Of a DNA stretch of 64,000 bases, positions 1 through 64,000 are shown piece by piece. Each line of letters begins with the position of its first letter. Positions within the stretch are counted from its first letter, which is position 1. The notes beneath the pieces are model-generated. The model was not told the DNA's origin. It saw only the letters and a program-made list of their open reading frames with translations, and did not search any database. Source of the stretch: Sphagnum compactum (lineage: Eukaryota); contig OZ234493.1 of the NCBI GenBank assembly GCA_965153455.1, forward strand, positions 30,432,213 through 30,496,212. The letters are read 5' to 3'. Position numbers and translations under genes: made by a program.

Positions 1-9
1 TATGTTTGA

Positions 10-760
10 AAATTAAAAAAAGCGATGGCAGCAAGCTGGCATCGCCTTTTTCCTTTGTGGTTGGTGTTGCGACAAAAAGAAGGTGACAACAGCTGTCGTT
101 GCCTTCTTCTGTGGCGAGTGTTGTAGAAAAGAAGAAGGCGACGGTAGCTATCGTCGCCTTCTTCTATGGTTAGTGTTGCAGAGAAAAAGAAGGTGACAAC
201 AACTGTTGTTGCCTTCTTCTATGGTGGGTGTTGTAGAGAAGAAGAAGGTGACGACAGCTATTGTCGCCTTCCTTTATGGTGGGTGTTGTAGAAAAGAAGA
301 AGGCAACGACAGCTACCGTTGCCTTCTTCTGTGGTGGGTGTTGCAGAGAAGAAGAAGGCAACAATAGTTGTCGTTGCCTTCTTCTGGGGTGGGTGTTGTA
401 GAGAAAAAGGTGATGGTAACTATCGTCGCCTTCTTCTGGGGGGGGTGTTGCAGAGAAGAAAAAGGCTACGGCAGTTGCTATTGCCTTATTTTGTGGCAAG
501 TGTTATAGAGAAGAAGAAGGCAACGACAGTAGCTGCTACCATCACCTTCTTCTTTGCCTTCTTTTATGGTGGTGTTGCAACAACAAAGGCGACGACAGCT
601 TGTTGCCATCGCCTTCTTATCTGTGTTTGAGAAAAAGAAGACGACGATAACTTTCGTCACCTTCTTTGATGGCTTTGTTGCAAAAAAAAGTGACGACAAC
701 TACCGTAGCCTTTTTCGGTGGTTTTGTTATGAAAAAGGTGACGATAGCAATGTTGGTTCC
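10..760. repeat. Degenerate tandem array of about 60-bp units, each containing a 30-36-bp palindrome
   Basis: Example at 130-165: AGAAGAAGGCGACGGTAGCTATCGTCGCCTTCTTCT. About 12 units are joined by similar GTGGTGGGTGTTGCAG linkers. Confidence 0.85.
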
Positions 761-762
761 TT

Positions 763-1583
763 TGTCGCAACCCTACTTCGAGAGAGTGTGAGGATGGGAC
801 TCACACTCCCAAAATGGGGACTTGGGAGTCCTCCGAGACTCCCAAAAATTTAGAGTTCGATTGCAGGGGTCAAAACACCTTGCATTCAGGATTTTTTTAT
901 ATTATTGAAAAACTATTGAAGTGTAGATGTCGAAAATGGGCTTGCATGAGCCATTTGGATATCTTCAGCATAAATTATGGCCAAAAGAAGGGCCGAGAGT
1001 TAAATTTACAGTTTGACTCCCGACCATTAAAAGTCAGGAATCGACTCGACCTCGGTGTGTGCAGGTGAAGTGCAACACACTGTTGAAAAGCTCTCGACGA
1101 GAGCTACAACTTTGCTTTAGACCTCGTCTCAATCAGAGGTCCGAGCAAAGAGTTATAGCTTTGCAAAGTTGTGAAAGTCCAAACTGGGATAGTTTTGGGA
1201 CTCCTCCTTGGGAGTCTCGGGACAAAAAACCATTTGGATGTAGGCTCTGCGGAAAGACGCAGAGAATACTATATGGGGGAAGATGGTGGCTTCCCCTGAA
1301 TTCGGGCCGTGGTGAGTCTTGTGAGTCTAGAGTTGCCTGTGGCTTGTCCTAGCACTAAAGGTGATCCAAAAAGTGATATAACCAACTTGTTGGTTGGTTT
1401 GATGCAGATTCGAGTGAGTAACTAAAGCTTGTCACTCTTCCTAGTCCCATCTTGAAGCCTCAGCACGCCCCTCTACCCCTTTTAGTGCTGAGAGCTGGGA
1501 GCGTGCCCCGAGTTCCTCACAATTTCCCTGTTTAAGTAATTTAAACCCATCTTGGGTCTAACTAGGAACTTGGGAGCGCGTCA
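763..1583 (+). mobile_element. Solo-LTR-like element, copy 1 (821 bp, TG...CA, no TSD)
   Basis: Starts TGTCGCAACCCTACTT and ends GGGAGCGCGTCA. It is similar at both ends and internally to the inverted copy at 54556-55376. Strand is arbitrary (relative orientation only). Confidence 0.75.
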
Positions 1584-2322
1584 CTAGTTCATTAAAATTG
1601 AGAATTAACAATGAAATGGTGGTTTTCTTGAATGTTGAAAGTTATAATGGCTAGAGGAAGCAGACTAAAGAAAGGTGGTGATTTGGAAGCTTAGAAATAA
1701 AATGTTGTTTCATCAGAACTAACAATTGGGAAACAAAACATTGATCCATTACAATTAGGACTTGGGGAACAAAATGTTGTTCGATTAAAATCGAGACCTG
1801 GGGAATAAAATGTTGTTCCGTCAGAACTGAGAATTGATGAATTAAACAATTTATGTGGCTTAGAGTTAACAATGGTGATAGTTTACAATTCAAATGATGA
1901 GATCACTCCCAATACAGATTGGGAGTTTCGATCAAGAAATGGTGGGTTAGATTGTTTTTAAATTTACATACATTAGATTAAATGCAGATAAAGAAATTGT
2001 ACAAGTTTTTTTAAGTTTAATTATATCCGCAGCTTCCATCATTTGATGGAAGAAATGATGGAAGCTTCGGGATTTTTTTTATCAATATCTTTTAATTGCA
2101 ATAATTGAAAATAATTAGAGTTTGCAGTACTGACATTTGATTGTGTGATTTTACGTTTTGCAATACCTGAATTCTATTTTTTGAACTTTTTATGTGTAAG
2201 GTTTTAGGGTTAGGATTTTTTTATTACAAAGTACTAACTTTCTTTAAAAAAAATTTGGTTTAGGTTCGGAACTTGAAACCAACTAGGCCTCTCAACCACC
2301 GACACCCCCTTGTGCACCTAAT

Positions 2323-2927
2323 ATGGCTTGGAAGAACAAAGAATGGATGAAGGTTGGGTCGAAATGGAAGTGTAAAATTGGCACTTGCATTGTCGCATAT
2401 TGTGTCAAATGGTTGTTGACTAAGCATTTGAAGGAGGTGCATGGCTTGGTGGTAGAAAAGGCCAAAATTTGGGAAGCCTTCAACTTCTGAAAGAGACCTT
2501 CAACATCAAGACCATCTTAAAATGAACGTTCGTATTTTGGGAAATGCCATGGCTATGTAAAGGCGAAATGATCAAAAGGTTGCTAGTTGCGCTCGTGCCA
2601 AAGCCTAACGCGAGTGAGATAAGTTGGTAATTGTTGCAGAACAACGTCCACCATTACCAAAACCAACTTTGGTCAAATTAACTTCAAAGCAATTGTTACA
2701 GGTGCTGGGTTTTAATGTTTGGGGCATGGGAAACATGCCTTGAGATGCAACATCATGGATGGAAAAGGATGAAGATTTACAAAAGATGATTCGATCCACC
2801 CGTTCTGCATATGCACGACCATTGAAAATGGCACGAGATGTTAAAAATTGGGATCGAGAGTGCACTAAAACAAGTCGGACACAAGAGTTGACAGATGTAT
2901 TGGATTTCCATGAATCTCCATGGAAGG
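2323..2927 (+). pseudogene. Decayed gene with an N-terminal C2H2 zinc finger (probably TE-borne)
   Basis: From ATG 2323 it reads MAWKNKEWMKVGSKWKCKIGTCIVAYCVKWLLTKHLKEVHG, i.e. C-x4-C-x12-H-x4-H. After a frameshift the frame continues from 2501 to 2927 with four in-frame stops, ending at an AAG|GTAAT donor. Confidence 0.6.
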
Positions 2928-3629
2928 TAATAAACAATAATAATCAATGTTTATTATTTTTTATAATTTTGTTTCATCCAAAGTGTGTTAAGGTTTAACT
3001 TGGTAGTTTTTGGGTGTTTATAGGGTTGAGGGCACAACAAAGGAAAAATTTGTTGTAAATGTAATTTAGGTTGAAATGCAACGCCGCCATCTGTACATTG
3101 TTCGTCATGCAGCAAGGGTTGCAAATGTGATTCATGTTGAGATGCAAGTCACCATCAGTACACTATTCATCATGTAGCAAGGGCTACCAATGCAGCTGTT
3201 GCTTACCGAGCTAAACACGAGATTGTAGATAATGATATGGTTTAGGGTTTCCACTTTATATAGTTAGTTAGGTTTTTTCAACCCTTTCCTTTTTTGGACT
3301 ACCCAATTTTTGAAGTTTGGTCCTTTAATATATTATAAAGAATTTTTTTTTTCATTGGGTTCTTTAACAAATTTGGATCCACCCATTTTTGTACATCTTT
3401 TATCAAAATAATATTTTCTTCTAGTCACACTTGTTTGATGGGTATATGGTTAATCATACATGTTTTTTTTTTCATAATCTTCTTAATACTTTAGATGTAA
3501 GAATCAAAACTTAAATAGGCCCATATGAATAAGCAACATTAATTTGTCTAAGGTTTACAAATATCAAATGAACATTGTACGATACTTACATCCTTTTTAT
3601 TATAATTTCCATAAGGCCATTTCAAATAT

Positions 3630-4050
3630 GCAATACCCACATATAGGTCTTGTAAATAGTTATTGGTTTTTTCATCCATTGCAATACCCGCATATAGGTT
3701 TTGTAAATAGTTGCTGGTTTTTGCATCCATTACAATACCCGCATATAGGTTTCGTAAATAGTTGCTGGTTTTGCATTCATTACAATACTCGCATATAGGT
3801 GTCGTAAATAATTGCTGGTTTTTGCATCCATTGCAATACCTGCATATAGGTCTCGTAAATAATTTTTTTTTACATGCATTGCAATACCCGCATATAGGTC
3901 TCGTAAATAGTTTTTTTTTACATGCATTGTAATACCCGCATATAGGTCTAGTAGTTGATTTTTTTAACATCCATTATGGTACCCACATATAGGTCCATAA
4001 ATAATTGTTGATTTTTAACATATTTTGCAATACTTGCATATAGGTTCCCA
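3630..4050. repeat. Tandem array of about 50-bp units (GCAATACCCGCATATAGGT core), about 8-9 copies
   Basis: The core recurs about every 50 bp from 3630 to 4045. Inverted relatives (CATGTGGGTATTGCATTTAGGG) occur at about 4420-4695. Confidence 0.9.
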
Positions 4051-6089
4051 TTGTAATATTTATGGGATTCATATGACATAATAATCTAATCTAAGTATCA
4101 ACAAATAATGTCATAATTAAGGAATTAGTAAAAAATAATTTCAAATAATGTAAATGATTGTTATCATATGTAAACAATCATTTATTTCTTCATGTTAATT
4201 AACCGATTATTTGGTTGAACCTTAATTATTCAGATAATTAAAATTTAGATCTAAAAATCAAATCAATAATTTGATATTTAATTTATTATCTTAATTAGAT
4301 TTTTTTTAATGTTAATAAGTTATTCAAATCATTATTTTAGATAATTATCCATGATAATTAATTGTCATAAAATTAACTTAGGTATATAAAGAGACATATT
4401 TTGGGTTCCCAAACCACTTATTTTGAAATGACCTTACATGTGGGTATTGCATTTAGGGTTGATATTCACCTAAGGTTGTCTAAATCACCTATGGATTATT
4501 TCAAAATGAACTTGCATGCAAATATTGCATATAGGCTTTAGTTTCATTGAAAGGCCACCCAAACTACATACTAGATATTTTGAAATGACCTTACATGGGT
4601 ATTGCATTTAGGGTTGGGTCTGCACTTCAGGTTACCTAAATCACCTATGGGTTATATCGAAATGAACTTGAATATGAGTATTGCATTTAGGGCTAAGTAT
4701 TCATATAATTTTGCAATATCCGCACATATACTTATTTTCACGAACTAGAAATTTGGCCTTAATTTTTTGAATAATTAAATAAAATTTGTAACAAAACATA
4801 AAAAAAAAAATGTCTATTACCATTTGGTAATATTTCCAAGTTCAAGTTCTTTCATTTTCTTTTAAAAAATATAAAATGACACTTGCATTGTTTAACATAT
4901 GTTTAACCCTTAAAAATTCCGCCCAAAATGCACTTTAGATTTATTTTAATTATTATATGTCCCAAATTCTAAACCTAAACCATAATTTTAACGTTAAATA
5001 GTAAATTTTATATTAAACCCTAACCCATTGTATCATTAATGTGACCAATTTTGCATTATGTTCAATTTTATATATGTTAAATCATGTTATAAAATGAATA
5101 AATAATTTTGAAAACATGAATTTCATGATGTATTGGTAGGGAATCAAATATTTAAAAAATATTTTTATGTTTCACGGTTAATGAATTATCACAATATGAT
5201 CCATGTATTGCATTTAAACACAAGTGGGTTAGGAAATATTGAACTTTAACAACTATGGAACATATGGAAACAAAAGAAATTCATAATTATGTTATAAATC
5301 TAAACAAGTGATAAGATCAAAAACTAATACAATGAGTAAAATCTAAAGTATAAACCTTAAGCCTTGATATATATGAATCAAAGTCCTAAACATTAAATTA
5401 TAAGGCATAACTCTAAAAATCTAAATGATATTTTGCCATAAGCCCTATTACAACCCTAACTATACAAACCCTTACAAAAAAAAGTCTTAATGATATATGC
5501 CCTAAACCCAAAAAACTATACAAAGTATACAAATTATGTAATGCAAAAAAAAAAAAAAGGAAAAAATTTAAAAACGAAAATTTAAAGCTTTTAAACTACA
5601 AAGATTTTCTGATAAAGAAAAACCTTAATCTTAAAAAATAATCAAATAAATTTTGTAAAAAATTGAAAGAAAATATATGTTTTTTACCTTTGTGTGATCT
5701 CTCCAAACTAATTTTTTCCACTCTTTTTAAAAAATATATAAAATGAAATTGTATTACTTCACATATATCTAAACTTTAAAATTTCCCCCCCAAATTTAGC
5801 TTAGTTTAGGTTAATTACTATAGATTTGGAAAAACTTGGTAACTAATTTATGTGTCCCAACCTTAAACTTAAACCATAATCCAATAGTACATACTTATAA
5901 TAATTACATGGAAAGATGTATTGTAATGTCCATTCCATAAATAAATTAAATAAACTCAATTTAGTAAAATATGCATTAACTGAACTAAAATTGCTACAAT
6001 TATGACATTGTTTCCACTATAAATTGTTTGTAATAACTACATAATCCATTAACCTATTTTCATAATCCATTGAACTAGGACGAACCTTA

Positions 6090-6610
6090 ATAAATTGATA
6101 GGTAGGATTAGGGGGCTAGGGGGGGTGGGAAAAGTGAGCAGGTAATTAGTTAGGTATTTGGCTATGTAAAAAACGTAGGTAGGTAGGTGAACATAGTGGT
6201 AGGTAGGAAGGTGGGTGCATAGGTAGGTAGTTGGGTTAGTAAGCAAGTTAGTAAGTAGAAAGGAAGTTTAAGGGGCAAGGTAGATAGGTTATTAGAGTAG
6301 GTAGGCATGTAGGTAGGTAAGTTAGTAGATAGGAAAAAAGTTACATTAACAAGGTAACTAGGTAGATAAGCAAGTTAGTACGTAGGAAATAAGTTACCTT
6401 ATCAAGGTGACTAGGTTTGTAAAGTACTTATGTCAATAGGGTGGCTTTGTATATAGGGTTGGTAAATAATAATATAATTAGGTTAGTACGGTAGGTAGTT
6501 AGTACAATGGTTAGGACAATAGGGTAGGTAGTTAGTATAGTAGTTAGGTCAATAGGATAATTAATTATTAAGGTAGCTATGTCAGGGATAATTAGTAAGG
6601 TAGCTATGTG
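6090..6610. repeat. TAGG/TAGT-rich low-complexity tract
   Basis: Dense GTAG, GTTAG and TAGG words; similar tracts at 41250-41360 and 63490-63640. Confidence 0.7.
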
Positions 6611-7599
6611 TGAAGTCAAGTCACAGGGAAAAAACAACCAAGAACAAACAAATAAAAAAAAAGTATAAAGCTTAGCAACGAAAAGAAATGGACTGTGATG
6701 AACCCCATTGAACACCGAATGAAAAAATGTAGCCCATCCAGTGGACAAAACGGCCAATTGGTGCATTGGTGGTTCCTAGTTCACTTTGGCCCTAATTAAA
6801 TGACATACATTTCCACCCATTGAATTTTTTTCAAAATATTCCATAAAAATCACTGTTTAATATACATTGATAACTTTTTTCAAAAATATTTGATACAAAT
6901 GAAAGAAGATATAATGGATGAAGTCCTTCATCATTATTTGCATGGATGAATTCTATCAATAAACCCACCTTACAACAAAATAGTTTGCTCGGAAAATGAA
7001 ATAATCCACCCTTTGCAAAGTGTAGATTTTGCTTTAAAACATGTCCATCTAGTCTAAGGTAGGTTTTAGGAGTGAGAAGGTCTTACACCTTAAAATCTTA
7101 AACTAATTAAAATATTAAGTTGTAGGATCCCTCCCTAAAAATGCACAAATAACTGTGTCTCTAAATAGCTATTACACATTGAACTTGCACTTCACTCAAG
7201 GTATAATATATATATAAGAATTTCATTCGGAAATTTTTGATTTTTCTGATGCAAATTCAACTAAATTTTCCTATAAAAATATTGTCAAAATTTAAGATAT
7301 CACAAGACTTAAGCCCCCCAAAAAAATTTAAAATCCTAATTAATTTATAGTTTTTTACTTAACAACCAATATATTGCACCATATATTTTTATTCACATAT
7401 TTTTTATTTTTAAATTTTGACTGGTGTTCCCCAGATGAAGAATAGAAAGGGGGATGAATGAACGAGGAACTGAGATGAAATCATGAAAACGGTGTCAATA
7501 AGTATCAAAAGTTATCATTAGAGGAATACCCATTAGTTTGTCCCCAGTTTGATCCCTTGTTTTACTGTTTCGTCCCCTATTGTGTTTGGTTCCGTCCAA

Positions 7600-7890
7600 T
7601 TAGGAGGAAGTCCTTAGCGCCACGAGAGAACGAGACGACGGCGATGTCGCTATGGAGTTCCTCTCCTTCTCTCTCTGTGCCCCGCCCGCAATCGCAAAGA
7701 AGAAACGGAATCGCAAGTTCGGGGAGCCTTTGAGAAGCTCGAGCAAGAAGAACAACAGCTCTGATAGTGACGGTGCTGGAGTTTTCATTAAGAGTTGACA
7801 AAGAAGAAGAAGAAGAAGAAGAAGAAGAAACCTAGTGGGGAGGAGCAGGAGGAGAACGAGGACTGGATTTGAGGTTTAGGGTTTGATGCT
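7600..7890 (+). promoter_or_regulatory. Probable TSS / 5' UTR leader region of RRC1 with (GAA)n tract and telo-box
   Basis: Abrupt GC rise after AT-rich DNA, CT-rich patch near 7655-7680, (GAA)n at about 7801-7829 and TTTAGGGTTT at about 7875. Boundaries are approximate. Confidence 0.5.
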
Positions 7891-8896
7891 CATTCGAGCG
7901 CGCGGGGGTTGCAAGATTTGTTTTGTGATTGGTTGGTTTGTTCGAAATGGAGAGGCGTGTTGTTGTGTGCCGTGGCTGCTCTTGCCGGTTATGATCGTCG
8001 ATCACTTTTGAAGCACGACCGGGGGAGGGAGGCGGGGGAAGGGGGAAGGCAGAGGGTTTGGACTTTGACCATGACTCTCCGGGGCGGCGATGCCGTATCG
8101 GAACCGGATAACGTACAGTTTCTTCTTCCCTGTTACTATCGCTCTCTGTCTTTCGGGACTTTGTTCTACTAAATCTTTGCTCCGAGGACAAGTACACATG
8201 TCCAGGAGTTTGTTGTTGTTTAGTCGGTGGGGTGTTTGAGTACTAGAGAAATTGGTAACCTTTCTTCCTTAGGAGGAACTGTAACTGAGAAAGATCCTCC
8301 ACAACACCCATTTCTCATGATCAGTACCATGGCCTCTCTCCAATCAATTGTCTCTGAGGTTTTTTGTCTTAGGGTTTTCTGGCACTTAAAGCATTTCTCA
8401 GTGGCATTGAGTATGTTTCCAGGTGCAAAACCGGGTTCTGCTATGTAGTTATCCATGATATTAATTCTAGGTGCCCAGTGACTCTGAAGCAGCTAAAGTA
8501 TTATTGCGCAGTACATGTGTTGACTTCTAGGTGAATTGCTTGCAATGTCAGACAGTGTGTACTGTTCAAATTCAAATGGTTCTGTTTTGTGTGTTTTGGA
8601 GTTTGTGGAACTTTTTATGATCCATTAAGATAGGGTAGAATCTGAGTGTTCCCTGAGCCAAGGAATGGCAACATATCACAGAAGTGCATTTCACTGAACA
8701 AACTGGTGCACAAACAAGCTTGTTGTTGTTGTTAGGTGGATTCTTTATGACATTGCATATTGCACTTCTTTTCTCAAGTCTGTGCTGTTTGTTTGAGAGA
8801 AGCAGTTGTACAAAGTGTGTTTGGGTGCTGCTTTGTGTAACCAGTTTTAAGGTACATTTTGCTGGCTCATGTCTGCAGTCTGGTACAACAGAGAAG

Positions 8897-18279
<9,383 letters not shown>

Positions 18280-19679
18280 CTTTTCTTGAAGCAAAGATTC
18301 ATGACCTCTATGTTTTTATTTGAGCTCACAGAGATTTTAGTATTCAACAAGGATTGGTTGCTTGTTAGAGGAGTTTGTATATACAAATTCAAAAGTGTCT
18401 TGTTCATGGGGTTGCCTTACGCATTTCCCTGCTCACTTGCTTGGGTATCCATTGTCAGGAACTGATGAAGTCAGTAGGGATGTTATGGTAGGTGGTCAAT
18501 ATGGCAATACCATGCATGTTTCTGTTGAAGGTCACCCCAACATGCAGATGGGGCACACAGTTGTGGAAGCAACTTATTGCCAAGAGGGGGACACTTAGAG
18601 GTGGCATCATATATATATTAAGAAGATAGGTGGTCTTTTTTGTTTTGTTTTGTGGCCACACTTTAACCCTTCTAAACTATATTCTTATGTTGAAGTGCAT
18701 TGATATACCTGATAAGTCTGCTGACTGAATATAAACTCATGTAATAAATTTTCTGAACAACAAGTTCAGGATTTACTTGGTTTTTAAAAAGAGGGCTTGA
18801 ACTACAAATACCTCAATTGTTTGTCAATAACAGACTCCAAAGCAACCAAAGACAAAATAAAAAATTACCGAGAAGCTCCCAATGAATCAAAGAAGAGTTC
18901 ATGTTCATGAAATCATCCCATGTACATTTGAGTGATAAACTAGAAGAGTTTAATATTTAGATGTAGAAGTGTGGCACAGAGGCCCACAGAGAGTTTAGTA
19001 CCATTGCATTGTTATAATTAAGATTGAACAAAGCAACAATATATATCCATGGCAACATCCAAAGACATGACAGTTCCCTTTTGGTGTCAACACCTCCTTT
19101 ATGAAGCACAGTTTGTCAAATGCTTCTGCTGTACTCACAGTATAGATAGTCGGGCATATAATTTCATACATGTCCATGGATGGGTACCCATTAGATTCCC
19201 TTACATTGCTAAGAGCATGAGCTTGGGTATAAGCTTTTCTGTGGAAATTGGTTAGGTCCCACATAAACATTGTTGCCTATTGTGGTGATGAGATTTGATC
19301 ATATGCCATCACAAGATTTCAGCAACCACTTTGAAGCATACCAAGGCTCAAAAACTTGGACCTCATGGAAAACCTAAAGTTCATTGATCACTGGAGTTCC
19401 CTAAGCCCCCCAAAAAAAAATGCTATATGCAAATACATGAAGTTTTTTGTTAACAATTCATATATCATAATGATTGAAAAAGGTCATGAATTGCTCATTA
19501 AAACTTGGTGAAAAGTGTGTGTTGGTCCTTGACGGGGATCTCCAAATAAACAGCAGACCTCAATATCACATTCAGTGAAAAAAATTTGGGAGTTAAACAA
19601 TATCCATGGTAGCACAGACAGAGTCTCTGCCTGTGGTGTTGAGTCAACAACAGATCTAAACATCATCATCTGAGAGTCA

Positions 19680-20944
19680 CTACACAAATGTATTGGGGCG
19701 AGTAGCCTTGTATGTTGTCTTCAACTTCCTGCTAGGAGGCCAGATCTTGCGGTATGTCAAAGGGAACTTGATCTTTGAGTCATGGAACTGCTTAGTGTTC
19801 TCACGCTTGCACAATGAGACAGGTATGGTGGCTGTTTTGATGATCTGAATGCAGGTGAAACGCACACGGTGACGAGATGCCATCTCATCATACATTTGCT
19901 CAACTGCTCCATTCAGGGTTGTGTCACGGTACTCCTTGTACATGTTATGATACCCTGTCCTGCTCTGAAACCTCACCCAGATACCAAAGTTCTTGGATGT
20001 TGTTGGGTACTTCTCAAAAATCTGCAATCCAGAAAAAAAAAAACCCTTACTTGCAATTCTGCAGAACAGCACCTCGAAAAAAATGCTACATGGGTAACTC
20101 TAGAAAAGTATTGTCCTCATTCTCCCAGCCTTTGTGCATGGAATAGGGTCAAGCTTATTTTTCCACCAGGAGGAGAGACGTGCTAGAGATAGCAATGGTT
20201 AACCAACACTGAATGTCCTCAATTTACAAAAAAATGCACATAACTGTTGACAAACAGTGAAAAAAAATCCTTCTCACCTCATTCACAGCAAGTAATTGCC
20301 CATGTGATTTTTTCACTTTCTGCAACTTCCTGAGAAAATACCTGGCACAACAGACATCTACTACATGATAGAGAATGGCAAGGGAGCAATGATCCTAAGT
20401 TGGAAATATGGCAATAGAGGAAACCCCATTAAAACTCTATTCTGACCTCAAAGGAAAAGACTACAACTCAGATACCCAGACATTGAAGCATACTCTTGTG
20501 ACATATCTCATATGCACAAGTTTGCCTGCATGCCCAAGTTCCCTCAACCAAAAAGGCAGGAACTTCACACAATAATCGTGAGTCCAGTCATTGCCTCCAA
20601 TATGCCATCTTAGCCTAGTGTATATTGAGGTATTGACATGCCAAAACCCTAGCTGTCCCACACATTGAGAAAGAAGAATGTTACCAAAACTTAGACTTGG
20701 CGCATTCTTGATTGGTATCCCAAAGCTTCATGCGATAGATCTTGGGCTGCTCATTTGTGGACGATGGCAGCGCCCGTCCCACCACCTGGTATTGATGAAG
20801 CTGCTCCCATGCCGCACCAAATCACACAAACCAAAAGTCCGAAAACAGCTCCAGGTATCCGGCATCACAAGATAGAAAAGCTAGATTGAAAAAAAAGGAT
20901 AAACAAGAGGAGCAAGAGGAAGGATTACATACCCGAAAACTCAT
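19680..20944 (-). CDS. RPL18A: 60S ribosomal protein L18a (eL20), 177 aa
   Basis: Exons (-): 20944-20933, 20800-20685, 20341-20278, 20021-19680, all GT-AG and in phase. Protein reads [16 protein letters not shown]...KIYRMKLW...AKSKFWYFLRKL...[35 protein letters not shown]...KIKFPL. Confidence 0.96.
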
Positions 20945-21049
20945 CGCATAGATCGGAGCAAAAACTCCAGGAAGCTCGACACACGACCGGACACGAAGAG
21001 CTCTGTCCGGCAATCTCTCATGTCTCTCTCCTCGTCTCAGCGTCCACAG

Positions 21050-21410
21050 TCCACACGGTGGCCAGTACAAGCCGTGGATTCTCTCTCTTAAGCTAAATCT
21101 GACGGGCGTAAGTCACCTATCTGAGGATTCCTCTCATCAACGGCTCAGATGAGAATATTCTGAGCCGCGGGATGAACCACCCGTGCCATCCGACGGCTGA
21201 CAGGCCGGTTGGTGGAGTCGCCTGGTACCTACCGCAGCTTCGTTTCGTTCGAGGCACGGGAGTGACGATCGTATAGGGCTCGGATTTCTGTGTGTCCTGA
21301 TTGTCGTTCGCACACGCGAGTGAGGATCGTTTAGGGTTAGGGTTTCTCTGTCCCCGGAGTGTCGTCAGCGAACGCGAGTGCCCATCGATTAGGGCTAGGG
21401 TTTCTGGTTG
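21050..21410. promoter_or_regulatory. Bidirectional promoter / leader region between RPL18A and EBP2, with repeated ACGG-core motifs and telo-boxes
   Basis: The start codons are only about 540 bp apart, head-to-head, and the region is GC-rich. Motifs: GCCGTGGAT (21071), ATCTGACGG (21097), ATCAACGGCT (21136), ATCCGACGGCT (21188). Telo-box-like TTAGGGTTAGGGTTT at about 21331 and TAGGGTTT at about 21396. Confidence 0.65.
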
Positions 21411-21483
21411 CGGTTTTTCCCTATTGGTTTCCGTTGCAGTTGTTGTAGGCCGGTTTTGTTGTTGTTGTTGTCGTCCTTGCTTG

Positions 21484-22446
21484 ATGATGGCTCAAGAGTA
21501 TTCAGACGACGAGATAGAGTTTTCGGAGAGTGAGGAGAGCGAGGAAGACGAGGAAGAGAAGCCGGTAGAAGAGGCGCGCAAGGATGCTGTGTACAATATT
21601 GTAGGAATCCATGAGAAACTGGAGGATATAGGATGGCCTGATGACATCGATTGGATCCAATCTCTTAGTGTTACAGTCGAGGACGACGAGCTCAAGGCCG
21701 TGGATGTGAACGATGATTTGGCTCGGGAAATGGCATTCTACACCCAAGCCTTGGAAGGCGCTCGAGAGGCGTACGAGAAGTTTGAGGCTCTGGGTATTCC
21801 CTTCCTGAGGCCGAGAGATTACTATGCGGAGATGGTGAAGAGCGACACTCACATGCTGAAAGTGAAAGACAAGTTGCTGACTCAGAAGAAAATGATGGAA
21901 GAGGCTGATGAGCGGCGGAAGCAGAGAGAGGCCAAGAAATTCTCCAAAGAGGTACAAGCGGAGAAGCTTAAGGAAAGAGCCAAACAGAAGAAGCATGACA
22001 TTGAATCTGTGAAGAAGTGGAGAAAAGCGAGGAGTGACAGTGGATACACCGAGGGAGAGGATGAATTTCCAGTCAATGTGGAGAATGGGGGACCTTCTGC
22101 CAAGAAAAGAAGAGTTCTGGCTTCACCTGGAGATAGGTCAGGAGGTAAGGATAGGAGTGGCAACCCATTCGGGTCACAGGGAAGAGGAAGAGGATCTTCT
22201 TCTTTTAGAGGAGGTAGAGGCAGCTCTGGATCATTCAGGGGTGGTAGGACGGGGAAGTCTGGGGAGCTTGGAAGGGGTGGAGGAGGCAGGGGAGGCCACC
22301 GAGGAGGGGGAAGATCAGGAAACAGGGAAATGAGGGATGCCAAGTATGGCCATGGAGGTAGAAAGGGCTTGAAGAAAAAGAACACGGCAGAATCGGCTGC
22401 TGATGACAGCAGCTTCAGAGGAATTAAGAGAAAAGGTGGATTTTAG
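21484..22446 (+). CDS. EBP2: rRNA-processing protein EBP2 homolog; single coding exon, about 320 aa, RGG-rich C-terminus
   Basis: Acidic N-terminus, then DVNDDLAREMAFYTQALEG, PFLRPRDYYAEMVKSDTHMLKVK, REAKKFSKEVQ and DAKYGHGGRKGLKKKNTAES, which are EBP2 family motifs. The first ATG is at 21484 (a second at 21487); the ORF-track start at 21301 is TTG. Confidence 0.93.
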   Translation: MMAQEYSDDEIEFSESEESEEDEEEKPVEEARKDAVYNIVGIHEKLEDIGWPDDIDWIQSLSVTVEDDELKAVDVNDDLAREMAFYTQALEGAREAYEKFEALGIPFLRPRDYYAEMVKSDTHMLKVKDKLLTQKKMMEEADERRKQREAKKFSKEVQAEKLKERAKQKKHDIESVKKWRKARSDSGYTEGEDEFPVNVENGGPSAKKRRVLASPGDRSGGKDRSGNPFGSQGRGRGSSSFRGGRGSSGSFRGGRTGKSGELGRGGGGRGGHRGGGRSGNREMRDAKYGHGGRKGLKKKNTAESAADDSSFRGIKRKGGF

Positions 22447-23701
22447 TAGGAATTAAGGAGCTTTACCAACAAAGATAGATTGGTGAGGGAATTTTCTTGT
22501 GTCAGCAGTCATTGGCATTTCATGTTCTCAAGCCCAGCTTCTGGCTGTAAAATTCTTGTGAAGAGCATAGAAGAAAGGTTTTGTATCAGAGGCTTTGACA
22601 TCGCACAATCTGCAATTCAACCTCCCTCTAATGCTTGTGATTGTTCTGCACTATCCTCTGCAGCTTGACTGAGAGGGTAAAGTCTACTACTGTCATGGAT
22701 CCTTTTCTCTAGTCCACTTTCAAGGAATGAGTTTGTCATGTATTTTGCATTGTTATTTGTGCTGTGGCCTTCTTTCCCCTTTCTGAGTTTGTGGTTCAAC
22801 TTACTAAAAGAGCTTGCAATTGTGCAGTCTTAACTGTTGTACGCTGCAACATCTTTGGTCTTTATTACTCTGTCGAAAAGACTTGGCTCTCCTGATCCAG
22901 AAGACTCTGGCCACTTCCTATGCATTTCCAGTTTTTTGTGAGAACCTGCAAAGCAAGTAACAGCATTCAGACTGGATGTGCACACTTAGGATCCATCTGT
23001 GAGAACACTAACAATGCTGCACTCATACACATAGGTGTCAACACTCATTTGAGGTTGACTAAAACTTGGTCCATACAGAGGCAGTGTGACACATCCAACC
23101 TATGTTTGTTTTCTCAGTATTTCTGTCAGCTCTATGATTAAGAATAATGATCAATATCAGCCACCCTGGAAAGCACAGCATTCACTTTTTAAATAAGGTT
23201 TGCACATAGCTTTTTCCTTCTAGAAATTTCAAGTTGCATGAGAGTTACATACCTTTCGAAACTCCAGCACAAATCTCTAGTAACCACACATTGCAATAGT
23301 TTGCAGTAAAGTTGGTTGGACTTGCATATCTGAGATGTGATACAATTGCTTGGATTAAACTGGCACTGGATCGCACCAGAATGATATGGACACTCTTACT
23401 GTGGGGAGTTGATGGCCCCAAACAAGTGGTCTTGGCATTTATAATCCTGACCATTTGCAAAGACTTCATCATCTCTGAGTAAGGCTACTTAGGCTGAGAA
23501 ACTACATGTGAGAATTATAAACCAGCTACTAGCTTTAACATGGTCAGACTTAACAAGTACCCAGTCTTCCATGTTGCTGGAAACAACTTAGTTTCTACAA
23601 AAATGCTTGTGCTTGTCTGCACAGATTTCAGCAGACAAACAACTATGTGTTAAAAAATTGAGGTGTGGAGATAATCCAAGTCACTGCCTCCCTTTGATGT
23701 C

Positions 23702-26682
23702 TCAAATGGCAGCAACAGAACTGTCTGAGGCAGACATACTGGCAGCTTCCTTTACCACTTCAGAGCTTGAGCTTGCTGCTTCAATCTGCTCAATGGTGAA
23801 GTTGTGGTTGGTGTATATGCAACAGTCTGCAGCTATCTTCATTGCTTTTCTTGCTGCAACAAACCCAAGACCCCACCCATCACATCAGTGCTGAAATGAT
23901 GCATGCACTACAATCACCATACAGAAATTTCCTAAAGAGCATGGGAGACAATCAGGATATTGCATGCATGACAATTCCTGACAGACCCCTTAAAGAATTG
24001 CCTGCATAAGTAAGAAGTGGAATTGAAGTCAGGAACCAAGCACACTGACCAATTGTCTCTGCATCCATGTCAGGAAGATCAAGAAGAGCTCTAGCAGCTG
24101 CCAATGCATATGAGCCTCCTGAACCGATACCTGTGATAATCCCCATTCCACCTCAGAACATCATCCATGTGCTCCTCATCCAAACCAACAGACTAATGCA
24201 GTTCACCCAATTGATTGTAGGAATGGTAAAGGCACAATGATTCAGACACAGACAAACACAGTGATCAAGGAAATCTCCTCACCTATAACACCATCATAAG
24301 GCTCCAGAACATCACCATTTCCTGTAATTGTTAAAGAAACCTCAGCATCTGCCACCACCATGACAGCCTGCATCCACCCCAACCTGATCTCTTTCAGTAC
24401 CCACAGCACCTCAGTCAACCAGAATCTGATTGCATAATTTGATAGCATCACAACATTGAGCTGTTAGTGATGGGACAGGACATTCAAAAAGGACATCAGC
24501 AAGCTTTTACTTCTACATCTACAACAAGAACCTCGAGGAAAAGGAGACTAATGACAAACAAACACACCATCTACAAAAAGAGAGGCTTGGGAGGTGGGAG
24601 GTGGGTCCTAATGCTGATGAGGATGCTATTAGGGCCTACAACAATATGCACGCTAGATATAGAATGCGAGTGGAGCGCACATCAAGACGTCTCAAAAACT
24701 TGTCAGAGCGCCAAGCTTTAGCCAGCTCCACTGCAGCACGTGTCAGCTGCCACCAAAAGGGTTCTCATATCAGTGACCAGCTGACCATCCTTATTACTCC
24801 ACTTGCTCTTCCAGATGGGCAGCTACTGTGGCAGAGCTACGTAATTCATAGAACAGAGCTCTGTGAAATACAACACAGGTAAAATCTCAAACACAGGTAC
24901 AGCCAGAGACAGGTCATTCTGCATCTTTATACCTGCCCTGCAACCAAAGCACCACCAAATGCAAATTAGCATTAAAGATTGCTCTACTAAACTTTCAGAT
25001 GACAAGAAATAAGTGCTGATGATGATAGGATGGAGAATCCAGAAAGGAAGGAAGCCAAATACCAGAATGCTCCTCGAGCTTGGTCTCCAGCCTTTCAAAA
25101 AGAGTGAAGGAATCTGCAGTTGCACCTACAGAACCCAGCTGAACCCATCAGCCACTTTCACTTCACTACTGTTAGTAGAGCCTTTTGACCATTCCATTGT
25201 TCATCATAAACATAACCTCCTTCCACAGAGGCTCAGGCAGAGATTGTGCAAGTGAGGCACACACATTTGTTCCACAATTGGTGGCTCCTTACATGAGGTC
25301 AGGTCACCAGCTTCACAATCACTATGCCTCTCCCAGTAGTTCTGGATAAGTCCTGGTTATTGGCCATCCCAGGAAAGTCAATCGAAGCTAGATGACTGAT
25401 TTGACTACAATCCAAATAAAGATTCTTTCAGTTCAAAAACACAGTGCCAAATATGTTGGATAGGTAGAGGGGCAGTAGCCAGCAAACCTGCAAAGCCACC
25501 AATGACATTTTCCCCGAGTCTGCGAACTTTTCGCACATTAGGTTTGATGATTTCAGCACCTTGTGTCACCTGACCATCTCCAATCATCACAACATTCGCA
25601 CCCTTGCGAACACAAAGGACTGTGGTGCCCAGCATACCCCTGTTGGTTGTGTGCATGTGCCTCCAACTGCCACAATTTCTCAGACTCTTATTTTAGGGTT
25701 TGAGCTAGCTCAAATGTGAATCCAAAACCAAAACATCTACCTTATCTTCCAAAACTTGCTGCTGGATGGAGTTAGCACATTGACAACATAACAATATATC
25801 AAGATGGAAAAACAGAACCATCTGGTCATCAATAACTTCCACAAAACCTCTCCAAGATCAAGAGTGAAGATTTCCAAAACCCCAGGCCTTCCACAAATTG
25901 CACAGAAATTTAATCTTGTCCACAGAAAAGAAACATACTATTAAGAGCTTTATGCGATCTGTGAGAGATGTGATACTTTTGCCTAAAATCCCTCAGATGC
26001 ACAGATTGGCTCCAAGATCAAAATCAATGCAATCTTCAATCAAGAATAATATGAATACCTGCTGTTGATGGTTGGAGGAAAAGGGCAAACAATCTGCAAA
26101 CCCTTGCACATATCCTCCAATCCCTGCAATGTTCTTTGGGTTCCACATCCTGCAAAACGGGCTATCAGAAAATTTCTGCAATCACTGGCCCTCTGTCTGT
26201 CTGTCTGTCTGACTGACTTTCTGTCTCTGTCTCTCTATCTCGATCTCTCAAAACCTTAAAAGGTATTACGATATCGAGGCCGTGGCATCTGACAGGAATG
26301 ACAGGAAACTGACAGAAGCAAAAGAGAGATATACAAACAATTGAAGAAGGATCCAAGCACTTCACAAGAGATTACAGCTTCTCGAATACCGGCATGTTCC
26401 TTTTGTCAGTTTTACCTGACCAGAGACTTTATTTATTCAGAAGTTGCAAACCTTGCCAGAGGGGGAAAAAAAAAAAAAAAAACTCGCCAGGAATATTTCG
26501 CAAAGGATTAATAAGAAGAAGACCGTACGACGACTTGTAGAGCAACACATTCAAAACAAAAATTGTGAGAGAGTTGATCAAGAAAGCAGAAAAAACTCCG
26601 CAAAAAATTCGTCAGTAGAGAAGGCAGGCTACTTACTTGTAAGAAGAAGAGCAGCGGTTCGCCACAATGGGCCGCTGGCCAT
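23702..26682 (-). CDS. HslV: ATP-dependent protease subunit HslV (ClpQ), Ntn-threonine peptidase with about 59-aa N-terminal presequence; 255 aa
   Basis: Exons (-): 26682-26637, 26149-26059, 25666-25488, 25125-25063, 24937-24933 (5-nt microexon), 24746-24681, 24367-24283, 24130-24050, 23853-23702; total 768 nt. The predicted mature N-terminus is TTVLCVRK (Thr codon 25626-25624). Family motifs: [86 protein letters not shown]. The ATG is in gccATGG context and the presequence begins [16 protein letters not shown]. Confidence 0.93.
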
Positions 26683-26769
26683 GGCTACAAATCGATCCCG
26701 CGCAGCACCAGCAGCACCGGAAGCAACAACACTCTCTGGAGCTCAAAGCGCTTGTCTCTCTCGCGCTAG

Positions 26770-27400
26770 TCTCTATGGCTCCCTCGATGCTTGTTCCAAT
26801 CTGGAATGGTCTGTCCACTGACCGTTCCGGTCTGGAATGATCTGTGGTGACCATTCTACGTTGGAGTAGTCTTCTTCTGCCTTCATGGGCTGGCCAAATC
26901 CAGAAAGATAAAATCGGCGCTTCTCTCTAATTGCTCTGTCGATGCTTATTCCACTCTGGAGTGGTTTTTCTACTGACCGTTCCAATTTGGAATAGTCATC
27001 TTCTTCCTTTATGGGCTGCCAAATCCAAAAAGGTCAAATCGGCCCTTCTCTCTCTTGCTCCCCTGATGCTTGATCTTTTTTGGAATGGTCTGTCCCTGGA
27101 CCGTTCCACTTTGCAATAGAATTCTTCCTTCATGGGCTGCCACAATCCAGAACGGTAATACCAGAGCTTCTCTCTATCGCTCCCCTAATGCATATTTCAC
27201 TCTGGAATGGTCTATCCACTGACTGTTCCACTTTGGAATAGTCTTCTGCCTTCATGGGCTGCCAAAAAATCCAACGAGAGGTAAAATCAGTACTTCTCTC
27301 TGCTTGCTCCCTTAGTGCATGTTGCAATCTGGAATGATCTGTCTAGTGACCATTCCACTTTGGAATAGTCTTCTTTTTTCCTTCATGGGCTGCCAAAATC
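26770..27400. repeat. Tandem array of about five 120-130 bp units, each with a 9-bp inverted repeat
   Basis: The anchor (C/T)T(C/T)ATGGGCTG recurs at about 26881, 27008, 27128, 27250 and 27381. The dyad GGAATGGTC-N8-GACCGTTCC or a variant starts at 26803, 26834 (6-nt loop), 26958, 27082, 27204 and 27331. Confidence 0.85.
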
Positions 27401-30400
27401 GCGAACAAGACAATTCTGATTCTCCTTGGAATGTTTTGTGTCGCCAAGGCTCCAAACGTGCTCATCTTCTCACAGAAATCTTGTCTCGCATTCTCGCTCA
27501 CGAACAAGACATTCCAATTCTCCTCAGAATGTTTTTTGTCGCCAAGGCTCCAAACGTGCAAAGGACTCTCGTCACGCCTACTACTGTTTGCATGATTTTG
27601 TCGGTACCAAATTGTTGTTGTCATCTGAAAAGACTTTCTCGAGTCTCAATTGCGAAGGTTTCGTTGTGGTAGAGGAATTTGGACTCGAAGCTGCCACAGT
27701 AGCACCAAAGTTCTAGGTTCCATTTCTGGGGCTTGGATCCAGGAGACTGACTTGAGGAGCTCTACGGGCACACACACACACACACACACACAGATAAAGA
27801 ATCTTAGGGAGCAAGAGTTGATTTGCAACTGCATGCCTTTTGGATTTGGAAGGTAAGGCTACAGATGGATTCGTCTTCTGTGAGAGACACACACAAAGAG
27901 CGAGAGGGGACGCAATGGATGAGAACAGAAAGCAAACATGAGTGACTCGGATTTTTCGCACAGCGGTGGATTTCGCACCTTTCGCCAGATATCACGAAAT
28001 TGGCAGTGTTTCTCTTCCCCCCTTTCTTAGAGAATCCAGAAAATGAATGACATGGGTAGCACTGCAGGAGAACGAGAGCTGGTCCACTTTGGATCTACTA
28101 CATCCTTTATTTCAACTCGCAAACCCCTTTGAGCTTCTAATTTTTGTCGGGGGTACAAAAGGTTTTGCAAAACAAATCAGATTGATGCAGAAAGATGATG
28201 ATGATGATGATGATGATTCACCCCAGCATCCTGTGCATCATAATCATTTGAGGGATTTGAGGATTGCAATTGATTTTTGGACAAGCTTGAGGACTTTGGG
28301 TTCTTCTTTGAGTCAGCTCCTTACATCAGAGTTTGAGAGATCTGGTTCAACTTGGTCTTGCTGTAAAATTTCCATTGATATTGGTAGGAGAAGGTGTTGG
28401 CTTGTTGGAAGCTAGAAGGATTTGTAACTTTGATATGATTTGCTATATTTTGAAACTTTGATGATGTAGGCCTTCTACAGGAGATGCTGCATGCAGCAAG
28501 GAAAGGAAAAGGATTGGTAGAATGGAAGGTGTGTGATCTCTTTTGACTCCTTTCCCCTAACTCCCTCAATTTATTGAGCTATGAATAAATCTCCTTCCAT
28601 TGTTTGAGTTGTGTAAAACATCAAGTTGTAAAACACTAGAGGAAAAGATACTACTTTGTTTTCACCTTCCCAGTACAATCAAGAGAAGCCTAATAACCTA
28701 GTTGAGTTTTGATGGCAGAATTAGGAGATTTCATGTGGTGATGCTCCATTGGTGTGAGGTTTGATTGTAGTTTATTATCATGAATGAAGTTATTGTGAAG
28801 GTGATGTCATGCTTTTGCAAGATGGCTGATATCATTGATAAAGGCATCTCCTGTAAGCCTTGTTTCTCTGACATATACATTGCATGTTCTTGTTGCAATG
28901 ATAAACTCGTTAACAATTTGATTGTCAGTTTTAGCAATAGAAAGTTTTTCCCCTCTGTACTCAAAGAGGATGTGATGCATACCTATGCAGTGATTGGATC
29001 ATTTCTAGTACTTGACATGTTTTGCAATGGTTGAAAATCTCAATAAATGGAGGTAGCCACTACTTGCTCTTGATGTTGTTTACTTTATCAAGCCTTCGAG
29101 AGAGAGGTGGGTTGTGTAGTTTTCAAACACCCCATCTTTTCATCTTTGGTTTCTGGAATGTTGAATGTTAAAAGTTTGTAGAGATTTAGAAATGGTTCTC
29201 CCTATGTCTGTGTAATGTAAGGCAATTCATGCAGGACATGTCAAGGAAATCACTTTTTTATAAGAACTGGGTGTTCAATCCTAGTACATGACATCCTCAT
29301 TGGCACAACGATAATAGATTCAACACCTTGTGTTGCCCCATGTGGAATCTTAAACCACATCCACAATGGTCTATTTTTGTTGACATTCTCCAACCTTAGA
29401 AGCCAGGAGCACAAGCAAACATGACATATAATTGTGTGCAGGTTAGGGTTTAAAGAAAGGTCTGTGGAAGGAGTTTAACATCCTATATATTAAAAAATGG
29501 TTGCAATTTTGTTAAGGAGGCAAGTTGGAGATGCTTTCATGTACACCTACAAGCAAATTGGAAATTCATTTTTCATCATCTAGTCTCTTATCCTATTACA
29601 GCTCTTCTCCACCTCTCTTTTGAAACATTTATCAAAATTTTCTTCAATTTTTTTCTTTTCAATCGCCTTCCTTGTTGCAATAGAGATAAGCATTTCAATT
29701 GTTTGCCATTGTAGTTGCGTTTGGTAAATTATCAATGCAAAACCTTCTATTGATCTGCACAAGTGAATAAAACAACTACTAAAATTTTAGGAAAAATTTT
29801 TTTTGGGCCAAAAGTTTTGTTAGATTTTGATAATTTTATGGTGTTGGACCTTGATGTAGTTTTTTTTGTGTTTGATGCCATACAATTTGGACTTGTTTTT
29901 TGCAAAAGCATTGCCAATTCATGCTAAATTGTTTTTCGGTTGTTCATTAATGATGAGATTCATTAGGATATTGGATAAATAAATGGGAGATAGTCCTTAA
30001 AGAATCACATTTGAAATTTCAATTTTTTTGGGTATTCACAGGAAACTTGAATGCATGATGCATTTGAAAAGTGGTTAACCATGGGATAACAATGATCCAA
30101 ATGTGACAATTATTGCATTTACATCCTTGGAATATGTAAAAGTCTACATAAGGATCATTAACAGATGCCATCCAACAAATGTCCCTAGCCAAGGAATGTC
30201 CTTCTAAAAATTGTAATTACATGAACGAATTTTATTCCATCATCCAGGAAAATTTGTCCATATTCATTAAAAAAATCATCCATTCATCAATTGAAAATTC
30301 ACAAATGAGATTTTTTGGATAAATATTCATCCATGGAATTGGGATAATTTTAATGCTAAAAACTTGTGGAGTTGGCAACTTTAAAATGCAAGCATGCTAA

Positions 30401-31597
30401 TGTGAAGGGTCCTAGTTCATAACAACAAGAAGAAATCTCTCCAAAAGAACAATACTTTTTGCAACCAACATCCTTTTCATGTTTTTTATTTGTACATAAA
30501 CACAATGAATTTTTTCAATATTTCTTTTTTGACTTCTCTCAATAGATATTCATTTTCTCACAAGGAAGAATGTTTAAAGATGGTCCTAATTGGAAGAATA
30601 CACATTTGTATGAAGCACCATTTTATTTCTCCCAAGATCTTTTAAGAAGAAAAAATATTCTAAAAAATAAATATATATGAAACCTTTGAAAATCACATGG
30701 ATGTGTTTGTGCTAAAATTGAACTTGAATCTTGAGGTTTTAAGATCAGATGTTTGTAAGTTTAAATAATTTAAAACTTTTTTCCCTAGTCACAGAGTTCT
30801 AATTTTTTACGATAATATTTTTGTTATTCAATTGGTTTAATGTAGTTTGAAAATCTTAAAATTCCTTATGTCATTTTTTATCCCAAATCTTTTTAGTTAA
30901 TGTAAATTAAAAATAAAATAAAATATTATTTCATTTGTTTTAACTATAAATGTTTTCTTATTGAAATTGGTTATTGTAGTTCAAAAATAATAATTTCTTA
31001 TGGCGTTTTTATTTTCTCTTTCATCATATAAAAGGCATGGAACCAACATCACAAGTCTTTTGTCTTCTTGATGTATGTGTTAATTGCCCTTGTTTTTATT
31101 TACCTTTGTGGTGATTGTGCATTTTTTTGCTCAATTTGGCATCTTGTTCACAAATTTTAAAATTTTCATTTGTGTTTACCTTATCAAAAAAAAATTCAAA
31201 CATTTGAAAAAATATATATGGACTTGTTAATGTTTTGGTATGGACTCTTGAGGTTTCATTGTCCTTCCATGAAGGCGATTAACCTTCTCAATACATTTTT
31301 AAAAAAAAAATCATGTCTTTCCTTGGCAACATAACAAAAAAAAAATTGGGTTTTTAAATTAAATATATAATAGTGAACTATCCTTTGCCCAAATTTATAA
31401 TTATTCCATTTTCTCATTTGTATACTAATGTCATTATGTGATTTATAAACCATGTAATTTTTTTATTCTCTTTTCATGCAAATGAACTTTTCAATTTTTA
31501 ACATTCGATATCAAGAAATGTTGTTATAATGAACGGTTTGGGGATTCTAAAGAAGGTTTTCAAAGGAAAAAAAGATAGAACATGAAAGTTTTGTTGA

Positions 31598-33021
31598 TTT
31601 GGCATGAATCTTTCATAAGGAGAGTTTAGATAGGATAGTGAGACTAGGAAGGTGTGTGAACTATGGCATGATAAAAAAGGAGTTCATAGCTCTCTAAAAA
31701 ATTTTGAGTGCCTTTGGAGGCGATTTAGATAACATTATGTTAAAGTGCTTCATGGAGTTAGAAAGCCACTAAATTGATAATGACCCCATAAGTGGATTGT
31801 TGTAGTTTTCTTGTATACCTAGTTACAAAACCATTGTAAAGTTAAACAAGGTGATTGTTTCGTAACAAGTCATGTGTTTTTTTGAGTTCCACAAAGGTGT
31901 TGACCTCTTTGGTGTTTGTTTTAATTTGTCTTGACAATCCAATGAAAAAGGAATATTAAAGTGGTGTCATAACACAATTTAAATTAGGGGAGTGAACTTG
32001 GATATGAACTTTGAAACGGATGTTTTAACACATTAATGGTGTAAGTTAATACTTGGAGCAATGGAATGTCTTAATAGTTCGTTAATACATGTTGATACCA
32101 CCCTAGCTCCCCAAGGTGTACAATTAATTTTCCAGAAATAATAACTACCCCAAGATGATGCCACTTGGGAAAAGAAGGATGACCTCCAAAAGAATCTTCC
32201 CAAGATCCTTTGTATTGATGACAATATAATAGGTTGGGAGAAATGTTACATTCCTCACACTTAACTAACATGGAGTGAATGACGAGAGCGTGGACTCATG
32301 AACATCACGCGATGGAGGAGCGTGAAGGTCGTACCTCAAAAGGATATGTTATTAGTTACATATAAATAGAAAGAGAGTGAATTCAAAAGAGAGCCAAGGA
32401 GGTTGAAAGAAGATAGGAAATCCAAAGAAGGGACGTTCTTTGGTTTTTTTCTTGGTTGCTACATTTCTATGAGTAGATAATGTAGATGTTAGCTTTTTGA
32501 CATTTGTAATTGGGTGAAAAACTATTGTAATTTTTGTAACTTTTGGAAGCAAAATGGTGCATACTTGTGTATGTGAAGGTTGTAGCAATAAGTTTTGTTG
32601 TGTTGAAGGGTTTAGGGATTGTAAATAAGGCTTTTGAAAAAAAGGTTGTGGAGCTAAAGTGATTTGTTGCTTTGGCATGAATCTTTTATAAACAAAGTTT
32701 AGACAGAATATGAGACTAGGAGGGTGTGTGAATTGTAGAACGACAAAAAAGATCTCATAGTTCTCTAGAAAATTTCAAGGCTTTTGGAGGTGATCTAAAT
32801 AACATGCCACTAAAGTGCTTCATGGGGTTAAAGAGCCACCAAATTAGTAATGAACCCATAAGTGGGTTGTTGTAGTTTTCTTGTATACCTATTTATGGAG
32901 CCATTGTAAAGCAAGACATGGGTCACATTTTTTTTGAATTCCAAGGGTTTGCAATAAAGGGACTACCCTCTTTGATAAATGTTTTAATTTGTTTTGCCAA
33001 TCCAATGGAAGAGCAATATTA
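31598..33021. repeat. Diverged direct duplication of about 350 bp (31598-31958 and 32672-33021)
   Basis: Both copies share TTTGGCATGAATCTTT, GAGACTAGGA.GGTGTGTGAA, AAAGTGCTTCATGG.GTTA, CCCATAAGTGG.TTGTTGTAGTTTTCTTGTATACCTA and CAATCCAATG in the same order. Confidence 0.8.
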
Positions 33022-35046
33022 TAAACTTTTGTGAGGATTGCAAAGATGTGTTGAGATGTGTACTTGCAAATTAGGTTTAAATTCATTGTCTATTTAAAAC
33101 ATTTGGTCATAACTTTTGAATCTAGGTCTTTGTAGGTGTTGAATTTTGATTATGTAGGTTTTGAAAATTTAATGATCAATCTAGTTTTTAGAGTTTGAAT
33201 GTCAAAACCTAATTAAGATACAAATATTTTGTAGGACAAAAGCTTTTAGAACAAACTAATTATGGTTTAGTTGATTAAACCTAAGCTCATTATTATATTT
33301 GATAACCCAATTTCAAAGGTGTAATTACTTGTAAATGCTTGTCATTTGGCTTATGTCTATACATGTGTGCATTATTTCTATTGAATAAGTGACATGTGTT
33401 AAAGGTAGTAAATCTATTTGATTTGCATGTGTTATTAAATGTTCAAAGGCAAGTTGCTCTTAATTATTGTGACTGCTCAATTGTTGTGTTAAAATTAAAG
33501 TTTTGCAAAACCTTAAAAATAAGGTGGAAAGGTAGTTCAAGTTTGACCTTGACATCCCAAGGGTGTCCATCCATTGGTTGTCTTTTTGCTCAAGCATATT
33601 TTGATTCAAAGAGTTATGGGGTAAAATGTTTTGCTCATTCTCCATGATTTATTGTAGTCAACACTTATACACAACGGGGGCAAGTAACCTAAAGAATGCA
33701 AGGGACGTCTTATATAAAATCCTTTCTTTTTAATCTAGGACCTATTTATTATTCCATTAGTGTAAACCATAAAATCCATATGGTTGAAAGTTTGGAGTTT
33801 AATTGATCAAGGGCATGTGTGGTAGATGGTTTCATTTTATGGGAAATCTCATTAGTTGTTCATTGCATTGAAATCATGTTGATGGTCAACATGATCACCC
33901 ATTTTGCCTTAGAACCTTGGTATGAAAAGTCACTACTAGTCTAGCTCAAGTTTGCTTTGATTTGAATCCAATAAGAAAAATGGCACCATGTGGCAATTTG
34001 AGGATCTAGCAAGTGCCAATTCCACGTGTTAAGGACTTGTTTTATGGCATCATCACCATCAACATGCATAGTGAGAGTTCCTCATCTACTTCTAATTAAT
34101 TCACCACCATTGATTGACAAACCTCTTAGGGCATGAGTTGTGCTAGCCTACTACTTACTACTCCTTTCAAAATCAGGTGATCCCTGCAAAGAAGAGAATG
34201 TCTGCAAAATTCTGCATTAAGATCACCAGTCATAGATTCTTCTCATTTTATTGATGTATCGTTTCTCAATGCAAATTGGGGTGGGGGGGGGGGGGGGATT
34301 AGGGTTTAAGGTTTATCAGAACAGGTTGTGTGCATGAGCCTGAACACAGCTCTCCAAGTGGGTTGTGAAGATGCAGATGTAGTAGCTCCAATGGAAAAGA
34401 ACCCAGCACCCACCAGTGCACACATCCATTGGAAACCCAGGTGGAACCACCCATTTCATCCACTGCACTCTCATGATCCTTGACTTGCATTTCCCACTTC
34501 AGTAAAACTCTTAAGCAAAACAAAACACAGACAAAAGCTGCTATCAGAGCAAGCAAGCTCACCACATCACTCTCAAAATAATTAATTTCAAGAAATTCAA
34601 TGAGTGGGTTGGAGGAATGACCAACCTTTTTTTTCTGTTTTTGGCTACTCAACAGAGAATGAAAGAAATTTACTGCCTCACTGTACATGGGGCAAAACTG
34701 CCACTAAATCTCAATCGCTTTGCCTGTGTGTGCGAATTGATCAATGAGAAACTTGTACAGAAAATCGACAGAAAACAACATGGGAACCATTCGACGAACC
34801 AACCGACCAACGAGACTCAAAACTGCAAGGGACCTGGGAAAAGATCACTGGGCAGGTAATGGGACTTCACAGAAGGAAAGAAAGAAAGAAAGAAAAGGAT
34901 TCCCCAAATGGGTCTGAGATATCGAGCTCCGTTTTTGATGTCATCATACTGCTCCCCGTTATTGTCAGGTAGTATATGGAATATTTATATTTTCTGGATG
35001 CCAACTTCTTTGTCAAACAAATGGGAGGGTAAATAAACCATCTTGC

Positions 35047-38000
35047 CTAGAGTGTTGTACTGTTGTAGTGACTGACTGCATGTTCCAGAGCTTCTTGTGT
35101 GGGTCCGAGCAACTCTTTCACTTTGAAGCCATTTTTGTAGATCTTGAAAGTGGGCACGAAATCAATGGACTCAGCCTTTGCCAAGAAGGGATTTGCCTCG
35201 ACATCCACCTGTGTGCATGCATCAAAGACAGGAAACAAAATCACCAGAGTTGAGAGACAATTATTAAATCGTGAAAGTTCTGAAGAATTGGGTGTTGGAT
35301 TTTCATGTAGTAGAATGCAAATACGGATGGTTACATCATCACAATGCAGAGTAAGATCCGCACTGCTGCAGGATGTTTATATAAGTATGTTCATGAGCAA
35401 GAAATCTACAATCAAAGAGATAAGTCAAAATTACCTTGAGAAATTTTACACCAACGTTTTGCTTTGCAAGTTGATCAACAACAGGAGTCATTTGCCTACA
35501 CCGATCACTCCACTTCATGTTGAATAGCACCACTGCTAGCCCTGTGAAGTAGAAATGACACCCATGAGCTCAAAGCTCAAACCTTTACCAGAATAAATGC
35601 TGTGCAGAGGACCAGAAGCTTCGACCCTGTGATTTTATTTATTGTTATTGCAGAGAGTTTTCAATGTATTATACATTCCTGCCAAAGAAGAGGTATCACT
35701 GCTGTGGCCTTGTCCTAAAGTCTTGTGATGGAATAACATAGACCCATAATAATTGTGTGCACATGAACCAGCAAAAGAAGGAAGTTCCTGCACAGATGAT
35801 AAACTGAAGAAATATGGATAGGTACCTGAATGTGAAACTGCCTCCCTGAACTGATCATTGCTGCTAATGTCCTCAACATTACCCCCATACCACATTTGAT
35901 TCATTTTCTCTACAAAAGACTTTTTGAAGCCCAATTGCACCTCTGATAATGCTCTTGCAACTTCCTCATCTCCTGGCAATTCTCTTTTCAAGTCTTCATA
36001 GTCTCTCAAGGAGTCTGCCCACCTCTCCAACTGCAATCATAGTACTACAATGCTGTAAAGAGGATGATGATCATGATGGATGCAGGCAGGGACCATAGAT
36101 GGGATTTAAGGTTTAGGGCTAGGGTTTAGGCTCAAGACCCACTTTGCATGAGAAGTTTAAAACTGCAGATATTTGCAACAGTGAAGAAATGAAAAACCTA
36201 AATGAATGACGCTAGTTTCCTTGCAAAAAGATTCAGTAGCAGCACTTGGAAATTACCTGGCAATTCAATTGGGCACGTCGTAAAAGAGCCTTAGTATAGC
36301 GTGGCTGGGCAACAAGAGCTGCATTGCAGTCTTCAATGGCTTTTTCATATTGTCCAAGCTTTGACCTGCATTTGATAAAACCCACAGATGCTTAAAGCTC
36401 CACACAACTATGCTATGAGGAAGTTTTCACTTTTGAGAAACAGTCAGACAGGACTAGCAAAGCAGAAACACAGAAGTGCAGAATTTCAAGCTATCACAAT
36501 GACATGTTATAGCAGAACCTTGCTTGACTTATTTTACAAAAAAAAAGAACATACCTTGGACTTCAAATGGCGCTCATGGTCAAGAATCACAGAAAAATGC
36601 AACTGACCTGCAGGCTGCTCGATTGCAAAGCAAAACTGCATTTGATGGATGAGCATGTAAGCCTTGACCATATGCCAGGGACGCCTCCAAAATCCTGCCT
36701 GCTTTGTACAAGTCGTTGCCGGTTGTGCGGGCTGACACAACAGCTCGTGCTGTCCGCAACATACCTATGACCTCACTGTTATTGGGATCAAAATAGGCTG
36801 CTTTCTCTGCTGTTGTTACCGCATCATCAAACCTGTGAGCTCACAGCAAGTTGTTCGGATATTTCATTCATATATGATTCATCCTACAGAATCTTAGAAC
36901 TCTGCGACTGCTACTGTGTTCACAGTGTAAAAGTTCATTCATGAAATCTCAAAAAACAATGATAGGAGCAGCTCAAGACATTTGGAAGAAAAATGCTGGA
37001 AACCAAATAGTACCTGCCAAGAGCCATATCAATCTGTACTTGGACAATCAGGATAGTTGTGTCAGTCAGCATGCCTGTCGCCTTCCGTAAGGCAGTCTCC
37101 ACCTTCTGAGCAGAAGTTATGACCATTTCTGCTTCCTCAGGTCTGCAAAGCTTCAGCAAAGCTTCTGCTTTGAGAGCCAATATCTGCAACAACAACAACA
37201 ACAACAACAGATTGAACAGTCTTCCAGAAAAGTTCACTCTTTCTAAATTGCCCACTATGATGATGATGATTATTCATGGGTGGGTGACAGCCTTCTGACC
37301 TGAGGTGCCGAGTCTGCACCAGCTGTGATAGCAGCCTCACTTTCTCTAACAATGGTATTCCAGTCAGAGACCTTCTTGGCTTCTGAGCATCTCATGAGAT
37401 GCTTTTCGATCATCTCAAGTCGTTGGATGTCACCCAAGTCCAGTTGTGGACCACACACCTTGAGAATCTTCTTAGCTCTTTCTACTCGACCTAATCTGCA
37501 GAATGCCCAAAACACATAAAATCAGCTTTACAAAAAATTGACCTACAAAAGATCCAATACAGAACAGAAATCCCAATCTCAGATCTCTGATACAGAGTGG
37601 AACTGGGATTAACATGCTGGTGATGGATGATCCAACAAGTTCACGCAAGTCAACAGGTTTGAAGTGATTTGCTTTGACCTGATGCACAAAGAAACCAGCC
37701 GTTGGTGGCCACGAATATATGAGGCATCTAGTTTGATCGACTCTTCACATTCCTGCACTGCCTCTACCAACCGGCCAAGCCCTGTCAATGCAGCAGCTCT
37801 ATTGCTTCTATATGAAGCTCTATTTGGTGCCAAAGAGACAGCCCGATCATAGAGAGACAGCGCTTCAGAGAAATTCCCTTTTTTGTATTGATCATTTCCA
37901 GCATTTTTTACGTCCTCAGGATCTGTGCTTGAAAGCATCCGCTTGATCAGTAAACTCTCACCCACAAAATAGATGTTCCCTCTTCCATGAACTGTAGATG

Positions 38001-39736
38001 CAGCAACACCTTTGGGTCCCTCTGTTTTCGCATTCAACTTTGCCTGTACAGTAGTAGTACTGGCTTGAGCAGCTGCTGCTGCTCCATTGGAAACCCTAGA
38101 ATGACTGGCAGGCCCAGTGATGATTCCGATTGAGGGGGATGAAGGAACTCCTCCATACTGGCACACTCCATTTGCACTGGTGGCCAATTTGGTAACTCCT
38201 CCTCCTCCTCCTCCTGCAGACAATTTCTGCACAAGATTAGATAATAGAACAATTTCTGAAGCATCACACAGTCTCTGAGGAACATACCTCTCTGGAGTTA
38301 GTGACAGAATTGATGCACTCAACTTACGGCAGTGGCAGCAGTGATACCATCCACATTCTCAGTGCGAACAAGCAAAGCACCACCTATGATTGCACACATC
38401 CTATCACATCTCCGTCCTAATTCCCAAAGGTGGGAGCTATGTCAGTATGCACAATCATGCTACTTTGAGGTTCTTCCAGTAGACCCATAAGGGCGATTGG
38501 GTAGCAAATTCACTCACCAGAGCCGCCATTGGAAATCACAGCTCCATGCAAGTTTCCAGCACTGGAACTTGAACTCCTGACAGTTGCAGGTCCTGTTGAG
38601 CTAGATTCAGCAGCCGTGCTTGCTCCAGAAGTATTGAGATTGTTGTTGTTGCTGTTGTTGTTCTTGGTGGTGGTGGTGGTGGGACCAAATAAACTTGCAA
38701 CACTAGTGCTTCCACTGCGTCCACCTCCGACTGTAGGACTCCCTGCAAGAGAGCTGCCTCGAGAGCTTGCCCCACTACTAGTGCTACTACCTGCTCTTGG
38801 GCTGGGACTATCAGCAGTTGCACTACTGCTGACTTTCAAGCTGAGCACAGTGCCAGGACTCCCGCCACCACTTGAACTTCCTGAGCTTGCTGCTCCTCCT
38901 CCTTTAGAAGAAGATGAAGAACACCGTTCACTGTCACTTCTACTCCAATACCCAGAACTGTCACTCCCTGACATCCTGGGTGGTGTAGCAGCAGCTGCTG
39001 CTGAGCTGCTACTAACACTGGAAGAGATTTCTCCACTCACATTTCTTCGGGTCTGGAAATTTTCCCCACAAAAAAACACTCCATCTACTCTTGTACTGCC
39101 ACCGAGATCCGACATCTGTCTTCTATGCTTACCATGTGAATCTTTGTTGAAATTCTCTTCAGTAGAAGAGCTTCTGGCATGCAGACTCAGGCTCGAGCTT
39201 GCATCCTTTCTTGTTGTGCTCCCTGCTCCTGCTGTTGCTGCTGCTTTGGAAGAAGAAGTGGTTGCAGAATGATGACCTAATGGAGGCACACCACTTCCAG
39301 TACTAGTTCTTCTCCCACCTTCACATGCAAAACCATCTCCAGTGATGGTGCTGCTACTGCTAGTACCACTACTAAGCTGCCCAGCTGCTGTTGTGGGTGT
39401 ATTTGGTTTGCTCATACCTTGCTGCTGAGGATTTTTCTGTCTTGGGAATCCATGGTTGCGGTAAAAGGAGCTGTAAGTGAAGCTGTCTTCCTTGGAGAAG
39501 CTGCTGATACGAGTCTCAGCAGCGGCGGCTTGATTGTCCTTGTTGTACCTAGACCATCCCTGGAAGCGATCTATCTTCCCCGTCGTCACGGTGGCGGTGG
39601 TTCCTCCTGCTGCCCCCACCTGCTGCATCATCTTGGCATTGAACACTCCCCCTCCTCCTCCTCCTCCATATAGATCGAAGCCGCTGCTGCTGGGAGCTGC
39701 AGCAGCTGGCTTCTTCTCTGATTGACATTCCGCCAT
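35047..39736 (-). CDS. TTL: TPR repeat-containing thioredoxin-like protein (TTL family), about 975 aa
   Basis: Exons (-): 39736-38518, 38213-37679, 37495-37300, 37183-37014, 36832-36608, 36365-36257, 36030-35826, 35541-35435, 35208-35047, all in phase. Long S/G-rich N-terminus, TPR motifs (DPEDVKNAGNDQYKKGNFSEALSLYDRA, YRSNRAAALTGLGRL, ITAGADSAPQ, LLCNRAACRSKLGQYEKAIEDC) and a C-terminal Trx-like fold (KFLKVDVE...VPTFKIYKNG). Confidence 0.93.
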
Positions 39737-39949
39737 TTCGCATCTGACTGATCAATCCGTTCCAACAGCAGTAGTAGAAGCACAACACCTAGCCAGCTGC
39801 TAGCTAATGGCGTCTTCTACACACACAAACAATTTCCACAGTCAGACAGCCAGAAAGAACATCACCATCACTTCAGACAACACTACAGACAGCCAAACAG
39901 ACCGATTGGATCACCACCCATTCTTTAGCTGCTTCACAGATGAGCAAGA

Positions 39950-40680
39950 GCAACAACAACAAAAGAGCCGTTCTACCCACCCACCACACACACACACACA
40001 CACACACACACATCTCCACACACAGAGCTGGAGGGTGCCCAAAACAACACAACAAAATGAGCTACACTACAACCCAAAAGAAGAAGAGCTTGAACAGCCA
40101 GCCCGATGGACACAACAATAACAGTTTCACACTCTTTCACACTTCACAGACAAACACTCCCACACAAACAAACCCACACAGAGACACACAGAGATACCCA
40201 GGAGCTGCACAATACAAGAAGAAGAAGAAAGAAAAGACGTGCATACATATACATACATACCAATGATTTGGAAACAACACAAGGCTCCCTTCACCTTCTT
40301 CTTCTTCTTCTTCCATCAATGGTTTACTACTACTACTACTACTACTACATCTTATTCTTCTTCTTCTTCTTCTTCTTCTGCTGCTGCTTGTGTTTTGGGT
40401 CTTGGGTCTTTGTGTCTTTTTCTCTCTTGTGTTTTGGGTCTGGGTTGTTGGTGGTGTTTTTGCACACACCTTCCAAAACATAAATGAGGTAGCTCATGGA
40501 GAAGAAGACGACAAAGAGACAGCCATGAAAGAAGAAGAGTAAGTAGAAGCACTGCACAAGGAGCTTCGAAAGGAAGTAGCAGCAGCAGATTGCATTGCTG
40601 CCAACAGCAACACTCCTCCTACTCTGCCCCCTCCCCTCCCCTCCCCTCCTTCTCTTCCCCTTCTTCCCCTTCTCCCAATT
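39950..40680. repeat. Microsatellite-rich 5' leader / promoter region of TTL
   Basis: (CAA)n, (CA)n at about 39985-40012, (GAA)n, (TTC)n, (TAC)n, (GCA)n and a pyrimidine tract. Confidence 0.7.
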
Positions 40681-40689
40681 TCTTCCCTA

Positions 40690-40908
40690 ATCTACTTCGC
40701 TCTGTGCTGATGGATTGCTCCCCCACACATAACTGCCGGTTATATGAAGTGGCCTTCTTTCCTCATCTACTTCGCTCTGTGCCAACGCATTGCTCCCCAG
40801 ACATAACCTCCGGTTATAATAAGTGGCCTTCTCCCCCCTTCTTTCCTGATCTACTTCGCTCTGCGCCGATGGATTGCTCCCCAGACATAACCTCCGGTTA
40901 TAATAAGT
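40690..40908. repeat. Three tandem units of about 75-85 bp upstream of TTL
   Basis: ATCTACTTCGCTCTG...GATTGCTCCCCAGACATAACCTCCGGTTATAATAAGT and variants, repeated three times. Confidence 0.85.
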
Positions 40909-43900
40909 TAATTTAAACCAGCACCAGTTAGTTGAACGAGGGAAATGTTCCCTGAACTTGTTTTTGGCCCCCCCCCCCCAAGAGCAAACATAACCGCCGG
41001 TTATGAAAACCAATAATTGACTAGGAGATGCCCTTTTCTTCCTTTTTTTTTTTTTTTGGCTTCTTTTTGAAATAATTTTCCTAGTAATAATGACAGGGTA
41101 CCCCTTTTCTTCCTTGTTTTTTTTTTCCCCTCTCTTTTTAAAATAATATTCCTAGTAAATTTTAATGGTAAAAAGTTCAATAATGGAAATGGGTTATAAC
41201 CCCAAAAAAACCTAAAGGGTATCAATCATAGTAGGAAGCATCCATTGGAATTGTAGGTATGTAGGAAGGTAGGAAGATAGGTAGGTAGGTAGGTAGGTAG
41301 GTTAGGTAGGTAGGTAGGTAGGTAGGTAGGTAGGTCAGGTAGGTAGGTAAGGTAGGTCTGTTCTTATGAGCTGTATACATTGGCAGATGCATTGAATGCA
41401 CATGGTGGGTGACTGACCCATTTGTCAAACCCTAAAAAAAAAGGAGCACCAACAACCCCCCCGCAAAAAAAAATATCTACTTGTTTTTGTAGCATTACCC
41501 ATCATCTCATAGGTCACTAGGTAGAGGATATCTATGTGGTTTAGGGTTTAGGGTTTACCTAAATATATAACCTGGGTTCACCTAAATGTATGTGAATTAG
41601 GGTTCACCTAAATGTAACCTGGGTTGACCTAATGCATGTGAATTAGGGTTTACCTAAATGTAACCTGGGTTTACCAGTTCTTCGAGTGGTGGTGTTTTTG
41701 CTTGAGTGGTGAAGTTTGTCATACTTGTTGAAAGTAGGAGCGGAGGAAACTTAGAAGAGGCAATCTATCAAGGTATTGCATGGTTGTAGTGGTGGGAGAA
41801 TGATGATGGACCAATTGTTATTAGCAAATTCTTTGACACATTTGGTTTTGAAAGACAAATTGACCATTTGCAATGGAGATGTTTTTAAAATAGCTCAATT
41901 TGTCTTAAACCCTAAACCCTAAAACCTCCATAATTCATTTTTCATGTTCTTAAACCCTAAACCCTCCACCCATACCCTTTTATTTTGTTATCTAATAGTG
42001 TTTCTCATGTCCAAGATAAACTTATTTATTGTTTCCCAACCCCCCAACCCCACCCATAAACAATGAAAGTTGGGATAGTAAAAAGTGGGTGATCGCTTAA
42101 ATAAAATCATTTATACCAATCGTTTTATTTCACCATTCAAAAGAAATTATTATACAATGCAGATATATCGACCAAAAGCCAATCTATTACCCCAAACTAA
42201 ATTAACATAAACTTGATTATACTTCATCCAAAATAGATATAAAAGGTGCCAATGGATGATTTTAGATTTTTGTGAGGGGTGAAGTGATAACCCAAATAAA
42301 GATAGTTAACATGTTCATTTTGCATTTAACAAAAATAATATCAATTATGCATTTCTTATTGTTACTCAAAAAGGTAAAAAATCAACTAAATTTGAAGAAC
42401 AAAATACATTGCTTTACTTAAAATATTATGTATAAAAGTAACATGAAGATTTTTTCTTCATTGAATGGGTGAAAGGAAACAACATGATCACATCAAATAT
42501 ATTTTTTTTTTGCAGATTTGATGGTTTTTATGTTCATGAATTCTAACATGATCATTTTAGTTGTGTAATAAAGGTTATGATTTTGTGTGGAACAATTATA
42601 AAATATTGAATTGAAAGATGAAAACTTGGTTGATTTGTTGCAAATGTATTTACATTAAATGCTAAATATGGTTAATGAAATAATGGTAACAAAGGTGTAC
42701 AAAATTTATTACACGTGAAAGAACTTTACAACATCAACAAACTATTATTCCACAAAAGCCAATTTGGTCAACAATCTATAATGGTTCTTTAAATGCATGG
42801 ATTCTCACAAACCATGGCATAGGTGAATAAACATAATAATTATTTCTTAAAACCTACCATAAAATCCAATTCAAAACTACAAAATTTGATGTTTAACCCA
42901 CAATTTTTTTAAAGCATCATAGATTCAAATGATGTTTGTTATTGGCTTAATCACGTGACCAAAAATTTCTCAAGTGGCATGATTGGGTACCTTTTTCATG
43001 TTAATTGTAATGAAAATTTCCAAAATTCAAACCACTATCTTTAATTCCTTACAACCAAGTTCACTTGTATTGAAAGCTTTCAATCAAGAACACCTTAAAA
43101 CCTTCAATTGCACAAAATAATCAAGGAAGATATAATGTGATTTGAAATCCATTACATGTAGGTAATCAAAAGTCAACATATATTCATCATGGATTAACCA
43201 TTGCAAAAAATAAATATTCTCTTACATGTAAATCTATGTACATCCTTAACAAACCATACATCATAATGGTTAAAATTTTAAAATTAGGAATTTTTCTTGG
43301 TGAAATTCACTTTAAGTTAGAATATGCCACATTTGTAATTTTTGAAATTTTTACAATCCCAAGACTCTCAAAACATTTTATCATGTTAAATTTTTATCCA
43401 CCTTGCCCTTCATTGAGTTTCAAGCTTGTGTTTAACTTGATTCTTTAGCTCATTGTAGCGCTAATTACAAGCCAAGGTCAAAGTTGGACACTTAATCTTA
43501 GACATATCATAAAGTTATGAAGCATTCACATGGATTAAACATGCACAAATTCAGTATATCCACTTTACACCACCAAATTTAACATAATAATTTTGGTCAT
43601 GTAACACACACAATCCAATTAGTTAAATTACGACTTATCATTGTCGTTATACAACTTAATCAAACTTTTTCAAATACCATTTTTTCATTGTTTGTGCAAA
43701 TGAACATTACAACTCATGTGTTAGTTTTATGCCATGATGGGGGTAATAAATCATGTGTCAACTCTAATACATGTAAATCGACCCACATATTTGTGTGCCA
43801 ACAACTACCACATCGTGTGTGAACCTATGAAATTGTGTGTTGACTCCCACACCACATGCAAGTCTAATAAATCATGCGAATTCACCAATACAACACAAAC

Positions 43901-46900
43901 ATATAGATTTGAGCTCAAATGTTGTTCATGGTATGGAGGGAAATTTTGTGAATCTATTGCATAATATGATAACATGTGTTGGAATTAACAAGCACGGAGG
44001 TTGCACATGAACACAAATCAAAGTTGGAAAGATACATGAATTCACTAAAAATGCAACCACTAAATAATGTGTACTTTGTTAAGGCAACAATTGAATAGAG
44101 TAAAGCTTGCTTTTATTGAAAAACAACAATGGAAACAAAGTCATATCTAATTATGATTTTGGACATTGCCACTTGAGGCATGATTGAAATATCAAAGAGA
44201 CATGCTTGTAGCATTTTAAACAACATTGTTAAAAGCTATAATAGATTTTAATATAGTTTTGGACATAAAACATTAGAAAACAAACTTTTAGAATTGTAAA
44301 TATTGTTTTTTTAGTACCGGATTTGGCTACCAAATTTGTTGTTGGATTTCATTACCAAATTAGTTGTTATCAAAAACTTATTACTAATTTTCAAAGTGTA
44401 TATTTTAAAACCCAAAAAGTTAGCTAATAAAATTGTCTTTTGATAAGGATTTTTAGATAAGATTTATTATGAATCTTAGAGAGATTTTTGGGATTTTCTT
44501 AATTTCTAGGGTGAACCACCATTTTTGCCCCCCTTAAAAGATTATTGTGGGGAAGTTTGTGTAAGATTTTCTTGTGTAATGATCTTTTGATTCTACTTTG
44601 AGTAAACATAATCTTTCAACATTCCTTTTTCTTTTTTTTTGTTTGAATGTATATTTTTTGACATGTATGTATTTTTGCCAGTTTGGAGTTTTTTGCATGA
44701 TATAAACCTACAGTTTGTTTGTACTACTGGTTTTCGTAAGCTTTTTGTGACTATTTATCATTCAATATTGTAGAACTAAAATGTTCATTTTTTAGATCCC
44801 TTATTTAATGAAATATCCTATACTCCAAATTTCACCATGTGATTTATATTCACAGGCTAATATTCAATACCTTCTCCACCAATTTGCATCCCATTTTAAA
44901 ATATTGAACTTGAATTCAATTGTTGAATTTAATTTAATTGAATTCAAATTCCATTCCATGCATTTGAATTCAATTAAATTTGACTTGAATTTTCGATCAA
45001 TTCAAGTTGCATGCGATGTCATTTGATATTTTTATTCAAATGGAACTTGATTTCCATAAAATCATTCATTTTTTCATCAATTGATTAATTGATTGTCATT
45101 AGTAGTGCATAAACATGGCATAAAATCCAAGTTGATTTTTTTTGGATACACAAGTAGGTTTAAATGGTTGTAATTTGATGTAATTGGTGTATTGTGCCTT
45201 TAACTATTAAAACATAGTTTATGTGTTTCTAAAATATGAAATCATTTATAAACACATGGTGCTTGGTCCACACATAAATACTTTTGTCAAAAATTTATTA
45301 ATTTTTTTGAAGATTATTGAGTCAATAAAATGTGTACAAAATATATTTTTAAGAACACAATACAAGTCTAAAAATATGACTCCAATGTAATGTTTGCATT
45401 TAAACTTTTAAGAAAATGAGGATGTGTATTTTTTTAAAAATTATATTATGGAAACAAATGTAATGCCCAAGTTCCAAATTGAGCAAAATCACCCATTCCC
45501 CGACCCCTTTCCCATCTTCTTTCTTTTCCCTTTTATGTTCCCAATAATTCACTATTATTTATGCAAAATTTCAAAATTATGCATTTTCATGATCATTTCA
45601 TCATTATAGGTTTGAAAAAGGTTACCTATTGTTAAATTATTTCAATACACATAACATGGACATGAAAAGACCATGTTTATTTCGCATTTCATATCCATGT
45701 AAGTGGGTTGGGGGAAGGAAAAATGAAACAATTAAACTTGGAAGAGGTAGGTTTGGATGGCACAAATAAACAAACATAATTCATTTTATTATATACATTT
45801 TCAACATATGCACAGGATTTTGATAAAACTCTTTTAATGATATGAAATTTTGTGGCAATGTGAGATTATATTGTGAAAAAAAGTTAAGTTTAATTTTTAA
45901 TGAAGATGATTGCCTTTATGTCCTTTTTTTCTTTAAAAAGAATGGGAAAATCTATTGCACAAGAGGTTTAAAAAAATTAGAAATGGGTTGAAGGGGCACC
46001 CACCCCTAACACCAAATAACAAGACACATAGCTAATCAATCACATTGATTGAATTTTTTGATCTAGGTAATTGAAAGTTCCATTTGAGTTTTTGGTGGTA
46101 CCTAACATAGAGGGTGAAATGGGGGCAACACTTCCTATCAAACCCAACCAAGTAATCATTTTTAATACATGACATTATATTAATCAAAATTGAAAAGTTT
46201 TTTCCCATTCAAATTTGCCATAAGCCATAATCCCATTAGAATCATGTGTCATAGTTTATGATATGATTAGACTTTGATCGCTAAAAACCTTCTCATTGTT
46301 TTCAATCCACATACTTCAAATCACAACACCTTTTTAAAAAAAAATTGAATTCAAATTAATTCCGTATGAGCTGTTGAAAAAACATTACATGTCATCCAAT
46401 CCCTTTGTTTTTGTTTCCACTTGTGGGGGATGTTCAAGCTTGAAAATTATGGCATTGGCCAAATTCCAAATTAGTTACCCTAAGGTACTTATGAAATATG
46501 TGAATTAGGGCTTGAATTTGAATAATTGGAAACACATATTTGCACATTTGTGTTTTCCACGTGTTAAAGACAACTATTTTGTGCTACACAACCCATATGA
46601 ATCCAATAACTTTTTACAATTTATTCCTCTTACAAATTTCATGCCACTTAATATTATAGCTGGGGGATACTAGTTTTGACAACTACACAAGGATTATTTC
46701 AAACACAAAGTTTATTTTATATTATGTAATTTTCACCCTTTGCTAATAAAGTAATCCAATAGTGGCAACCCATCAAACCAAATCCATTGTCTTACATCAA
46801 ATTTTGGCATATCCATCTTGTGAAAGAGGTAAAATGTGTTTCTCTTCTTGGTCATTTCATCATTGTAAACACATGAATTTTGTTTTACATCCTTTTTATT

Positions 46901-49900
46901 TTCAAATGATCTTTGGTTTTGGTTATCATTCTTTCCATAAGGATATTAGATCATGCACTCACATCATACACCAAAAGTTGTTACCTTCATGTTTTTTGAT
47001 GTTTAGTTTTTGTAATTCTTGTTAGGTGCAAAACCAATGCAAATTGTCTTTTTATTTGTTAATAATGATGGTGCTTTGGAAACTTTAATGAGGCAATGGA
47101 TGAATTGTCCTTCCATATTCCAAAGGAGAAGGAGGGTTGCCTCCTTGAATATACATACTTCAAATTTCCTTCGAAATATAAATATCGCTTTCATCATAAA
47201 TGTGTGTGCACAATAATTTTAAAAATGTGAATTTTGAAAATAAAATAAAATATATGCCAAAAAAATTTAGGTACTAAAGTAGAATTGTTTGTCCTTGTGA
47301 ATTCTCTTGAAAAGAAATTATTACTTGTGCCGAAATTTAAATAAAATTAGGAATCTGCAAGATTTTAACTGTTAGGTTTGAATTGCAAACCTTAAAGTAC
47401 ACGGACTTTATATTGAGAAAGTTTAGACACACTAGATTATCCCATAACCTTGAAGAAAATGTGTATATTAATTTTGATAACCATTACTTGCCAAAAATTT
47501 CAGAATTAAACAACCAAATCCCAAAGTTAAATTTAAAATTTAATTAATTATTTGACAATTTGTTGCTGAATCCAATCAGGGAATATAATATGCCATTCCA
47601 AATCCCACCTCCTTTTGTTAAATTGCATATTTCAAAATTGTGAAATGATTCATTTCCCACCATTTTTTTGACATGCAAGATGAACTTACTATATCGAATA
47701 TGAAACCCACATCAATGATTTAAATTTTAACAAAATTTCAAGGGGGCATGTTTCACAACTAAAAACGGTTTTAATGGTTGTTGAAAATGCCATATTTCAA
47801 GGATGATTACTCCACCATTGTGGTGTAAAAAACATTCTTCCACCAAAGGACTATCAAATGGTGTGTGTTTTCCAAGCCCTTCACCATGAAAAATTAATAA
47901 GTTTGAATGGCTAGCCACTAACTCATGAACAAATTAACTATTGTTCATTGCCCAACCACCATGATTAGTTCATGTGTTGTTTTGATTGTTAACAACTGAA
48001 AATAAAGTGTGAACTATGGTGTTTATGGGTGGGAGAAGGACAACACTTGTGTTAAAAAATGGGTTGTGAAGTGTTAAAAAAATGGGTTGCCATATTTAAT
48101 CATGCTAAATAGTTTCCAACCGAACTCTTCAAGTTGTTTTAAATTTCAAAAACTTCAAAGCATGCTTTTAAAACATTGTTCTAATATGTCCCATTCAACC
48201 TTGTTTATGGATAATATTGTAACACTACTTTTGATCAATTTCACAAATTATATACTTACTATTGAGGGGACATATTTACTCAAAATGCTCCTTTAATATT
48301 ACAATAATGACAAGGAAAAGTGTTCAATGCAAACTAATATAAGCTATTGCAAATTAAGTGTTGAGAAACTTCAATTGTTTTAAACATTTTATTTGTTTGA
48401 ATAAAATACACTTACTTACCTAATTTTAGCCACTAGGTGTAATCATTATGTTTAGCCACTAAGTTTGTTCAAATTTTAGTCATTAAATTTATTTTAAATT
48501 TAGCCACCAAGTTTAACCATTATGTTTAACCACTAAATTTGGCATTAGGTTTAGCTTAAGTTGAACCATTAAATATCGTTAATAGATATATCCTAAATTT
48601 AGACATTAAGTATAACCACTAGGTTTAACCAGAATGTGGTGTTTTTAAAGAAAGATAACCAAACTTTAAATGTCCAAAGTACATTACTTACTATTAACCC
48701 CAAATGATGGACGTAAATTTGCTATTTTATTTTCCCCTTAACTTGCAAAAATTTGAACATAATTTTCAAAGTTGAATAAATTGCAAGTAAGAAGGCCTTG
48801 TCCAAATATTGAATAAGCCTTGTGAACAAGTGGAGGGTTTTGTCATTCAAGTGTGAAAATCAATATTAACACCTAATGGTAAGAATCAAATTTTCAATAA
48901 ATCAAATCTTCCTCCTATTCCATCAATGAATTTAAATGGTCCTTTTTCCCATCTTGAAATGCACCAAATCTTATTAGAATTGGATTGTTGCTAAAAACAC
49001 CTTGGAACACGTGAAATGGGAGGAGGCACACAAAAGTTCCTTAAATTTGGTGACCACCATACTTACGACCAATAAATAATTGGTAGATATTGCCAAAATC
49101 CATATTACTTTGAAAAATGGAGTTTAACAACCCAATTTTGAATATCTAGGATTATAACAATAGACATTAAGTATGTTAAGTCTCCTTATAGATTTTGTTG
49201 CCACCAAAAACTTGATTCATGCACAAAGGGATAATAGGGGTTATTTTGTTCCATTTAACCCTTTCTTGGTTAGGGGGTTGAAATGATTAAAGTTTAATTA
49301 GTAAACTAATCATTTCACTATTCGTATAACATAATAGATTAAAATAATAATAATAAGACGAGATTTATTTATTTTTATATTGAGTAAATTCGTCTGTAAG
49401 GTGAAAATTTTAGATGACATCTAAACAAACGATAGGTGATTAAGGCAAAGATAGATGAGGGGGTATTTTACTCGAGTCGAAATCATGGGGTTGAACTAAC
49501 CTCCTTATTGCACCCAAACTTGAAACCCAATCTAGAAAATACGGAGATTTTTAGTCCTAGGGATAAGATCTCCCAAAGCATCTTCCCCTTAAACTCAATG
49601 ACATGTCCCTCACCGACATATGTTTTTGAGTTATTCTACTTCTCTTTGTATGAATGAGAGAATGAGATAGAGTTATTCTTGTTTACTCTCTTAATTGATT
49701 CCCTTTATTGGCTCCATGTGAATGACATTATAAGTGATGTGATTGTTGAAGGGCCTTTGCTCAATTCCCCCAAAACACACCCACACACACACACACACAC
49801 ACATATACACATAGAGACACAAAACACACACATGACATGACCATGCTTCTTCAATTGTAGACCCACCCAATCAGGCACCCTTTGCTGACAAGACCATAAT

Positions 49901-50318
49901 GGGTGGGTTGTAAGTTGTAAGTCAAAAGCCCTCCTACTACATGTGAAGGCTGCAGGTAATAAACCTGTCCCATTGACCCCCCCCCCCCCCCAAAACCCTA
50001 AACCCTAAACCCCCCAAAAAATAAGAATAATAATAAATTCACAAAACAAGTACCTAGAGCAACAATGCACACAAGTTCAACCAATTGGGTTTTTTTAAAA
50101 TGAAAGTTTCAATTAATTAATTAATTAATTAATTAATTTGTTGGGTCCCTTTTCTTTTTAGGGTTTCTTTTTGCCCACTCAATTGGAAGGTAAGAAAAGA
50201 AGGGGGTGTTGGGTGGGGGGGGGGGAAAGGGGTGTTGGGGTTTTGTCTTCATCATAATGGCTTCAATTGTTATTGTCTCTTTTGGGTCAATTGCTTAGCT
50301 CCCCCCATAGTCTATATA

Positions 50319-50392
<74 letters not shown>

Positions 50393-50973
50393 TTGGGTTG
50401 GTAGAAAAAAAGGCTGTTTTGTTGTTGTTGTGGTGGTGCTTGTTGTTGTTGATGATGATGCAGCCATGGAGTGGAGTGTACCCACCCACACACTAGGCTA
50501 GGCTCCAGCTGCCTCATGCTTTGAATCACAGCTCAATTGCAACTGGCTAGCCTTGTCATTAGCTGCACAACAAAATCAATCTTCTGATGGGGTCTTTCTT
50601 TGTTGGCCTTTCTTTGCCTACCAAGGGCAAGAAGAAGGATATTGTTGTGTTTAGACTCATTATGGAGTTATAGTAGCTTAATGGATTTTAATAGGCCCCT
50701 AGGTAATAATAATACTAAACATAATAATAATGATAATAATAATAATAGGTCTATTTTTTATATGAGGATTATTTTTTTGCATAATTCATTAGCTTTCTCA
50801 CTACTCTTTTCCCCATGCCATACCTCTCTAGGTAGGGGAAGTATAAAATCCCATGTGTGTGGGATTTACTCAACTTTGTTGTTCAGAATCTTTGTGTGTG
50901 TGTGTGTGTGTGTCTCTCTCTTTCTCTATCTTTGTCTTGCCTAGAGACCCAATAGAAAATTTGCCTTATATTC

Positions 50974-51323
50974 GGAGGCCATGTTCTATCTCGTAATTTT
51001 CTTGTCACCCAAGACAAAGGATTATTCCATTCTTTTTTCTTGGAGGCCATATTCTATCTATCTCATAATTTTCTTGTCACCCAAGACAAAGGATTATTCC
51101 ATTCTTTTTCTTGGAGGCCATATTCTATCTATCTCGTAATTTTCTTGTCACCCAAGACAAAGGATTATTCCATTCTTTTTCATGGAGGCCATATTCTATC
51201 TATCTCGTAATTTTCTTGTCACCCAAGACAAAGGATTATTCCATTCTTTTTCTTGGAGGCCATATTCTATCTCGTAATTTTCTTGTCACCCAAGGGAAAG
51301 GATTATTCCGGTTCTTTTCTTGA
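50974..51323. repeat. Five near-identical tandem units of about 70 bp
   Basis: GGAGGCCATATTCTATCTATCTCGTAATTTTCTTGTCACCCAAGACAAAGGATTATTCCATTCTTTTTCTT at about 50974, 51042, 51113, 51184 and 51255. Confidence 0.92.
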
Positions 51324-52345
51324 GGTAGGTTCTTCCCTTTAAGAAGCATATCATGGCTTGTGTAGAAAGAAAAAGGATTATTCAACATCTTTTACTAGGA
51401 TCATTACAAGGGCCAATACTTCACCATCTAGGTCTCCACTTGCATGGGCCCTCTCCTTGTGGTAATGCCCTTGTCCTTGGGGTGTTGTTGTTCCCTTACA
51501 CTACATTGCCCAATATGAAGTCACCCAATATCACATCCGAAATTGTAAGTTTGTACTAGTTTTTAGTAGGTTCTTTGATTTGGGTGTGTTACAAATTTCC
51601 CTAATGTTTTCTTAAAAACATGGGTTTAGGGTTTTTTAAGTAAGTAAAGTACAAAATAGGCCGACCTTTACACCTATTTTTTATAGGTTGAAGTTTTAAT
51701 TAGTGGTAAAAGTTCATGCTTACACAAACCCCTAAACTTTTATTTTAATTTGTTGTGATACTCCAATACTTATACCTTTTTCTTTTTTTTTTGGTCTTCG
51801 AGAGTGCATAATGTGTGTACATTGGAATTGGACTCAATTTTAAAATCAAGTTTTGAAAATTCTTGAATTTGAAAAAAAAAAAAAGTGCCAAAACTAAAAT
51901 TGTAAGGTTTAAAAATATGAAAAACTGAATTCAAAAAAACCACACCAAAAGAAAGAACCTACCCGAAAAATAAAAAAATAAAAAATTACATTGAGGTCAA
52001 AAATTAAGGATCCCCTTAAAAGCCTTAGGGTCGAAGCAGCACCCACATTGGTACGACGATAAAAATCTCAAAAATTATTTAAGTCATTTTTAAATATTAT
52101 AAATATCTAACGTTGAGACTAAATCATGGTCTCCAAGTTTAAATTTAATAAATTTTTAAGGCTTAATATGGTTACTAAGAGGTGTCCTTATTCGTCAAGT
52201 GATTTCATTGAATTTTGAGTGAATTCATTGATCTAATGAACAAGGACTAATAAACTACACCCACATTTTGTTGTTTATTATTTTAAATAAATGATTAATT
52301 TTGGATGAAATAAAGAAGTCAAATAGTGTGAAACTCTCTTTAAGC

Positions 52346-52377
<32 letters not shown>

Positions 52378-53195
52378 TTATTTATTTATTTATTTGCAAC
52401 AACATATTGTAGTAGTAACTTGGAGGCAGATTTGACACATGTTTTGTCAATTAATTAATAAATTTTGAATAAATTTTCATTCTGAAAAATAATATATATT
52501 CTTGAAGATTCAGTACTTACCCTCCACATAAAAAAAATTATTTTTTAAAAGATTAAAAAAGTAATCAACATTTCTGAAAATAATATAATTATTAGTGTTG
52601 AAGCTATCTAGGAAGTAAGGCCTATACATTTGTGGCCAAGATTCAAATGCGAGAGACTCGGAACCCTAATTTTTCCCCGATGTATTCAAGTTACACATGC
52701 AAATCTACATATATGATGGCTGTTAATGTTTACACTATCTAGATTTATTTATGATATGAAATTTTTAAAGGTTTGAAATTTTTTTCATATGATTTTTTTT
52801 AAATTTTATTATTTTTGGGTTTCAATTGTAAAAGGGAAAATCATAGACAAAAAATCCTTCACTTTCTTTCAAAGGCCGTGTGGATGAAAAACCTTCATTG
52901 CAAAGGGCACCTTACGGAATAGCAAAAAGGCCATTATCATTGGCCATATATACCAGAACGGTTTTCACGAGAACCAGATGGATATTTTATATATTATGCA
53001 TAATTATATATTATATATATAATATATTTATTTTTAAAAAATTAAATGCAAAAAAGAATTTCAAAAAAACCAAGCCAGGTTTTTAAAACCCTAAACCTTA
53101 AACCCTAAAACTACTACTAGTTAGCACAAGGTATCAATTGGGGCTCTCATTGGCCCAATGATTCCGGAACCCTTTGCCAATTGGATGAAGATTTC

Positions 53196-53238
<43 letters not shown>

Positions 53239-54555
53239 GTGGATGAAAAGAGGGCATAATCATCCTCACCACGGATGGTTATGTCCGGTAACCTGCACAC
53301 CCTCGTTGGTTACCGAGTCCAAATAAAGAGATGACAATTCGTGGCCCACTATAGTTCCTATTAGAAAAAACAACCTCTGTGGGTATCAGACCAGTTCTTA
53401 AGGTTCATACCCATGGTTCTCAATAAAATAAAATAAAATAATACCTCTTTAAAATATAAATATAATTTTTAATTTTTTTTGAAAAACCCAAATGGCCATT
53501 CCCAAAATCATCGGTTTCTTTCATGAGAACTGATGGGTCTTTGAGGGTTTTGAATTTAGCCGGAACTGGCAGTTTTTTTTTTTAATTTTGATTTTTTAAT
53601 TTTTTTCCCTAAAACCCTGGAATTGCCAGTTCTCCCATTGTGATATATCTCAAGAATTGGAACCAGTGGAGATTAACAAAATCAAATACCCGCCTGGGCA
53701 ACACTGGTGACAACATGATGCAAACTTTTTTTTAAAAAAATAATTAATTTATTTTATTTTATTTTTGGGGGGGGGGGGGGGGCCTCCCACAAAACCCTTC
53801 ACTAATTTATTTTTATTAATCCCACAGCTTTCTTTTCCCACAAAATAAATGGAAATTCAAAAATATAATAATCCATATTTATTGCTTCATTGGAAGAAAC
53901 TTTCCCACACACACGGTGACAATACATATAATAATAATAATATACATATACATATACATATATAACCTGTAAAGAACCCCCATGGTTTTGGAGGCTGGTT
54001 ATTTGACTTTTTTTTCAAAATTTTGAGAACTGTGGTTATATATCTGAACCCATTCCTTGATAACCGACGGGGGTCTGTTCCCGTTTCTGATAACCTGGTG
54101 CACACTGGTGAAAGCCAATTGAGTTGTGTGGGCTGCATCCCATTTTTCAAAACACCTTCCAAATTTTTTTGTGTGTTGTGTTTTTTTTCCTATGATACCT
54201 GCCGAGTACCCTCTAGGTATCATGGAAAATTAATAATAATAATAATAATATAAATATAAAAATTGGTGGAGGTCCTTTACTCTTTTACCTAGTGTAGAGC
54301 TGTTACCTTTTTACATGTGCTTTTGATGATGTAGTTACATGAATTGTTGTGCTCTTGCACAATTGACTTTCCCTTGGAAAAATAGGTTTAGCTTTTTCTT
54401 TCTCTTTTGTTTGTGACAAAGTGTGTTTTTTTTTCCTACAACAAGCCAAGGTCTAGAGATTGGCTACAAATATACCAATGTGAAGACTTAATTGCCAAGG
54501 TAAGCATCTCAAATGGTGTGCAACAAAGGCCAACATTTTATTTGTGGAGGCAAAT

Positions 54556-55376
54556 TGAAGCGCCCCCAAGTTCCTTGTTAGACCCAAAAAGGGTCCAACT
54601 ATGTTAAAGAGCGAAAGTAGTTGGAACTTGGTGCCGCTCCCAGCTTCCAGCACTAAAGGGGGTGAAAAGGGCGTGCTGAAAGCTCCGGGATTAGACTAGG
54701 AAGAAGGACAACGTATCTAATTACTCGGTCCTGCATAAAAACCAACCAACAAGTTGGTTAGATCACATTCGGAATCACTCTTGGTGTTGGGACAAGCCAC
54801 GGGCAACACGAACTCATTTGACTTACCACGGCCCGGACTCGGGGGAAGCCACCACCTTCCCTCATATAATATTCTTTGCGTTTGCCCACGGCACCTACAT
54901 CCGAATGACTTTTTGTCTCGGGACTCCCAAGGAGGAGTCTCGATACTGTCCCGGTTTGGACTCCTTGGACTTTAGAATCTCATAACTCCCAGCTCAGACC
55001 TTCGATTGGGATGAGGTTTGAAGCAAACTTGTAGCTCTCCTCAAGAGCTTTCCAACGGTGTGTTGCACTCCACCTGCACACACCGGGATTGGGTCGATTC
55101 CCGACTTTTAGTGGTCGGGAGTCAAGCTGCCAGTTTGATTCCCGACCTTTCTTTTGACCATAACTTGTGCTTCAGATGTCTGAATGGCTCATGCAAGATC
55201 ATTTTGGACATCTACACTTCAAGACCTTTCCAACGGTATAAAGAACATCTCAATGCGAGGTGTTTTGACCCCTGCAATCAAGCTCTGAGTTTTTGGGAGT
55301 CCCAGAGGACTCTAAGTTCCCACTTTTGGGAGTGTGAGTTTCATCTTCACACTTGCTGCAAAGTGGGGTTGTGACC
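54556..55376 (-). mobile_element. Solo-LTR-like element, copy 2 (821 bp) with 5-bp target-site duplication CAAAT
   Basis: Reverse-complement relative of 763-1583 with the same length. It is flanked by CAAAT at 54551-54555 and 55377-55381. One terminal dinucleotide appears mutated. Confidence 0.85.
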
Positions 55377-56099
55377 CAAATGTAGGTGCTTGTCGTCACT
55401 TAAGAATTTGAATTGGACAACAAGATTAAAAAGCATGTTATAAAATTTGTTCCAACCATGCTTCTCATTAGTAGTTTAAGTAGCAATGAGTTAAAGGCTT
55501 AAATAGCAATTAAAGTCATTAGCTTAATGTTGAAATAAAATGTGATTTTTAGGTCAATGTTTTGACAAAAATTGCCATAGTGCAACATGGAGAAACACAA
55601 CATAAAATGACAGAAGGAAAAACAAGAAACAACACAAGATCCAAATGCAAAAAATATTAAGAAAATAACACAAACACAACTAATACTACTACTACTACTA
55701 CTAAAAATTGAAGGGGGTGTGAACTCCAATGTTTGTGGATCCTACCCACTATAGCCTAGCTCAAATCTACACAACCCACTCACATTAAAACCAAACCTGC
55801 AAACCCACATGTTAGCCTATGTTAATGCAAAAAACAAATTCCAATGGTTGAATATAGAAGCAATATAACTTAATGCCATGCCCAGAGTATTTGGAAAGCA
55901 TCCAACATGCAATAAGAGGCAAAGAAAAAAAAAACCAAAAGTGATTGACACATGCAATGTATAAAATCAAAATTAACCAACAATGAAAATGAGGCATATA
56001 TCTAGACCTCCTTTCCGTGATTTATCTTTATGCCTAAAAGGCTTGTAAATACCCTGGCATACATCTAGTACCAATTTGAATTGCATTATAAATTTGTGA

Positions 56100-58440
56100 T
56101 CAACTACCATAGAAGCTATGGTTCAAAAACTACACCAAGTCTTAATGGTAATACAACCAACAAATTTAAGATTGAGTTACATCCTTCAACTTATTGTCAA
56201 TCCAATCCTTGATGGCATCCCTAAAAGGAAAAATATCCTTGGGTGTTCATGTGCAAACATACTCACAATCAAATCCAACTTGGTAATTAGCTTATTTTGT
56301 AACTTGGATTTCATGAATGACAATGTGAAGAAACAACAATCGTTTTTTACACCAACCATAATCATAATTACAAACAATTTTGTTAAAGCAAAATAATTTA
56401 ACAATTGATGCTACAAAAGGGTGTCAGATGCAAGTTTAAACCAACATCGCATGACAAGGTTGCATAATATTGGTAGTTTCAAAGTAATTGCATGGTTGTT
56501 TTGCATAGTGATTTTGAAAAGAGATGTTCCAAGATCAAATTTGCCTTCATCAATAAGAGCTAGGATTTTCATCCAATTAGAATATGAGCCAATGACTTTT
56601 TCAAAACAAAAATGAACCTTTAGTAAGGTTAAACGACCTCAAAAAATTTCTTTAGCAAAAAAGTTCAACTAATACTGAGGATATATGATGCATGTGGCAT
56701 TCATTGAGTCCTAACTCGGGAATTGATATTCAAATTATGAAATCAAGCACACAACAACATGCGAACATTGCACTTTGACAATTTCAAAAAAAGTTGTCCA
56801 ATTATCTCTAGTGGTTCAAGTGAACACCCCAGTGTATGGGCATTTCTTATATAGTTGATATTGCTTGCCCTATAAATAAAAGATCACATATTGAATGCTT
56901 GTTGTTGAATTAGTCCACCATGTAATAAGTAGTTGGTCATTGCTACAATCATGCAAGTCCAAGAATGTTTTGAAATGTTCTTGGCCATACTTTGTTTCCA
57001 TATCAAAAAACAACTTCTACAATTTTACACAACACAACTTAGCATTAGTCACAAAATCACACACAAATGTGTCAAATGCTTGTGCAAACTTGATGAAGGC
57101 ATGAAGAGCCTTTAACATGGGCATGATCCACATCAACCCCATTATCACTTCAATGTCACAAAGATATTCAAAGTGTGTCTTTGTTACTATCACATGGTTT
57201 AAGTCATTGTTCATGTGAACCACTAGGGTTTTGTACTTAGCAAACATTTATTTCACTAGGGACAACATGGAAAACCACTTAGTCCTTACAATGAATAACA
57301 ATTTCAAATCCTTAATTCATATAGCTTGGCAAGGCTACCATGTTCAAAATGTTTTTTTTAGTGAAAAAAAATAGTATGTGCAAGTGGTGTGCAACAAGCC
57401 TTCAAACTTGACAACCTAGGGTTGATTAAAAAAGGTTAACACCATTAGGTTAGTGCAATGTGCCATGAAATGCATTTTGATTATAAATGGTGTTGATTTA
57501 GACTTAAATCGTGTAACAAAACTAGTCTATATGCCCATGGACACCACAACCCCATCATATCCAAAACATGTAAGCTTGTTAGCAACTTGTTATGTTGTCA
57601 AGCCCCCATTCTTCATCAATTGTGACCTTAGTATCAGTTGGGTGACATCATCATCAATGTCTCTGTTAAACACCTTCTCAAAATTTAGTAACATTAGCAC
57701 CTTCCTAAAGCCATCAACAATGTATGCATGCACATTACACCAAGATTGATTGTCAATTGTGGTTACTTCATCATAGTTAACAATGATGCACTTAGCCTTT
57801 TGGACAACAATTTTCATGGATTGCATGACAATGCGATGCATTGTTTTTACCATCTCCGAATATGTGGAATCATTTTAATGCTTGTGAGGCATGATTTCAC
57901 CTTCAAGAAATCAAATAGCATTTTCATGCTCTTGAAATTAGTCATAGGTTGACCGGATTTCAAAAGTCAAAATATGGCAACAAATTACAAGAACTTCTAC
58001 TTATTCTCATTAACCAAACCTCCAACACACACCATGTTTACAACAAAATTTTGACCTTTCTTGGAAAACCTTTGCTTGTTCTTAGCATGTTGGCTTTCTA
58101 TGGACATGAAATATTGCCCCACAACACACCCAATGTGTGCAACTTTACATTTTCACATCCTTGTGTGCTTTTGGGAACTATCAAACTTTAGCACTAACAT
58201 TTTTTTCCTTCCATCAATATTGTTGCCTACTTTGTTATAGATCATGTTCAATTTGCCATCACACCCCACCACAACGTTTGCCCATGATAACTTCACGGCC
58301 AAGACCTCTTGGAAGAAGTGATTTAATTATTAGCATTCACATTTTGTCATTTTTTTTCTGGATTGACAATTATAGAAGGTTCTTGGTTTTTATTATTTTC
58401 AAGCATCAACACCATCACTTGGTTAAGAAAGCATGAAGTC
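56100..58440 (-). mobile_element. Decayed hAT-superfamily (ZNF862-like) transposase remnant
   Basis: Minus-strand fragments NYDEVTTIDNQSWCNVHAYIVDGFRKVLMLLNFEKV and EYLCDIEVIMGLMWIMPMLKALHAFIKFAQ..FVCDFV resemble hAT DDE-domain segments. Many stops and frameshifts; termini not defined. Confidence 0.65.
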
Positions 58441-60393
58441 ACAGGCAAGCTATGATGTCTAAATGATGTAGTTTCAACAATAATAGGCACACATGCACTA
58501 AAGAAAAAATTATATTTGAAACCAACCAACAGTTGGCAAAGAATCATGTTGCAACAACCCAAGAAACGCATAAAATGAAAAACAACACACAAAATGAAGA
58601 AAAAAACCTTGAACAATTTTTTGTAAATAGCGAACTAGAATGTGAAGTCTAGGAGGATCTTTAAGTAAAATCCATGCATATAGAGGACAAGAAGGAGAAA
58701 TAAACAATGAAGGGATTAGGGGAAAAAATATACTTATCTAGATTTTAGAAGGTTGGAAGTTGCACTTTGTGTGTTTGCAAGCATGGAATTTGATGCCATC
58801 AACGACCAGATCCTCAGGTTGCTTTTGTTGTTAGTTGTTTTTCAAGCAATAATGTTGAATTCACATCTGCAACAATTTTTCATAAACCTATTGCAATTTC
58901 CATTAATACTCCTTGCCATAATGTAGCACTAGTGAATAACCAACAAGAGAACAAAACAATTCTTGTGAATAAAAATGAAGGCAGGGCAAGGGGAGGCAAC
59001 AATGTTGGAGTAATCAACATTATGCATAATCGACAACCTACCTCATCAACACATAGATAGGCGCCTGGCGATCAAGATGGTTGAAAGTCCACATCAATGA
59101 TATTGATCTCAATAGCAAGCTATTTATGATGAATCAACGTCGATCCCTCGACGATTCCCACCTTTTGGGTTATTGATGCAAGATTACCCCTAGATCCAAT
59201 GGTCGATTATGGAGAAATGAATGGTTTAGATCCATCCATTTTAACAAAGCCATGTCGTTTGGCCTTGTCAAAACTTGCCACTTGGCAAAATTTCGCAACA
59301 AAAAAAAACGTTGGTTTACAATATTGTTGAATAATAAGAAATTTCTCATGTATATTTATGTATCATTATTTTTTTTGCATACATGAGATAATGACACGTT
59401 AAAAATGCGCATAGTTGTTTCAAGTTTTTTTTTTTTTTTTCCTTTCTTTCTTTCAATTTTGTGATGTAGCTAAGGTGGTGATCGTCAATAAGCTAATTTG
59501 ACCAAATTTGGCTATTAACAAAACATGAAAAAAACAACATTCTTATACATTTTGCGCTACCGACTTGAACCGTGTAAAGAAATCTGGTCATTTTAAAAAT
59601 ATTTCTTTAGATTATTTTTTCAAAATTTGGTGATTGTTTTCCCAAAAAACCATTGAATTTGTGACCAAAAAATAGTCACAGCTATAAATAAAAAAATTAA
59701 AAGAAAACTCGTTCCAAAACTCCATTTTCAACAAAGGTTCCTTCATGAAAACTGCCAGTTCTTTGAAGTTTTTGAAACAAAAAGGACCAAAAATTGTTCA
59801 CTCTTTCCCTCTCCCTCTCTCCCTCCCCCCCCCCTTGCCCCTTCTCAAAAATCTGGAACCGGCGGTTCTCTAGTTCTCAAAGGGGGCTTAGGAGCTAATT
59901 GATCTAAAACCTTTGGATATATATATGTTTTTTTTTTAAAAATTCATTTAATTTTTTAATTTTTTTTAATTTATTTATTTTAGGCTAAAGCACTCAGGTT
60001 TTCAGACCAATGCACAAAACCTTTTTCTGAAACCAAAGTCCATTTTGGATCTGTCGAGAGGGGAAAAAAAAAGGGTCTTTGGGATTCAATTTTGGCTTGA
60101 ACTTGGAACCAATTTGTGGGTGGCAACAAGTTCATGTGTACTCTAGTCTTGTTGTGGGTGTTTCAAAGCTTGAGTGTTAATTGGGAGTGTCGAGGTTTGC
60201 AAATTAGATTTTATTAGCAAAATCAGTTGAAATTTTGTCACATTAAGGGGGAAAAATCCCAAACTTTTTCTAAAAACATTTTGGTAAAAAAAACCAACTT
60301 TTCAAAACTAATATGAGATTCCCTCACCTTGTATTTAATACCATAGTTAAAATATATATTTGTTCTGTTTGGATGGATGACGAACAGATGGAT

Positions 60394-60487
60394 GGATGGA
60401 AAGCTTCATTTCATCCCGATGTCTGGATGGAAAGCTTCATTTCATCCTGATGTCTGGATGGAAAGCTTCATTTCATCTCGAAGCTTC
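60394..60487. repeat. Three 31-bp tandem units GGATGGAAAGCTTCATTTCATCC...
   Basis: Directly visible triplication. Each unit is partly self-complementary (GGATG..CATCC). Confidence 0.85.
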
Positions 60488-63400
60488 ACGACCACGACGT
60501 CCTTTACTATATAGAATAGTTAATATTACTTGACTTCAATGAGGATGTCTCTTAAGTGTCATATTTAAAGAGAGAACACAAATTGGACACAATCGTCCAA
60601 TCGTAGTAGTAAAATTGTTGAGAAGATCTTTCAATTCTTGACCTAATAATAATAATGTAAACAATCTTACAACAAAGTGCATAAGTGGAGAATTTTTTAA
60701 AGAAATGTTCAAATATGACTACCTAATTAAACGTTAGAACATTGAATGTGGATGTTGTTGAGATTTAGGTCACTTGGTTTTAAGAATTTCCCTTTTAAGT
60801 CTCATTTCCTTTAACAAGTGAAAGGATGATGCCTTTTTTTTTTCATTGAGCTAGAGACACCCAATAGGACAAACTTCCAATCGAGATCTTAAAATTTAGG
60901 GTTTGTCGATGCAAAACTAAATTTGAATTTCATCAAAGTGCACCAATAGATGTGTAGCTCACAACTTGGTTGCGAAATTTGATCAAAAATTTGGCCCAAA
61001 TGATGCACATTAATAAGTTCAAACCCATGGCTTTCTAGACAAACTAGGTATTAACTATTAAACCCCCCAAAAATGCTCATTTTGCATTCACATTATTTAA
61101 CGCTAATGTCACACTAATGCATCATCGCCCATTATTTTTTAGGAAAAATATGAATTGGGTTAAGGGCAAACAATGAAAAAAGAAATACATTATTGTTTTC
61201 AATAGCTTCAATGCTCTTCCCAAGAAATAGTGATTAAAAGGTTTATGTTCCTTAGCCTTCCTTCACCAACATTGGGTCCAAATTGTCAAGACATATTATG
61301 GGCTAAACCATCTACATAGTTGAGGCCTACCAGTAATTTTCTTTAATTTAATAAATTTTTTGTGAAAATGTAACCCCAAATAAAAAGAGAAAAATTAGCC
61401 AAATTTACACTTTTAAAAAAGAAAATTTCCAAAAATTTCCCAATTTCTTTGTTGAAAAATGGCAACATCTTGCCTGAACAAAAAACATTGGCACCTAGCC
61501 ATCTACCTAGTCGAGGTGTGGGAAGAGCCAAGAGTAGGTTTTGAAAAAATAAAAATAAAAATTAATTTATTGTTTTATTTAAATTTTTGATATTAAAAAT
61601 TCTGGAAATTTCTCCAGAAATTAGCAAATTTAGTCAAATTTGCATTTGAAAAATAGTATGTCCAAAAACCTTATTGCGAGTGTTGGGCATGTAAAGCCTT
61701 TACAAAGGTATCTATACCAGGCAAATATTAGGTTAAATTTTTTATGTAGATGCTATTTCTACCAATTTTTAATATTATCTTGTCTTGTAATTTTTCAGTT
61801 AAAAAAGCCTAGAGACAATTATTTTTTAAACACTGATAATTAATGCACGTGACATTGTAGACTTAGAGAGAAATTGGTAAATATTAATTATGAAGATGTG
61901 TAAAAGAGTAAAACACAAATTTAATATTCATTTAAAAATAAATCTCAAGAAATATCATGTAGAAGATGAAAATATTATTTGGCTTTTCTACTACTTTTCT
62001 TGTATTGTTGTTATTATATGTAAAATTCTAAAATACAACTAATGTACCCATTATATAAGAATTAATTTTACATATTGATAACAAGTTAGTACATTGTAAA
62101 TTCATTCCTTTAAAATGTATACAAATATAGGGATAATGGATTTGTTACCCTTTTTTGTTTTTGATTTGTGACTGATTTTTTAATATAAAAAATATTTCAT
62201 GTTTGAGATAAGCAAAACAAAAACTCAATTAATTAATTTTAAATACATAAAATTTAATTCTAATTCTAATTTGTGCCTTTTTTAAATTTCTAGATGTGCA
62301 TCTTTGTGAATTCTAGTATTCAATATTTAATCATTTATGGTTAATAACTAACTTGCAAAAATTAGATCATGCTAAGTTGTTTGCACATTTTGCACATTCT
62401 ACACTGTAAGTTAGTTACAATAATGGGTATGTTACCATATCTTTTATCGATGTTTGGCATTTCTTTGTCAAATTTTTATTTTAAAAATGAAGTTAGGTAG
62501 TTTCAAATTTAAATTTTCAGAATTTTTATAAATAGTTGAGGAAGAAGTTTGCAAAGTACACCTTTTGCTTTGTATTTGCAATAGTAATAAAATGGTTGGG
62601 ACAATAAATAGTTTTTCACAAGTTGGGAGTTCAATTCTCAACAATTTTGACAAATATCAATAAAAATTCCCCTTTTTTTCAACTAGACCTTTTGCAAATT
62701 GTTTTGTGCTAAATATTAATCTTAGGTATGGTATTGTTTATCTTGTTTTGTAAATGTAATTGTCAATGAGGTGTTATATAACGTGATGTACAATGGTCAA
62801 CTTTTGAGACAATCAATAAGAGAAAAAGGGCCTTTTCTTACCAACCAATTTTTTATTGCATGTTGTTTTCAACTTTGTTTCAATTACATAATTATATTTA
62901 TTTTGAAAATTTCCATACAGATGTCTCAGTACTTTAAATAAATCAAATTGTTGACTGATTTAGTAAGTGTATGACATTGACCACCAATGGGAGTTTACAT
63001 TCAAAATATTTTATGAAATAGAAAAAAAAAACTCAATTGAACTTTAATAAAAAAAATTCTTGTTGTAATGATGAACCATGCCCCATCATGTTAATTACTT
63101 GAATTAATTCGATGGACCTTGTTTATGAATGAATGAAAAACAAAAAATTAATGGATGAAATATTACATATGTTTTCCACTTTATTTCAACTTTAATGTGA
63201 TTTTTTTTTGCAACTATATTAAGACCGTGTTATGTTTGATTTGTGATTAATTTCCAATTTTATAAGCAGTTTGTGACACCTCTATCAAAGTTTGTAACTT
63301 TCATTACATTGTTTTGTCACTAAAGATCCAAAATGGGCTCCAAATTATGTGACATGGTGTTAAAAGAATAGGACAACATTCACATCTTGGTCTAAGGTCA

Positions 63401-64000
63401 TGTGAAAGTTATTACAATGATAAAAAATGTTCAACACAAAGTTCAAATGCCCTTACTTTGCAAAGTATAAGTAAATAAAGTGTAAGGAATAATAGGTGGG
63501 AAGTAGTTAATAGGTTCATAGATAGGTTACATATCTACCTAATATGTAGGTAGGGTGCAAGTAAGGTAAATAATAGGTAACCCTTTTACCTATTGTTACA
63601 TATGACCTACCCATATACCTAGGAGGTGGCTTGAGAGATGGATGGATGCATATGAATGAATGAATGGTATAATATAGATGAATGAATGAATAAGTGATGT
63701 GGCATATAACATGAAGGAATGGATAATGTGACATATAATATGGATGAATGGATGATATGTCATATCATAGTAGTGACAATGCATTGGTTGGAAATTCAAA
63801 TTTTGAATTGCATTCATTGAAATTGAAAACTAATTGGAACAATGTCAACTTGTATAGTTGAAAATGAATCAACATCCCAATTATAACCATGCGCAATAGG
63901 ACTTCACATTATATTACGCTCCCATTCAAACTTTGAGTTTCCCTTTTGCTCTAGTTTGATTTTCTTTATTTTCAACTATTTTTCAAGCTCAACTTATGTT

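Follow-up and report, generated by a model that had tools for sequence, protein, structure and literature searches.

The nuclear HslV (ClpQ) gene of Sphagnum compactum very probably carries, as the fifth of its nine exons, a coding microexon of only five nucleotides, GGCAG, that is included constitutively and joined to its neighbors by sequential splicing. The gene lies on the minus strand of the window, the 64-kb stretch of S. compactum DNA analyzed here. Its eight introns are all of the GT-AG type only when the GGCAG at 24937..24933 is counted as exon 5, and the model translation of the transcript spliced with this exon is a full HslV of 255 amino acids. HslV is a bacterial-type threonine protease; we infer an organellar product here, probably imported into mitochondria.

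Gene structure and identity

The exons, together with the introns and acceptors that matter at the microexon, lie at the following window positions.

26637..26682 (minus strand): exon 1, coding part; ATG at 26682..26680, donor GT at 26636-26635; encodes the beginning of the N-terminal extension
26059..26149 (minus strand): exon 2, 91 nt; part of the presequence; AG and GT flanks
25488..25666 (minus strand): exon 3, 179 nt; end of the presequence and HslV N-terminus; joints seen in RNA
25063..25125 (minus strand): exon 4, 63 nt; ends CATTCTG in phase 1
24938..25062 (minus strand): intron 4, 125 nt; GT..AG, 42% T; a CTAAT sits some 29 nt upstream of its 3' end
24933..24937 (minus strand): exon 5, the 5-nt microexon GGCAG, in the context TTGCAG / GGCAG / GTATAA
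24747..24932 (minus strand): intron 5, 186 nt; GTATAA..GGCAG, retained in part
24747..24751 (minus strand): second GGCAG, the final 5 nt of intron 5
24764..24765 (minus strand): AG of the GAG acceptor on which six public Sphagnum models rely; RNA joint without support
24681..24746 (minus strand): exon 6, 66 nt; begins in phase 0
24283..24367 (minus strand): exon 7, 85 nt; RNA joints skipping 313 and 152 nt
24050..24130 (minus strand): exon 8, 81 nt; RNA joints skipping 152 and 196 nt
23702..23853 (minus strand): exon 9, coding part; stop TGA at 23704..23702

Transcript evidence came from the poly(A) run X24 and from two sets of metatranscriptome contigs, X1 and X2, derived from mixed mosses. 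The species label of X24 may differ from the window organism: 196 of 313 reads are at least 99% alike and 117 of 313 are 95–99% alike. The end of exon 1 matches a loose-end consensus at 26149 in X24, X1 and X2, and public Sphagnum models begin with the very residues that exon 1 encodes. A joint skipping 392 nt at exon 2 is present in 21 X24 reads and in X1 and X2 contigs. At the other end of the gene, the 3' UTR of exon 9 extends below 23600.

The gene belongs with the HslV (ClpQ) equivalogs, as judged through its Sphagnum fallax orthologue, which served as the profile query and is 98% identical, with few residue differences outside an alternative C-terminus. The orthologue scores 258.9 bits against NF003964, the NCBIfam HslV equivalog (cutoff 137), and 248.6 bits against TIGR03692 (cutoff 157.75). 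Translations from the window itself match both profiles at the expected ends: exon 3 gives 52.9 and 49 bits, and exon 9 gives a C-terminal match of 25.3 bits. This equivalog-level match is the likeness to bacterial and mitochondrial HslV, and the alignment to solved chains from E. coli, H. influenzae and other sources runs without gaps from the Thr-Thr N-terminus to the C-terminus. The Thr-Thr pair aligns to residue 1 or 2 of those chains and is the same in all 25 aligned sequences. Unlike its bacterial and mitochondrial counterparts, the Sphagnum gene is nuclear, divided into nine exons and encoded by a land plant. It also differs from both in a 59-residue N-terminal leader ahead of Thr-Thr, which, to judge from the sequence, would have to be removed to expose the catalytic threonine.

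The five-nucleotide exon

Exon 4 terminates in GAGCATTCTG at 25063 and is followed on the minus strand by GT at 25062-25061, while exon 6 opens with CTGACACGT at 24746, directly after GGTGGCAG. Between the phase-1 end of the former and the phase-0 start of the latter, GGCAG finishes a glycine codon and supplies a glutamine. In model translation, omission of the five nucleotides shifts the frame. A preliminary description of this DNA had proposed the microexon from the letters alone, and its sequence, splice sites and phases are confirmed at the positions given here. RNA reads and model translation likewise agree with its claim that the exon is needed for the HslV frame. The exon thus has the attributes of a plant ultra-short microexon, being an internal coding exon of at most 15 nt (here 5 nt) with canonical AG and GT flanks, whose letters are present in the mature mRNA.

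The protein supports the same anatomy. The preliminary description had taken the resulting sequence to be conserved in HslV, and alignment to solved HslV structures is indeed gapless at the GQ pair. All 11 aligned sequences from plants and algae share G127 and Q128, and a gapless core with G-Q/H ahead of the L(T/V)(R/K)AAVELAK helix is obtained only with the microexon included.

We estimated by chance simulation how readily such an exon arises, using 20000 shuffles of the 316-nt interval. Any AG-N5-GT appeared 14914 times, an AG-N5-GT yielding G and then Q or H appeared 264 times, and AGGGCAGGT appeared 12 times. The bare motif is therefore cheap, but the specific coding solution is not. The interval holds a second AG-N5-GT at 24807..24803 (AGCAA, giving EQ), which is without read support.

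RNA evidence

The mature junction TCTG-GGCAG-CTGACA was found in 22 raw X24 reads (12 starts), with 4 further X24 reads showing short overhangs at 24751, as well as in two contigs, one from X1 (depth 98.7) and one from X2 (depth 49). Because a second GGCAG copy ends intron 5, the aligner slid the junction onto it and placed the main joint at 24750->25062 with non-canonical ends, exactly the displacement that the preliminary description had foreseen. Either copy would give the same mature mRNA; what speaks for the microexon is a set of three reads and one contig, an asymmetry in depth and the canonicity of the splice sites.

The three X24 reads (2 starts, with 58 nt or more to either side) carry the canonical joint 25063->24937, which removes exactly 25062..24938. 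The same joint occurs in one X2 contig, from a study separate from X24. All of these molecules continue into unspliced intron 5, so excision of the upstream intron by itself is seen directly. Depth tells the same story: X24 coverage is 0.07 over 24935-25023 in intron 4 versus 6.96-8.79 over 24757-24934 in intron 5, with flanking exon bins at 16-33. The other introns of the gene lie at 0-4.8, which makes intron 5 the most retained. Contigs of X1 and X2 also cover 24762-24938 and end at 24938, where the spliced and unspliced paths part. Together, the intermediate joint and the depth asymmetry show the microexon acceptor in use and the upstream intron removed first. The RNA data show no joint 24933->24746 in molecules that retain intron 4, as expected if intron 4 leaves first.

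These observations suggest a sequential model. T-rich intron 4 (125 nt) would leave first, which brings TCTG and GGCAG together in a composite exon of 68 nt. That exon would then offer CAG / GTATAA as an ordinary donor, through which the 186-nt intron 5 would be removed. We infer this order as a kinetic rule. The second step is probably the slower one, so that part of the poly(A) RNA keeps intron 5, and such RNA stops after GQV in model translation. Vertebrate troponin mini-exons and the 9-nt mini-exon of potato invertase are spliced sequentially as an "exon-intron-exon unit." The principle is the same, in that an exon too short for acceptor and donor complexes at once is joined to a neighbor first and the composite exon then splices onward. 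What sets HslV apart is that its upstream intron goes first, as judged by the three reads, the one contig and the depth asymmetry.

Inclusion of the microexon looks constitutive. Joints were listed from three reads upward, and at that threshold X24 contains no skipping joint 25063->24746; X1 and X2 contigs contain none at all. The data thus lend no support to a regulated cassette exon with a skipped isoform varying by condition, nor to the on/off point for splicing that the preliminary description had envisaged: the sole non-productive form seen is intron 5 retention, and only this retention leaves room for regulation. Low-level skipping, or occasional choice of the GAG acceptor, would be compatible with the data as long as each accounts for less than about a tenth of junction reads.

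Public gene models

Of 32 genome-derived streptophyte models, 16 are wrong exactly at the microexon site. Six of nine public Sphagnum models use the GAG acceptor and thereby insert EPFWW or EPFWS, among them those of S. compactum, S. balticum, S. jensenii, S. troendelagicum and S. tenellum. Models break at the same site in Physcomitrium, Marchantia, Riccia, Adiantum, Spirogloea, Closterium and Klebsormidium; for Marchantia this includes the reference model, and for Physcomitrium the latest one in RefSeq. Sequences from assembled contigs read G-Q in 20 of 20 cases inspected across the site, and a JGI contig-derived protein also reads GQ.

Five Sphagnum models read EPFWSQ, and these bear on the origin of the glycine. 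No serine codon has GG at its second and third positions, so the downstream copy is not GGCAG in the species concerned, S. jensenii, S. tenellum and S. troendelagicum among them. Given the invariant glycine, presumably only the microexon could then supply it. To judge indirectly, from the models of other genera that break at this site, the microexon is probably ancient and conserved across streptophytes. A related organism's DNA contig is about 98% identical, too close to inform on the 9-nt element. Scanning metagenomes with the plant HslV alignment left 80 loci out of 589 matches; all are contiguous over about 520 nt, intronless and bacterial-like, and are uninformative on plant intron structure.

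Alternative readings

The same mature mRNA would result from a single 311-nt intron whose 3' end is non-canonical (GT...GT, or TA...TG as placed by the aligner), in which case the GGCAG adjoining exon 6 would be the copy in the mRNA and 24937..24933 a cryptic acceptor leading to a dead-end, intron-retaining by-product. The aligner's main junction favors such an intron, but we consider it very improbable. Its ends are non-canonical, and we know of no spliceosomal class with GT...GT or TA...TG ends. U12-type introns carry an ATCCTT box at the 5' site, and the site here, GTATTTGG, lacks that box. The supposed by-product would have to be the only unspliced species, given that 24935-25023 is nearly uncovered and 24757-24934 stands at 7-9. 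Gene predictors, moreover, fail at exactly this phase mismatch in half of the streptophyte models, and in the EPFWSQ species the pentamer adjoining exon 6 cannot be GGCAG, yet the glycine is invariant. Least probable of all is a major transcript spliced to the GAG acceptor of 24765-24764, which would give an HslV four residues longer with EPFWW or EPFWS in place of G. That acceptor is in frame, ends in AG and was chosen by most public Sphagnum models. The preliminary description had named transcripts of this kind as the outcome that would count against the microexon; they are absent from the joints listed for raw reads and contigs, with no joint to 24763 at three or more reads among the 313 X24 reads and none in X1 or X2 contigs, against 22 reads and two contigs with GGCAG. 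The gapless fit of solved HslV structures also speaks against the insertion. Acceptors obey a minimum distance from the branch site, and this AG lies only about 5 nt past CTGAT, on sequence the likeliest branch site of intron 5.

If the five-nucleotide exon is accepted, it might still act as a regulated switch, with microexon skipping or intron 5 retention gating HslV output under stress or during development. Intron 5 is the gene's most retained intron in poly(A) RNA (7-9 versus 0-4.8), it is retained in both metatranscriptomes too, and the skipped and retained products are both truncated before the C-terminal half. Against this, the skipping joint is absent from the listed joints, the data comprise one poly(A) set and two mixed-community sets, and slow intron removal behind a tiny exon suffices to explain retention; we regard a switch as unlikely. 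A bolder version, equally doubtful, would make intron 5 a rate-limiting, regulated retention step at which transcripts wait or are destroyed after the GQV stop, so setting the amount of organellar HslV, in a device lost with the gene in seed plants. We also considered whether the two GGCAG copies record intron gain with a target-site duplication or a mobile "introner," and found this unsupported. GCAG is the usual plant acceptor, other Sphagnum species must have a different letter at the downstream copy, at odds with a duplication scar, and the 64-kb window contains no further copies of intron 4 or intron 5, only chance matches of 12-17 nt.

Relation to known microexons

Plants possess conserved coding microexons of 1-15 nt (Yu et al. 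2022, PMC8831610). Feng et al. 2024 (PMC11096116) describe a Peptidase M1 gene in which a 5-bp exon is paired with one of 12 bp, as well as 1-nt exons in both APC11 and VPS55. As far as these sources describe them, such exons share with the HslV microexon an internal coding position, a length of at most 15 nt, canonical flanks, and a need for the exon to keep the frame and a conserved protein motif. They are likewise missed by annotation, leading to in-frame indels, extended exons, non-canonical junctions and split genes, and the HslV microexon is likewise apparently old, spanning Zygnematophyceae and land plants. It differs from the published microexons, in the parts compared, in its gene family and in having a downstream intron that ends in its own five letters, which hides it from aligners. 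The published predictor, as described there, was trained mainly on seed plants, where the HslV gene seems absent.

Neither HslV nor the proteasome is mentioned in the main texts of PMC8831610 and PMC12409088. The terms Proteasome, PF00227, HslV and GGCAG are likewise absent from the compared part of the PMC8831610 supplement. The full list there comprises 2,398 microexons and includes P. patens, and the Physcomitrium orthologue may already be among them.

Significance

These results settle how the gene for a conserved organellar protease is built at a site where half of the public streptophyte models examined (16/32) err, and where the errors add, delete or truncate residues of the protein core in, among others, six Sphagnum species. 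Since the exon's own five letters also close the downstream intron, the gene offers microexon-aware aligners a clean test as well. It provides read-level evidence on which of the introns beside a 5-nt exon leaves first and adds a microexon family beyond catalogues centered on flowering plants. Finally, plants have been said to lack HslUV (PMC7050145); against that statement, HslV is encoded by non-seed land plants, and its gene seems to be absent from seed plants.

A nine-exon HslV gene with a 5-nt microexon

RNA junctions and the upstream sequence together define a nine-exon HslV model on the minus strand; each of its eight introns has GT-AG ends, and it encodes a protein of 255 residues.

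Exons of the HslV gene
26682..26637, minus, exon 1, coding part
26149..26059, minus, exon 2
25666..25488, minus, exon 3
25125..25063, minus, exon 4
24937..24933, minus, exon 5, microexon
24746..24681, minus, exon 6
24367..24283, minus, exon 7
24130..24050, minus, exon 8
23853..23702, minus, exon 9, up to the stop codon

Every coordinate in the preliminary description holds on the minus strand. Exon 4 ends in ...GAGCATTCTG at 25063 with GT next, the microexon (24937..24933) lies within TTGCAG/GGCAG/GTATAA, and exon 6 starts with CTGACACGT at 24746, preceded by GGTGGCAG; a GAG acceptor is also present at 24765-24764. In 20,000 shuffles of the 316-nt interval, AG-N5-GT of any kind arose 14,914 times, a version coding G then Q or H 264 times, and AGGGCAGGT 12 times, so the bare motif is common and the specific coding solution is not. 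Another AG-N5-GT candidate, at 24807..24803, would read EQ.

The encoded protein is HslV. The S. fallax orthologue, 98% identical, scores 258.9 bits (cutoff 137) and 248.6 bits (cutoff 157.75) against the two NCBIfam HslV equivalog models, and translations of exons 3 and 9 match opposite ends of both profiles. The same protein aligns from Thr-Thr (residues 60-61) to the C-terminus with solved HslV chains from E. coli and others (E about 1e-58), gap-free at the microexon site. The catalytic Thr is preceded by a 59-residue leader that, by analogy, may be a mitochondrial presequence: one account places Chlamydomonas HSLV1 among mitochondrial chaperones and proteases (10.64898/2026.04.02.716084), and PMC7050145 handles HslUV as mitochondrial.

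Several further features mark the locus. A 122-nt tandem unit (4.5 copies, 75% matches, 26831-27397), about 150 nt upstream of the start codon region, may represent repeat DNA close to the promoter; farther upstream, at about 27775-27800, is a (GT)n microsatellite, and intron 1 holds a (CAGA)n run (26195-26215). Contigs of X18, a DNA-like run of a close relative, break at 24582-24613 in intron 6, where depth is 275-557 against about 105 elsewhere, which suggests a short element repeated in that genome. In four public Sphagnum models (P0003, P0061, P0062, P0066), a splice within the last exon leads to an alternative C-terminus, ...EVFANGQDYKCQDHLFGAINSPQ, which the window encodes near 23500-23400 (frame 2, minus strand). 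Poly(A) depth is unbroken at about 58-66 over 23600-23866, where the aligned stretch ends at 23600, and no loose read end was listed near 23740 in RNA alignments reaching down to 23600. Within that reach, the main mRNA reading frame probably ends at TGA 23704..23702, an end shared with P0063 and P0068.

The five bases are present in mRNA

Four runs were aligned: X24 (raw poly(A) reads, 313 aligned), two sets of metatranscriptome contigs from separate studies (X1 and X2), and X18. Because X18 depth is even over exons and introns (about 103-111), this run looks like DNA from a close relative. In the RNA, the five bases proposed from sequence are joined exactly as TCTG-GGCAG-CTGACA in 22 X24 reads (12 starts) and in one contig each of X1 (depth 98.7) and X2 (depth 49). 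The predicted aligner artefact also appeared: this main exon 4 junction was placed at 24750 to 25062, skipping 311 nt with non-canonical ends (CA..TA on the plus strand), the cut having slid onto the downstream GGCAG. Four further X24 reads stop at 24751 with an overhang matching the end of exon 4.

A second joint, 24936 to 25062 (cut +1), is canonical (CT..AC on the plus strand) and skips 125 nt, exactly intron 4. It is carried by three X24 reads with 2 starts, whose shorter side spans at least 58 nt, and by one X2 contig of depth 6.6 with a shorter side of 28 nt. Read from exon 4, each of these molecules passes through GGCAG into GTATAA with intron 5 retained, so the acceptor before the microexon is used. 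X1 and X2 each also contain one 177-nt contig, 24762-24938, ending at the microexon acceptor, where spliced and unspliced paths would diverge.

Use of the GAG acceptor, with an EPFWW insertion, had been named as the contrary outcome; no joint to 24763 was listed in X24, X1 or X2, and neither was a skipping joint to 24746. A joint was listed if a contig, or at least 3 reads with 2 starts, carried it, and minor forms below roughly a tenth of about 25 junction reads would escape this threshold. No antisense transcript was seen among X24 pairs, because all share one orientation.

Which GGCAG copy is used

Both candidate sources of GGCAG, the microexon and the pentamer adjoining exon 6, yield the same mature mRNA; with the latter, a single intron would suffice. 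That single intron would require GT..GT ends, whereas two introns are fully canonical. The intermediate lacking intron 4 and keeping intron 5 was found in two independent data sets, and intron 4 is almost wholly absent from RNA (X24 depth 0.07 over 24935-25023) while intron 5 persists (8.79 and 6.96 over 24757-24934, against 16-33 in adjacent exon bins). Natural variation would point the same way. Five public models of Sphagnum have EPFWSQ at the point where the window would have EPFWWQ; as no Ser codon has GG at its second and third positions, the pentamer before exon 6 could not be GGCAG in those species, although all 11 of the 11 plant and algal HslVs aligned keep Gly-Gln. Together, the intermediate, the depth and the canonical ends, along with this variant, favour the microexon copy as the source.

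Splicing order and the switch hypothesis

Splicing around the microexon appears to be sequential, since intron 4 is gone from essentially all poly(A) molecules and intron 5 lingers. Intron 4 (125 nt) is the most T-rich of four introns measured (42% versus 30-34%), with a CTAAT roughly 29 nt upstream of its 3' end. Its removal first would make the 5-nt exon the tail of a 68-nt exon, whose CAG/GTATAA donor would then be joined to the acceptor at 24747. The likely branch site for this step is a CTGAT 22 nt upstream of the acceptor. About 5 nt past CTGAT comes the GAG acceptor, which is not used and may be ignored for its closeness under the distance rule between branch site and acceptor.

The proposal that the microexon is an on/off point is unsupported as stated: inclusion is present in all three RNA data sets, and a skipping joint was listed in none. 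On translation, skipping would shift the frame and intron 5 retention would give GQV-stop; only retention was observed. Of the gene's introns, intron 5 shows the highest retention (X24 depth 7-9 versus 0-4.8), which leaves a modest possibility of regulated retention. Intron 3 (362 nt, 25126-25487) is itself partially retained in poly(A) RNA (3.7-4.8), and the remaining introns have depths of 0-2.7.

Many streptophyte gene models fail at the microexon site

Among 32 genome-derived streptophyte models, counting the split Closterium NIES-68 halves as one, 16 read G-Q and 16 are wrong exactly at the microexon site.

Readings at the microexon site
G-Q, mosses: S. fallax (2), S. magellanicum, Ceratodon (2), Physcomitrium A0A7I4AX41 and XP_024395504
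G-Q, others: Riccia fluitans, Diphasiastrum, Selaginella, Ceratopteris (2), Closterium Naga37s-1 (2), Chara, Mesostigma
EPFWSQ: S. jensenii (2), S. troendelagicum, S. tenellum
EPFWWQ: S. balticum, S. compactum
GNVWQ: Physcomitrium PNR40855 and XP_073394976
GKTS: Marchantia Mp_6g16250
GQLTRA missing: Riccia sorocarpa, Adiantum
Run into intron, then stop: Spirogloea (2), Closterium NIES-53
Split in two genes: Closterium NIES-68
Six extra residues directly after GQ (VRTLFS): Klebsormidium (P0107)

Assembled-contig sequences (Logan, TRINITY, MMETSP, JGI) read G-Q in 20 of 20 inspected across the site, including a 273-aa Marchantia-like sequence that matches the Marchantia model everywhere else. 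Only the EPFWW insertion and the C-terminus separate the S. compactum model from the window's protein; the closest published model to this locus thus uses the GAG acceptor, which RNA does not support. Loss of GQLTRA would follow if a predictor moved to the next phase-compatible AG within exon 6, and the error pattern as a whole is what a conserved phase-1/phase-0 gap filled by a microexon would produce. Judged from protein models rather than those taxa's genomic DNA, this suggests that the microexon reaches back to Zygnematophyceae. Two Micractinium models (P0151, P0165) read S-W-Q where relatives read S-G-Q; this and the Klebsormidium VRTLFS may each reflect a genuine change or a further slip of the exon boundary there.

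Mosses, liverworts, lycophytes (Selaginella, Diphasiastrum), ferns and charophytes encode HslV, and the statement in PMC7050145 that plants lack HslUV does not hold for non-seed land plants. No seed plant appears among the best 120 of 7990 HslV matches, a tentative sign that seed plants lost the gene. A metagenome scan for HslV kept 80 of 589 matches, all intronless; across residues 59-230 their protein identity to the moss sequence reaches 59-70%, which fits a bacterial (mitochondrial-ancestor-like) origin of the plant gene.

A new case within a known class

Conserved coding microexons of 1-15 nt are described in plants, where they are pervasively misannotated through small indels, extended exons, non-canonical junctions and missed motifs (PMC8831610), and PMC11096116 traces them to Zygnematophyceae. 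A search of literature on HslV and microexons found nothing in print on this one, and a search on microexons and Sphagnum only a Zygnema genome preprint. Neither HslV nor proteasome occurs (0 matches each) in the body of PMC8831610, in three of its supplement files or in the body of PMC12409088. As the full microexon tables include Physcomitrium and may list this one, and correct HslV proteins are already public (S. fallax, S. magellanicum, one Physcomitrium isoform), this microexon is not a new kind; it is a new, well-supported case within a known class. It is of practical use for correcting many reference annotations and as a difficult test for aligners, and of evolutionary interest as a probably ancient microexon in a gene apparently lost from seed plants.
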